56,176 nucleotides of DNA from Candidatus Nomurabacteria bacterium (GCA_027347985.1 DAIEQH010000001.1:1-56176), one strand, 5' to 3'. Counted from the stretch's first letter, positions 1 to 56,176 are shown. A program made the numbers and translations. The notes: generated by a model from the letters alone, not told the origin.

Positions 1-374
1 AATTGATCAAGTGGAAAATGACGATATACCCAGGCAACTTTCCCTTGTTTCCCTTCATTATCCATAACCTGCTTCATGGTGTCATGAAAACGCTTACAGA
101 ATGGACATTCGGTATCTGAATACTCCACAATCTTTACTGGAGCATTAGGGTTGCCTCTGATATGGTCGCTTGCTGATACAGGAATCATTTTTTCTAGATT
201 ACCCGTCTCTTGTTCTGCTACCTGAGGCTGTTGTTTTACGTTTACTTGAGCAGTGTTTGACTTGTTCCCACTTAAAAGCACAGCTCCCGCAACCAGTACC
301 CCAGCCAAAATTATGGCAGCAGGTACACTCATATTCGTTTTAGAAACTTTTGTTGTTTGTATATTTTCTTCCAT
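1..374 (-). CDS. DsbA/thioredoxin-fold thiol:disulfide oxidoreductase, N-terminal part (C-terminus runs off the window)
   Basis: Own translation from the ATG at 374 gives MEENIQTTKVSKTNMSVPAAIILAGVLVAGAVLL (TM anchor), then NPNAPVKIVEYSDTECPFCKRFH and WVYRHFPLDQ. The CPFC motif sits in a DsbA-like context. It is absent from the ORF track because there is no stop in the window. Confidence 0.7.
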   Translation of the reverse strand, partial: MEENIQTTKVSKTNMSVPAAIILAGVLVAGAVLLSGNKSNTAQVNVKQQPQVAEQETGNLEKMIPVSASDHIRGNPNAPVKIVEYSDTECPFCKRFHDTMKQVMDNEGKQGKVAWVYRHFPLDQ

Positions 375-441
375 GTTTTTATAAAATTAAATTAATAAAT
401 CCACATTGAAAAATCGATGTGGAAATTTGTTTTAATTTTAT

Positions 442-831
442 TTAGAAGATTTTAGGATTTAAAATTCCATTAGAAAAAGTTTCTTTGAGTGGGTTAAATA
501 TCCGGAAACTATTTATGATATTTTTTAAAAATAGAAAAGATGGTCTCTGCACTAAAAATCTATTATGGAAAACAAATCTACCTATTAGAATAAATGCTAG
601 TATAAATAAAAACACAGATACTATATTTTTTGTCGGCAACACGGTAAAAGCATTTTGCCATTCTTGAATATGTTCCATTGGATTCATTTGGCACATAGCC
701 TCTGAGTGAGCACTGAAAGGGCAATCAGCTTCAGATTTATTTGAAGTTAAGCCAAACTCAAGTTGAAAGAACCCAAAAATTAGGATCCATATGGTACATA
801 TTATTACTGTAAGTTTTATTGAATTTTTCAT
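442..831 (-). CDS. Small membrane protein with a Cys/Met/His-rich loop (unknown family)
   Basis: 129-aa ORF. Hydrophobic segments are at about aa 5-25 and 70-88. The loop reads CPFSAHSEAMCQMNPMEH. It lies immediately upstream of the DsbA-like gene on the same strand. Confidence 0.5.
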   Translation of the reverse strand: MKNSIKLTVIICTIWILIFGFFQLEFGLTSNKSEADCPFSAHSEAMCQMNPMEHIQEWQNAFTVLPTKNIVSVFLFILAFILIGRFVFHNRFLVQRPSFLFLKNIINSFRIFNPLKETFSNGILNPKIF

Positions 832-896
832 TTTGGGCTATAAAATATATACTAACTGACCAACTGATTATATCATTTTATGGCATCAAACGAAAA

Positions 897-920
897 CATA
901 GTAATTTTTGAATTACTATG
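897..920 (-). terminator. Hairpin downstream of the minus-strand tRNA-Ser
   Basis: Perfect 10-bp stem catagtaatt/aattactatg with loop tttg. In minus sense it is followed by ttttcgttt. Confidence 0.4.
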
Positions 921-943
921 TATCTCGTGCTACCTGTCAATCG

Positions 944-1028
944 CGGAGGCGGTGAGATTCGAACTCACGGTCCTGTAAGGGACGGCGGTTTAGTAAACCG
1001 CTGATTTAAGCCACTCATCCACGCCTCC
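944..1028 (-). tRNA. Type II (long variable arm) tRNA, Ser-like, with the anticodon loop read as UUACUAA (anticodon ACU)
   Basis: Manual cloverleaf: acceptor GGAGGCG/CGCCTCC, discriminator G, 3-bp D stem, anticodon stem GCGGT/ACCGC, variable arm gtcc..ggac, T arm GTGAG-TTCGAAT-CTCAC. No encoded CCA. Confidence 0.75.
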
Positions 1029-1097
1029 AAATTACCCAAGGATTATAACAGAAAAATGGAAAAAAGCTAAGAATATGCTAAAGTAATTAAGTTGTAT

Positions 1098-1186
1098 GGA
1101 GCCGTGTCAGAGTGGTCTAACGTACCTCTTTGCTAAAGAGGCAGGGGCTTCAAAACCCCTCGACGGTTCGAATCCGTCCGGCTCCG
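1098..1186 (+). tRNA. tRNA-Ser (anticodon GCU)
   Basis: Acceptor GGAGCCG/CGGCTCC, discriminator G, anticodon stem CCTCT/AGAGG with loop TTGCTAA, long variable arm CAGGGGCTTCAAAACCCCTC, T arm GACGG-TTCGAAT-CCGTC. Confidence 0.9.
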
Positions 1187-1189
1187 CAT

Positions 1190-3352
1190 ATGGAATTAAG
1201 TGATAGATTGGAAACAAAATTCCGCTTGGATGAAAGTCAAAAAAGGGCTTTGCGTAAACTCAATCTTTTTTCTGTTCATGATTTACTTTTTCACTTCCCT
1301 GTCAGATACAGCGATATGAGCGAAATAAAAAAAATATCTGAATTAGTTGCTGGCGAGACAGCGACAGTTTGTGGAAAAATTTCAAACCTAAAAACAAAAA
1401 AAGGGTTTAAATCAAAAATTCCGATGGGCGAAGCCCAAATAGAAGACTTGTCTGGAAAAATAAAAATCACATGGTTTCACCAAGCCTATCTAGCAAAGAT
1501 GATTCACGAAGGAGACAATGTGAAATTGACTGGGAAAGTGACAGCAAGTAAATACGGCACATATTTAGCCAACCCAGAATTCGAAAAGACACCTAATATG
1601 CCAATAGATTCGCATGACACTTTATTTACAAAAGAAGGTGCGGATAATGCTGGATATTCCTTCCCTATTTATCACGAAACAAAAGGCATTACTTCCAAGT
1701 GGTTTTATCATGCAATAGAGAAAATATTAAGAGATAAAACTTTAGATAAAGTGGAAGATTATATTCCAGAAGATATTCTAAAAAAATATAGCTTGCCGAC
1801 ATTGAAAACATCTTTAGTCTGGATTCACAAACCAAAAAATGCACGAGATGCAGAGTCAGCCAGAAAAAGATTCGCTTTCGAAGAAGTTTTTTGTATTCAA
1901 CTTGAGCGTCAGCATGACAAATTAGAATACAGAAAAAATAAATCATTTCAAATAAAAGTAAATGAAAAAGAAAAAGAAGAATTTATAAAACGCTTCCCTT
2001 TCACCCCAACTAATTCACAAAAAAAATCCATCCAAACTATTTTGGATGATATGGGCAGAACTTTCCCAATGTCTCGACTTTTAGAAGGAGATGTCGGCAG
2101 TGGCAAGACAGCTGTCGCCGCCACAGCCGCACACACGACAGTCAAACAAATTCCCAAAGGCCAAGGTTTTGGTAATTTGCAGGTCGCCTATATGGCACCA
2201 ACTGAGATATTGGCGGCTCAGCATTTCGAGTCTTTTATACAGTATTTTAAGCACCTACCAATCAACATAGGCCTTATTACAGGCTCTGGTTGTCGCAAAT
2301 TCCCCTCTAAGGTCAATCCAAGTGGATGGACGGACATTTCTCGCACTCAGCTTTTAAAATGGACAGCAGAAGGAATTATACCGATTCTGATAGGCACACA
2401 TGCCCTCATTCAAAAAACTGTTAAATTTAAAAATCTGGCACTAGTGGTGATAGACGAACAACATCGCTTCGGTACAGCTCAAAGAAGAAAACTCGTTCGC
2501 AAAGACAATATCGCTCCTCATTTACTTTCCATGACAGCGACACCTATTCCCCGCACTTTGGCTCTGACAATTTATGGAGACTTAGATTTATCTTTACTTG
2601 ATGAGATGCCAGCGGGCAGAAAACAAATAATCACAGAAATTATCACACCTCTAAAACGTGATGAAACTTATGAAAAAGTGAGAGTGGAATTAAAAAATGG
2701 TAGACAACTCTATGTCATCTGTCCTCGAATAGATGAACCCGATCCCGCTAAAGAAATGGCCGTACAAGCGAAGTCTGCGGTAGCGGAAGCGAAACGTTTA
2801 AAGAAAGAAGTATTTCCTGAATATGAAATAGGAGTGCTTCATTCAAAAATGAGTAAAGAGAAAAAAGAAAATGTGATGAAAGATTTTACCGATGGAAAAA
2901 TAAATATTTTATGTGCGACATCTGTGGTGGAGGTCGGAGTGAATGTTCCTAATGCTACAATCATAATCATTGAAGGAGCAGAAAGATTCGGCCTAGCGCA
3001 ACTTCATCAGCTTCGTGGACGCGTCATCAGAAGTAATTATCAAGCATATTGTTATGTTTTTGCTGATGCGAAAAGCGACAAAACTATTCAAAGGTTGAAG
3101 GCTTTAAAAACTGCCAAAAATGGTTTTGAATTGGCAGAATTGGATTTAACTTTAAGAGGTGCTGGAGAATTAGGAGGCACAAAACAATGGGGCATCTCAG
3201 ATTTAGGAATGGAAGCAATAAAAAATTTAAAAATGGTAGAAGCCGCCCGCACCGAAGCCATTCGCCTCATCGGAGAAGATTCTGAACTCTCAAAATATCC
3301 CCTCCTTAAACAAAAGGTTCACGAAAAAGCTGGAGAATTCCATTTTGAGTAA
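1190..3352 (+). CDS. recG: ATP-dependent DNA helicase RecG
   Basis: Motifs DVGSGKT, DEQHRFG and QLHQLRGRVIRS, plus an N-terminal wedge-like region. The start was moved to the ATG at 1190 (MELSDRLE) because the track start at 1130 lies inside the tRNA-Ser. Confidence 0.9.
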   Translation: MELSDRLETKFRLDESQKRALRKLNLFSVHDLLFHFPVRYSDMSEIKKISELVAGETATVCGKISNLKTKKGFKSKIPMGEAQIEDLSGKIKITWFHQAYLAKMIHEGDNVKLTGKVTASKYGTYLANPEFEKTPNMPIDSHDTLFTKEGADNAGYSFPIYHETKGITSKWFYHAIEKILRDKTLDKVEDYIPEDILKKYSLPTLKTSLVWIHKPKNARDAESARKRFAFEEVFCIQLERQHDKLEYRKNKSFQIKVNEKEKEEFIKRFPFTPTNSQKKSIQTILDDMGRTFPMSRLLEGDVGSGKTAVAATAAHTTVKQIPKGQGFGNLQVAYMAPTEILAAQHFESFIQYFKHLPINIGLITGSGCRKFPSKVNPSGWTDISRTQLLKWTAEGIIPILIGTHALIQKTVKFKNLALVVIDEQHRFGTAQRRKLVRKDNIAPHLLSMTATPIPRTLALTIYGDLDLSLLDEMPAGRKQIITEIITPLKRDETYEKVRVELKNGRQLYVICPRIDEPDPAKEMAVQAKSAVAEAKRLKKEVFPEYEIGVLHSKMSKEKKENVMKDFTDGKINILCATSVVEVGVNVPNATIIIIEGAERFGLAQLHQLRGRVIRSNYQAYCYVFADAKSDKTIQRLKALKTAKNGFELAELDLTLRGAGELGGTKQWGISDLGMEAIKNLKMVEAARTEAIRLIGEDSELSKYPLLKQKVHEKAGEFHFE

Positions 3353-3366
3353 GATTTATATTTTAC

Positions 3367-3714
3367 TTATAAATGCAAAATTACATTTTCAAAAAAATTT
3401 TCAATTTTACCAGGTGCGGTCATTTCTCCTGGAGAAAGAACATTACCGCTTGCTTCATCAAAAAATATTCTCCTAACTTCATCTAGAATAGATTTTTTAT
3501 CTTTTGACATTTTTAAAGCCTGTACAGCTAAAGTAACCATTTTGTCCATAGATTGGTCAACTTGAGTTTGAAGATGTTCAAGTTCGTCATCGTTTTTATT
3601 GTCGTGTCTTGTATATTTGGTGAATTCCCAACAAATGTTTTTGTATGCAGAAAATAATGTTTTAAATTCATTTTTGAAAGCTTCTTGATTAAATTGTGCT
3701 GGCAACTGCTCCAT
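3367..3714 (-). CDS. Hypothetical protein (115 aa)
   Basis: ORF only. No recognisable motif. Confidence 0.4.
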   Translation of the reverse strand: MEQLPAQFNQEAFKNEFKTLFSAYKNICWEFTKYTRHDNKNDDELEHLQTQVDQSMDKMVTLAVQALKMSKDKKSILDEVRRIFFDEASGNVLSPGEMTAPGKIENFFENVILHL

Positions 3715-3745
3715 ATTTAATATAGTAACATTTATTTATAATTTG

Positions 3746-3818
3746 TCCGCCCTCTAGGACTCGAACCTAGGACACGACGAGTATAAGTCGTCTGCTCTAC
3801 CAACTGAGCTAAGGGCGG
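3746..3818 (-). tRNA. tRNA-Ile with anticodon UAU (AUA decoder)
   Basis: CCGCCCT-TA-GCTC-AGTTGGTA-GAGC-A-GACGA-CTTATAC-TCGTC-GTGTC-CTAGG-TTCGAGT-CCTAG-AGGGCGG-A. The body resembles minor tRNA-Ile2, but position 34 is T rather than C. Confidence 0.85.
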
Positions 3819-3866
3819 ATATTAACAAATACACAATATCCTATTTCCCCATTAAAAACAACACCT

Positions 3867-4597
3867 TACGGAGGTTTACGGAGGTTAAACCTCCGTATCT
3901 TCTGCAAATTCAATACTATCTAGCCAACTATGTACAAATTCTCTAAAAGAAACTTCATTCTGAAAATAATCTGGGAAAACTGACTTATTTAAGATACTTC
4001 CTTCTACTCTATCAATGCCAGTAAAATCTAGATAACTAGAATAGGTATAAGTTGATAAAAATTCTTTCGCCTTTTCATTATTCTTAACTATTTTTTCTTT
4101 CCATTTTGTTTCAATAAGTTTTATTGGATTTAAGTGAATATAAGCATAGAGATATTTTAAATATTTATCTTCATCAACATGTCTAGCTTTAAAACTTCCC
4201 TGGAACAGAACACCCGATCTTTTATAGACCTTATTAAAATACATAGTATAAGCTGTCATTAGTTTTTGCATAAACAAACTTATACCTCCTTCAACTTTTT
4301 CCTTAAGTAGTAGATGAAAATGATTAGGCATTAAACAGTATGCACCAATATCTACTAAAGTATTTTCCCTCTTCAAATTAAACTTTTCTACGGAGGTTAA
4401 ACCTCCGTAATTTCTAATTTCTATGGAAGAAGAATTATTACAGATAAAAAGAAGGAAAAGAAAACGCTCGTAATCTCTTTTGTTTAAAAAGATTTTTCTT
4501 TTTTCTACTCCCCTATTATAAATATGATAATACTCCTCTGGGGCAAAAACATAATCTCGTGCCATACAAGTATTATACACGGAGGTTTAACCTCCGT
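3867..4597 (-). mobile_element. IS200/RAYT-like single-gene element bracketed by tacggaggt..acctccgta hairpins
   Basis: Hairpins at 3877-3897 (preceded by a half-repeat tacggaggtt at 3867-3876) and at 4579-4597 flank the Y1-transposase-like gene. The overall size of about 730 bp is IS200-like. Confidence 0.6.
3885..4565 (-). CDS. IS200-like / REP-associated tyrosine (Y1, HUH) transposase family protein
   Basis: Motifs YHIYNRGVEKRKIF, CLMPNHFHLLL (HUH) and YAYIHLNPIK. The likely start is MARDYVF at 4565. The stop codon lies inside the 3877-3897 hairpin. Confidence 0.75.
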   Translation of the reverse strand: MARDYVFAPEEYYHIYNRGVEKRKIFLNKRDYERFLFLLFICNNSSSIEIRNYGGLTSVEKFNLKRENTLVDIGAYCLMPNHFHLLLKEKVEGGISLFMQKLMTAYTMYFNKVYKRSGVLFQGSFKARHVDEDKYLKYLYAYIHLNPIKLIETKWKEKIVKNNEKAKEFLSTYTYSSYLDFTGIDRVEGSILNKSVFPDYFQNEVSFREFVHSWLDSIEFAEDTEV

Positions 4598-4603
4598 AAA
4601 GAC

Positions 4604-6547
4604 TTAACTTTTTATTTCCAATTTCGCCTCCCCCTCCACTTTCTTCGGCATTATTCCATTGGCGATTATTATTTTGTTGTATTCTTCTTGTTCCAACGTC
4701 TCAACTTCGATAAGTTTATTGGCTATAGCATCTAAAGCTTTTCTGTGTTCTGTCAAAACTTTTTCTGCTGATTTTATTCCATCATCTATAATTCTCTTTA
4801 CTTCAGAATCAACTTTCGTGGAAACTGTTTCCGAATATCCATCTTCCCTACTCTCTCCCCAACTTAATTTTCCTCCATCATTGCCTAATGTGACAGGTCC
4901 AATCAAGTCAGACATTCCCCAACGAGTGACCATCGCCCGAGCGAGATTGGTGGCCACTTGCAAATCGCTAGATGGACCAGTAGTAATATCACCGAAAATC
5001 ATTTTCTCAGCCACATAACCACCGAGAGACATTGCGATGTCATCTATAAATTCTTTTTTGGATTGAAGTCTTTTTTCTTCTAATGGCAATTTCAAAGTGT
5101 AACCCCCAGCATTACCTCGAGCAATGATGGAAACTTTGTGCACTGGGTCTGCATGTGGAAGAACAGAAGCGACGAGCGCATGCCCCGCTTCATGATATGC
5201 AGTAATTTTCTTTTCTTTAACAGAAAGTAAGTGACTTTTCCTCTCAGGGCCAAGCATTACTTTCTCGATAGCGCGGATTAAATCAAATTGAAAAACTTTT
5301 TTACGATTCTCACGAGCAGCCAAAATTGCCCCTTCATTCATTAAAGAATATAAGTCCGCACCAGAGAATCCGGGCGTTCTTTCGGCAATTAACTTCAAAT
5401 TTATATCTTCTGCTAATGGTTTCAATTGTGCGTGAATTTTTAAAATTTCTTCACGGTCTACACGGTCTGGCAAATCAAGTAAAACTTTTCTATCAAATCG
5501 TCCTGGACGGACAAGGGCTGGATCCAAGACATCAGGTCTGTTTGTAGCTGCCATGACAATCACTTTTTCATTTGGTTCAAAGCCGTCCATTTCAACTAGA
5601 ATCTGGTTTAAGGTTTGCTCTCTTTCATCATTTCCTCCTCCAAATCCCCCTCCACGGGTGCGCCCAATAGCATCTATTTCATCCATAAAAATAATGGCTG
5701 GAGCTGCTTTCTTGGCTACTTTGAAAAGATCTCGCACACGAGAAGCTCCGACACCGACAAACATTTCCACAAATTCAGAACCAGATAAATGGAAGAATGG
5801 CACGCCTGCTTCTCCGGCCACAGCTCTTGCAAGTAATGTCTTACCTGTCCCTGGAGCACCGGTTAGGATAACTCCCTTTGGGATTCTGGCACCAATATCT
5901 AAAAACTTCTTTGGATTTTTTAAAAAATCCACAATTTCTTTCAATTCTTCTTTCGCTTCTTTACATCCAGCAACATCTTTGAAGGTCACCTTATTATTTT
6001 TATCATTCGGATCAGTGATTCGGGCTTTTGATTGGCCGAAGGTAAAGGCTTGCATGCCGGCACCTTTCACTTGTCGTGATAAATACCAAATAAAAAACAA
6101 AATAAAAATGACTGGCAAAATAAAAGGCGCTAAATTTACCAGCCAGTATCCAAAACCACTTTCGTTTTTCACTTCTATATTTGTCAGAGCTAACTGTTCC
6201 GGCTTTACTCCATAGTTAAATAAAGTTTGAGAAAGAGATGATTCAGTTTCTTTTTTAGAAATTTTTGTTGTATCGTCTTTATAAGTAATGGTGAGTTTTT
6301 CTCCTTCTACTACGATGCCTTTGACATCTCCTGATTGCACACTTTTTGCTAAATCAGAAATAGAAACTTCTGGGGTAATAGTTGAAGTGCTAGAAATCAT
6401 CAAATAAAGAGCTGTAATGGTCATAAATATCAAAATAGAGCCTAAAATACTACCCGAAAATTTAGGGTTTTCTTTCCCTTTTTTGCCCTTATTTTTCTTA
6501 TTTCCTTGGTCTTTTTGGTTTAAAAAGTTAAAATCCATGATTTCCAA
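4604..6547 (-). CDS. ftsH: ATP-dependent zinc metalloprotease FtsH
   Basis: Two N-terminal TM segments, AAA+ [18 protein letters not shown], a DEIDA Walker B, and the Zn site HEAGHA. Confidence 0.95.
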
Positions 6548-6597
6548 TCATAGCATAGAAAACTAAAAAATTAAAATTCTAGAAATATATTTCGTTG

Positions 6598-6997
6598 TGG
6601 AGATGCGGGGAATCGAACCCCGGTGCAGAAGATTTTTGCAAAGAAATCTACATGTGTGTTTCACTTTTTGTTTTAGATTAAAAAATTCTTAAGCGAACGA
6701 AATATTTTTTAATCGATTCCCTTTTAATTTTTTAGGAAAGTCAGGACCCACTTTCCCCTATCCCGATAATATTATGCCTTGCTCTTATATATCGGAAGTC
6801 TATAAGAGAGACACGAGCTTACGCGGTTGCGGAAACTCGAGCAAAAGCAAAATCCTTCACACCGAAGTATGGAGAAATTTTTGCAAATGCCTTAGAAGTC
6901 AATTTTGCAATTAACATTTGAACGAATTTTTACGAGATTACGTCCGTTCTCGACATGCATCTTTACAATAGATCTACTGTCTATGCCTTGCATCCCC
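6598..6997 (-). ncRNA. ssrA: tmRNA (SsrA)
   Basis: The 5' GGGGATG pairs with the 3' CATCTCC-A, including a G3:U pair (Ala identity). The 3' T arm is CGGGG-TTCGATT-CCCCG. It sits 13 nt downstream of smpB. A candidate tag frame is at 6819-6908. Confidence 0.85.
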
Positions 6998-7010
6998 AAA
7001 TATTTTTTTA

Positions 7011-7457
7011 TCAACGTTCTTTATATTCTCTTCTAATCTCGCGATCAGTCTCACGTTTTTTTATAGTCTCACGTTTATCTAGTTTTCTCTTTCCTTTTGC
7101 TAAAGCTATTTCTATCTTTATTTTTCTGCCCTTATTATACACTGAAATCGGCACTATTGTCAAACTCTTATTCTTCTCACTCTCGGCTAGCTTATCTATT
7201 TCTTTTTTTGTGAGTAAAAGTTTCTTATTTCGTAATGGATCATAGTCTTTGGGTATATTATTCGCCTGATAAGGTTCCACATTAGCATTTATCAAAAATA
7301 CTTCCCCTCCCCGAACAACGACAAAGGCACCTTCTAGAGACATTTTTCCACTTCTTACAGATTTAACTTCCACACCTAAAAGCTCAATACCTGCCTCGTA
7401 TTTTTCCAAAATTTCATAATTAAAATATGCTTTTCTGTTTCCTCCATAATTGGCCAT
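7011..7457 (-). CDS. smpB: SsrA-binding protein SmpB
   Basis: KAYFNYEILEKYEAGIELLGVEVKSVR and PLRNKKLLLTKKEI, with a basic C-terminal tail. Confidence 0.93.
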   Translation of the reverse strand: MANYGGNRKAYFNYEILEKYEAGIELLGVEVKSVRSGKMSLEGAFVVVRGGEVFLINANVEPYQANNIPKDYDPLRNKKLLLTKKEIDKLAESEKNKSLTIVPISVYNKGRKIKIEIALAKGKRKLDKRETIKKRETDREIRREYKER

Positions 7458-7514
7458 ATATACATATTAGCACATGCTTATAGTCTTATAAAAATTATGT
7501 TAAGATAAATAAAT

Positions 7515-8912
7515 ATGGAACAAAGACCAAAATTATCCGTAACTGGATATCGGTGGACTTTTGAAGAAAAACAAGATGGACAAGTGGCATTTGAATATGT
7601 TCGCTCTTTTGCCAAAATGATTAAAGAAAAATCAGGTGGTAAACAAGAAATAAAATTCATTGTTGGCAGAGATGCCAGAAAATCTGGGAGTAAAATATTC
7701 CAGGCTGTAAAAGAAGAATTAAATAGAGAAAATATAAAAATAACCTACGTTGGAATTATTCCTATCCCCTCAGTAATGTTGCTTACCAGAAAATTAAATT
7801 TTGATGGAGGAATAATGATAACAGCTTCTCATAATCCTCCAGAATACAACGGCGTTAAGTTTATTTTACCTACTGGTAAATTAACTAATGAAGAAGAAAC
7901 AACCAGACTTATAGAAATAAGAAAAAATTTAAATGATGAAGAAAAAAAACCTATAGAGTTTACTGACGAAGAAGAAGAGAAAGTGGACAATAGCGAATTC
8001 CGAAAAATCCACATTGAAGAAATATTAAAAAATATAGATGTAGAACTTATTAGAAGTAAAAAATTCAAAGTGGCGCTAGATCCGATAAATAGTGGAGGCA
8101 GTATCATTACTCAAGAATTATTACGGGAACTTAATTGCCAAGTTTATGTTATAAATGAGAAACCTGACGGAAATTTTGCCCATATTCCAGAACCTTTGCC
8201 AAAAAATCTTGGGCAAATAGCTCAAGCGGTAAAAGAAAGTGGGTCAAACATTGGTTTCGCTCAAGATCCAGATGCAGACCGATTGGTTATAGTGAATGAA
8301 AAAGGCGAAGTAGTTTGGGAAGAACTTACTATCACTCTTGCTGTAAAAAGTATTTTGTCTAGAAAAGAATTTATTAACCAATCAAATAATGTTGTGACAA
8401 ACTTATCAACAACTCAAACATTGAGAGATGTTGTAGAGAGCTATGGTGGTAAACTGTATCGTACCAAAGTTGGTGAAGCAAATGTAATTCAAAAAATGGA
8501 AGAAGTAAATGCAATCATTGGAGGAGAAGGTAGTGGCGGAGTTATGTATCCTAAGGTTGGCTATTTTCGTGATAGTCTTTCTGGAATTGGTTTAATTTTG
8601 GAACTCTTAGCTAGAGAAAATGAAAAAATATCAGAGGTGATAAATAGCCTACCGAAATATTTCATGCTGAAAGATAAATGGTCTGCAGTCGGAGAAAATT
8701 TAAGTGAAATATATTCAAAATTAAAATCTCATTTTAAAGAAGCCACAATAGATGAGCAGGACGGGCTCCGTCTTGATTTTCCTAATAATTCTTGGATTCA
8801 TTTGAGGCCTTCTAATACCGAACCTATTATTAGGCTCTTTGGGGAAGCAAAAGACGAAAATTCCATAGAAGCTTTATTTAATGAAGCAAAGTTGACTTCT
8901 GGGCTAAAATAA
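7515..8912 (+). CDS. Alpha-D-phosphohexomutase (phosphoglucomutase/phosphomannomutase/GlmM-type)
   Basis: Active-site loop ITASHNPPEYNGVKF, metal loop FAQDPDADRL, and GGEGSGG. Confidence 0.85.
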   Translation: MEQRPKLSVTGYRWTFEEKQDGQVAFEYVRSFAKMIKEKSGGKQEIKFIVGRDARKSGSKIFQAVKEELNRENIKITYVGIIPIPSVMLLTRKLNFDGGIMITASHNPPEYNGVKFILPTGKLTNEEETTRLIEIRKNLNDEEKKPIEFTDEEEEKVDNSEFRKIHIEEILKNIDVELIRSKKFKVALDPINSGGSIITQELLRELNCQVYVINEKPDGNFAHIPEPLPKNLGQIAQAVKESGSNIGFAQDPDADRLVIVNEKGEVVWEELTITLAVKSILSRKEFINQSNNVVTNLSTTQTLRDVVESYGGKLYRTKVGEANVIQKMEEVNAIIGGEGSGGVMYPKVGYFRDSLSGIGLILELLARENEKISEVINSLPKYFMLKDKWSAVGENLSEIYSKLKSHFKEATIDEQDGLRLDFPNNSWIHLRPSNTEPIIRLFGEAKDENSIEALFNEAKLTSGLK

Positions 8913-8950
8913 GTTAAACTCTTCTTAGTTTTAAGTAGTAAAAACATCAA

Positions 8951-9454
8951 TTGCGAGAAAGAATAAACAACCAAATAAGAGTGCGTGAACTTCGTGTTAT
9001 AGATAGTGAAGGTCAAAATCTCGGTGTTTTAAGTATAAAAGAGGCATTAGAACTAGCCCAAAGTAAGGGTTTAGATCTGATTGAAATATCTCCAAATGCT
9101 ATTCCACCCATCGCTAAGATAATGGATTTTGGTAAATATCAATATGAAGTAAATAAAAAATTGAAGAAAGCAAAGGCTGGTTCTAAACCCACAGAAACGA
9201 AGTCTATTCAAATAAAAATAGGCACTGGAGACCACGACTTAGAACTGAAAGCGAAAACTGCTTCAAAATGGTTAAAGGAAGGACATAGAATCAAAGTTGA
9301 ACTTTTCCTTGCCGGACGTACAAAATATATGGATGAAAAATTCTTGAAAGAGAGATTGGATAGAGTGCTTCATTTAATTACAGAAGATTATAAAATATCT
9401 GATGCATATAAAAGAGGCCCAAAAGGTTTAATCACCACCATCGAGAAAAAATAA
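8951..9454 (+). CDS. infC: Translation initiation factor IF-3
   Basis: INNQIRVRELRVIDSEGQNLGV and the IF-3 C-domain. The only in-frame start after the upstream TAA (8939-8941) is the TTG at 8951. Confidence 0.9.
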   Translation: MRERINNQIRVRELRVIDSEGQNLGVLSIKEALELAQSKGLDLIEISPNAIPPIAKIMDFGKYQYEVNKKLKKAKAGSKPTETKSIQIKIGTGDHDLELKAKTASKWLKEGHRIKVELFLAGRTKYMDEKFLKERLDRVLHLITEDYKISDAYKRGPKGLITTIEKK

Positions 9455-9482
9455 TTTAAAAACTTATAAAAGATACAAATAT

Positions 9483-9677
9483 ATGAAGGGCATGAAAACA
9501 AACAAATCATATTCAAAAAGATTAAAACTTACCAAAAATGGAAAGGTCCTTTCTCGTAAACCAGGATTCAACCATTTTAATGCTAAACAATCTCGCACAA
9601 CTCAATTGTCTGGAAAGAAAGGTCAAAGTTTTCTTATAAAGAATAAGCCAAAGAGCCACTTATTACCATTTAGTTAA
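9483..9677 (+). CDS. rpmI: 50S ribosomal protein L35
   Basis: MKGMKTNKSYSKRLKLTKNGKV matches the L35 N-terminus. Position fits the infC-rpmI-rplT operon. Confidence 0.9.
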   Translation: MKGMKTNKSYSKRLKLTKNGKVLSRKPGFNHFNAKQSRTTQLSGKKGQSFLIKNKPKSHLLPFS

Positions 9678-9684
9678 ATTATTT

Positions 9685-10029
9685 ATGACAAGAGTAAAAA
9701 AAGGAGTACATGCATTAAAAAGAAGAAGAAGCGTTTTAAAACAAACGAAAGGTTTTAGACATGGACGAAGCACAAAAGAACGTCAGGCAAAAGAGGCATT
9801 GCTACATTCTGGTAACTATTCTTTCGCTCACAGAAAAGATAAAAAGTCACACAATAGAAAACTCTGGAATATCAAAATCAACGCCGGAGCTCGAGAACTC
9901 GGAATGTCTTATTCAAAATTAATCGGTGCGCTCAAAGCTAAAAATATATTACTTGATAGAAAAATCTTATCCGACCTCGCAGAAAACAATCCTACCGTCT
10001 TCGCTAGAGTTTTAGAAAATATAAAATAA
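9685..10029 (+). CDS. rplT: 50S ribosomal protein L20
   Basis: MTRVKKGVHALKRRRSVLKQTKGFRHGRS. Confidence 0.93.
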   Translation: MTRVKKGVHALKRRRSVLKQTKGFRHGRSTKERQAKEALLHSGNYSFAHRKDKKSHNRKLWNIKINAGARELGMSYSKLIGALKAKNILLDRKILSDLAENNPTVFARVLENIK

Positions 10030-10037
10030 ATCTCAAT

Positions 10038-10066
10038 AAAAAAATCCCCCAACGGGGGATTTTTTT
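10038..10066. terminator. Bidirectional rho-independent terminator between the convergent rplT and LOG-like genes
   Basis: aaaaaaatccccc-aac-gggggattttttt, with A and T runs on both sides. It overlaps the stop codon of the minus-strand gene. Confidence 0.8.
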
Positions 10067-10661
10067 ATTTATGTTCATCTATTTTAGATTTTTTGACGAG
10101 AACAATTATATCTGCCACTAATTTTTTTATATCTTTACCGTAAATGATTTTATCATTGGGACGATGACCTTTAGCCACTATATCTTTCAACTCTTCACTT
10201 GTTTGCCAAGGTCCTTCTAAAACACCCATTGGTTTACCATCTTCGAAAGCAACAGTAAATTCGTGAATCGTACCGATTCTTCCAGGACCAAATATCACAG
10301 CATCAGAAGAACGAGTGAGCAAAAGATCTCGCCCTGGATAACCAAAACCGGTATAAGTGATTAAATCCATATAATCTATAGGCAATTTATAAACTTCTAC
10401 ATGCTCTTTTTCAGAGGCTGCAGGAGAAAAACCAATAGAAATGCCTCCTTCTTCTTTAGCTCCCATGGCCACCCAAAATGGGAAACCCGTAGTCGCTCCA
10501 GTGACCAAGACAGCTCCCTGACGAGCTATTTCTCTCCCCAATTCTTTTGCTATGTCTAACGTACCTAAACCAAAAGGAGCGGTATCAGCCGATCCAGAAA
10601 CACATATTTTTATTTGATCATGTCCATGTTTATTGTAAGGACTTAATGAATTATCTTGCAT
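10065..10661 (-). CDS. LOG/SLOG-fold (TIGR00725-like) Rossmann protein
   Basis: ICVSGSA, VTGATTGFPFW and AVIFGPGRIGTIHEF, a pattern typical of the lysine-decarboxylase-like/LOG family. Confidence 0.65.
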   Translation of the reverse strand: MQDNSLSPYNKHGHDQIKICVSGSADTAPFGLGTLDIAKELGREIARQGAVLVTGATTGFPFWVAMGAKEEGGISIGFSPAASEKEHVEVYKLPIDYMDLITYTGFGYPGRDLLLTRSSDAVIFGPGRIGTIHEFTVAFEDGKPMGVLEGPWQTSEELKDIVAKGHRPNDKIIYGKDIKKLVADIIVLVKKSKIDEHK

Positions 10662-10693
10662 GCTTTCAATTATACTATACTTTCTTCATTTAT

Positions 10694-10809
10694 AAAAATA
10701 AAAGAAAAAACTTTTTAAGGGGTTTGGCGAGCGACGGCGAGCCAACTTCAGGACTTTTTTAAGCTTCAAAAAATCCGTACCGACAAAAAGTTTGTTTCTT
10801 TTGTTTTTA
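10694..10809. repeat. About 110-nt MITE-like intergenic element, copy A
   Basis: Near-identical by eye (a few mismatches) to the reverse complement of 39068-39177. It contains the direct repeat GGCGAGC-gac-GGCGAGC, an A/T hairpin around AAGCTT, and A/T-rich terminal inverted repeats. Confidence 0.8.
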
Positions 10810-10816
10810 TAAATAC

Positions 10817-12181
10817 TTACAAAGTAATTACAACACTATCCCCTTTTTCTGGAGCAGAAGCATCAATTCCTAAATTGTCTCGAAGCCTTTGAACTAAAAA
10901 CATAGCTGACTTCGGCTCACCCATGACTACAAAAACTTTTTTGACTTTATCTTGCATATCTTCCACAAAATGAAAAAGGCCGTCTCCATCTTTATGTCCT
11001 GAATATCCTAGAATTTTTTCAACATGTGCTCGTACATTCACTTCCTCTCCAGAAATTTTTACTTTTTTTACTCCTTCTTCTATCAAACGCCCTAATGTAC
11101 CGGTAGACTGATAACCTGTAAGCAATATCGTATTGTTAGGATCAGGTAAATAATGTTTCTCGTGATGAACTATGCGCCCACCTGAAGACATTCCCGACCC
11201 CGCAATGACTATTTTAGGGTTAGGAGCATCATTAATCAACCTAGACTCTTCTGATTTCAGAGTAGAATGTAATCCAGGAAAATCAAATAGATATTTCTCA
11301 TGAGACATCGCTTTTTGTGCTTCTTCATTAAAATAACTTCTAAACTGTTTAAAAACTTCGGTTAAACGAATGGCGAGAGGAGAATCAAAAAATATAGGCA
11401 TCACTGGTATACGATTGTTTCCAACCAATTCATTAAGTTCAAACAGAAGTTCTTGAGAACGTTCAAGAGAAAAGGTTGGGATGATGAGTGTCCCCTTTCT
11501 TTTATAGTTGTCTTCAATAACTTTTTCCAATAGGCTTCTCCTGTCATTTCTAGATTCATGATTTCTATCTCCATAAACTGACTCCATTATTAAATAATCC
11601 GCATCTGTTATTTTTTCAGTATTTGGTAATAAAGGAGACGGAGAGTTCCCTAAATCTCCAGTAAAAAGAACCTTTTTACCATTATAAATAAACTCAACCA
11701 TAGCTGACCCTAAAATATGCCCAGCATCTTTAAAAGATACTTCCAAATTTGGAGTTATTTGTATTTTTTCGTGATAATCAAAGGTCATCCATTGTGTAAA
11801 TGCTTTACTTATATTTTCTTCAGAATATACCTTCCCTAAATTAAATTGTTTATTCTTCGACAAAATACCAGCCGTGTCTTCCAACATTGGCAATGTGAGT
11901 GCACGAGTAGGTTTCGTAGAATAAATCACCCCCTTGAAACCTTCATCAATTAATTTTGGGATTTTGCCGATATGGTCTATGTGTGAGTGAGTAATAAAAA
12001 GAATATCTATTGTTTTTGGGTCATAAGAAAAAGGCATCCAATTCACATCGTCTGCTATTTCAAAACCTTGGGTGAGTCCACAGTCAATCAATATTTTTTT
12101 GTTATCAATCTCAAAAAGAAAATTTGCTCCTGTGACACTTCCTGCTCCTGCACAAAATGTTATTTTAGCGATACTTGGCAT
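10817..12181 (-). CDS. MBL-fold beta-CASP RNA-processing hydrolase (RNase J/CPSF-like)
   Basis: HSHIDHIG metal motif, the beta-CASP segment GTLIIPTFSLERSQELL, and a C-terminal YSGHKD. Confidence 0.8.
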   Translation of the reverse strand: MPSIAKITFCAGAGSVTGANFLFEIDNKKILIDCGLTQGFEIADDVNWMPFSYDPKTIDILFITHSHIDHIGKIPKLIDEGFKGVIYSTKPTRALTLPMLEDTAGILSKNKQFNLGKVYSEENISKAFTQWMTFDYHEKIQITPNLEVSFKDAGHILGSAMVEFIYNGKKVLFTGDLGNSPSPLLPNTEKITDADYLIMESVYGDRNHESRNDRRSLLEKVIEDNYKRKGTLIIPTFSLERSQELLFELNELVGNNRIPVMPIFFDSPLAIRLTEVFKQFRSYFNEEAQKAMSHEKYLFDFPGLHSTLKSEESRLINDAPNPKIVIAGSGMSSGGRIVHHEKHYLPDPNNTILLTGYQSTGTLGRLIEEGVKKVKISGEEVNVRAHVEKILGYSGHKDGDGLFHFVEDMQDKVKKVFVVMGEPKSAMFLVQRLRDNLGIDASAPEKGDSVVITL

Positions 12182-12211
12182 TTATCTATTGTACCTTGTA
12201 GTGAAACTTTT

Positions 12212-12625
12212 TCAAAGTTCCATTACGGGGCGTACCATATTTTCTGAAATAAGGACAATTCTTTTTGCAAAATAAAAAAAAGCAAACAAACCCCCAGATA
12301 AATCAAAACAAATATCTGAAAGAGTATCCAGTGTATTAAAAAGGTCCCCTGTAATAACTCGGTCAATTATAATTTCAAATATTTCCCAACTTAAACCTAC
12401 AAATAGTACGATCAAAAATACTTTCAAAACTGCCTTGAAAGAAAAATTTTTAGAAGGAAAAAAGTAAAGGGAGGCAAGCCCAAGCCAAAATCCTCCCAAG
12501 AAATGCATCGGCATATCAAAATACCAAATAGATGAGTACCAGTAAAATTTCATCGCCAAATAATTTAACAAAAAAATAAAAAAGATGAGAAAAATTAAAC
12601 GTATCAAAAATTTTTTCTTGTCCAT
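12212..12625 (-). CDS. Small polytopic membrane protein (unknown family)
   Basis: 137 aa with about four hydrophobic segments. No diagnostic motif. Confidence 0.45.
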   Translation of the reverse strand: MDKKKFLIRLIFLIFFIFLLNYLAMKFYWYSSIWYFDMPMHFLGGFWLGLASLYFFPSKNFSFKAVLKVFLIVLFVGLSWEIFEIIIDRVITGDLFNTLDTLSDICFDLSGGLFAFFYFAKRIVLISENMVRPVMEL

Positions 12626-12876
12626 AAGAATATTATATGCTTTTTAAAAGAAAAAATCCCTCAGACTGAGGCCAGAGAGGATTTTTCTTAGGATTATTTC
12701 CAATGTATTACCATAGCTTATAGCTAAGTGGGTACTAGACACATAAGGCCAAGGCCTTGCATGATCGAAGCTCCCATAAAATATTGTTCTAGGTAATAAT
12801 TGGAAATAACCCTATAATCAGTCTATGCCTTTTAAAAAAGTTAGCAACTAGACGAGGTTATTTTTTTGTTTTTGAA

Positions 12877-13461
12877 TTAATCTTCTTCTCCAAAGCGCTT
12901 ATATTTATAGATTTCTGCACTACCAAACCAATGTTTGATCTCGTGTTCTGCTTCTTCAGGTGTTTCTGAACAATGAACTATATTCATAACCGCTCTTTTT
13001 TCTTTATTAGCAAGCGCAGGAGAATCTATTGAAAAATCTCCGCGGATTGTTCCCATTTCTGCTTTGTAAGGCATTGTATCTCCTGCAATTTTTCGAACAA
13101 CATCTACAGCATGTACTCCTTGTACAATCATTTTAACTAGAGGAGCACTTAACATATAATCCACTAACCATTTTCTTATACTTGGACCAATTTTGGCAGG
13201 CTCTGTGGTCCCAAAGTCTGTCAATGCGTCAAAACCATACTTTTCATAAGTGTTCATGGTTTTTTGCCCAAGCCTAGTAATCCACTCTTCGTTCTTTGGA
13301 TAGTGATTGTCCATCTTATCAAAGGTGGGCTGAAACATCTCTAATGCTACGATCTTTAAATCGCGTTGTTCAAAACGTTTAATAATCTCTCCGATAAGGC
13401 CTTTTTTGACCCCATCTGGCTTTATCATTACATATGTCTGTTCTTCTTTTGGATGTTTCAT
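12877..13461 (-). CDS. ndk: Nucleoside-diphosphate kinase (long form with an internal insertion)
   Basis: YVMIKPDGVKKGLIGEIIKRFE, GTIRGDF, and the active-site His in NIVHCSE. At 194 aa it is longer than the usual 140-150 aa. Confidence 0.8.
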   Translation of the reverse strand: MKHPKEEQTYVMIKPDGVKKGLIGEIIKRFEQRDLKIVALEMFQPTFDKMDNHYPKNEEWITRLGQKTMNTYEKYGFDALTDFGTTEPAKIGPSIRKWLVDYMLSAPLVKMIVQGVHAVDVVRKIAGDTMPYKAEMGTIRGDFSIDSPALANKEKRAVMNIVHCSETPEEAEHEIKHWFGSAEIYKYKRFGEED

Positions 13462-13533
13462 AAAACTAATTAAAAAATAAAATTATAATAAATCTATCCT
13501 AGCAGATTTTTGCAAAAAATTCAAACCTATTTT

Positions 13534-16281
13534 TTATTGCATCGTAGAATACCTTGCCATGATTTCTTTCTCCACTTCTTCTCTATCGCGTCCGTATTTC
13601 ATATAAGAAAGTTGTTTTAGATTATCTACAATTTCCGGATTACCATTTTCCGGTGGCAAAGTTTTTATATTGAAAGGTTTCGTCGGCTGGCCGTGCACAA
13701 GCATACTCATATAGGCATTGTAATTATCAAGTTTGGTAATATCTTGGGCACTAAAGATTGGTTTAAATTTTGGCTCAAGAAAAGTCGCATCATCTGTCCC
13801 CACACGAAAGACAGCCATGGAGCCGACGTTACCAAAAACTGCATTTTTTATATTTTCTTCAAGTTGTGTGATATATTGGTGAGCAATGTTTAAAGATAAT
13901 CTGTATTTACGAGCTTCAGATAAAATAGAAGCAATAGAATCAGTCGTCACATTTTGAAATTCATCTATGTAAAGATAAAAATCATTCATCGGCTTACCAA
14001 ACATGTCTACTCTTGAGAGTGCAGCCATTTGAATCTTGCCGACAAGCACGAGACCAATCAAATTTGCATTGATATCTCCAAGTCGTCCTTTAGAAAGATT
14101 GACTAAAAGTATTTTCTTCTCATCCATTATTTTTCTAAAGTTGAAAACTGAGTTTTGTTGAAGTACGACTGGACGCATTATGTCATTTGAAATAAAATTA
14201 TCAAATTTAGAAGAAATATATGGCACAAAGTTCGCTAGCGATTGATCTCCCGTTGTCTGTTCGGCAGAAACCCAAAATTGTTTGATGATTGGGTTCTTGC
14301 ATTTAGCAATTTTCATATCTCGGAATTCTTTATCCGCTAAAACTCTGGTAATTTCAAGCAAGGTTGAGCCTGATTCCGGGTCTTCCATCACAAGAAAGGC
14401 ACTATTTCTAAAATATTGTTCGAACATTGCTCCGCCTCCGACTTTCATATCAAAAAGTTTATTAAATATGCCCATCATTTCATTAACTACGAAAGTCTTC
14501 TGTTCTGGATATTTTGGGTCATACTCTAGCATGTTAAGCCCCATCGGTCGCATAGTATAAGCTGGGTCAAAATAAATGACATCATCAATACGTTCTTTCG
14601 GAATACGAGAAAGAATAGTTTGAATATCTGTGCCGTGTGGGTCTATATAACAACAGCCATCGCCATTTTTTATATCTTGAGTAATCATATTGAGCATAAT
14701 ATTTGTTTTACCTGTACCCGTCTGACCTATAACATAGAAATGCCTCATTCTGTCTTCTCGTGACAAATGAACTATAGTGTCTTTGCCTCTGTAACTATTC
14801 ACCCCTAAAACAATTCCTTCTTGTCCCATTTCAAGAGGAGCCGGAGCGATGCCAGCTTTTGCTTCTTTCAATTGAGGTTGACTACCGATACCGACTGGGA
14901 AATGAAAAACAGAAGAGAGTTCTTTTAGATTCATCGGCAAAATTTTGTCACTAGAAAATGTACGATAAGAAAAATCATGAAAAAGTTTTCTTAAATCATT
15001 GCCTTTCAATTTTTCAAAAACAAAAGAGTTGCTAGCTGGCTCAGTAAATTGATTGAAGGATGATTCTATCTCTTTTAATATCCCCTCTGCCCTTTCACTC
15101 TCCTCTGCAGAAGTGATGATACGAATATTGGCTTTCATAATGGTGCTTTTCATTTTATTAGCTATTTTTTCTGCTGCTCCTTCGTCCACAGCACGCCTCC
15201 CGGGCATATGTTTGTTTTCACCTTCTTCTTTCTTCTTAGATCCACCTGTAAATGTATCTACCAACTCTCTCCTAAACTTATAAAAACCATCATCAGCATA
15301 TTTGATAGACATTCCTTTTTTGACATCATGCAAAATCGCACTGAATTGATTGATAAATTTCTCTCCAGCAGGCGCCACTACGAGTTGTATAGCTGCTCCT
15401 TCGCCTTGCGTCTTTAATTTTGAAAAAACATTCAAAATAATATTCATTGGGTCGTGATCTATCTGGTCATAAGTCTTTATCGGAAGTACAGAACGTTCCG
15501 TAAAGCTCGCATAAGCACCCGCCGAACCACCACGCTCATTAAAAATATTGTAATCATCTGACACTTCGTGGACTTTCGCATCATGATAAAAAGAAAGCAC
15601 TTGTTTTTCAAAAAGAGAAAGATGTTTGTTTGGTACCCCAGCAAACACGACAACTTGATCGGATGCATTACTGAGCGCCACTTCTAGAGTGAAATAATTT
15701 TCTTTTTCATTATTCTTTCCTTCAGAGATAGATTGCATGCCAGCATAAAATTGCTCCATCGCACCGATAAAATCCTTAAAACCTTTTTGCTTATCTGCTT
15801 CTTCTCTAGGAGGAGGAAGAGTAATTTCAAAAAGAGTCATGTTTAATGATTTATAAAGAGGAGTACCTGTTTTTATATCAAACAACTTTCCACCTTTTAA
15901 GTACTGAATGAGTATTCGATGAAAATCGTCATCTATATGTGGACTATTCATTTTTTCTACGACAGCCAGAGCGTTGCGTACTCCTTTAGTGATGACGATT
16001 CCTAAAAGTTCCTCCATTATATTGTCGTGTGATTCTGGTTTTAATGCGAGAACGATACTTTCTACTTCTTTATTTTTTATAACATTGTCTTTATGTATAA
16101 CTTCTTCAATCGGTTTTTCTTTGTAAGCATTGACAACTTCTTTAACTGCTTTTTCATTTGCATCTTCATGGCCTCTATCAATGAGTTCTTGTTCTTTTCT
16201 TGCAACATGTGCACGCAAATAGTTCAACTCTTCTTCTGGAGTTTTAAATTTTGGAGCTTCATTTAAAAATGCTTCCGCCAT
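13534..16281 (-). CDS. TraD/VirD4/TrwB-type coupling-protein-like NTPase fused to a large N-terminal module (ATPase 1)
   Basis: 915 aa. The C-terminal half has Walker A GQTGTGKT, YIDPHG, Walker B FYLYIDEFQN and EARKYRLSLNIAHQY. The N-terminal ~480 aa include a module homologous to ORF 52235-53530. No TM segment is apparent. Confidence 0.75.
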   Translation of the reverse strand: MAEAFLNEAPKFKTPEEELNYLRAHVARKEQELIDRGHEDANEKAVKEVVNAYKEKPIEEVIHKDNVIKNKEVESIVLALKPESHDNIMEELLGIVITKGVRNALAVVEKMNSPHIDDDFHRILIQYLKGGKLFDIKTGTPLYKSLNMTLFEITLPPPREEADKQKGFKDFIGAMEQFYAGMQSISEGKNNEKENYFTLEVALSNASDQVVVFAGVPNKHLSLFEKQVLSFYHDAKVHEVSDDYNIFNERGGSAGAYASFTERSVLPIKTYDQIDHDPMNIILNVFSKLKTQGEGAAIQLVVAPAGEKFINQFSAILHDVKKGMSIKYADDGFYKFRRELVDTFTGGSKKKEEGENKHMPGRRAVDEGAAEKIANKMKSTIMKANIRIITSAEESERAEGILKEIESSFNQFTEPASNSFVFEKLKGNDLRKLFHDFSYRTFSSDKILPMNLKELSSVFHFPVGIGSQPQLKEAKAGIAPAPLEMGQEGIVLGVNSYRGKDTIVHLSREDRMRHFYVIGQTGTGKTNIMLNMITQDIKNGDGCCYIDPHGTDIQTILSRIPKERIDDVIYFDPAYTMRPMGLNMLEYDPKYPEQKTFVVNEMMGIFNKLFDMKVGGGAMFEQYFRNSAFLVMEDPESGSTLLEITRVLADKEFRDMKIAKCKNPIIKQFWVSAEQTTGDQSLANFVPYISSKFDNFISNDIMRPVVLQQNSVFNFRKIMDEKKILLVNLSKGRLGDINANLIGLVLVGKIQMAALSRVDMFGKPMNDFYLYIDEFQNVTTDSIASILSEARKYRLSLNIAHQYITQLEENIKNAVFGNVGSMAVFRVGTDDATFLEPKFKPIFSAQDITKLDNYNAYMSMLVHGQPTKPFNIKTLPPENGNPEIVDNLKQLSYMKYGRDREEVEKEIMARYSTMQ

Positions 16282-16300
16282 GATTTAATTATATCACAAA

Positions 16301-16395
16301 TAGGCACTAGGCTTTAGGCACTAGGCGCTAGCTTTTTAAAAAGTAAATAAAAAAATAATTAGCTAGTTGCCTAAAGCCTAACGCCTAGAGCCTAG
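16301..16395. repeat. Inverted arrays of TAGGCNN heptamers (site 1)
   Basis: The left arm is taggcac-taggctt-taggcac-taggcgc-tagc. The right arm is ttgccta-aagccta-acgccta-gagccta-g. A 28-nt A/T spacer separates them. The right arm overlaps the last codons and stop of map. Confidence 0.85.
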
Positions 16396-17155
16396 TTAGT
16401 ATTTCTGGCTCACCGTCGGTAATTAAAATAGTATGTTCAAAATGTGCGCTTTTTTTGCCATCAGCAGTACGAAAAGTATATCCATCTTTATCCAAGACAA
16501 CATTTTTCGTCCCATTGTTGAGCATCGGTTCTATTGCTATGACCATACCTCTCACAAGCTTTGCCCCTGTGTTTGCTTTTCCGAAATTTGGTACGTAAGG
16601 GTCTTCATGAATAGCTTTTCCGACACCATGCCCAGAAAGAACTTCCACAATACCGTATCTGTGGGGTCGCACAAAATGCTCTATGGCAGAGCCGATATCC
16701 CCAATCCTATTTCCTCCCATAGCAGCGTTGATACCCACATCTAGGGCCTGTTCTGTCGTTCTAATGAGCTTTGCCGAGGCAGCACTTACTTCTCCGACGG
16801 GTACAGTGAGGGCCATGTCGGTAAAAAGGCCATTATGTTTGAGTCCTAAATCAATGGAAACAATATCCCCTTCTTTCAAAATTCTGTCGGCACTCGGTAT
16901 TCCATGAACCACTTCATTATTTACAGAAACACAAAGAGAAGCTGGATAAGCAAAATCTGCACCTTCTGGTTTGTAATTTAAAAAAGCTGGTTCGTCATCC
17001 ATATCTTTTATCAATTTAAAAGCATAACTATCTAAATCTTTTGTGGAAATGCCGGGCTTCACTATTTCTTTCACTTTGTACAAAACAGTAGCGAGCCTTT
17101 TCCCGCCTTCTCGTAATATTTCTATTTCTTTTGGTGTTTTAATTATTATTGCCAT
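16385..17155 (-). CDS. map: Type I methionine aminopeptidase
   Basis: VVHGIP, DIVSIDLG, GHGVG and the FEHT metal ligands. Confidence 0.93.
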   Translation of the reverse strand: MAIIIKTPKEIEILREGGKRLATVLYKVKEIVKPGISTKDLDSYAFKLIKDMDDEPAFLNYKPEGADFAYPASLCVSVNNEVVHGIPSADRILKEGDIVSIDLGLKHNGLFTDMALTVPVGEVSAASAKLIRTTEQALDVGINAAMGGNRIGDIGSAIEHFVRPHRYGIVEVLSGHGVGKAIHEDPYVPNFGKANTGAKLVRGMVIAIEPMLNNGTKNVVLDKDGYTFRTADGKKSAHFEHTILITDGEPEILTRL

Positions 17156-17232
17156 CCCGATACTAAAATTTTATTAATAATATTTATCTTTATGCCACGT
17201 ACTCAAAAATTTAGTACGGGACAGGTATATTT

Positions 17233-18936
17233 TTAGTAGACTTCCTGATTATAGCATCTCTCACAATAAATAATCTCCGGTCTATCTGGGGAATAAGAAG
17301 TCTCAAACTCATTAGCACATCCTTCCTTCATACAATGTCTATGCCAGAGTTTAAGAGGATTTCTTTGTTTAAGTCTATTATAGTGTCTACAGTTAGGACA
17401 TAAGTGTGGAATGGGTAGATTCATTCTTTTATAGAAGGATAGTTCATCTGGTATGATTTTGAAGGCTTCAGTACATTGTTCATTACATTTACCTTTATGT
17501 TCACATTCTATGACTTTATTGATGATAGAATCATCTACTTCTTTGATGTTATTAGGAATATCTTCATTTTTGATATCTATTTGATAGTTTCTTTCTTCTT
17601 TCTCTTTCCAACTATATCCTTCCTTTAGGGCTTCTTCCTTAGTTAAGGGGAAGTATTCTTGTGCTATGGTTTCATTGTAGGAAAAGGGACTTAATTCAGA
17701 TGGAAAGAACTCTCCATACTTATATATTCTTCCTTTTTTATCCACATAGGGCATATCGTTCATGTGCTCTATGATTTTGGGAACCAAAGCTTCGTATTCT
17801 TCTTTTGTATATTGTTTGTTTAGGATGCAGTATTGCTTGGAGCGGAGACCGATGCAGGCGAAGAGGTCGTGGGACCCCGAGCAAAAATCGGAATAAGTAA
17901 GTTCATTTGAATCTCCACATGTGTTAGAAAACTTCGTTTGATTCGTCTTCCAAAAACCGAGGTATTCATAACAAAGTTCCATAAATTCACAATAGTTTGC
18001 ATCATATACATCTTTCCCATCTATCATTCTAATACAATATTTTTGATCATCACATCTTTTCACATCAAAACATTCATGTACATTTTTTGACTGAATAATA
18101 TTATTTCCAGAAACATTTTTACATTGTAATTCTACAGCAAATTTATGTGGAATGGTTGCTTTAAGTTTCAAAAATTCCTTTTTTATTTTTTCAAGACCTT
18201 CTTTTGTATCTAGTAATAATTTATCTTTTTTATCTAAATATTCTTCTCTTGTATAAGTTTTATTAAAAATATTATATTTCTGTCCACGAAGCCCTACACA
18301 ACCTATACAATCTTGGCAGTTTTTACAATCAAAACAATAGACAAGATCAAGCGAATTTGAACATTCTTGAGAAAAAATAGAATGTGAAAGTTTTTCACAA
18401 TCAATACATTCATAACAATATTCAGATTCCCGAGCAAGATAAGTGTCTACACAATATTTTGATTCATATGGTGAACCATATAAACAATTTTCTACATCAA
18501 TAGAACCGAAGCACAGATAACATGCTTTACCGTCTGCAAAATAATTACAATAATCACAATTTTTTGCATTTGATATAATCAGTGCTGGTCTTGGTGTTTT
18601 ATCTAAAAGTTTTTTAAATTGGGAGAAAAAAGTTTTTTCAAAATCATAATTTATTCTGAAATCTATAGGATTCCATTTATCTCCCCACCAACAATCATGA
18701 CAATAAACTGGGAAAGATTTATCTTTTGAATACATTGAGATAATTTGTTTCTTGCATAATTCACATACACGATGGTATAGGGTCCTTTCATTTCTCGCTG
18801 AAAAACGTCTTTGCAATCTGCATTCCGGACAAAAAGTGGGCGGAGGAACTTTTATCTTTTCATAAAAAGAAAAGTCGTCTGTCTCTATTGTGAAGTCTTT
18901 CTTGCAATTCTGACAAGATTTTATTTCTTTTTGCAT
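17233..18936 (-). CDS. Cys-rich zinc-ribbon-capped protein, paralog 1
   Basis: 567 aa with 42 Cys counted. The N-terminus has CQNCKKDFTIE..FYEKIKVPPPTFCPECR plus CELC-x17-CHDC. There are two copies of the (CxxC)n..LRxKxY(C)IxNKxYTxEEY unit. The C-terminus has LCPNCR plus C-x4-C-x17-CERC. No signal peptide. Confidence 0.7.
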   Translation of the reverse strand: MQKEIKSCQNCKKDFTIETDDFSFYEKIKVPPPTFCPECRLQRRFSARNERTLYHRVCELCKKQIISMYSKDKSFPVYCHDCWWGDKWNPIDFRINYDFEKTFFSQFKKLLDKTPRPALIISNAKNCDYCNYFADGKACYLCFGSIDVENCLYGSPYESKYCVDTYLARESEYCYECIDCEKLSHSIFSQECSNSLDLVYCFDCKNCQDCIGCVGLRGQKYNIFNKTYTREEYLDKKDKLLLDTKEGLEKIKKEFLKLKATIPHKFAVELQCKNVSGNNIIQSKNVHECFDVKRCDDQKYCIRMIDGKDVYDANYCEFMELCYEYLGFWKTNQTKFSNTCGDSNELTYSDFCSGSHDLFACIGLRSKQYCILNKQYTKEEYEALVPKIIEHMNDMPYVDKKGRIYKYGEFFPSELSPFSYNETIAQEYFPLTKEEALKEGYSWKEKEERNYQIDIKNEDIPNNIKEVDDSIINKVIECEHKGKCNEQCTEAFKIIPDELSFYKRMNLPIPHLCPNCRHYNRLKQRNPLKLWHRHCMKEGCANEFETSYSPDRPEIIYCERCYNQEVY

Positions 18937-18960
18937 TTTATTAATTTAATCTAATTTTTT

Positions 18961-18995
18961 ACTAGAGCCTAGTGCCTAAAGCCTAATGCCTAGTC
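18961..18995. repeat. NNGCCTA heptamer array (site 2, single arm)
   Basis: agagcct-agtgcct-aaagcct-aatgcct-ag, abutting and overlapping the dnaJ stop codon. Confidence 0.8.
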
Positions 18996-19882
18996 TATAT
19001 CCCCTCTTTTTTTAGTTCTTCTAGGAGTTCGCGGGCTTTTTTGGAAAGTTTGTTGGGTACTTTTATTTTTACTTTTATATACAAATCTCCGGCTTTACCA
19101 TTTTTTATCGCTTCACCACCTCCCGTCATTCTAATCATTTCTCCATCGTGAATATTTACTGGCACATTTACAGGAATCTCTACTTGTTTACGCAAAACTC
19201 CTTTGCCTTTACAGACATCACATTTTTCTTTTGGTACTTCCCCAGAACCTAAACATTCTTCACAAATTTTGGTACTTGAAATATTTCCTAGAATCGTTCT
19301 TCTCACTTCGCGAATATGCCCTTGACCATTACAATATTTACAAGTTTCCATTTTAGTGCCAGGTTTTGCACCAGAACCATGACAAGTGTTACAACTAGAA
19401 GTTTTAGTAATTGAAATTGTTCTTTCCGTCCCTAAAATTGCTTCCGAAAAAGAAATTTGTATTTCTGTAGAAATGTCTCGTCCGCGTCTTTGTTCACGTC
19501 TGCCTCCACCCATTCCTCCAGTAAAAAAATCACTGAAGATATCGTTTAGATTTCCAAAGTCAAAATCTCCACCATTGCCTCCTTGAAAACCACTAAAATC
19601 CCATTGTCCGCCTCTGGAGGAAAAACCTCCAAAACCGCCTTGAGAAGCTCCGTAGCCACCAGCCCCCATATTTTCAAAATTAGAGCCGTATTGATCGTAT
19701 TTTGCACGTTTAGTGTCATCGGAAAGGACCTGATAAGCCTCGTTTATCTCTTTAAATTTGGCCTCATTACCCTCCTTTTTGTCGGGATGGTACTTCTGGG
19801 CCAATTTGTAAAAAGCCTTCTTAATTTCATCTTTAGAAGCGCCTTTTTCAACACCTAATGTTTTATAATAGTCTTTTTGCAT
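18995..19882 (-). CDS. dnaJ: Chaperone DnaJ, short form
   Basis: J domain [12 protein letters not shown], a G/F-rich linker, and four CxxCxGxG zinc-finger repeats. Only about 70 aa follow the zinc finger (295 aa total). Confidence 0.9.
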
Positions 19883-19895
19883 AAGGTTATTATAC

Positions 19896-19974
19896 AGGCT
19901 TTAGGCTTTAGGCGCTAGGCTCTAGCTTTTAATTAATCAAGCTAATGCCTAAGGCCTAGTTGCCTAGGGCCTAG
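19896..19974. repeat. Inverted arrays of TAGGCNN heptamers (site 3)
   Basis: The left arm is aggctt-taggctt-taggcgc-taggctc-tagc. A 14-nt A/T spacer follows. The right arm is gcta-atgccta-aggccta-gttgccta-gggccta-g. Confidence 0.85.
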
Positions 19975-19978
19975 TTAT

Positions 19979-21469
19979 TTATATCATAGGTTCTGCTTCC
20001 TGAGAAGCCACCTTTTTTGTTTCTGTTTCAGAAGTTTTTTCTTCTCCTTCACTTTTATTTTTCTTCCCTTTTCCTTCAATTATTGCTTTCTCTTCTGCAC
20101 TTCGGATAATCGTTGCCTCTTCTTCTTCAATAAGTTTTTGTGCGTCACCTTTGGAGATTGAATATTTCCTGCGAGATGCATCTAAAATTTCTTGACGATA
20201 TGAAGGATGAGTCGGAGGTAAAACTCTCAAAGATTCTGCAGAAAATGGATCGTAAGATTCTCCGTCAATAGTCATTTTGATATAAAATTCTGCCACAGCC
20301 AAGTTAATCATATCTTTCACACCGAACAGAGGCTCGAATTCTGGTTTTAATTTGACGGCATCTTCTCCACCGACTCTGAAACAAATGAGACTTCCTGTGT
20401 TTCCGAGCACTGCGTGTTGCACTTGTGGAATAAGCTGTCCGATGTACTGGTGCGCTATTGTCAGATTAAGAGCATATTTTCTAGCTTCTGACAAAATGTT
20501 TTCAAATGTTTGAGTGACAATGTTGTGGAACTCGTCTATGTACAAATAAAAGTCTCGACGTTCTGCTTCTGGAATACTTGCACGCTCCATTCCAGCTTGT
20601 TTTATTTTCGTCAAGAACATTGAACCGAAGAAACTTGAATTTTCTTCTCCAATGCGTCCTTTGGAAAGATTAATGAAAATGATTTTCCCTTCATTCATTA
20701 AGTCGCTGATATCTATTTTGTTTTGTTTCTGTCCGAAAATATTTCGGAGCAATGGGTCAGAGAGAAATTGTCCGAGTTTGTTGACTAGCGGAATGATAGC
20801 GTCCGTATCAAACTTCTCGGACCAATCCGCGAATTCAATAGCGAAGAATCTTTTAACCATGTCGTCAGTAATATACTCCACCACTTTCTGTCTGTAATTT
20901 CTGTCCGTCAACATTGAAATCATTCCGCGCATTGTGGCATGAGGATAATCAAGAAGTGCAAGGCAAGTGAAACGGAAAACGTGCTCTAAACGAGGAGTCC
21001 AGTTTGCTCCGAATTGTTTCTGCAAGACTTCGATTAAACCTTGAGTCAATTGAAACTTGAACATAGGATCGACATTCGCAAGCGGATTGAAGGAAGCTGG
21101 AAATTCAACATCTCCCGGGTCTATGACACAAATATCTTCTATGCGCTCTTTCGGAATATAATCAAGCATCGCGTCTATGACATCTCCGTGTGGGTCTATC
21201 AGACAAAGCCCGTGATTGTAAGTGACATCCTGACGGATAAGGAGCTCCAAGAGCTTCGTTTTACCAACGCCAGATTTTCCTACTATATATAGGTGTCTTC
21301 TACGGTCTATGCGTTTAATACCAAAGATAAATTTCTTCTCTTCTAGAGAAGCCACATAATTTGTGCGCCCAATAAAAGAAACCTCCTCAGGTTTAACTTT
21401 TCCAAATACTGGTAATTCTGGTGGAGGTGGTCCATATTTGATTATTTGCACTCGGTTCTGTCTTAACAT
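19979..21469 (-). CDS. TraD/VirD4-like coupling-protein-type NTPase, soluble (ATPase 2)
   Basis: 496 aa. Walker A GKSGVGKT, LIDPHGD, Walker B FYLYIDEFHN and EARKYALNLTIAHQY. The C-terminal tail is acidic/Lys-rich. No TM segment. Confidence 0.75.
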   Translation of the reverse strand: MLRQNRVQIIKYGPPPPELPVFGKVKPEEVSFIGRTNYVASLEEKKFIFGIKRIDRRRHLYIVGKSGVGKTKLLELLIRQDVTYNHGLCLIDPHGDVIDAMLDYIPKERIEDICVIDPGDVEFPASFNPLANVDPMFKFQLTQGLIEVLQKQFGANWTPRLEHVFRFTCLALLDYPHATMRGMISMLTDRNYRQKVVEYITDDMVKRFFAIEFADWSEKFDTDAIIPLVNKLGQFLSDPLLRNIFGQKQNKIDISDLMNEGKIIFINLSKGRIGEENSSFFGSMFLTKIKQAGMERASIPEAERRDFYLYIDEFHNIVTQTFENILSEARKYALNLTIAHQYIGQLIPQVQHAVLGNTGSLICFRVGGEDAVKLKPEFEPLFGVKDMINLAVAEFYIKMTIDGESYDPFSAESLRVLPPTHPSYRQEILDASRRKYSISKGDAQKLIEEEEATIIRSAEEKAIIEGKGKKNKSEGEEKTSETETKKVASQEAEPMI

Positions 21470-21505
21470 ATATATTTATTTTACTACAAAATTGGCTTAA
21501 ATTCC

Positions 21506-21546
21506 ACACCTCACCCCAGCCCCTCTCCTTAGTAAAGGCGAGGGGT
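21506..21546. repeat. GC-rich palindromic mini-element, intergenic copy
   Basis: cacctcaccccagcccctctccttagtaaaggcgagggg. It belongs to the same family as 30903-30935 and, in reverse orientation, 56061-56096. Confidence 0.7.
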
Positions 21547-21548
21547 TT

Positions 21549-23234
21549 TTAGTATACTTCTTTATTATAACAACTCTTGCAATATATAATTTCTGGGCGT
21601 TCCGGTGCATAGCTTGTCTCAAATTCATTCTGGCATCCTTCTTTCATGCAATGTCTATGCCAGAGCTTAAATGGATTTTCTAATTGCAAACGTTCCTTTC
21701 TTCGACAATAAAAACATTTTCTAGGTATTGGAATTAAGTATTTTTTATAAAAAAGAAATTCATTTTTTGTAATTTTATAATTTCGATTACAAAGATCACA
21801 GGCTAGTACTTCATCTAATATAGATTCTTTAACTTCTAAAATTGAATCTTCTATCTGTTCTTTTTTAAGAGTTTCTTTATTTATTGTTTTTTGTACATCA
21901 TCCCACCATTTGAAACCATTATTAATTGCTTCTTCTTTGGTTAATGGAAAATATTCCATAGCTATAGTCTCATTGTATCCAAAATGTGATAATTTAGCAG
22001 GAAAAAATTCTCCATATTCTCCTGTTTTTTTCATATGTTCAATCAGTTTGTTTCTTAATTTAAAATACTCGTTTTTTGAATATTGTTTGTTTAAAATACA
22101 ATATTCTCCATGTTTGATAGCAGAACAACCAAATAGGTTTTTTGATGAATGGCAATTTTCAACATAGCTTGATTCTTGGCTTTTTAACGAATAAATAGAA
22201 AATAAAACTTGAAAATCGTGATCTGATGTGAGACTTTCATAAGACTCTGAACTTTTTCCACCAGGAGTAAGATCATAACTATCTTTTATTTCATTACTTC
22301 GCCAAATAAATCGTGAATCTTCTATTGCGCGGGACCAAAAAACATCTTTGGAATTTTTACTGTTTATTAAACCCTGTCCAGAGCATTTTACGCAATTTAA
22401 TATGTCGGCAAATCTTCTAATCTGCTTTTTCATAAATTCTGTAAACTCTTTTTTTGCTTTTTCTGATCCTGAATATGTTTCAAGATGATAATCTGCTAAT
22501 ATTTTTTCATATTTCTCTTTTGTATATTGCTTGTTCAAAATACAATATTTCTTTTGGCGTAAGTTTGCGCACATGAAACAATTAGAACAACCCTTACAAT
22601 CATAACAGAAAGAACAATCGTTGAGGGCAGAAGAATAGTAGCAATTTCGGCAATTGTAACAATGTTCCAAAAAAATTCCTTCATAAATAATTTGTGAGTA
22701 ATGAAAAATACCAAGACTGTCTACGACATCACTTGTTTCTGGACCTCCTATACTATAGCCATACATACAATCTTTGATAAACCAAGACATGGAGACCATG
22801 TAACAATTTTTAGCAAAAGTTACATTTTCTGTATATTCACAGTTTAGACTACCGATACCATCATCATTAAATAATGAGGGTAAGGGTACTTTGTCTTGCA
22901 ATTTTCTAAATTGTTCAAAAAAAGGTCGAGAAAAATCTAAATCCTGAGCATAACTTTTTGGATCCCATTTATCACTCCACCAACATTTATTACAATATAC
23001 TGTAAGCGACTTATCTTTATGATAAAGAGAAATTATAAGTTTTCCACACAAATCACAATTTCTGTTATAAAAAGTTATATCGTTACGCCAAGCCATTCTC
23101 CTTTGCTGTCTACATTCCGGACAAAAAGTCGGAGGGGGAACTTTTATCTTTTCATAAAATCCAAAATCATCTGACTCGATAGTGAAGTCTTTCTTACAGT
23201 TCTGGCAATTTTTTGTTTCACTTTTATATTCCAT
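21549..23234 (-). CDS. Cys-rich zinc-ribbon-capped protein, paralog 2
   Basis: 561 aa. CQNCKKDFTIE..FYEKIKVPPPTFCPECR, CDLC-x17-CNKC, two YCILNKQY(T/S)K units, and C-terminal CMKEGC-x17-CKSC. Confidence 0.7.
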   Translation of the reverse strand: MEYKSETKNCQNCKKDFTIESDDFGFYEKIKVPPPTFCPECRQQRRMAWRNDITFYNRNCDLCGKLIISLYHKDKSLTVYCNKCWWSDKWDPKSYAQDLDFSRPFFEQFRKLQDKVPLPSLFNDDGIGSLNCEYTENVTFAKNCYMVSMSWFIKDCMYGYSIGGPETSDVVDSLGIFHYSQIIYEGIFLEHCYNCRNCYYSSALNDCSFCYDCKGCSNCFMCANLRQKKYCILNKQYTKEKYEKILADYHLETYSGSEKAKKEFTEFMKKQIRRFADILNCVKCSGQGLINSKNSKDVFWSRAIEDSRFIWRSNEIKDSYDLTPGGKSSESYESLTSDHDFQVLFSIYSLKSQESSYVENCHSSKNLFGCSAIKHGEYCILNKQYSKNEYFKLRNKLIEHMKKTGEYGEFFPAKLSHFGYNETIAMEYFPLTKEEAINNGFKWWDDVQKTINKETLKKEQIEDSILEVKESILDEVLACDLCNRNYKITKNEFLFYKKYLIPIPRKCFYCRRKERLQLENPFKLWHRHCMKEGCQNEFETSYAPERPEIIYCKSCYNKEVY

Positions 23235-23277
23235 AATTCTTCATACCTACATACTCCAGTTTGTAAGGATGTTATTT

Positions 23278-25029
23278 TTAGTATACCTCTTTGTTGTAAC
23301 ATTTCTCGCAATAAACTATTTCCGGTCTGTCGGGAGCATAGGCTGTCTCAAATTCATTCATACATTTTCCTGAATGCTCGTGATTCTTTTTTTCGCACAT
23401 ACAAGTCCTGTGCCAAAGCTTCATCGGATTTCTTTTTCTCAATCTTTCTTCGTGTCGACAGATAAAACAAAGCCGTGGTAAAGGCACTCCTAGTTGACGA
23501 TATAAACTCAATTCATCTTTTGTTATTTTATATGCACCCAAGCAACGATCTATACATTTCCCTTCATGTTCGCAACCAATGATTTCATTGGTAATTGATT
23601 CTGGAATATCTTCTAAGCTATCCATTATATCTTTAGCTTTCATTGTCGTGACATATTCACTTATTTTTCTGTCTCTCCATTTATATCCCCTTTTTATTGC
23701 TTCTTCTTTAGTTAAAGGAAAATAATCTTGGGCCACTGTTTCATTGTAAGTAAAAGTTGAAAATTCCGCAGGGAAAAACTCTCCATACTTATAGACAATT
23801 CCCCTCTTGTCAACATAAGGAACATCGTCCATCTGCTTTTTTATTTTAGGAATGAGAGCTTCATATTCTTCTTTAGTGTACTGTTTGTTTAAAATACAAT
23901 ATTTTTTACTTCGAAGTCCGATGCAACCAAATAAATTGTCACAACCATGGCAATTGAAAGCATATTCAATATTATTAGAACTATAAACCACACTAGTGAA
24001 AAGATTACGGAAATTTCCTATGCCAGTGTTAAATGCTTCATATATCATTTCGCCTTCCCCTATCCCCGGTCCTGAGTCATAAACATCTTTTGCATAAAGA
24101 GCAACCCAGTGTATATATTTCGAATCTTCAATTCGTGTTCCTGATGCATCAAAACAAAACTTACAATTTTTTACCCCATCTAGATTATCTCCTGTAGAAT
24201 TCACCATTTTAGAATAATTAGCAAAACGATGTATTGATTTAATATAAAGTTCATTAAATTTCTTTTTTAACTCCAAAATGGTTTTATAACTTTTTAAATT
24301 TATTTTTGCTAAGCGACTTAAATATTCATCTCTACTTAGTTGCTCATTCCACATACAATATGATTTATTGCGAAGATTTGTACAACCAAAACAATTTGTA
24401 CAACCATGACAATCGTACAAAAAACATGAATCTACACAACTTTTACAATTAAATGAATATCTAGTTCGATAACAATCAGTGCAAAACAAACAATCATAAC
24501 AAAGTTCACAACGATAACAAACATAAAGATCTCCGCAATCTGTCGTATACGAAATTCTATTAGAATAAAAAGTTCTATCTATTCTCCAAGAACCAGAACA
24601 CATATAACTGTCTTTACTTCCTTCAGCTACATTACAATAATCACTATTGGTGGCTTTTATATTTGAAAGACATTGAATAGGGCTACTATTTCTCAATTCC
24701 TCCCACTGTTTAAAAAATGGTTTAGAAAAATCATATTCTTTACCGAGGGAAATAGGGTCCCATTCATCTCCCCACCAATATTTAGAATCAACTACTTTTA
24801 ATTTTTCATTAGGATGAATAAAAGAAATCAACATTTCATCATGCCCTGGAGCATCACATTTTCTTCTAAAGAAAGACATTTCGTTTCTCCAACACAAACG
24901 GCGAACGGTCCGACATTCGGGACAGAAAGTCGGCGGAGGAACTTTTATTTTTTCATAGAATAAAAAATCTTCTATTTCTAGAGTGAAGTCTTTCTTGCAG
25001 TTCTGACAATTTTTGACTTCTTTTTTCAT
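23278..25029 (-). CDS. Cys-rich zinc-ribbon-capped protein, paralog 3
   Basis: 583 aa. Same N-terminal ribbon, but the second (x17) ribbon has lost its cysteines. Two LRxKxYC..N.Q units. C-terminal C-x17-CEKC. Confidence 0.7.
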   Translation of the reverse strand: MKKEVKNCQNCKKDFTLEIEDFLFYEKIKVPPPTFCPECRTVRRLCWRNEMSFFRRKCDAPGHDEMLISFIHPNEKLKVVDSKYWWGDEWDPISLGKEYDFSKPFFKQWEELRNSSPIQCLSNIKATNSDYCNVAEGSKDSYMCSGSWRIDRTFYSNRISYTTDCGDLYVCYRCELCYDCLFCTDCYRTRYSFNCKSCVDSCFLYDCHGCTNCFGCTNLRNKSYCMWNEQLSRDEYLSRLAKINLKSYKTILELKKKFNELYIKSIHRFANYSKMVNSTGDNLDGVKNCKFCFDASGTRIEDSKYIHWVALYAKDVYDSGPGIGEGEMIYEAFNTGIGNFRNLFTSVVYSSNNIEYAFNCHGCDNLFGCIGLRSKKYCILNKQYTKEEYEALIPKIKKQMDDVPYVDKRGIVYKYGEFFPAEFSTFTYNETVAQDYFPLTKEEAIKRGYKWRDRKISEYVTTMKAKDIMDSLEDIPESITNEIIGCEHEGKCIDRCLGAYKITKDELSLYRQLGVPLPRLCFICRHEERLRKRNPMKLWHRTCMCEKKNHEHSGKCMNEFETAYAPDRPEIVYCEKCYNKEVY

Positions 25030-25045
25030 AACCTTCTGCTAGTTA

Positions 25046-27130
25046 TTATTCCAAAATTTTTCTTAAAACATCTTCTGGAACTTCTTTAGAATTTATTTTA
25101 GGAGGTGTAGGTATAGCAATTTCCTCTTTCTTTTCTTCCACTTTTGGAACTTCTTCTGTTTTTATATTAGTAGATTGAATAAAATTCTTTAACTTATCCA
25201 TGTCTTCCTTACTTGCAGATCTATCTTTTAAGGTATTATTGGAAACCGGTTTATTATTCTTTAATTCATCTAGTGAAATGGAAGGTTCTGGTATTTTTTC
25301 AACTTTTTTTATTTCTGGTTCTATTTTTTTCTCTTCTTTTTTATTGTCTAAAATTTTATTTTCATTGAGTGTCTTATTTAAAATTTCTCTCAATGCTAGA
25401 TTTTCTTTTGGTTTTTCTTTAACAAAAACTTTCTTAATTGCTGAAAACATTTTTGGACGTGCTGAAGCTGTCGTAGATATGGTAGAAGTTTCTTTAGTTG
25501 GAATTTTTTTCTGATATTCTTGTGTTAAAGGTTTATCTACTCTTTCTGGATATCTTTCATCTTCCCCGTTTTTATCTTTTGATAAGAATTCAATACCCAA
25601 ATCAGACAATGGTTTATAAAATTTACTTTCATCTTGTTTAATCTGTTTAATAGAACCGGCAAGTGGCTTTAATTCCCCAGATTTTATTTTAGCAATACAA
25701 TCTTTACAATATACTGCCCTGCCTGCTTCTGGTTTGAAAGGCACCATTGTTTCTTTCTTACAGATAGAACATACAGCTGGAAACTTCTCTACTCCGCCTA
25801 TCGCATTGTCGTCACCGACAGACATACCACTCCAATCATTTATTTCTCTTTCTACCACTTCTCTTGGACGACAATAGAGCTCGCGGGAAGTTTTAATAAC
25901 TTCGTCTTCAACTTCTTTATTTCCAGATTTAACCATAGGTGGTAAGGTTTTTGCAGAAAATGGGCGTGAGGTTATGCCATCTATCATCAGCTTTAAATAA
26001 ATTTTGAAGTTTGGTAAATTCACAATATCTTGAGGCACAAATTCTGGTTCAAATTCTTTTTCTAAAAATTCTGCATCATCTGCACCCACTCGGAAAACTA
26101 TCATCGTACCAACGTTACCGAAAATGGAATCTCTGACGCTAGAATTTTTCTCCGATATGAGCTGAGCGGTATATTGATGAGCCACCGTCAGATTCAATCT
26201 ATATTTTCTAGCCTCAGACAAAATACTAGCGAAAGCATCCGTCACGAAATTTTGGAATTCGTCTACGTAAAGATAGAAATCTTTTCTTTCATCTTCTGGG
26301 ATACGTACACGTTCCATGGCAGCAAGCTGAATCTTAGTGATGATCATTCCTCCTAGAAGCGAAGAGTTATCCTCACCGATGCGTCCTTTAGAAACATTCA
26401 CCAAAAAAATTTTTCCTTCATTCATTATGTCAAAAATATTTATTGTGCTTTTTGATTGACCGACAATATTTCTGATGATGGATGTGGAAAGAAATTGCCC
26501 GACTTTATTTTGGATAGGAGCAATAGCTTCATTTCTAAATTTATCCTGCCAAGCTTCATACTCGTGAACCCAGAAAGCTTTTATAACAGGGTCTTTTAAA
26601 TTTGAAATTATTTTCTGACGGTAATCTTTGTCCACCAACATTCGGGGTATGCCTAAAAGCGTCGAACCCGGAGTATCAAGCAATGCCAAAATCGCATTAT
26701 TTAAAATATATTCCATACGAGCACTCCAAGCATTCGCCCAAATTTTTGTGAAGATGCCCATCAATCCTGAAGCGACTAGATGCTTGTATTTCGGGTCAAT
26801 AAGTTCCAAGACGTTAAAACCGATATGGTGTTCCGTGTCGGCTGGATTGAAATAAATAACATCTTTCATGCGATGTGGCGGAATAGCCGATAAAATAGCT
26901 TCAACATTTTCTCCATGCGGGTCAACCATACAAACACCGTCACCATTTTCAATGTTCTGGATAATCATGTTGAACATTAGGGCAGATTTACCGGTACCAG
27001 ACTTTCCGAGAATATAAACATGCTGGCGTCTATCTTTACGTTTAATGCCAAAAAGCACATTTTTGTCTCTATAAGTAGTGTAACCAATATAGGTGAGTTC
27101 TTTATTTTTAGGTATTTCCTTTAATTCCAT
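25046..27130 (-). CDS. TraD/VirD4-like coupling-protein-type NTPase with a C-terminal CxxC-x17-CxxC zinc ribbon and a Lys/Glu-rich tail (ATPase 3)
   Basis: 694 aa. GKSGTGKS, VDPHGE, FYLYVDEFQN and EARKYRLNLTVAHQY. The ribbon CSIC-KKETMVPFKPEAGRAVY-CKDC is at nt 25697-25771. Its stop is 16 nt from the start of paralog 3. Confidence 0.75.
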   Translation of the reverse strand: MELKEIPKNKELTYIGYTTYRDKNVLFGIKRKDRRQHVYILGKSGTGKSALMFNMIIQNIENGDGVCMVDPHGENVEAILSAIPPHRMKDVIYFNPADTEHHIGFNVLELIDPKYKHLVASGLMGIFTKIWANAWSARMEYILNNAILALLDTPGSTLLGIPRMLVDKDYRQKIISNLKDPVIKAFWVHEYEAWQDKFRNEAIAPIQNKVGQFLSTSIIRNIVGQSKSTINIFDIMNEGKIFLVNVSKGRIGEDNSSLLGGMIITKIQLAAMERVRIPEDERKDFYLYVDEFQNFVTDAFASILSEARKYRLNLTVAHQYTAQLISEKNSSVRDSIFGNVGTMIVFRVGADDAEFLEKEFEPEFVPQDIVNLPNFKIYLKLMIDGITSRPFSAKTLPPMVKSGNKEVEDEVIKTSRELYCRPREVVEREINDWSGMSVGDDNAIGGVEKFPAVCSICKKETMVPFKPEAGRAVYCKDCIAKIKSGELKPLAGSIKQIKQDESKFYKPLSDLGIEFLSKDKNGEDERYPERVDKPLTQEYQKKIPTKETSTISTTASARPKMFSAIKKVFVKEKPKENLALREILNKTLNENKILDNKKEEKKIEPEIKKVEKIPEPSISLDELKNNKPVSNNTLKDRSASKEDMDKLKNFIQSTNIKTEEVPKVEEKKEEIAIPTPPKINSKEVPEDVLRKILE

Positions 27131-27179
27131 TCTGTAGTGAATTATACCCCAAAATTAAATTTTTATCAAAACAAAAAAA

Positions 27180-27836
27180 CTAATTTATTGGGCTAGAAAA
27201 ACACTCAATAGAAAAATACCTTTTATTTTTCAAACACTGAAGTATAACTCCATTATTTTTATTTTCCTTGATTAGTGAATCTAGGTCGTCTTTTCTATAA
27301 TAATCTTTTTGAAGATCATTTGAGTACTTAAGGATTTCTTGTTTGATCTCTATTTCTTTATCTTGTATATCTTCATTTTTTGCATAAGAAAATAGAAAAA
27401 TTCCAGATATTATAAATAAAACTTCTAATAAAATAAAAAATGTTCTCGAGAGTCCTAATTTTTTATTAATTATAAAATCAAATATTGAAACTAAAAAACT
27501 CATAGAACTAAGTAAAATTAAAGTCAGCCCAGTAATAGCATGCCAATCTCTATATGACCTAAAAACTTGAAAATCGATGGAAACAAAAGTAAATAAAGCA
27601 ACAAATATTCCTAATGTTTCAATCACTGATAATTTACTACTTTCTATCTTTTTATCATATTCTAATATTTTTTCATCTATTTTGTCTATTCTACGATTAA
27701 AACCTTCTTCAAAGGACGCTATGTATTTTGTATATCCTTCAATGGTTAAATATTGATGCTGAACAGAAGTATCTTTGGGTACTTCAATTATCTTTGTTTC
27801 TGTCTCCTGAAAATTTTCTTTATTTTCTGATTCCAT
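27180..27836 (-). CDS. Three-TM membrane protein with soluble N- and C-terminal coiled regions (unknown)
   Basis: 218 aa. Hydrophobic segments are LSVIETLGIFVALFTFVSIDF, ITGLTLILLSSMSFLVSIFDFII and FFILLEVLFIISGIFLFSY. Confidence 0.5.
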   Translation of the reverse strand: MESENKENFQETETKIIEVPKDTSVQHQYLTIEGYTKYIASFEEGFNRRIDKIDEKILEYDKKIESSKLSVIETLGIFVALFTFVSIDFQVFRSYRDWHAITGLTLILLSSMSFLVSIFDFIINKKLGLSRTFFILLEVLFIISGIFLFSYAKNEDIQDKEIEIKQEILKYSNDLQKDYYRKDDLDSLIKENKNNGVILQCLKNKRYFSIECFSSPIN

Positions 27837-27841
27837 ATATT

Positions 27842-28474
27842 TTACAAAAGAATTTGTTCTGACTTAGAAATAGCATCTCTAATAAAATTAGTTAAAACCT
27901 TATCTTTAAAAGAATTTTTTGATAAATCTTCTAAAAGAGTATTAATATCTCTCATTATAATAACTCCTTTTTTTTGACTTCCATTTTTTTCATCTTTTAT
28001 AAACCCACTTTCATACATCTGAGAATTATTAACGTTAACTCCAGATAAGTTAATAACCTCATTAAAACGAATTACTATTTGTGTTGGATTGATAGTTGAA
28101 ATCACTTTTTTATCAAAAAGATTTTTTAATTCTTCAATGGTAATTTCTTTAAACGTAGTAGTAACAACACCTATTCTCCCAATTTCAACAGAGAGGCCTG
28201 ACAAAACATTAAGTATATTAGGGAAAAATTTTTCAAAGAAACTTGAATCAGTAGAGAAAAAATCAATTCTATTTATTGCAAGATTTATATCTACACTACT
28301 TGATTTAATAATTAACCTTGGAATTTCAGGCGGCATATTAGCAGGAATTCCTAATTGAGTTACTACACCATCTCCAAATTCTTTTTTTATTAAAAGTGAA
28401 GCTTTTTCAAGTTGATCAGAATAATTTGATTTAAAGAAGAGACTTATTTGCAATTTAATAAATTGTTTTGCCAT
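27842..28474 (-). CDS. Hypothetical protein (210 aa, soluble, no family recognised)
   Basis: ORF only. It is tightly packed, with a 1-nt gap to the upstream gene and a 5-nt gap to the downstream gene. Confidence 0.45.
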   Translation of the reverse strand: MAKQFIKLQISLFFKSNYSDQLEKASLLIKKEFGDGVVTQLGIPANMPPEIPRLIIKSSSVDINLAINRIDFFSTDSSFFEKFFPNILNVLSGLSVEIGRIGVVTTTFKEITIEELKNLFDKKVISTINPTQIVIRFNEVINLSGVNVNNSQMYESGFIKDEKNGSQKKGVIIMRDINTLLEDLSKNSFKDKVLTNFIRDAISKSEQILL

Positions 28475-28475
28475 G

Positions 28476-28757
28476 TTATTTATTATCTCCTGGTTCTTTT
28501 AAATCGGCCATTTGAATGGGACTTTGTATTTGTGGTGGAGTCATATCAATTTCTCCAAATTGTTTCTCGTAGTTTTGAACTTGTCCATTAATCCACATTG
28601 CTATACTTTTCATAACTTGTGGCGTAGTCGCAAAAGAATCAAGACTATTTCCAGAGGTTATGGCAAAAGTAAAAAATTCTTTTCCGTGAGCCCCAAAGGC
28701 ACCATCACAAAACTTTTTTGGTAATTGATTTATGTCTATTTTTGTTGGGTCAATCAT
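28476..28757 (-). CDS. DUF3467-like small protein
   Basis: The C-terminal part TTPQVMKSIAMWINGQVQNYEKQFGEI resembles the DUF3467 signature as I recall it (..P.hAK.l...L...i..YE..FG.I). The start was set at MIDPTK (28757) rather than the track start at 28796. Confidence 0.5.
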   Translation of the reverse strand: MIDPTKIDINQLPKKFCDGAFGAHGKEFFTFAITSGNSLDSFATTPQVMKSIAMWINGQVQNYEKQFGEIDMTPPQIQSPIQMADLKEPGDNK

Positions 28758-28804
28758 ATTTTTATTTTTTCTTATTACTAATAATAAAACTAACAATAAT
28801 TATA

Positions 28805-30712
28805 CTACACTTTAGGAGCTTCCCCTTCTCCTTTTTCGTTTTCCTTGTATTCTGCATCATGAACTTCGGGATTTTGTTCTTCCGGGGCTTGAGCTGGAGG
28901 AGTTTCAGCGCCAGCTTTATTCATTGCTTCACCGATTTTGGACATCTCATTTGAAAGTTCTTCTGTTGCTTTTTTAATAGCTTCAGAATCTGTTCCATCT
29001 TTTACACTTCTTAAAGCAGTTATTTTTGCATTTACATTATCTTTTACATCTGCAGGGATTTTTGCTTCATTATCTTTCAACGCCTTTTCGGCAGTGTAAA
29101 TAATCATCTCTGCAGTATTTTTTATGTCAACAATTTCTCTTTTCTTTTTATCTTCTTCAGCGTGAAGCTCTGCATCTTGTTGCATTTTTTTAATGTCTTC
29201 TTCCTTAAGTCCAGAACTTGCTTCAATTTTAATTGATTGAGCCTTACCTGAAGCTTTATCTTTTGCAGTCACATTCAATATTCCGTTTACATCAATATCA
29301 AATGTCACTTCTACTTGTGGCATACCACGTGGTGCTGGTGGAATTCCATCTAGAATAAAGCGCCCTAGAGATTTATTGTCAGTAGCCATTGGGCGTTCTC
29401 CTTGAACGATATGAATTTCTACAGAAGTCTGATTATCAGCAGCGGTTGAAAATACTTGAGATTTTGAAGCTGGAATAGTTGTGTTTCTATCAATTAATTT
29501 TGTAGCAACTCCCCCTAATGTTTCAATACCAAGAGAAAGTGGAATAACGTCAAGCAATAGTACATCTCGTACATCTCCTGCAAGCACACCTGCTTGTACG
29601 GCTGCACCGAGAGCTACGACTTCATCCGGATTTATAGACATATTAGGAGTTTTACCAAAAAGATTTTTTACAGCTTCTACTATTGCTGGCATTCTTGTTT
29701 GTCCTCCAACCATTATAATTTCATTTATTTCAGCCATCTTAAATGGTGAAGCATCAAGAGCTCTTTTCGTTATTTCAATTGATCTATCTATATATTCTTT
29801 CGCAATAGACTCAAGAGTGGCTCGAGACATTTTCATAAGCAAATGTTTTGGACCACTGGCGTCAGATGTAATAAATGGAATATTTATTTCTGCTTCTAGT
29901 GTTGTAGAAAGTTCATGCTTAGCTTTTTCAGCTGCTTCTTTTAATCTTTGATGTGCTAATGGGTCCTTCCTCACATCTACACCTGATTCTTTTTTATATT
30001 CTTCAGCAATCCAAGAAATTATTTTTCTATCAATATCTCCTCCACCCATGTGAGAGTCACCATCTGTGGACTTAACTTCTATCACATCATCTCCAATTTC
30101 AAGTACAGAAACATCAAAAGTTCCTCCACCGAAATCATAAACAACTATCTTTTCATTTTTCTTTTTATTAAAACCATATGCAAGGGCCGCAGCTGTCGGT
30201 TCATTTATGATTCTTTTTACATCAAGCCCTGCTATCTGTCCTGCATCCTTTGTTGCCTTTCTTTGAGCATCATTAAAATATGCAGGCACGGTGATGACAG
30301 CTTCGGTAATTTTTTCTCCAAGCTTTGCCTCCACATCCGTTTTTATTTTCTGTAAAATCATTGCAGAAATTTCTTCTGGACGATAAAATTTATCTGACAT
30401 TTTTACTTTTACTCCGCCATTGTCTCCTTGTTCAATTTTAAATGGAGCTGTTGCTTTATCTTTCTGTACTTCTGGATCATCAAATCTGTGACCCATATAT
30501 CTTTTTATTTCAGAAATTGTATTCTCAGGATTTGTGACAGCTTGTCTCTTTGCAAGAAGTCCGACGATACGGTCACCATTCTTTGCTGTCGCAACGACAG
30601 AAGGAGTGGTGCGATTACCCTCCACATTTTCAATAATTTTTGGCACGCCTCCTTCAATGAAAGCAACTGCCGAATTTGTTGTACCTAAATCTATACCTAT
30701 TATTTTTGACAT
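28805..30712 (-). CDS. dnaK: Chaperone DnaK (Hsp70)
   Basis: [19 protein letters not shown], and full-length Hsp70 architecture. Confidence 0.97.
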
Positions 30713-30811
30713 ATATTTTATAAGGTTATTTTATAATGTTTAATAATTTTACTAATATTTCGCGACCACTAAAAACTTGTATAAAAGTAGTATATATGAT
30801 AAGCTATATGA

Positions 30812-31363
30812 ATGTCAAGCAAAATAGAATATTCCAATAAAATACTCAAGATTTTGGCAGAAAAACCAGCTATTCCTGTAGATGAAATAAAGAAAAAAAT
30901 TACCACCCCAGACCCCCTCTTCCACAAGGAGGGGGCATATGCCTTAACTCGCTCAATAAAAAATTTGATTGAGTCTGGATGTATTGAAATGATTCAATCT
31001 GACAATAAGAGCTATTTGAAGTTAACCAAAAAAGGAAAAAATAAATTAAACTCCATCAAACTCGAGGGAGATCAAGCACTCGTGTCTAATACTTGGGACG
31101 GTTTGTGGAGAATAATTATTTTAGATATTCCAGAAAACAGAAAAAACGAACGAGAAAGTTTGCGTTATCTTTTAAAGAAAGCTGATTTCGTTTGTATCAA
31201 AAATACTGTTTGGATATCCCCTTTTCCTTACGAACATCTTTTTACAAATATTAAAAAAGATTTAGGTCTCGGTACCGAGCTCATGATTATCGTCACAGAC
31301 AAAATTGACGAAGAAACAAAAAAATATTTTTTAAATAATGTTTTTAAATCCTCCAGCTTGTAA
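30812..31363 (+). CDS. PaaX-family-like winged-helix regulator
   Basis: N-terminal wHTH-like region plus WDGLWRIIILDIPENRKNERESLRYLLKKADFVCIKNTVWISP (PaaX C-domain pattern). It is divergent from dnaK. The 3' end overlaps the convergent ABC gene by 33 nt. Confidence 0.6.
   Translation: MSSKIEYSNKILKILAEKPAIPVDEIKKKITTPDPLFHKEGAYALTRSIKNLIESGCIEMIQSDNKSYLKLTKKGKNKLNSIKLEGDQALVSNTWDGLWRIIILDIPENRKNERESLRYLLKKADFVCIKNTVWISPFPYEHLFTNIKKDLGLGTELMIIVTDKIDEETKKYFLNNVFKSSSL
30903..30935. repeat. GC-rich palindromic mini-element, in frame inside the PaaX-like ORF
   Basis: ccaccccagaccccctcttccacaaggaggggg, encoding TTPDPLFHKEG. Confidence 0.65.
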
Positions 31364-33112
31364 ATCCCAGAGTTTTTTGTAAACTCCATCTTTTTTATTT
31401 GCGAGCTCCTCATGGTTTCCATCTTCCATAATTTTCCCATTTTTTATAACGATGATTCTATCCATTTGCCTTATAGTAGAAAGTCTGTGTGCAATGACTA
31501 TTGTCGTCTTCCCTTTTATAAGTTTGACGAGAGCATCCTGAATCAATGCTTCAGAGTGAGAATCAAGAGAAGATGTCGCTTCATCTAAAATAAGTATTGG
31601 GGCATTTTTAAGAATCGCCCTAGCGATAGCCACACGCTGTCGTTCACCACCTGAAAGTTTTACTCCTCGCTCCCCTACATATGTCTCATATTTTTCTGGC
31701 AATTGGTCTATAAAGTCATCACAGTGAGCTAAGTGGGATGCTACTAATACTTCTTCGTCTGTAGCATCTCTTCTACCATAACGAATATTCTCCATTAAAG
31801 TACGATGAAAAAGTACAGGATCTTGTGGAACGAAAGCAATTTGTTCTCGAAGATTTTCTTGAGAAATTTTGCTGATATCTATTCCGTCAATCATGATTTT
31901 GCCATCAGTAAGATTAAATAACCTCATAAGCAAGCGTACAAAGGTCGTTTTGCCAGAACCAGAAGGACCAACGATAGCTATTTTCTGTCCTGCAGGTATA
32001 ATTAAAGAAAAATTATCTAATATTCTATTGTTATTGTTTTTATAAATATAAGTCACATTATTAAAAGCGACTTCCCCTTTTATATTTTTGGCAATTTCTG
32101 TCGGTTTATCAATAATTTCATATGGCATATCTAAAATAAGAGCCATCTCTTGAGCATCAGCAAAACTCTCATAAAATGCACGAGTAATTGAACCAAAACT
32201 CCAAAGATTTTCAATAAGACGAATTAAATAACTTTGCAACAATACAATAACAGGTAAAGAAATAAGTCCTAACTTCCAATCAGCGAGAGCAATCCAAAAA
32301 ACAATAAATTCAATGGAAAGAGAATAAAAAGATTCAATGGCATTTAAACCTTCCCATAGATACCAATTAAAGGTCGCTATCTTGTTTTGTTTTTCTGTTG
32401 TATATCTAACACGTTCATCTTCTTCCTTTTGACCAGTAAATAACTGAATTGAAGAATGATTACCTATAGAATCAGATAAAACTCCGGTGGTTTCACTATC
32501 ACTTTCCGCTGAAAGAATATCATATTTAAGTTTATATCTTATATAAATAAAAGCTGTTAATATAAATACAACACAAAATATTCCTAAAATATAAGAGTAT
32601 TTTGGAAGTAAAGTATAAATGGCAATAACTGTACCAACACCACGAACAAGAAGTGGTAAGCCATCAAAAATCATTCTATCAGCTAGTTTTTTAAAGGCTA
32701 TTGCATATTTATTTATTTTTCTCACTAATGATCCACCAAAATTATTTACAAAAAAAGAAAAGGAATGGCCTACCATATATGAAAATGCTTGTTGTCTAAG
32801 ACCTGTCATAACGCTCGATTCAAAATATGCGAGAGAAAATCCTGCAATTCTACGAATAGCCCAACGAAAAAGATTTAATACTAAAATAAAAATAATTATT
32901 GATTTTGCTACTCCCACAACTGTAAAATTGTTTGCGCTTAAAGCATTCCAAAGTTTCAAATATTGAAACGGAATATAAACATCAAGAATCGAAGCCACTA
33001 CCGTGGTAATAACAACAGTAAAAAACGACACTTTAAAATGTTTAATAACTTGCCAAAAATATTTAAGCACCAACATACGGTGCAAATTTGAATAATCTTT
33101 TTCTTTGTCCAT
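31331..33112 (-). CDS. ABC exporter, fused permease/ATPase (MsbA-type half transporter)
   Basis: Six-TM N-terminal domain, Walker A GPSGSGKTT, signature LSGGERQRVAIARA, and Walker B ILILDEATSSLD. Confidence 0.9.
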   Translation of the reverse strand: MDKEKDYSNLHRMLVLKYFWQVIKHFKVSFFTVVITTVVASILDVYIPFQYLKLWNALSANNFTVVGVAKSIIIFILVLNLFRWAIRRIAGFSLAYFESSVMTGLRQQAFSYMVGHSFSFFVNNFGGSLVRKINKYAIAFKKLADRMIFDGLPLLVRGVGTVIAIYTLLPKYSYILGIFCVVFILTAFIYIRYKLKYDILSAESDSETTGVLSDSIGNHSSIQLFTGQKEEDERVRYTTEKQNKIATFNWYLWEGLNAIESFYSLSIEFIVFWIALADWKLGLISLPVIVLLQSYLIRLIENLWSFGSITRAFYESFADAQEMALILDMPYEIIDKPTEIAKNIKGEVAFNNVTYIYKNNNNRILDNFSLIIPAGQKIAIVGPSGSGKTTFVRLLMRLFNLTDGKIMIDGIDISKISQENLREQIAFVPQDPVLFHRTLMENIRYGRRDATDEEVLVASHLAHCDDFIDQLPEKYETYVGERGVKLSGGERQRVAIARAILKNAPILILDEATSSLDSHSEALIQDALVKLIKGKTTIVIAHRLSTIRQMDRIIVIKNGKIMEDGNHEELANKKDGVYKKLWDLQAGGFKNII

Positions 33113-33178
33113 ATAAAACCAAAAAATAAGACATTTCTGCCTTGTTTTTACAATACCATATTTTTCTAAAATTACTAA

Positions 33179-34888
33179 TTAATAGATTTCTTTCTTATAA
33201 CACTCACTACAAAGCACTTTTTTAGGACCACCTTTTTCCTCTCGCAAATAAGTGGTGTTAATCTCTTTCTTACATAGAAAACATTCTCTTTTGTTTAAAA
33301 TCATAGGATTACGAAGCTTTAATCTTCTATTGTGTCGTTCTTCCGGATGAATCGAGGGTAACGGTAAATCAAATCTTCTATAAAAATTTAATTCTTGTTC
33401 TATAATTTTAAAAGGTTTACCGGTAATTTCACATTCGATAACTTCATTTAAAATAGAATCATTTACTTCAGAGATTGTCTTCGGTAAATCTTTACCTTTT
33501 ATTGTAACTTTATAAGAGCCAGGAATATATTCACGCCATAGGTATCCCTTCTCTTCTGCTGTTTTTTTATCTAAAGGAAAATAATCTTGAGCAACAGTTT
33601 CATTGTAAGCAAAAGGAGAAAGCTCGGAAGGAAAAAATTCACCATATTTATATACTCTACCTTTTTTGTCTACATATGGCATATCTAGCATATGCTGTTT
33701 TATTTTAGGAACCAGTTCTTCATATTTTTCTTTCGTATATTGTTTATTTAGAATACAGTATTTTTTCCCATTCATTTCTGTACAACCAAAACAATTCTGA
33801 CAATTATTCATCATAAAACTATAATAAATATCTTGAGAATACCAAATAATTGCACCCAAAAAACATTTACTATTTTCAACCCCAATACTTATACCTTCAT
33901 ATGTTAATTCTGAATTACCCCCAGAACCAGGACCGACATCATAAGCGTCACTACACCCCTGACTACCCCAATTTGCATATTTTACATTTTGAAATTCACC
34001 GTCTAAATCAAAAACATTATAACAATTGCGTGAGTTATATACATGGTCGCCGACAACATTTACAGTATTTACGAGTTTCACATCTCTATGAAATGCTTCT
34101 TCCCAAAGTTTTTTAAATTTGTTTCTAGCCTCTTCTATACCATCACGCGTGTTAAAAGCAAACTCATTTTTCTTCTTTAAATATTCCTCTTTTGTATATT
34201 GAATATTTTCAATGCAGTAAGTTTTATTTCTAAGATTAGTACATAAAATACAGTTAGAACAATTTCGGCAATCATATAAAAAATAAGAATCTAGGCAAGA
34301 TTCACTTTCTAGTGAAAAAAATAATCTACTGGAGTCTCGGCAATATACATTTTCATATCCGAACTCCAAATCATAACAAATATAAGAATCCTGAATAAAT
34401 TTACATCTAGATGCTCTATTGCAATATACGGAATCTTCACAATTCCAAGCTGCAGTAACTAAATAGCAGTTTTTCATTTCAACTGTTACATTACAAAATC
34501 TAGAATTTACCGACTTTGAATCAGATAAGGCAAGATGTGGCACTTCTTCCATAAGTTCAGCAAATTGTTTTAAAAATGGTTTAGAAAAATCATATTCTCT
34601 TCCATAAGAAGATGAATCCCATTTATCACTCCACCACATTTCTTTATCATAAGTTTTTACTCTAGCATCAGGATGAAAAACTGAGATAATTAAATCTTTT
34701 TTTCTCTCTTCTGCGTCTTGTCTACGAAACAACGAATGTTCATTTCGCCAAACGAGACGACGAGTTAGCCGACACTCTGGACACCAAGTAGGTGGAGGAA
34801 CTTTTATCTTTTCATAAAAATTAAAATCTTCCAACTCTATGGTAAAGTCTTTTTTGCAGTTCTGGCATTGTTTGATTTCTGATTTCAT
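33179..34888 (-). CDS. Cys-rich zinc-ribbon-capped protein, paralog 4
   Basis: 569 aa. CQNCKKDFTIE..FYEKIKVPPPTWCPECR. The x17 ribbon is degenerate. Two YCI.N.QYTKE.Y units. C-terminal CFLC-x20-CSEC. Confidence 0.7.
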   Translation of the reverse strand: MKSEIKQCQNCKKDFTIELEDFNFYEKIKVPPPTWCPECRLTRRLVWRNEHSLFRRQDAEERKKDLIISVFHPDARVKTYDKEMWWSDKWDSSSYGREYDFSKPFLKQFAELMEEVPHLALSDSKSVNSRFCNVTVEMKNCYLVTAAWNCEDSVYCNRASRCKFIQDSYICYDLEFGYENVYCRDSSRLFFSLESESCLDSYFLYDCRNCSNCILCTNLRNKTYCIENIQYTKEEYLKKKNEFAFNTRDGIEEARNKFKKLWEEAFHRDVKLVNTVNVVGDHVYNSRNCYNVFDLDGEFQNVKYANWGSQGCSDAYDVGPGSGGNSELTYEGISIGVENSKCFLGAIIWYSQDIYYSFMMNNCQNCFGCTEMNGKKYCILNKQYTKEKYEELVPKIKQHMLDMPYVDKKGRVYKYGEFFPSELSPFAYNETVAQDYFPLDKKTAEEKGYLWREYIPGSYKVTIKGKDLPKTISEVNDSILNEVIECEITGKPFKIIEQELNFYRRFDLPLPSIHPEERHNRRLKLRNPMILNKRECFLCKKEINTTYLREEKGGPKKVLCSECYKKEIY

Positions 34889-35001
34889 TTTATTTAAAAT
34901 TCCTCAACCAAAAAATTTTAACTCTAAATTTAATTGTCTGCCAAGCCATAGGCATGACATATCTGATATATTTTATTTTTGTTTTTATTCTTTCCATTTT
35001 A

Positions 35002-36780
35002 TTATATAAATTCTGCTTGATAACATTTCTCACAATATACTATCTCTTTTCTTTCAGGACTTATGGCTGTTTCAAATTCATTTTGACAAGGACTATTTCC
35101 GTGTATATGTTTTATGGTATTTTTATATACACCATCTTTTGATTCTACACCACTACACATACATTTTCTATGCCAAAGTTTTGGTGGATTTTTCTTTTTA
35201 ATTCGTTCACCATAACGACAATTTGGACATAAGTGAGGTAAAGCTATATTCGCCGAACGAAGAAACTGTAATTCATCAGGTAAAATGCGAAACACTTCAG
35301 TACATTCTTGTTTGCAATCTTCGTCTTTATGTTCACAAGAAATAACTTCATTTAATATAGAATCGTCTACTTCTTTTATATGATTTGGTAAATTTTCTGC
35401 TTTTATTGTTATTTGATAATTTTTTTCTTTCTTATCATACCATTTAAATCCTTTTTCCAATGCTTCCTCTTTACTTAATGGAAAATATTTATGTGCCCAA
35501 GTTTCATTATAGGCCCATAGAGAAAATTCACTTGGAAAATATTCACCATATTTGTATATTCTTCCTTTACTATCTATATAGGGCATTTCATTCATATGTT
35601 TAATAATTTTTGGTATTAGTTCTTCGTATTCAACTTTCCCGTATTGTTTATTTAAAATACAATATTTTTTATTTTTTAACTTTGTACAACCAAAACAATA
35701 AGAACAATTGTACATTTTTTCTGTATATGTTAAATCTCTAGAATCATAAGGAGCTCTACCAAAAAAACATCTTTGAGAGTGGAGGCCTCCAGAATTCTCA
35801 TAATAGAGTTCGGAACTACCGCCACCCAAAATAACATCATAACTATCTTTCAACAAAAGGCCACTAAGAAAAACATATTTACAATTTTCTATACCAAGAA
35901 GCGTAGAAAAACAAGTCTGACAATTTTTCGTTTGTTTTATATCATCCCCAGTAACATTTTTAGAGTTTATAATAATGGCAAAGCGTCTTGGAGTTTTGTC
36001 ATAGAGTTCTAAGAATTTTTTTTGTGCCTCCTGAATAGTCTTATAACTTCCTAAATCCCATTTCATCATTTCTTTCTCATACTCTTCTTTTGTGTATTGT
36101 TTATTAAAAATACAATATTTTTGATTTCTCAAATTAACACAACCAAAACAATTTGTGCATCCTATACAATTAAAAAGGAAAGAAGAATCGAGACATTCAT
36201 TTGAAAAATAGGTAAATTTCGTATTAAAAACTCCATTTGAATATATAGTTTCGTAAGTATGATCAGCATTTACAATTACATCGGAATCTAATAAATCTCT
36301 AGAAAATATTGGATTACCACAATAATAACAATTTATGCTTTGAAAAGATCCGAAAGTAAGCCTACAATTTTTACTACGTATAGTGGTATCACAATAATCG
36401 CAATCAGTACAATTTCTATTATCCGTAGCTTGGTAAGGTACTTCGTTTTGTAAATTCAAAAATTGTTCAAAAAATGGTTTTGAAAAATCATAGTCTCGTC
36501 CATAATCCAATTGATTCCAACTGTCTCCCCACCAGCAACTGTTACAATAGACAATATAAGAAGTATCAGGACGATATAAACTTACAATTTCTTTACCACA
36601 CTTATCACAACTATCTTTATATAAAAATCTATCTCCAATAAAAGTAAGTCGACGAATAAGTCTGCATTCCGGACACCAGGTCGGCGGAGGAACCTTAATT
36701 TTCTCATAGAAATTAAAGTCTTCGGGCTCAATCGTGAAGTCTTGTTTACAGTTTTGGCATTGTCGTGTTTCGTTTTTCAT
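35002..36780 (-). CDS. Cys-rich zinc-ribbon-capped protein, paralog 5
   Basis: 592 aa. CQNCKQDFTIE..PPPTWCPECR, CDKC-x17-CNSC, two YCI(F/L)NKQY units, and C-terminal C-x17-CEKC. Confidence 0.7.
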   Translation of the reverse strand: MKNETRQCQNCKQDFTIEPEDFNFYEKIKVPPPTWCPECRLIRRLTFIGDRFLYKDSCDKCGKEIVSLYRPDTSYIVYCNSCWWGDSWNQLDYGRDYDFSKPFFEQFLNLQNEVPYQATDNRNCTDCDYCDTTIRSKNCRLTFGSFQSINCYYCGNPIFSRDLLDSDVIVNADHTYETIYSNGVFNTKFTYFSNECLDSSFLFNCIGCTNCFGCVNLRNQKYCIFNKQYTKEEYEKEMMKWDLGSYKTIQEAQKKFLELYDKTPRRFAIIINSKNVTGDDIKQTKNCQTCFSTLLGIENCKYVFLSGLLLKDSYDVILGGGSSELYYENSGGLHSQRCFFGRAPYDSRDLTYTEKMYNCSYCFGCTKLKNKKYCILNKQYGKVEYEELIPKIIKHMNEMPYIDSKGRIYKYGEYFPSEFSLWAYNETWAHKYFPLSKEEALEKGFKWYDKKEKNYQITIKAENLPNHIKEVDDSILNEVISCEHKDEDCKQECTEVFRILPDELQFLRSANIALPHLCPNCRYGERIKKKNPPKLWHRKCMCSGVESKDGVYKNTIKHIHGNSPCQNEFETAISPERKEIVYCEKCYQAEFI

Positions 36781-36821
36781 GTTCTAATGCTTATTTTTGT
36801 CAAAGCCGAGCTTTGACATTT

Positions 36822-38492
36822 TTAGTTGATATTTTGCTTATAACACTCTTCACAAGCTATTTTTTGATATCCCCACTCTGGTAAATAATACGCTTCTATC
36901 TCCTTTTTACAATAAATACATTTATATGCATATGCTTGCAATACTGTTAAATCTTTCAAACTATTTTTTATTCTGACATCAAAATGCAACCTTGGGAGTG
37001 GAATATTATTTTCTTTATAAAAAATAAGTTCATTTTTTGCAATGTTAAAACGCCAGCCAGTTTCTGGGCAAATAAGCGCTTGAGTGATTATTGTATCCGA
37101 TACGTCTTTGATATCATCTGGCAATTCACTCGTTTGCATACCTTCTAAATTTTCTTCAACAATATCTTCCCAATAACCACCGAGTTTTAAGATATCTTCT
37201 TTTCTTGTCCTTGGGAAATAAGTAAAGCTGGTAGAAAAATTAAAAGGCCCAGCACTCATAGAATAAGGCAAAAACTTACCATATTCTCCTCTTTTTCTCA
37301 TGTCTTCAATAATCTTTGTCTTGAGCTTGTCGAAAGATTCTTTGGTGTATTGCTTATTTAAAATACAATATTTTTTCTTTTTTAAACCAACACAACCGAA
37401 ACAATATTCACACTCAATACATAAATCTATATATTCAGAATATCTTGAAGAAGACCAAACCGAATACTTAAGAGAAAAAGCATTTACACAGGCAGCACAA
37501 TTGCCAGATAATTCCATATACCAACAACCATTCGTATCAATGTTAGATTTTTCTTTTATTCCTCTAATACAATTAAAACAATCCTCACTTTCATTTATAG
37601 TATAACAACTATGACAATTCTTACAGTCTAACAAATAATCTCCAGTCGAATCATATATTCTAAAATTAAAGTTTGGTCTATGTATTACTTCTTTTTTTAC
37701 AATCTCTTCAAAGTGCTTCTTGTGATTTTGTATAGATTCATAAGAACCAAGCTTAAACGATTTTAATTTTTCTAAATACTCTTCCCTTTCATACTGAACA
37801 TTCTCTATACAATAGGATTTACCCCTTAAATTCCAACACATAAAACAATTCTGGCAGTTACGACAATCATAAAGAAAATATGAATCTACGCAATCTCGAG
37901 AGTGTTTGGAGTAAAATAGTTTGTAAGAATGATGACAGTCGCCAATTTCATAACATTTTTCTGAAGTAAAGCTGATAACTGCTTCGATAGAATTTTTAAC
38001 TTTCAAATCTCTATAACAATAATATAGGTCTTCACATTCTTCCATTGAGCGTGCTAAATAACAATTTTTAGAATTCCAGACATCATCACACCATTCGCAA
38101 TTTGTATTCTTTATACCATTCTGGTGCGGATGGGGGACTTTTTCTTGAAGCTCTTGAAGTTGTTCAAAAAACGACTTATTTTCATCATAATCTTGACCAT
38201 AATCCATCGCATCCCATTTATCGCTATACCATTCCGTGGAAGTATAAATCGGATAGCGATTTTTCTCTGGCAAAACTGTGATTAAACTTTCTCCCGAAAG
38301 GTCTGATTTACCTTTTCGAAATTTTCCAAACATCCAGAAAGATAAATGTATTTTTACACGACAAAAGAAACATATTACAGGTAATTCTATACCGACTTTT
38401 TCATACAAAGAAAGTTCCCCCTCTGTTATTTCAAAGGAATTATTACAGTGCTCACAAGTTTTACTTTGCTGTTTCATTGTACTCAAAAACAT
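36822..38492 (-). CDS. Cys-rich zinc-ribbon-capped protein, paralog 6 (most divergent)
   Basis: 556 aa. CEHCNNSFEITEGELSLYEK..CFFCR, two YCI(E/L)N.QY units, and C-terminal CIYC-x18-CEEC. An alternative start is M6 at 38477. With either start, the 5' end overlaps the grpE 3' end. Confidence 0.65.
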   Translation of the reverse strand: MFLSTMKQQSKTCEHCNNSFEITEGELSLYEKVGIELPVICFFCRVKIHLSFWMFGKFRKGKSDLSGESLITVLPEKNRYPIYTSTEWYSDKWDAMDYGQDYDENKSFFEQLQELQEKVPHPHQNGIKNTNCEWCDDVWNSKNCYLARSMEECEDLYYCYRDLKVKNSIEAVISFTSEKCYEIGDCHHSYKLFYSKHSRDCVDSYFLYDCRNCQNCFMCWNLRGKSYCIENVQYEREEYLEKLKSFKLGSYESIQNHKKHFEEIVKKEVIHRPNFNFRIYDSTGDYLLDCKNCHSCYTINESEDCFNCIRGIKEKSNIDTNGCWYMELSGNCAACVNAFSLKYSVWSSSRYSEYIDLCIECEYCFGCVGLKKKKYCILNKQYTKESFDKLKTKIIEDMRKRGEYGKFLPYSMSAGPFNFSTSFTYFPRTRKEDILKLGGYWEDIVEENLEGMQTSELPDDIKDVSDTIITQALICPETGWRFNIAKNELIFYKENNIPLPRLHFDVRIKNSLKDLTVLQAYAYKCIYCKKEIEAYYLPEWGYQKIACEECYKQNIN

Positions 38493-39042
38493 TCACTCGG
38501 GCGGCACGGATGACTCTATCGCCCAACTTATAGCCTTTTTGAATAACTTCAGATACTTTATGATTATCTTCTTTTTTGTCAGTTTGCGTCATGTCTATGG
38601 ATTGATGAATGTTCGGATCAAAAACTTCCCCCACCTCCCCTATTTCCTTTACTCCATATTCTTCAAAAATCGTATTGAGTTGAGCATAGATATACTCTAC
38701 ACCCTTGCGCCAATTTTCATCTACCTTTTCCCAAGATTCTTTATTGGCAAAAGCCATATTGAAACTATCAAGTACAGTTAAAAATCTAGTGAGAATACGC
38801 TCACGCATAACTTCTGAAAAATTAGTCCTTCTATCATCCTCTTGTTTTTTATAATTAGCGAAATCTGCTCGCTCTTTTTGCCAACCCGTCAAATATTCTT
38901 CCTTTTCCATTTTGCATGCCTTCAAATCGGCTCTTAATTTTTTGAGAGTCTTTTTAAAGTCTTCTTCACCATCCTCATTAAATTCAAATTCTAAAACTTC
39001 TGACTCAGGCTCAGATTCTTTTTTTACTTCATCATCTTGCAT
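38461..39042 (-). CDS. grpE: Nucleotide exchange factor GrpE
   Basis: Coiled N-terminal region, then FDPNIHQSI and VIQKGYKLGDRVIRAARVNV. Confidence 0.9.
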   Translation of the reverse strand: MQDDEVKKESEPESEVLEFEFNEDGEEDFKKTLKKLRADLKACKMEKEEYLTGWQKERADFANYKKQEDDRRTNFSEVMRERILTRFLTVLDSFNMAFANKESWEKVDENWRKGVEYIYAQLNTIFEEYGVKEIGEVGEVFDPNIHQSIDMTQTDKKEDNHKVSEVIQKGYKLGDRVIRAARVNVFEYNETAK

Positions 39043-39067
39043 AGTTTTATATTAACATAAAACAAAT

Positions 39068-39177
39068 AAAAACCAAGAACAAAATTTTTGTCGGTACGGA
39101 TTTTTTGAAGCTTAAAAAATCCTGAAATTGGCTCGCCGTCGCTCGCCAAACCCCTTAAAAACTTTTTCTTGGTTTTT
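39068..39177. repeat. About 110-nt MITE-like intergenic element, copy B (inverted relative to copy A)
   Basis: Terminal inverted repeats aaaaaccaagaa / ttcttggttttt. The core contains gctcgcc-gtc-gctcgcc and the hairpin ggatttttt-gaagctt-aaaaaatcc. Confidence 0.8.
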
Positions 39178-39183
39178 ATTTTT

Positions 39184-39627
39184 CTAACGTTTAGACCATT
39201 GTGGAGCTTTGCGGGCTTTCTTTAGACCAAATTTTCTGCGTTCTTTAGCTCTAGGATCGCGTTTAAGGTACCCTAATGTCTTCATCTTATGTCGTAGTTC
39301 AAGATCAAAAGAAACTAAAGCTCGAGCAAGTCCATGGCGAACAGCCTCAGCTTGAGAATGAACTCCACCACCAGAAACTTTCGCTTCTATTTTCCATTTA
39401 TAGTCTGTCTTTTCTCCACTACCAAGGCCCTTTATTATTGGGTCAGAAACTAAACGACGTTCTTCTTCAGTTTGGAAATATTCTTTCGCTTCTTTTCCGT
39501 TTACAACAAAACTCGTTTTAGCTGCTTGCCAAATACGAACTCTGGCTGTGGAAGTTTTTCTTCTACCTATTGCTTCAATGTATTCCTCTTTTGACTTCTC
39601 TTTTGTTGTTTTCTTTTCTTTATCCAT
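39184..39627 (-). CDS. rpsI: 30S ribosomal protein S9
   Basis: GRRKTSTARV and the C-terminal RKFGLKKARKAPQWSKR. Confidence 0.95.
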   Translation of the reverse strand: MDKEKKTTKEKSKEEYIEAIGRRKTSTARVRIWQAAKTSFVVNGKEAKEYFQTEEERRLVSDPIIKGLGSGEKTDYKWKIEAKVSGGGVHSQAEAVRHGLARALVSFDLELRHKMKTLGYLKRDPRAKERRKFGLKKARKAPQWSKR

Positions 39628-39638
39628 AATTATTAAAA

Positions 39639-40010
39639 TTAATCTACAACTACTAAGTTCTTCATCATTTCTCTTCTTAATTTATTTCCTGGAAGCATGT
39701 GATAAACAGCGAGTTTAACTAATTCTTTCATTCCTTTTTTCTCGGCTGTCTCTGTGCCCTTCAAAATACGAAGGCCGCCTCTGTATCCAGAATATCTAGT
39801 ATGAAAAATCTCATCTAATTTTTTAGTAGTGATTTTAATTTTCGAAGCATTCGTCACTCTTACTTTAAAACCAGAATAAACATTCCTTTCAAATGAAGGA
39901 CTATTTTTACCCATTAAAGAAACAGCCACTTCGCTTGCGACCCTACCTAGAGTTCTACCGCTTGCATCTATTATTTTTTGTTCAGTATTTTTCATATTAT
40001 TTTTATACAA
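39639..40010 (-). CDS. rplM: 50S ribosomal protein L13
   Basis: IDASGRTLGRVASEVAVSLMGK. An alternative start is M6 at 39995. Confidence 0.9.
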   Translation of the reverse strand: MYKNNMKNTEQKIIDASGRTLGRVASEVAVSLMGKNSPSFERNVYSGFKVRVTNASKIKITTKKLDEIFHTRYSGYRGGLRILKGTETAEKKGMKELVKLAVYHMLPGNKLRREMMKNLVVVD

Positions 40011-40356
40011 ATTCTATTAAAGCCATCGGCGCACCATCTGCCTTTCTAACTCCTAATTTCAAAACTCTAGTGTAGCCACCTTTCTTATCGGCATATTTCG
40101 GAGCGATAACTTCAAAAAGTTTCTTAACTTCTCGACTGCGGTTTGAAAGCTTTGCGATGACGACTCTACGTGTGGCCATATCACCTTTCTTTGCTTTAGT
40201 CACAAGCTTTTCTATAAAAGGACGCAATTCTTTGGCTTTTGGTTCTGTGGTCTTTATCTTTCCACGTACAATCAAATTTAAAGCTAAAGAACTTAACAAT
40301 TCCTTTCTTTGATTTTTATCTCTTCCGAATTTTCTTTTTGTGTTATGGTGTCGCAT
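40003..40356 (-). CDS. rplQ: 50S ribosomal protein L17
   Basis: MRHHNTKRKFGRDKNQRKELL. Confidence 0.93.
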   Translation of the reverse strand: MRHHNTKRKFGRDKNQRKELLSSLALNLIVRGKIKTTEPKAKELRPFIEKLVTKAKKGDMATRRVVIAKLSNRSREVKKLFEVIAPKYADKKGGYTRVLKLGVRKADGAPMALIEFV

Positions 40357-40383
40357 ACAATTTTAGTGGCGTTAAGCTCGTAG

Positions 40384-41376
40384 TTATTCTTTTAAATTAA
40401 GACCAAATTTACTAAGTACTTTTTTGATTTCAGTAATTCCTTTTTCTCCAATACCTTCAACATCAAGCAAATCTTCTCTCTTCTTTCTAGCAAGTCCTCC
40501 TAATGTCCTGATATTGGCAGCGGTAAGAGCATTTAGAGTTCTAGTCGAAAGATCAAGACTATCAGTACGAGTCTTCAAAACGTCAGTGAAGTCTTCAGCT
40601 TTCTTATTTTCTTCTTCGTTTTCTGATGAAGAAATTGCTTTTGCATTGTGAGCTGATTTTTTCTCTTCTTTAATTTCTTCTTCTGGTTCTTTAAAGTCAA
40701 TGATGGACTTTAATTGATATATCATTATTTCAATAGATTTAAGAAAAGCTTCGCGAGGAGTCAAAGTGCCATCTGTTTCAATTGAGATTCTCAAACGATT
40801 ATAGTTGGTATTGTCGCCAACACGCATATTTTCAACTTCATAAGCTACACGACGGATAGGAGTGAAAATACCATCAACTGCAATCATGCCGATATCTACT
40901 TTGTCTTTCTGCAAAACTTCTTTCGGAATAAAACCTAATCCTTTCTCAACTTTCATTTCAATATTTAAATTTATTTTACCTGTGACTTCAACAAGATGTA
41001 ATTCAGGATTTAAAATTTCTACTTGCCCACCAGTCTTTACATCTCTCGCTATCACTTCTTTTGGACCTTTTACTGAAAGTGTCACAGTTTGTGGTTCATC
41101 AGAAATCATTTTGAAACGAATCTTTTTCAAATTTAAAATCAAAACAATTACATCTTCTTTGATACCATCCATCGTCTGAAATTCATGAGAAATGCCATCT
41201 ATTTTGATAGACGTGATACTAGCACCTGGCAAAGAAGAAAGAATGATTCTTCTCAAACTGTTGCCTAGAGTGTGACCGTATCCAGGATACAAGCCATCTA
41301 TTTCAAATACTCCTTTATTTTCTTCTTCTAAAACAATACGAGGTTTAGAAGGCATAATTATTTTATATTCAGGCAT
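40384..41376 (-). CDS. rpoA: DNA-directed RNA polymerase alpha subunit
   Basis: GHTLGNSLRRILLSS-like N-terminal domain and the C-terminal LSTRTLNALTAANIRTLGGL HhH domain. Confidence 0.95.
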   Translation of the reverse strand: MPEYKIIMPSKPRIVLEEENKGVFEIDGLYPGYGHTLGNSLRRIILSSLPGASITSIKIDGISHEFQTMDGIKEDVIVLILNLKKIRFKMISDEPQTVTLSVKGPKEVIARDVKTGGQVEILNPELHLVEVTGKINLNIEMKVEKGLGFIPKEVLQKDKVDIGMIAVDGIFTPIRRVAYEVENMRVGDNTNYNRLRISIETDGTLTPREAFLKSIEIMIYQLKSIIDFKEPEEEIKEEKKSAHNAKAISSSENEEENKKAEDFTDVLKTRTDSLDLSTRTLNALTAANIRTLGGLARKKREDLLDVEGIGEKGITEIKKVLSKFGLNLKE

Positions 41377-41439
41377 AATTTTTAAAAAGTTATTTGATAA
41401 TACTTGCTCCGCCTAAGCAGAGAATAAATAATAAACAAA

Positions 41440-42045
41440 CTATCGACTATAAAATTCGAGAACAGCATTCAAATCAAGAAAAGTCTCAATATTCTTTGGT
41501 TTTGCTAAAATCTTTCCTTCCATCTTGGCAGCATCAAAAGAGAGCCAAGCAGGTGCATTATATTCTTTAAGTCTTTCAATTAAATTATCAAAAATTTTCT
41601 TTATTTTAGATCCTTCACGGATTTTAACAATATCTCCAACTTTCACTTCATAAGAAGGAACAGTCACTTTGTGATTATTTACAATAAAATGTCCGTGAGA
41701 AACCATTTGTCTTGCAGCTCTTCTGGAAGGAGCAAGCCCCATTCGGTAAACTACGTTATCTAAACGAGATTCTAATTCTTCATAAAATTTTTCTGCCGTA
41801 CCAGCACCTTTGATATGAGAAGCTTTCTCTACATAATTTGAAAGCTGACGTTCTGTAATACCATAAGAAAAACGAACTTTCTGTTTTTCAATAAGTTGTG
41901 CCCCATACTCTGAAAGTGCTTTTGGACGACGTGCTCCTGGGCCTGCAAATTTACCAGAAGAAGCACTAAATTTTGGGGTTTGACATTTGTCATATACTCC
42001 AGCTCCTAACCTTCTTCCTATTTTAAATTTTGGTTTACTTATCAT
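41440..42045 (-). CDS. rpsD: 30S ribosomal protein S4
   Basis: RLDNVVYRMGLAPSRRAARQMVSHGHF (S4 domain). Confidence 0.93.
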   Translation of the reverse strand: MISKPKFKIGRRLGAGVYDKCQTPKFSASSGKFAGPGARRPKALSEYGAQLIEKQKVRFSYGITERQLSNYVEKASHIKGAGTAEKFYEELESRLDNVVYRMGLAPSRRAARQMVSHGHFIVNNHKVTVPSYEVKVGDIVKIREGSKIKKIFDNLIERLKEYNAPAWLSFDAAKMEGKILAKPKNIETFLDLNAVLEFYSR

Positions 42046-42066
42046 ATATATTATTAAAAAATTAAA

Positions 42067-42516
42067 TTATACTCTTCTTGGTTTTTTAGCTTTTGGCCCA
42101 TTGTGTGGCACTGGAGTGGCATCTTTTATGGCAGTAATTTCTATACCATGAGCCATGAAAGCTCTAATGACTGGCTCACGCCCTGATCCGACACCTCGTA
42201 CTACTACATCAGATTCCTTTACTCCAAGAGCAGCTGCTTTGTCTCCAATCAAATCTCCTACTTTAGAAGCAGCGAATGGAGTTCCCTTTTTTGCTCCTCT
42301 AAAACCTAAACTTCCTGCGCTTGACCAAAATAGTGTATTACCTAACTTATCTCCAAAAAGAACTTTGGTATTATTAAAGGTCGCATCAATAAATAAAATA
42401 CCAGAAGTAATTTTTTTCTTTGGTGTTTTTGTCGTTACTTTTACTTCTCCTTCTTTTGGAGTAGTTTCTGCGTTGGATTCTTCCACTGGTTTAGTTGTAA
42501 GCTTTGTTTTTCCCAT
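42067..42516 (-). CDS. rpsK: 30S ribosomal protein S11
   Basis: The core GILFIDATFNNT..GFRGAKKGTPFAA..VRGVGSGRE, with an N-terminal Lys/Thr-rich extension. Confidence 0.93.
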   Translation of the reverse strand: MGKTKLTTKPVEESNAETTPKEGEVKVTTKTPKKKITSGILFIDATFNNTKVLFGDKLGNTLFWSSAGSLGFRGAKKGTPFAASKVGDLIGDKAAALGVKESDVVVRGVGSGREPVIRAFMAHGIEITAIKDATPVPHNGPKAKKPRRV

Positions 42517-42539
42517 GTGTTTAAATATTTATAAATTAA

Positions 42540-42920
42540 TTATGTTTTACTTTCTTTTCTCTTACCTGATGCCATTGTACGTCTGACATTACCTCTGACT
42601 GTCCTAGAATTTGTCTTTGTACGTTGACCTCTAACTGGCAATCTCTTCATGTGTCTGACACCTCTATATGTCTTGATATCTTTCAATCTTTTGATGTTTG
42701 CAGAAATTTCTCTTTTCAAATTTCCTTCAATTTTCATTCCTTCAATAATGGCACGAATTTTATTCTCTTCTGCTTCTGTTAAATCTTTTGCTTTTTTACC
42801 GACATCAATACTGACTTGTTTCAAAATCTTTCTAGCAGTTGAAACACCAATACCATAAAGGCAGGTCAATCCAATTTCGAGTCTTTTTTCGTCTGGTACT
42901 GTTATTCCTAGTATTCTCAT
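42540..42920 (-). CDS. rpsM: 30S ribosomal protein S13
   Basis: MRILGITVPDEKRLEIGLTCLYGIG. Confidence 0.95.
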   Translation of the reverse strand: MRILGITVPDEKRLEIGLTCLYGIGVSTARKILKQVSIDVGKKAKDLTEAEENKIRAIIEGMKIEGNLKREISANIKRLKDIKTYRGVRHMKRLPVRGQRTKTNSRTVRGNVRRTMASGKRKESKT

Positions 42921-42922
42921 AA

Positions 42923-43033
42923 TTATTGTTTTTGCTTATGCTTAGGATTAGAACAAATCACGCGCAAATGCCTTTGGCGCTTGACCATTTTACAATTGTC
43001 GCATATTTTTTTGACTGTTGATCTAATTCGCAT
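42923..43033 (-). CDS. rpmJ: 50S ribosomal protein L36
   Basis: Own translation (too short for the ORF track): [36 protein letters not shown]. Confidence 0.9.
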
Positions 43034-43158
43034 AAAATAAAGTAAACTTTTTAAAACAAGACAAAAACAAGGGGAAAACCCTTATTTTTTAATGTCTAAA
43101 ACTTTTCATAAACTATATTTACTATGATACACCATTCTTAAAAAAATTACAAGTCTAA

Positions 43159-43404
43159 TTATAGCCTTTTGATTATTCTTCCTTTTCCTCCATAGGGATC
43201 CAAAACGACCTCTACCGAATCCCCAATTAAAACTTTAATTCTATGCATACGCATTTTACCTCCAAGATACGCTAAAATTTCTTTTCTTCCATCTATACTG
43301 CCTTCCCCTTTGTCTTCTATTTCAACTCTAAACAAGGTGGAGGGTAATGATTCAGTAATAACTCCCCTTGCCGTTAAAATTTTTTCGTTTTTTGAATCAC
43401 TCAT
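43159..43404 (-). CDS. infA: Translation initiation factor IF-1
   Basis: S1-like fold GVITESLPSTLFRVEIE..GKMRMHRIKVLIGDSVEV, with a roughly 9-aa insertion (DKGEGSIDGR) relative to E. coli IF-1. Confidence 0.88.
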   Translation of the reverse strand: MSDSKNEKILTARGVITESLPSTLFRVEIEDKGEGSIDGRKEILAYLGGKMRMHRIKVLIGDSVEVVLDPYGGKGRIIKRL

Positions 43405-43476
43405 TAAGATAAGTAATAATACTAAATTAATAACAATAGGTCAATATAATATGTTAATATCCTTATGTGTAAAATT

Positions 43477-43509
43477 AAAAGACTTCGTGATTATTTTACG
43501 AAGTCTTTT
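43477..43509 (-). terminator. Rho-independent terminator after the 87-aa ORF
   Basis: 12-bp stem aaaagacttcgt / acgaagtctttt with loop gattatttt. A T-run follows in minus sense. Confidence 0.6.
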
Positions 43510-43521
43510 ACTATTTTATGG

Positions 43522-43785
43522 TCAATTTAATGCTTCTATAAATTTTCCTAATTCTTGAAACGTGGCAGCAGTGCGACATGCTTTTGGTGTTTGTTCAACT
43601 AATTCAATAGCACGTTCTTGAGAAACACCTTCCTCTAGCACTCGCTGTTTTTCCTTAATTTCTTGAGACCATTCAGCAAAATCTTTTTGAAAATCCTCCT
43701 TAGTCGGCCAGGATATCCTAGTAACAACACCCTCATAACCACCCGCTTTTGCGGTATAAACAAATACTACATTGTACATAGACAC
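43522..43785 (-). CDS. Hypothetical protein (87 aa)
   Basis: ORF only, followed by a terminator hairpin. Confidence 0.45.
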   Translation of the reverse strand: MSMYNVVFVYTAKAGGYEGVVTRISWPTKEDFQKDFAEWSQEIKEKQRVLEEGVSQERAIELVEQTPKACRTAATFQELGKFIEALN

Positions 43786-43883
43786 CTCTCTCTCTTATTT
43801 AATTTAATTAATTAAATTGTTGGTTGTGCAAATTTTTACTTAGAATACTCTCTCTCTTTACATGTCAAGCTTTATGTGTTTGT

Positions 43884-44592
43884 ACACAAATACATAGGAA
43901 TTTCCTATGTATTTGTGTTATACTAAAGTATATGGCTCTAAGAAAACAAGATTTTGAAATAGATGAGTATTATCATTTATACAATCGTGGCACAGAAAAA
44001 AGAATAATTTTTTTAGATGAACAAGATTATAAACATTTTCTGTTTTTAATGTATATTTGTAATACACAAAAAAGTATTGTTTTAAGAGAAATTGATGAAC
44101 TTTTTGATCGAGGAGAAGCTATCATTGAAATAGGAGCATACTGTTTAATGCCAAATCACTTTCATATTCTCGTGCGTGAAAAAATAGAAAATGGTATTTC
44201 AACATATATGCGTAAATTATTAACTGCTTATTCAATGTACTTCAATAAAAAATACAAGAGATCTGGTAAATTATATGAGGGTGTATTCAAGTCAATTCAC
44301 ATAGATAAAGATAATTACTTAAAATATATTTACTCATATATACATTTAAATCCTGCAAAACTAATAGATAAAAATTGGAAAGAAAAGAAGAAAAAAAATG
44401 TTAATAAACTGTTTAATTATGTTTTTTCTTATCTGTATTCTAGTTTAAGAGAGTATAAAGATAAAAAATATAAAATTATAAATCCATCAAAATTCCCTAA
44501 TTATTTTGAGAACCCCAGTGATCATAAAAATAAATTATTAGAATGGCTTAGTTTTAACAACTTAGAGAATACATAGGAAACTCCTGTGTATT
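43884..44592 (+). mobile_element. IS200/RAYT-like single-gene element bracketed by aatacatagga..tcctatgtatt hairpins
   Basis: A perfect 17+1+17 palindrome is at 43884-43918, upstream of the gene. A related hairpin at 44568-44592 overlaps the stop codon. The 709-bp span is IS200-sized. Confidence 0.6.
43932..44576 (+). CDS. IS200-like / REP-associated tyrosine (Y1, HUH) transposase family protein
   Basis: YHLYNRGTEKRIIF, CLMPNHFHILV and YSYIHLNPAK. It is a paralog of 3885-4565. The start was set at MALRKQ (43932) rather than the track start at 43824. Confidence 0.75.
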   Translation: MALRKQDFEIDEYYHLYNRGTEKRIIFLDEQDYKHFLFLMYICNTQKSIVLREIDELFDRGEAIIEIGAYCLMPNHFHILVREKIENGISTYMRKLLTAYSMYFNKKYKRSGKLYEGVFKSIHIDKDNYLKYIYSYIHLNPAKLIDKNWKEKKKKNVNKLFNYVFSYLYSSLREYKDKKYKIINPSKFPNYFENPSDHKNKLLEWLSFNNLENT

Positions 44593-44612
44593 GGCTTTTT
44601 CCCGCCAAAATT

Positions 44613-45929
44613 TTATTTTGGATAATTTACAATAACATCTATAGTTTTACTTACATCCGGGAAAGTCGTTTTCCAAAAAGGACGGATAACTAAAACAGCA
44701 GTGTCTATGCTAGGATACCCCGTCAAAATCTGATTGAAATCACTTTTTTTCTTCCCTAGCAAATCAGCAACAAATTTCTCTTCATCTATTTTCCAAATAA
44801 TTTTTGGAGTACCTGTGAGGTTGAAATTAATATCTTTTACATCAGCAAAAGAAACATTTTCTTTATCCGCCAAAGAAAAGGTCAAATCACGAATATTTGG
44901 AATATAGACATCACTATCATCATATTTATCAATGATATCTTGCGCAATCTTTTTTGTTAATTTTTGTTCGTTGAGAAGAAAACCATAAAGGGTGCCCTTA
45001 ATATCAACTGTCACCATATTGTTATCGCTCGGAACAAAACTGACATCCTTATCGTCAATATTTAAGAAAATTGCATCTTTATATAAAATAAATCCATCTG
45101 GAATTTGATCTGTCACCTTTTTTAAGAGTTTAGCTTGTAAAGTAGCTTTTAGTTCACTTACCGTGCCTGCTTTATCAAGAGAAGAAACAACCGGCATTTT
45201 CCCTTTTAACCCTCCAGTGATTTCCCCTTTTGAACGAGCAAAGATTTTGGAATATTTTGAAGTGTTTTTCAAGCTTACAATTTTAAAATCTAAAGGTGCA
45301 CTATTGTATTCTGCTCCGGCTTCTGCCGCATAGATACCGACTTCAACATTTCCTGGTTTACCAGCTTTCGTCATTCCTGGAACAGTCACTTTTTTGCTAG
45401 TTTTATAAATTTTTCCATTGGAGCCTTCAAGTTTTGTGTCAGAAGCAAATACTTGAGGAGAAGTGCTAAAAGAATTGTAAATCAAAACTGTACCAGTCGC
45501 TTTCAAAGTGATATCCTTCATCTCTCCACCTTGTATCGTTTTATTTTCTTCTCCAGAAATAACTACTAAGTCAAAAGAAAGACCAGACGTACCGTCTTTT
45601 GAAGCAGACAAATTGTCGTTTAAGGGGATATCTTTTACTTTCGGAGTTAATGTAATTTTAGCCCCAGAAAATAAATATGAGAGGGCAAAAAGAAGAAAAA
45701 TAATTGAAATTAGAGCAACTAGATAAATCCTGTATTTTGGTTTTCTGTTGGTTGATTTAGAAATTCTTCCTCCTCCTATGTTGGCATAGCTTTCAGTATT
45801 GCGAACATATTTCCCCACATCTGCATTGGCTGTATTGCGGGCAGGTCTTATGCTTTCAACTTTTTTCTCTACAATTTTTTCTCTTGTAGGAACCTTTTTT
45901 ACCATGTCTTGTAATAGATTTCTTGCCAT
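44613..45929 (-). CDS. Membrane-anchored hypothetical protein (single TM after a ~65-aa cytoplasmic head, large extracytoplasmic domain)
   Basis: TM segment IYLVALISIIFLLFALSYLF. There is a 9-nt gap to the upstream PilM/FtsA-like gene. Confidence 0.5.
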   Translation of the reverse strand: MARNLLQDMVKKVPTREKIVEKKVESIRPARNTANADVGKYVRNTESYANIGGGRISKSTNRKPKYRIYLVALISIIFLLFALSYLFSGAKITLTPKVKDIPLNDNLSASKDGTSGLSFDLVVISGEENKTIQGGEMKDITLKATGTVLIYNSFSTSPQVFASDTKLEGSNGKIYKTSKKVTVPGMTKAGKPGNVEVGIYAAEAGAEYNSAPLDFKIVSLKNTSKYSKIFARSKGEITGGLKGKMPVVSSLDKAGTVSELKATLQAKLLKKVTDQIPDGFILYKDAIFLNIDDKDVSFVPSDNNMVTVDIKGTLYGFLLNEQKLTKKIAQDIIDKYDDSDVYIPNIRDLTFSLADKENVSFADVKDINFNLTGTPKIIWKIDEEKFVADLLGKKKSDFNQILTGYPSIDTAVLVIRPFWKTTFPDVSKTIDVIVNYPK

Positions 45930-45938
45930 AGTTATATT

Positions 45939-47114
45939 CTACCAGATAAAACGATTAATATAAATGGATTCAATTATTAAAAATGGATCACGAGCAACTT
46001 CATCTTGAAAAGCTGCAGTGCCATGAAGGTTTTCTTTATTCAAAAAGATAATTTTAAATTCCGATTCAGTGAAAGTATATTGGCTAAATTGTTCAGTTCT
46101 GATAATTTCTCCAAAGAAATCTGCTAATTCCTGATCTACTGTTATAAAAATAGTTGAAGGGACAGAAATATTATCAGAAAGCTTAACCAAAGATTCTTGG
46201 AATCCCTTGAGCCATTCCGCTTTTAATTTACTTATAATAGGTTCCAGTTTTTCTTCAACAGACTTTTCTGCATGTCCATCTTTGTAAAGAGAAATAAATG
46301 ATTTCGCTTCACTTAAAGAGCAGCCTAAAGTTTCTGCTACTTTGCGTATCATAAAATTGCGCCCTAAGGGAAAAGAAATGGAGCTACTCAATATGTCTTT
46401 TCTTATCATGGATATATCCGTCACTTCCCCAGCGATATCAACTAAAAGAAAATTATCCTGCTTTACAAACATGTCTCGAGCTACAGCAAAAGATGCCATT
46501 GCAAAAGAAGAAAACTTTATTTCTTTTAAATGAAAATGTCTGAATACTGTTTCTTCTATCTTCTTCAAAATTTGATCTCCACTCATTGAGATAAAGACAA
46601 CCATTTCGAGCATTTTGGCTTTTTTATTGATAGGGTCAGCTACCATATAACCATTCAAGGAGGTTTTCATATTCCTAAGCTCGATTGACCTTACTTTACT
46701 ATTAACATCCAAAGATTTAACACCATGTTCTTCTTCAAAAAGAACTATCTCTTTCTCTATCAAATCATCTGCGAGTTTAGTGGTAAAAATAAAAGGCGCA
46801 TTTTTTTCAAGTTTTATTATTCTAGTTGCTGAGGCATAAAAAGGAGAAGAAAGTACGCAAAAAACTTTCGCTGGTTTGCCAATATTTGCTGAATATATTT
46901 TACTTGCTACAGCATCTAATGCTTTTAAAGTTAGAGACAAAAACTTTTCCGTATCTAATTTTTCTTCAAAAATTATAGGCTCACGAAAAACCCCAATTAT
47001 TCTAGGAATTCCTCCTTTTTTGATTTCAAAAAGAGCTCCTCCTACAGAAGAAGATCCAATATCAAAAACTAACGCCAACTCTCCACTACCTTTTTGTCTA
47101 GAAAAGATTCCCAT
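45939..47114 (-). CDS. Actin-fold ATPase of the PilM/FtsA type
   Basis: Phosphate-1-like LVFDIGSSSVGGALF and phosphate-2-like LLVDIAGEVTDISMI. Confidence 0.6.
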   Translation of the reverse strand: MGIFSRQKGSGELALVFDIGSSSVGGALFEIKKGGIPRIIGVFREPIIFEEKLDTEKFLSLTLKALDAVASKIYSANIGKPAKVFCVLSSPFYASATRIIKLEKNAPFIFTTKLADDLIEKEIVLFEEEHGVKSLDVNSKVRSIELRNMKTSLNGYMVADPINKKAKMLEMVVFISMSGDQILKKIEETVFRHFHLKEIKFSSFAMASFAVARDMFVKQDNFLLVDIAGEVTDISMIRKDILSSSISFPLGRNFMIRKVAETLGCSLSEAKSFISLYKDGHAEKSVEEKLEPIISKLKAEWLKGFQESLVKLSDNISVPSTIFITVDQELADFFGEIIRTEQFSQYTFTESEFKIIFLNKENLHGTAAFQDEVARDPFLIIESIYINRFIW

Positions 47115-47140
47115 ATATGACTAAGTATATCATAAATAAA

Positions 47141-48883
47141 CTATTCCAGTATAGCTTTTATGCGTCTAATGCCTGCTGAAACAGCTTCTTCTTTCAGTAT
47201 TTTAAAGTGCCCTAGTTCTCCAGTATTTTTCACATGTGGCCCTCCACAGAATTCTTTTGAAATCGGGTTGCCATTTTTGTCTTCTATAAAATAGACAGAG
47301 ACTATCTCAGGATATTTTGCTCCGAATTCCATTTCTGCACCTATTTTTTCTGCCTCTGCAAGAGGCATTTCCCGACGAACGACACCTAGCTTCTCTTTTA
47401 TTTTTTCATTCACAAAATCTTCTACTTTCCTTTTTTCTTCGTCTGTCAATTTATGATCACAAATAAAATCCATGCGTAAACGCTCTTCTGTAATGTTACT
47501 TCCCTTCTGTTTTATCTTTTTATCAACAATATTTTGTAGTCCAGCCAAAAGTAAATGATGAGCTGTATGAAGCCTAATCGTTTTTTCATTATGATTTGCG
47601 AGCCCTCCCTTAAACATCCCAGCCGAAGCAGTCTGTGAAAGCTTCTGATGCTCTGCCATTTTCTTATTGAAATCTTCTAAATCTATATTTTTTCCTTTCT
47701 CTTTTGCGAGTTCGAGGGTAAGTTCAACTGGAAAGCCATAAGTGGTAGCTAAAATAAATGGATTAATCCCTTTTTCAAATTCTTTCAGACCATCAGTGAG
47801 TGTTTGACTGAATTTGTGTTCTTCCCAACGAATAGTTTCCTGTATTTTAAGAAATGAAACTTCGGGATATTCTTTTTTATAAAAATCAGAATAGTATGCT
47901 GCTATCTTTTCCGAAAGCATATCTTTTGGCAATTGTAATTTTTTTCCTTTCATTACTGCACGACGAATTAACCTTCTTAAAACATACCCTTGGTCTTTAT
48001 TGGAAGGCAAAACGCCATCAGAAATTAAAAAAACTGCACTTCTGATATGATCTGCGATAATTCTTGCGTGTCTTTCGTCATAATTTTTTGAACTATTCTT
48101 AATCATTTCCATTACCGGTAAAAATATATCAGTATCATAAATACTTTGCTTACCTTGGACAACTGTCGTTATTCTTTCTAGCCCTGCACCAGTATCAACA
48201 TTTTTTTCTGGAAGTTCTCCAACAACTTTTCCATCTTCTTGTCTAAAAACCATAAAAACATCATTCCAAATTTCTACAACTTTCTGTTCTTCTTCTGCTT
48301 TTTCAAACTGTTCCTGATTTATATCACCAAGCGTTCCAGTCAAATCATAAAACATCTCTGTTGAAGGTCCAGCGGGAGAATTTAATCCAGCACTCCACCA
48401 ATTAGACTTAGAACTTTTAAAATAAATACGATGTTCTGGTATACCTAAAGATTTCCAAATTTCTACTGATTCTGTATCACGTGGGATATTGTCACTTCCA
48501 CCGAAAACAGTTATATAAAGACGATTTATATCAAGGCCAAGACCTTCTTTTTTGTCAGTTAAAAATGCATAACTCCATTTTATTGCATCTTCTTTAAAAT
48601 AATCTCCTAGAGACCAATTACCCATCATTTCAAAAAAAGTTAAATGCGTATTGTCTCCAACATCGTCTAGGTCAATCGTACGAATACATTTCTGAACATT
48701 CACAAGTCTTTTACCACTCGGATGTTTCTCTCCCAAAAGATATGGCATAAGAGGTTGCATACCAGCAATATTAAAAAGCACCGAAGGGTCATTTTCAGGA
48801 ACCAATGAAGAAGAAGGGATTATTTTGTGTCCGCGAGCTTCAAAAAACTTTAAAAATCTTGATCTAATTTCATTTGACTCCAT
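47141..48883 (-). CDS. alaS: Alanine--tRNA ligase, short form (580 aa)
   Basis: IRSRFLKFFEARGHKIIPSSSLVP, FNIAGMQP, and the editing-domain motifs HTAHHLL and CGGPHV. The length leaves no room for a C-Ala domain. Confidence 0.9.
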   Translation of the reverse strand: MESNEIRSRFLKFFEARGHKIIPSSSLVPENDPSVLFNIAGMQPLMPYLLGEKHPSGKRLVNVQKCIRTIDLDDVGDNTHLTFFEMMGNWSLGDYFKEDAIKWSYAFLTDKKEGLGLDINRLYITVFGGSDNIPRDTESVEIWKSLGIPEHRIYFKSSKSNWWSAGLNSPAGPSTEMFYDLTGTLGDINQEQFEKAEEEQKVVEIWNDVFMVFRQEDGKVVGELPEKNVDTGAGLERITTVVQGKQSIYDTDIFLPVMEMIKNSSKNYDERHARIIADHIRSAVFLISDGVLPSNKDQGYVLRRLIRRAVMKGKKLQLPKDMLSEKIAAYYSDFYKKEYPEVSFLKIQETIRWEEHKFSQTLTDGLKEFEKGINPFILATTYGFPVELTLELAKEKGKNIDLEDFNKKMAEHQKLSQTASAGMFKGGLANHNEKTIRLHTAHHLLLAGLQNIVDKKIKQKGSNITEERLRMDFICDHKLTDEEKRKVEDFVNEKIKEKLGVVRREMPLAEAEKIGAEMEFGAKYPEIVSVYFIEDKNGNPISKEFCGGPHVKNTGELGHFKILKEEAVSAGIRRIKAILE

Positions 48884-48970
48884 CCCGTTAGAAATTTATG
48901 CTTAATTATTAATATTTAACTATCATATCCCATTTTCAATATTTACGTTATTTCTAACGGGACTCCATAA

Positions 48971-49447
48971 TTATTTTATTTCTTCCTTCTCTAAATTACC
49001 ATCAGAAATTTTTCTTATCGGTTTTTCTACTATACTCATTACAATAAAAATCATAAGAACTAAAACTGTAGCTATAATTGCTAAACTAAAAAGTCCAAAA
49101 CCGACTGCCATGCCTATACCTGCGGTGACCCAAAGTCCACCGGCTGTGGTAAGACCCATAAGCCGAGAATCTCGGAACATTATCATTCCAGCGCCAAGAA
49201 AACCGATACCGACGACTATATTTGAAGCAATTATTCCCGGATTAAAACCATTTACTCCTGCATATTTTATCGACAAAAATTCAGAAATTATTATGAAAAG
49301 AGTTGCTCCCATAGCAACAAGAGCATGGGTCTTCATACCTGCTTCTTTGTGCACTAGAAGGCGCTCTGCTCCAATAAACATACCCAATAAAACTGCTACT
49401 ACTAATTTTAAAATCACCTCACCATTTTGTGTAAAAAATTGTTCCAT
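48971..49447 (-). CDS. MgtC/SapB-family membrane protein
   Basis: LGMFIGAERLLVHKEAGMKTHALVAMGATLF. The start was set at MEQFF (49447) to avoid overlap with mnmA. Confidence 0.75.
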   Translation of the reverse strand: MEQFFTQNGEVILKLVVAVLLGMFIGAERLLVHKEAGMKTHALVAMGATLFIIISEFLSIKYAGVNGFNPGIIASNIVVGIGFLGAGMIMFRDSRLMGLTTAGGLWVTAGIGMAVGFGLFSLAIIATVLVLMIFIVMSIVEKPIRKISDGNLEKEEIK

Positions 49448-49496
49448 ACAATAATTATATCCCGAAGTAGAGTTTTTAGCAAAACTCACTACGGAA

Positions 49497-50654
49497 CTAC
49501 GAAACAACACCTCCGCCTAAACAAATATCTTTATCATAAACAACACAGGACTGGCCAGAAGCAACTAAAATAGGCTTTTGGAAGATTATTTCGGCTTTTG
49601 TTTTATTAATTACTTTTATTCTACAAGGTAAAAATTCACCATGATAACGAATTTGGGCTGTGTAGTTTTTACCAGCTTTTGGAATCTCGGAAATCCAATT
49701 TGTATTCTCTAATGAAAGGCAAAAATTTTTGAATTCTTTAAAACCCAGCTTTTGAAGATTTTTGTCTTGAGATACATATAAAATATTTTTCTTTACATCT
49801 TTTGCAACTATATAATACGCTCCGTCATTAGGACTTTTTTTGGTAATTGTAAAACCATGTCTCTCCCCTAACGTATGAAAAACAGCTCCGTCATGAAAAC
49901 CTATTTCCTCTCCTTTTTCATTCAAAACTTTTCCTTTTTTTTCTTTAATATAATGCTTCAAAAAATCTTTTAAATCTACAGCACCTAAGAAACAAATTCC
50001 TTGGCTATCCTTTTTTTCTGCGACAGGTAATTTGAATTTTTTAGCAAGTTTGCGAACTTCCGTTTTTTTCAAATGACCTATTGGAAACAAAATTTTACTT
50101 AATTGCTCTTGCTTCAAAGTCCAAAGAAAATAACTTTGGTCTTTTGAAGGGTCAATGCTTTTGAGTAAACAAAAATTTTTAAAAACTGATGAATCCCCAA
50201 AACCGGGCTTTAAAAATTCCCCAAAGCCCAGTTTTTTAGATTCACCTAAGCCCAGTTTTTGAAAATTTTTATTCTGTGCATAATGTCCTGTCGCCACATA
50301 GTCTGCACCCATGGCAATTGCTTTTTTAAGAAAAGCACCAAATTTCACTTCTTTATTGCACATAACATCAGGATTTGGAGTTCTCCCTATTTTGTATTCA
50401 GCAATCATATAATCTGCCACTTCTTTTTTATAAACATCCGCTAAGTCAAAAGTGAGGAATGGAATGTCTAAATGAGCTGCAACACGCATAGCGTCTAGTC
50501 GCTCTTCTTCTTCATTGCATTCTAAGAAATCCGGATGCCAAGTACGTATAAAAACCCCAACGACTTCGTAGCCAGTCTTTTTGAGCAATGCTGCACTGAC
50601 AGCGCTATCTACTCCCCCTGATATTCCAACAAAAACTGTTTCCTTTTTAATCAT
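49497..50654 (-). CDS. mnmA: tRNA 2-thiouridine(34) synthase MnmA, carrying in-frame repeat insertions
   Basis: PP-loop VGISGGVDSAVSA, ATGHYA, and KDQSYFLW. Confidence 0.9.
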   Translation of the reverse strand: MIKKETVFVGISGGVDSAVSAALLKKTGYEVVGVFIRTWHPDFLECNEEEERLDAMRVAAHLDIPFLTFDLADVYKKEVADYMIAEYKIGRTPNPDVMCNKEVKFGAFLKKAIAMGADYVATGHYAQNKNFQKLGLGESKKLGFGEFLKPGFGDSSVFKNFCLLKSIDPSKDQSYFLWTLKQEQLSKILFPIGHLKKTEVRKLAKKFKLPVAEKKDSQGICFLGAVDLKDFLKHYIKEKKGKVLNEKGEEIGFHDGAVFHTLGERHGFTITKKSPNDGAYYIVAKDVKKNILYVSQDKNLQKLGFKEFKNFCLSLENTNWISEIPKAGKNYTAQIRYHGEFLPCRIKVINKTKAEIIFQKPILVASGQSCVVYDKDICLGGGVVS

Positions 50655-50667
50655 AAAATTAGAATTA

Positions 50668-50740
50668 GCTTATAAAGCACGTACGGAGCGCGACGGCGCG
50701 AGTCTTCAGAAATTTTTCACCAGAAAAATATTCGGGTGCT
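50668..50740. repeat. Diverged relative of the MITE-like element (copy C)
   Basis: ggagcgc-gac-ggcgcga followed by cttcag and the A/T hairpin gaaattttt-cacc-agaaaaat. The order of parts matches copy A. Confidence 0.5.
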
Positions 50741-50759
50741 TTAGAAGGTAATTCTGATT

Positions 50760-51287
50760 TTATAGTTTCATCAGCTTTTTGTAAAGCTCGTAGGTTGCGT
50801 AGGCGTCTGACAGCGCACTATGAGGATGTTCATTTTTTATATCAAAAAGCTTACACATTTCGCGCAAAGAAAAATGTTCAAAACTCCTTGTCTTATTAAA
50901 TTTCGCCCAAGCTATGGAGATGGTATCTAACTTGTGATAATGCATAGCGTTTTTGATTTTTAATTTCGCAAAGTTGTATTCCAAAAAGAGAGAATCGAAA
51001 GAAACATTTTGCCCCACCATGATGCAATCTTTTACTTTCTCAGAAAGAATTTTCATTGCTTCTTCTAGAGAAGAAGCTTCTTTCCAATCTTCTTTATTGT
51101 AATGAGTGATTTTGAGGGAAATAGGCTCGGCATTTTTTATCTTTTTTGGTTTTATTTTTAATTCAAATTTTTCAATTACTTTCAATTTCGGTGTCGTGAT
51201 AACAGCCCCAATCTGAATAATCTCATGCTTTAATACATTGAGTCCTGTCGTTTCTATATCGATAAAAGCTAAATTATGTTTTCTCAT
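50760..51287 (-). CDS. DEDDh 3'-5' exonuclease (DnaQ/epsilon-like)
   Basis: AFIDIETTGLN (ExoI), VGQNVSFD (ExoII) and HSALSDAYAT (ExoIII). Confidence 0.8.
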   Translation of the reverse strand: MRKHNLAFIDIETTGLNVLKHEIIQIGAVITTPKLKVIEKFELKIKPKKIKNAEPISLKITHYNKEDWKEASSLEEAMKILSEKVKDCIMVGQNVSFDSLFLEYNFAKLKIKNAMHYHKLDTISIAWAKFNKTRSFEHFSLREMCKLFDIKNEHPHSALSDAYATYELYKKLMKL

Positions 51288-52228
51288 TTTAAGTATTTCG
51301 CTTTATTTAATTTATGCTCTGCGAAAGTTGTAGCATAGTGAATATTACCATCTTTGTCGTGTAGATAATAAAGATATTCTGAAAATCTCGGATGTATTGC
51401 TGCTTCTATGGCTTTCAACCCTGGATTACAAATAGGCTCTTTGGGCAACCCTTTCGTCTTATAAGTATCAAGATCTGTATCCACCTGTAAAGGCATACCT
51501 ATTTTAATCCTCTTCCATAAAATACCCGAAATAAAAGCGCGATCTATATCACCCTTTGATTCACCTTCAATTAAAGAAGCCATAATTATTATTTCTTTTT
51601 CCGTCTTGCCCGAAGAGAGAATTTGAGATTTCAAAGGCGTTATTTTTTTCTCAAAATTATCACTCATGGATTTGATGACATTTTCTTCGTTGTCTGTCGT
51701 TAGAAAAAAATAGGTATCGGGGAAAAGATATCCTTCCATATTTTTCACTTCTGACAAAAACTTATCTTGATTGAAATTTGGCAGTTTAGAAGCAACAGTT
51801 TTTGAAATGTCAGAGATATCAAATCCTTCAGGAATGGTTATTTTGACTGGAGCTAAATTTTTCTCGCCTTTAGAAATACGCCTAGCAATTTCAAAAACAG
51901 ACATTTTGTTTTCAAAAAAATAATCTCCTGCTGTTATATGTTTTTCACCTCCAAAAATAATCACAGAGGTTTCAAAAACAGCTCTAGAACGAATAATATT
52001 TTCTGTCTCTAAATCTTTAGAGATAGACCTCAGACTTGCTCCCTCTTTTATATTAACTATCACCCCTGCTGGAAAACTGGAAGGTGCACTAAAAACAAAA
52101 AAATAAACAAACAAAAAAAATATAATTATGCTGACAACATAAAAAATATTTTTTGAAGGCAATTTAGACATCGGATGTGGAAATCCGACTTGTCCAAGTT
52201 CATTGTTTGATGAAGGTAAGTTTTCCAT
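51284..52228 (-). CDS. mltG: Endolytic murein transglycosylase MltG (YceG-like)
   Basis: N-terminal TM segment, GYLFPDTYFF, and ASLIEGES (catalytic Glu region). Confidence 0.8.
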   Translation of the reverse strand: MENLPSSNNELGQVGFPHPMSKLPSKNIFYVVSIIIFFLFVYFFVFSAPSSFPAGVIVNIKEGASLRSISKDLETENIIRSRAVFETSVIIFGGEKHITAGDYFFENKMSVFEIARRISKGEKNLAPVKITIPEGFDISDISKTVASKLPNFNQDKFLSEVKNMEGYLFPDTYFFLTTDNEENVIKSMSDNFEKKITPLKSQILSSGKTEKEIIIMASLIEGESKGDIDRAFISGILWKRIKIGMPLQVDTDLDTYKTKGLPKEPICNPGLKAIEAAIHPRFSEYLYYLHDKDGNIHYATTFAEHKLNKAKYLK

Positions 52229-52234
52229 AGTAAG

Positions 52235-53530
52235 TTATACCGGCAAATTGGTAGGAGGAGAAGCTTCTTTGGATTCAATACGTTCCAAGGTAGGAACCTT
52301 TAATATTTGACCAGGGAAATGCCAAAGAGTAGCCAACTCTTCAGAGTTTAAAATACTTATATGATGATGAAAAAAGTTTGGAAAAATAAGAGGAGAAAGT
52401 GGCCAAGGCAAATGTATTTTATGTCTCATCGGTGGATGAAAAAATTCTCGCTCCCTATATTCTTCGAGCATTCTGTTTGCTAAGCGAGTAATTTTTTTAC
52501 TTGAGAGTGGAAAAAAGGAAGCTATAAAATTTGGACTAAAAGCATCTGCCTGAGTTGAATTTATACGCCAAAGTTCATTCACAAAAGGCATAGCATATTG
52601 TCGAAAAATTAGACGAATGTTTCTTCTATTACTCATATTAAATAATTCTCTTTTTGCAACATAACAAACTCTGATACCAGTCTCAAAACCAACTTTCAAC
52701 ATTTTTCTTCCAGCACCTTCCATCATAGGCCTTAAGAAATCAGGAGAACGAACTTCTTTTGAAAATGTCCCGTCTGGTCTTTCACGAAAACCTGTAAACT
52801 CTTCTAGAGCTTTTAAAATTACTTTTCTACCTTCTTCTATCCAATCATGATGTCCAAACCAAGTTCCTTTAGTGTGATACTTTCTTTGGCAAGGAGTGAC
52901 AACGATCTGCATCCACATCTGCTCTCCTTTTCCTATTGAACCAAAAAGTTCTATTACCGGAGAGATAGGATCAACTTTTTGTTCTTCTTTCGGATCTTTG
53001 TCTAAACCAAAATCAATATAAGTTTTTATTGGATATACATCGGCTCTTTTTAATCTAAATTCACAACCCCATAAATTGTATTCACTATCTCCTGTGATTT
53101 TATCAACAGCTAATGTATAATCTTCCACTTCTTTTACTTGAGCTTGTGGAAATTGTGCATACATCTGAGTTTCAAGTAAACCTTTTACACGAGAAGGTGC
53201 ACGTACATAAAAATGCACTTGCCCATCAATAGAAGCTATTTCTAACGAAAACCAAAACCACACGGCACCTTGCCAATATGTTTCTAATCCGCTTTTTTCA
53301 CTCCAGTGATATAGGGCATTAGTGATAAAAAGCTCCATTGCTTTTGGAGATCTCAAAACATCTCGCGGAGGGACTATTTCCAACAAAACCCATTCAATAC
53401 CCGAAATAAAATTTGCCTGTACATAGTGAAGCCAAAATTTGTAAGCAGTAATAGCAAGAATAATAAATCCTGCAATAGGCAAAATACTTAGAAATATTCT
53501 ATAAATCCAAAAGATGATTAAATCTATCAT
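52235..53530 (-). CDS. Membrane-anchored protein homologous to the N-terminal module of ATPase 1
   Basis: 431 aa with N-terminal TM helices. LLEIVPPRD, KAMELF, FSLEIASIDGQVHFYVRAPS, AQVKEVEDYT, YPIKTY and EELATLWHFPG parallel LFEITLPPPRE, GAMEQF, FTLEVALSNASDQVVVFAGVPN, AKVHEVSDDY, LPIKTY and ELSSVFHFPVG in 13534-16281. Confidence 0.6.
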   Translation of the reverse strand: MIDLIIFWIYRIFLSILPIAGFIILAITAYKFWLHYVQANFISGIEWVLLEIVPPRDVLRSPKAMELFITNALYHWSEKSGLETYWQGAVWFWFSLEIASIDGQVHFYVRAPSRVKGLLETQMYAQFPQAQVKEVEDYTLAVDKITGDSEYNLWGCEFRLKRADVYPIKTYIDFGLDKDPKEEQKVDPISPVIELFGSIGKGEQMWMQIVVTPCQRKYHTKGTWFGHHDWIEEGRKVILKALEEFTGFRERPDGTFSKEVRSPDFLRPMMEGAGRKMLKVGFETGIRVCYVAKRELFNMSNRRNIRLIFRQYAMPFVNELWRINSTQADAFSPNFIASFFPLSSKKITRLANRMLEEYREREFFHPPMRHKIHLPWPLSPLIFPNFFHHHISILNSEELATLWHFPGQILKVPTLERIESKEASPPTNLPV

Positions 53531-53570
53531 TCCTTATATTTTAGTATAAAAAAGAAAATAAAGAAAGAAA

Positions 53571-53591
53571 AATCCCCCTACAAGGGGGATT
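53571..53591 (-). terminator. Rho-independent terminator after the sigma-like gene
   Basis: aatccccc-tacaa-gggggatt. In minus sense it is followed by tttttctttcttt. Confidence 0.7.
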
Positions 53592-53622
53592 CAATTTCCG
53601 GAAACCTGGTTTACGGGAACTT

Positions 53623-54651
53623 TTACGCTAGAGTATAAAGGCCGTTTTTGTTTTTCTTGAAGAATTTAGGATTGACAAGATTAACTAAAATAGTATTTTT
53701 CTTGAAATATCTTTCTTTCATTACTTTTTCTACCACATCGTCTTTAGAAAGCGGACCTTCCCTTTTCAAGATATCTCGAATGACTTCTCGTGCGATACCC
53801 GTTTTATATCCCCATTCAGCAAGAGCATAAAGACCTCGGCCAACTAAAACAAAGCGAGTATCTTTGATGAGTTCGTTGTGACAAGTAGCATAGTGAGTTT
53901 TTCTACCGAAAGTTTTAGAGATAGCATCAGCAACTTCTTTAAAATGCATAGGAGAGCCATGACGCCTCATAACAAGAAAAGCATAATCTTTCACTCCACG
54001 AGTGCGAACGTTTGGAGAGCCAGATCTACCCCATTCGCCTAATGGATTTTTAGAAATAGTTTTAGAGATAGAAAGCCATCTTTTAGCAATTTCTTCATTT
54101 CTGTACTGATCTGAAACATCTTTCATTTGATCAAAAAACTTTTTAATCATTTCTGCTTCCAATATAAGATCTTGATCATTTAAACTTGCATAAAGCTTCT
54201 TTAGAGAGTCATGAACTTTTTCTGCCATTGCATCATCTACACTCCAACGAGTTTTAAAATGATCATCCTCTCTATGTTTTTTGAAAAAATCTCCTAGTTC
54301 CAAATAAAAATGTATGTGATTTTGAGTATTTTTATCTTTTGAAATATGTGCTAAAAGATCATGCTCTGCAACAATAGACCCTAAAGAATGTATCAACTCT
54401 TTAAGTTCTTCAAAAATAGCTTGCTCTTCTTTGTAAGCAGGAGATTTCTTGATCAAAGCGAGTGCTGCGTCTTCAATCTGACGGACACGCTCTCTCGTGA
54501 TATTGTATTTTTTACCTATTTCTTCAAGAGTCTTTCTTTCTGCATCAGCTGTCAAGCCAAAACGATTCATGATGACATCGCGAGTACGATCCTGAAGGTG
54601 TGAAGTTATTTTTTTAGTGACTTGTTTTGGTTTGAAAGTTATTGTTGCCAT
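53623..54651 (-). CDS. Sigma-70 region-4-like HTH protein with a C-terminal HARE-HTH-like domain
   Basis: LEEIGKKYNITRERVRQIEDAAL (region 4.2-type HTH). The C-terminal HFKEVADAIS..ELIKDTRFVLVGRGLYALAEWG resembles the HARE-HTH of the RNAP delta N-domain. Confidence 0.6.
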   Translation of the reverse strand: MATITFKPKQVTKKITSHLQDRTRDVIMNRFGLTADAERKTLEEIGKKYNITRERVRQIEDAALALIKKSPAYKEEQAIFEELKELIHSLGSIVAEHDLLAHISKDKNTQNHIHFYLELGDFFKKHREDDHFKTRWSVDDAMAEKVHDSLKKLYASLNDQDLILEAEMIKKFFDQMKDVSDQYRNEEIAKRWLSISKTISKNPLGEWGRSGSPNVRTRGVKDYAFLVMRRHGSPMHFKEVADAISKTFGRKTHYATCHNELIKDTRFVLVGRGLYALAEWGYKTGIAREVIRDILKREGPLSKDDVVEKVMKERYFKKNTILVNLVNPKFFKKNKNGLYTLA

Positions 54652-54765
54652 AATTTTTATAAATAATTTTTTATTAATTAAATTGCATGCCTATATAATA
54701 CACCTATGTTAACTTAATGTCAACTGTTTCGACACTCTGTATCAAAAATTTTAGAGACCCAGTGT

Positions 54766-56176
54766 CTATTTTTTTCTTAACGCTCTCGCACGATCAATTT
54801 CAGTTAAATATTTCTTACGAATTCGAACTGATTTTGGGGTTATTTCCAAGTATTCATCTCCATTCATAACCTCAAGACCCCGCTCAATACTCAATATAAA
54901 TGGTGGATTTAGGTATATGGCCTCGTCTGTACCTGAAGCTCTCATATTGGTAAGCTGTTTACCTTTTGTGGGATTTACAGACATATCATCGCCTTTTAAG
55001 ACGTTACCAATAACCATTCCTTCATATATTTCTGTCCCATGCCCAATATACATAATACCACGTTCTTGTAAATTTGCAAGGGAGAAAGCCACAGCCTTAC
55101 CAGAAACCATGGAAATCATAGATCCATATTCACGCTTTTTTATTTCACCTGCGTACTCTTTAAAACCGATAACCCTTGAAGACATTATTCCTTCCCCTTT
55201 CGTATCTATTATAAATTCTCCACGATAACCCAAAAGTCCACGAGTTGGTATATCAAAAATAATTCTAGCAATACCATGTTTCTCTACCATGTCTTTCATC
55301 AACCCTCTGCGTTTGTTTATTTTTTCTATAACCGTACCAGAAGATTCCATCGGCACATCTATCACTAACTCTTCATACGGTTCTGTCTTTACTCCATCAT
55401 GTTCTTTGATGATGACTTCTGGTTGAGAGACTTGCATTTCAAATCCTTCACGGCGCATGTTTTCCAAAAGTATCGCAATGTGTAATTCTCCTCTTCCATA
55501 AATTTTGAAAAATGATGGACCCATCTTGTCGCCCTGGTCCGGAGAAAAATCAACTTTAAGTCCAACATTTATTTCAAGTTCTTTTTCTAATCTTTCTTTA
55601 ATCTGTCGAGAAGTGACAAATTTGCCCTCGCGTCCGGCAAATGGAGAATCGTTTACTAAAAAATTAAGAGACAGAGTCGGCTCATCAATCGCAATATGTG
55701 GGAGTTGCTCTACGCTTTCATCTTCACAAATAGTCTCTCCAATATAAATGTCTGGAATTCCAGATAAAAGCACAATGTCACCAGAAGTCGCTTCCGCTAC
55801 TTCTTTTCTATTTATTCCTTCAAAGCCAAAGAGCTTGGTTATCTTCCCTATTCTAGTACTTCCCTGTTCTCCTTTTATAAAAACCTGACTTCCTCCAACC
55901 ATTTTGCCAGAATAAATTCGTGCGACAGCCATACGTCCTAAAAAGTTGTCATAACCCAAGTTGAAAACTTGAGCAGACATTTTTTTATCTGCATTTAAAG
56001 AAGCAGGTTGTACATGTTCTAATATTACATCCAAAAGTGGAGAAAGACCCCCTCCTTTTTCCTCCCCCTTAGCAAGGGGGAGGTTGGGTAGGGGTAATGT
56101 TTTAAAGGCTACCCCTTCACGTCCAATAGCATAGACAGTTTCAAAATTTGCCTGTTCGTCATGTGCACCTAATTCA
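54766..56176 (-). CDS. typA: Translational GTPase TypA/BipA (N-terminus runs off the window)
   Basis: The track ORF begins at an internal TTG. Own translation continues upstream to the window edge: [59 protein letters not shown]. Domains II-V and the C-terminal domain are typical of BipA. Confidence 0.88.
56061..56096. repeat. GC-rich palindromic mini-element, in frame inside typA
   Basis: cctccccctt-agc-aagggggagg followed by ttgggtaggggt. It is the reverse orientation of the 21506-21546 copy and encodes ..[13 protein letters not shown].. Confidence 0.65.

Follow-up and report, generated by a model that had tools for sequence, protein, structure and literature searches.

The window, by which we mean the whole stretch of DNA that was analysed (56,176 nt, the entire contig C46 of an assembly here called G000), ends within a typA/bipA gene that carries, in frame, a GC-rich palindromic segment. 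The question raised by this locus is whether that segment belongs to TypA or came from elsewhere and, if the latter, what brought it there. A sequence-only reading had proposed that it is an insertion, and that related GC-rich segments are present in a regulator gene and in an intergenic spacer of the same contig. All three lie where that reading placed them, the typA copy having the extent given in Table 1. The assembly comprises 646 kb in 133 contigs (34.7% GC, 87% complete, 5% contaminated), and was compared with its own genus, of more than 100 species, whose genomes measure 0.4-0.9 Mb. Many short contigs of about 0.5-0.8 kb (C1, C15, C91, C98, C102, C130 and others) are high in GC and look foreign to the 35% GC genome, in agreement with the contamination estimate.

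The contig end (position 56176) falls within typA about 80 nt past the palindromic segment, and the N-terminal ~150 codons of the gene have no match anywhere else in the assembly. In element orientation the segment is ACCCCTACCCAA-CCTCCCCCTT-GCT-AAGGGGGAGG-AAAA-AGGAGGGGGT, in which a perfect 10-bp stem (CCTCCCCCTT/AAGGGGGAGG) closes a 3-nt loop and the tails are C-rich on the 5' side and G-rich on the 3' side, as the hairpin-and-tail description given earlier had it. DNA folding gave -15.4 kcal/mol (z = -3.1), with the outer arms ACCCCTACC/GGAGGGGGT also pairing. In an alignment of TypA orthologues from genus and order relatives, 0 of 29 contain the segment at this site. The closest TypA, from G006 (92% identical), reads ..FRKL-EDRDKSED-LSPLLD.. 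there, and at the DNA level the site holds 48 nt in G000 vs 24 nt in G006 and 18 nt in most others. Alignment with E. coli BipA places the extra residues in a loop (residues ~173-185) where the G domain ends, ahead of ..PL..I..HVP.P, which is the position originally assigned to them.

Judged from these alignments, the typA segment is not native to the gene but one copy of a DNA repeat dispersed in the genome, termed type A here; they likewise show that, at the level of DNA, this copy went into a variable surface loop of TypA or was written over it. The copy sits in the one sense frame that gives a hydrophilic, Gly/Pro-rich peptide, and typA therefore stays open. The proposal that the element is tolerated as an extra loop in a translation GTPase stands as an interpretation, the segment being absent from the orthologues and the frame intact. 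An AlphaFold2 model of the TypA fragment, built on a 25-sequence alignment, had a mean pLDDT of 50.5, too low to inform on the loop. Elsewhere in the genus, a different palindrome, GGGGAGTCCTTGACAAGCGTGTCAAGGACTCCCC, also perfect, keeps the frame of typA in G014 (locus L013) and lies some 20 codons farther downstream than the G000 site, and typA of G005 (L020) has a 16-residue insert in the same loop as G000.

The type A repeat is 47-49 nt long and has the form ACCCCTACCCAaCCTCCCCCTT-nnn-AAGGGGGAGG-agaa-AGGAGGGGGT. An nhmmer search with a profile made from five copies identified 10 copies in G000 (E 1e-16 to 1e-11). A 35-nt pattern allowing at most three mismatches also gave 10 matches in G000 and none with the reversed pattern used as control; 22 of 100 other genus genomes gave 1-5 matches, again with no control matches, and G000 is the genome with the most copies. 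The loop varies and the stem is kept, with a variant CCCCCTA..TAGGGGG in which both sides of the pair have changed in compensatory fashion. Type A can be read without a stop codon in three of its six frames. Half of the G000 copies (5/10) are found within long ORFs, namely TypA, UvrA, FtsK, RluD, and a 256-aa protein of no assigned identity, all in the same sense frame and encoding the same 16-residue peptide. Two are found at a DUF559 gene, one forming its C-terminus and the other just upstream, so that the genome-wide count of intragenic copies extends to a sixth. The other three fill very short spacers, between the rpsO stop and the next gene, between rplO and secY, and in a divergent gene pair.

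Most of 30 copies sampled across the genus lie within open frames of at least 100 aa, and most are in the same sense frame, with five in the second sense frame and six in the antisense open frame. G050 and G070 have the element in a shared ~870-aa protein, where it occupies one and the same codon, with opposite orientation in the two genomes. No target-site duplication was found at the flanks of any of the 10 G000 copies, and no Rfam family covers any copy, the only Rfam matches in the window being a tmRNA and three tRNAs. From this distribution the family looks to be active, or homogenised, at the level of DNA and to recur at particular sites, rather than being a one-time inherited relic. Selection in a gene-dense genome has presumably left only those copies that are in frame and located in loops, together with those between genes.

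At the orthologous TypA, UvrA, FtsK, and RluD sites of the closest relatives, type A is absent. The UvrA site has a short loop in G013 and G018 and a different palindrome in each of G006 and G007. We note that the palindromic inserts that three related genomes have in this one UvrA loop are unrelated to one another: type A (G000, C22:10035-10083), AAGCCGGGCTTT..AAAGCCCGGCTT, and CGCCCAGACCTAGGG..CCCTAGGTCTGGGCG (the other two genomes being G006, L100, and G007, L101). In FtsK, type A occupies a linker without changing its length, and G007 has type B-like elements there. In RluD, the copy adds a net 27 nt between a conserved P and KG, and it is common to G000, G081, and G082; the G000 and G081 copies are identical at 48 of 49 nt, though the RluD proteins are only ~61-63% identical. 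It is absent from G006, whose RluD is 74% identical, and from three other genomes. Simple vertical inheritance of the RluD copy was rejected: G006 lacks the copy, yet G081 and G082, which carry it, are not more closely related to G000 than G006 is. Over short stretches, the native loops of RluD and TypA resemble the element tails. As far as the alignments tell, then, the claim of an insertion in TypA holds with one amendment: the element replaces a native variable loop and is not a clean insertion, 48 nt standing for 18-24 nt in typA and the length of FtsK being unchanged.

The remaining two segments of the window form a second type, B, which is shorter than type A and consists of a tail and a CCCCTC-type hairpin. 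The type A profile matched one of them with E = 0.31 and the other not at all, and the two types in the window are therefore related in architecture only; the earlier view of three related segments survives for their shared architecture and fails for membership of one sequence family. The spacer element (-9.4 kcal/mol, z = -4.2) lies between two genes, and the other is in frame in the PaaX-like ORF, so that the frame is preserved in both coding copies, as had been claimed. The PaaX-like segment also behaves as the insertion that it was thought to be: of five relatives, three (G009, G013, G018) have no element at the site, G007 has a similar one, and G006 has a full tail-hairpin-tail of another subfamily. 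No DUF559 cognate to the type B copies of G000 is present in the assembly, which is 87% complete. Paired GC-rich elements, type B plus a CCTCCTCC..GGAGGAGG hairpin, were also seen at C39:4429-4518 and C45:5079-5150, in frame on the element's antisense strand, inside a 627-aa protein, which we take to be PheT-like, and a 538-aa protein.

Table 1. Positions of the repeats, their host genes, and the nuclease and transposase genes in the window (contig C46) and on contig C79.
Feature	Location	Strand	Structure or size	Context or match
RAYT-like Y1 transposase gene	3885-4565	-	own palindrome TACGGAGGTTAAACCTCCGTA at 3866-3898	
Type B-like element	21509-21545	+	CACCTCACCCC tail + CCCCTCTCC..GGCGAGGGG hairpin + T run	between two - strand genes
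PaaX-like regulator ORF	30812-31363	+	183 aa	type B host; PaaX_M 1.4e-18
Type B element	30903-30935	+	ACCACCCC tail + CCCCCTC..GAGGGGG hairpin	in frame in PaaX-like ORF, read TTPDPLFHKEG
RAYT-like Y1 transposase gene	43932-44576	+	own palindrome CACAAATACATAGGAATTTCCTATGTATTTGTG at 43883-43919, partner at 44568-44592	
typA/bipA	54766-56175	-	469 codons, 5' end cut by contig end	E. coli BipA E = 2.7e-118; BipA_C, EFG_C, GTP_EFTU_D2 domains
Type A hairpin repeat in typA	56047-56095	-	C-rich tail, 10-bp stem, 3-nt loop, G-rich mirror tail	in frame, 16-residue peptide
DUF559 gene, the only one of G000	C79:7417-7821		134 aa	PF04480, 9.9e-32

A candidate partner for the repeat is found on another contig, C79, where the DUF559 gene of G000 is bracketed by two type A copies (C79:7417-7867). 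The upstream flank is a type A "tail + hairpin" that ends 7 nt before the ATG of the gene, with GGAGG in its G-rich arm ~10 nt from the start codon, and the downstream flank is a full type A that provides the last 17 codons of DUF559. To our knowledge, DUF559 has a nuclease fold and is not known as a transposase. A survey of PD-(D/E)xK proteins groups it with Vsr and an intron homing endonuclease and says nothing further, and our literature search for DUF559 found no paper describing hairpin-flanked DUF559 cassettes. Against PDB, the G000 protein matched 3hrl (7e-17) and, weakly, 3r3p, the Vsr-like homing endonuclease I-Bth0305I (0.03). The closest public homologs are from metagenome-assembled genomes of Candidatus Nomurabacteria and Paceibacterota, and the host is therefore treated as a bacterium of the candidate phyla radiation (CPR), which it probably is.

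In G000 the cassette is placed between metG and tatD. This junction is empty in G006, G013, and G018, where 1-5 nt separate the metG stop from the tatD ATG. G081 has the same type A-flanked cassette at metG/tatD, with a DUF559 protein that is 76% identical, and the closest public homolog, 79% identical, has the same type A-flanked arrangement. DUF559 cassettes with other hairpins occupy the junction in G001, G003, G011, and G043, and G007 (L123) has a RAYT-like cassette there, containing three TTACACAGGGTTCCCCTGTGTAA copies. The metG/tatD junction has the appearance of a hot spot for insertion. Type A flanks accompany DUF559 proteins at 100, 79, and 76% identity, and other hairpins accompany those at 50-64%. 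In 30 further DUF559 loci of the genus, there is usually a "C-rich tail + hairpin" before the gene and a "hairpin + G-rich tail" after it. The flanks of the genus cassettes form terminal inverted repeats, whose sequence differs between cassettes. The DUF559 domain together with its GC-rich flanks is also found in frame inside LeuRS (G068 L075, G060 L079, G050 L080, G097 L087) and lies immediately ahead of TTRPDT, a motif that we take to be the start of the editing domain, the open frames being 870-1145 aa long.

The linkage was counted with a generic hairpin, CCYCYCC-N5-9-GGRGRGG with at most one mismatch, searched within 150 nt of each locus. It is present at 25 of 31 DUF559 genes of the genus (on both sides of 15) and at 52 of 78 DUF559 loci from many phyla (both sides of 31), a set that includes Geobacter, Sphingobium, Hymenobacter, Bacteroidota, Terriglobia, cyanobacteria, and other CPR groups. 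None of 28 typA gene ends and none of the eight RAYT-like genes of G000 has it within that distance, and its background in G000 is 0.01 per 300 nt. The best inverted repeat between upstream and downstream flanks exceeded the 95th percentile of mismatched pairs in 35 of 74 DUF559 loci. Per genome, the median number of hairpins is 1, 5.5, 13, and 30 for 0, 1, 2, and at least 3 DUF559 genes, respectively. Hairpins correlate with DUF559 count at rho 0.57, or 0.35 after subtraction of two hairpins per gene, and, over 100 genomes, with Y1-transposase count at rho 0.47 (partial 0.35 given DUF559), all of these values being uncorrected for kinship. Since hairpin counts track both genes, the genome-level association does not single out DUF559. 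We rejected the expectation that every type A-bearing genome has a type A-flanked DUF559: DUF559 adjoins a type A copy in only 2 of 22 such genomes (G000 and G081), and 6 are without any DUF559 match. Eight genomes with 9-23 hairpins have no DUF559 match. With many solo-repeat genomes lacking a cognate DUF559, it follows that solo repeats often outlive, or never needed, the cognate cassette.

We consider it probable that the dispersed repeat is a miniature of the DUF559 cassette and that it spreads through nuclease-initiated breaks and repair copying, the two taken as a joint explanation. The 48-nt type A unit would then be a gene-less miniature of a ~450-nt hairpin-ended cassette, in which "tail + hairpin" and "hairpin + tail" flank a small gene for a Vsr-like, PD-(D/E)xK DUF559 nuclease. 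A hairpin is its own inverted copy, and so the two hairpins of the cassette stand in direct repeat as well; were the gene lost from between them, what remained would be precisely tail-hairpin-tail. This collapse model predicts a simple mirrored end downstream, whereas G000 and G081 have a complete tail-hairpin-tail there. DUF559, as a candidate partner that may move the repeat, would most likely act by nicking or cutting at or near structured ends or targets, and repair synthesis would then copy the cassette or the miniature into the break. Breakage and repair copying of this kind would account for loop replacement, for the lack of target-site duplications, and for recurrence at the same codon. 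The insertion reading itself stands.

Three other explanations have to be set against this one. That the Pro/Gly-rich peptide is a native or convergent loop of TypA under selection, and the DNA palindrome incidental to it, would agree with the kept frame and with a hydrophilic, loop-like peptide, but is highly improbable, given that the segment is found in none of the 29 orthologues, that identical nucleotides occur in spacers and unrelated proteins, and that other genomes use other frames and the opposite strand, which yield different peptides. A REP/RAYT-type system, in which the repeat would be a REP-like hairpin moved in trans by an IS200-like Y1 (RAYT-like) transposase and the DUF559 genes would be landing sites or passengers, draws on the eight Y1_Tnp genes (seven above the Pfam cut-off) in the 646 kb of G000, two of them in the window and each palindrome-flanked in REPtron fashion. 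The correlation of hairpin with Y1 counts given above, the lack of target duplication, which is like IS200/IS605-type chemistry, and a GTAG lying 4 nt 3' of the hairpin on the G-rich strand also agree with it. We nevertheless regard it as unlikely. No C-arm/G-arm hairpin is found within 150 nt of any of the eight RAYT-like genes, each of which has its own, different and unrelated palindrome (TACGGAGG.., CTTGGGAGCCGAGCTCCCAAG, GTCAAAGCTCGG.., and others); the GTAG is 5' of the hairpin in canonical REPs and 3' here; and 25 of 100 genus genomes have no Y1 match, including G070, G074, and G101 with 9-16 hairpins.

The last explanation dispenses with a dedicated enzyme: structure-prone repeats (hairpin or intrastrand triplex) would spread and homogenise by template-switching and ectopic gene conversion, with DUF559 linked to them in some other way, the hairpins serving as terminator or ribosome-binding elements or DUF559 acting as a host repair nuclease on such structures. 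Replacement of loop sequence with FtsK length unchanged would fit such a process, as would the resemblance of native RluD and TypA loops to the element tails over short stretches, the solo repeats of many genomes without DUF559, and the GGAGG of the G-rich arm ~10 nt before the DUF559 ATG; work on TMECO repeats, too, found genomic instability but no mobility gene (PMC4666352). Yet hairpin-gene-hairpin is present or absent as a block at metG/tatD, the DUF559 sequence and the type of flank change together (type A at 100, 79, and 76% identity, other hairpins at 50-64%), the DUF559-hairpin linkage holds across many phyla, and DUF559 with flanks in frame in LeuRS is explained by neither a terminator nor a ribosome-binding role, so that spread with no dedicated enzyme appears doubtful to us.

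How the nuclease-linked repeat relates to known systems can be seen by comparison with five of them. TMECO/PIT repeats, for which BoxC is an older name, are a class that has been described since the 1990s without a mechanism. Holder et al. (2015) reported 23 copies of these G/C-rich intrastrand triplex motifs in E. coli K-12, always intergenic, linked to local instability and with no mobility-related gene nearby (PMC4666352). Both they and type A have a C-rich arm, a short loop, a G-rich arm, a 3-5-nt spacer, and a G-rich tail mirroring the G arm; in type A, the tail GGAGGGGGT mirrors the arm AAGGGGGAGG, and all 10 copies fit on one or both strands. Both are dispersed, patchy among close relatives, and sometimes arranged as inverted pairs. 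The published pattern, CCCTCNCCC-N3-6-GGGNGAGGG-N3-GGGNGAGGG, has 0 exact matches on both strands of G000. Whereas TMECO repeats are intergenic, type A is half translated in housekeeping genes, with 5/10 copies in long ORFs and a sixth as the DUF559 C-terminus, and it brackets a nuclease gene; the structure computed here is hairpin folding only. In E. coli K-12 (L206, NC_000913.3 1351039-1351830), ycjD, annotated as DUF559, ends ..RRSPSP* in a degenerate C/G hairpin. About 180 nt downstream of it, before fabI, CCCTCGCCC-CTCTG-GGGAGAGGG-TTA-GGGTGAGGG fits the published TMECO pattern, and the interval contains part of the ycjD 3' end in a second copy.

In behaviour the closest match is with the Rickettsia palindromic elements (RPEs), palindromic repeats that are translated in frame in many unrelated functional genes (PMC10969869), as type A is in TypA, UvrA, FtsK, RluD, and one protein of no assigned identity. 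RPEs are ~100-150 bp long, occur in AT-rich alpha-proteobacterial genomes, and have no known partner gene (PMC10969869); type A is set apart from them by description, since it is 47-49 nt, GC-rich, and of a CPR lineage, and shares its ends with a nuclease cassette. REP/REPIN-RAYT systems (REPtrons) are likewise short dispersed GC-rich hairpins that flank a single small nuclease-type gene on both sides without target-site duplications. Here, however, the flanked gene is a PD-(D/E)xK DUF559 gene and not an HUH Y1 transposase gene, the copies are largely intragenic, the GTAG of type A is 3' of the hairpin on the G-rich strand (..GGAGGTTGGGTAGGGGT) with CTAC on the 5' side, and the repeat flanks 0/8 Y1_Tnp genes of G000 within 150 nt. 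With MITEs, type A shares terminal inverted repeats in common with a larger gene-carrying element, the tail and hairpin that bracket DUF559; it differs in replacing loop sequence and in lacking target-site duplications at the 10 copies. In the larger element the gene is DUF559, of a nuclease fold that is not known as a transposase.

Homing endonuclease genes, free-standing or carried by introns, provide the last comparison, I-Bth0305I being a Vsr-like (EDxHD) homing endonuclease and a precedent for a mobile Vsr-fold nuclease (PMC3239194). The metG/tatD junction, filled in G000, G081, G001, G003, G011, and G043 and empty in G006, G013, and G018, likewise exhibits a gene of Vsr fold that occurs at one fixed position either whole or not at all and recurs across lineages. 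The differences are that no intron or intein is involved, that the ends are structured inverted repeats with gene-less miniatures, and that the nuclease is a predicted one whose match to 3r3p is weak (E = 0.03). A broader proposal, which we advance tentatively as possible though rather unlikely, is that DUF559 proteins are the mobilising enzymes of undescribed cross-phylum selfish elements, comprising nuclease cassettes with hairpin/triplex ends and gene-less 35-50-nt miniatures that would be copied into breaks without target duplications and could take the place of surface loops in essential proteins with the frame kept; to the same class of element would belong the TMECO/PIT/BoxC repeats of E. 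coli, with YcjD as partner.

The physical link with DUF559 provides a concrete candidate partner for a repeat class that has lacked a mechanism, and since E. coli K-12 has one DUF559 gene, ycjD, beside such a repeat, the idea is open to ordinary genetics. Even if the nuclease link fails, type A would be a clean RPE-like case outside Rickettsia. TypA, UvrA, FtsK, and RluD, which are conserved proteins of translation, repair, and division, tolerate and repeatedly acquire repeat-encoded loops in minimal CPR genomes, and these loops affect annotation, alignment-based phylogeny, and structure prediction for CPR organisms.
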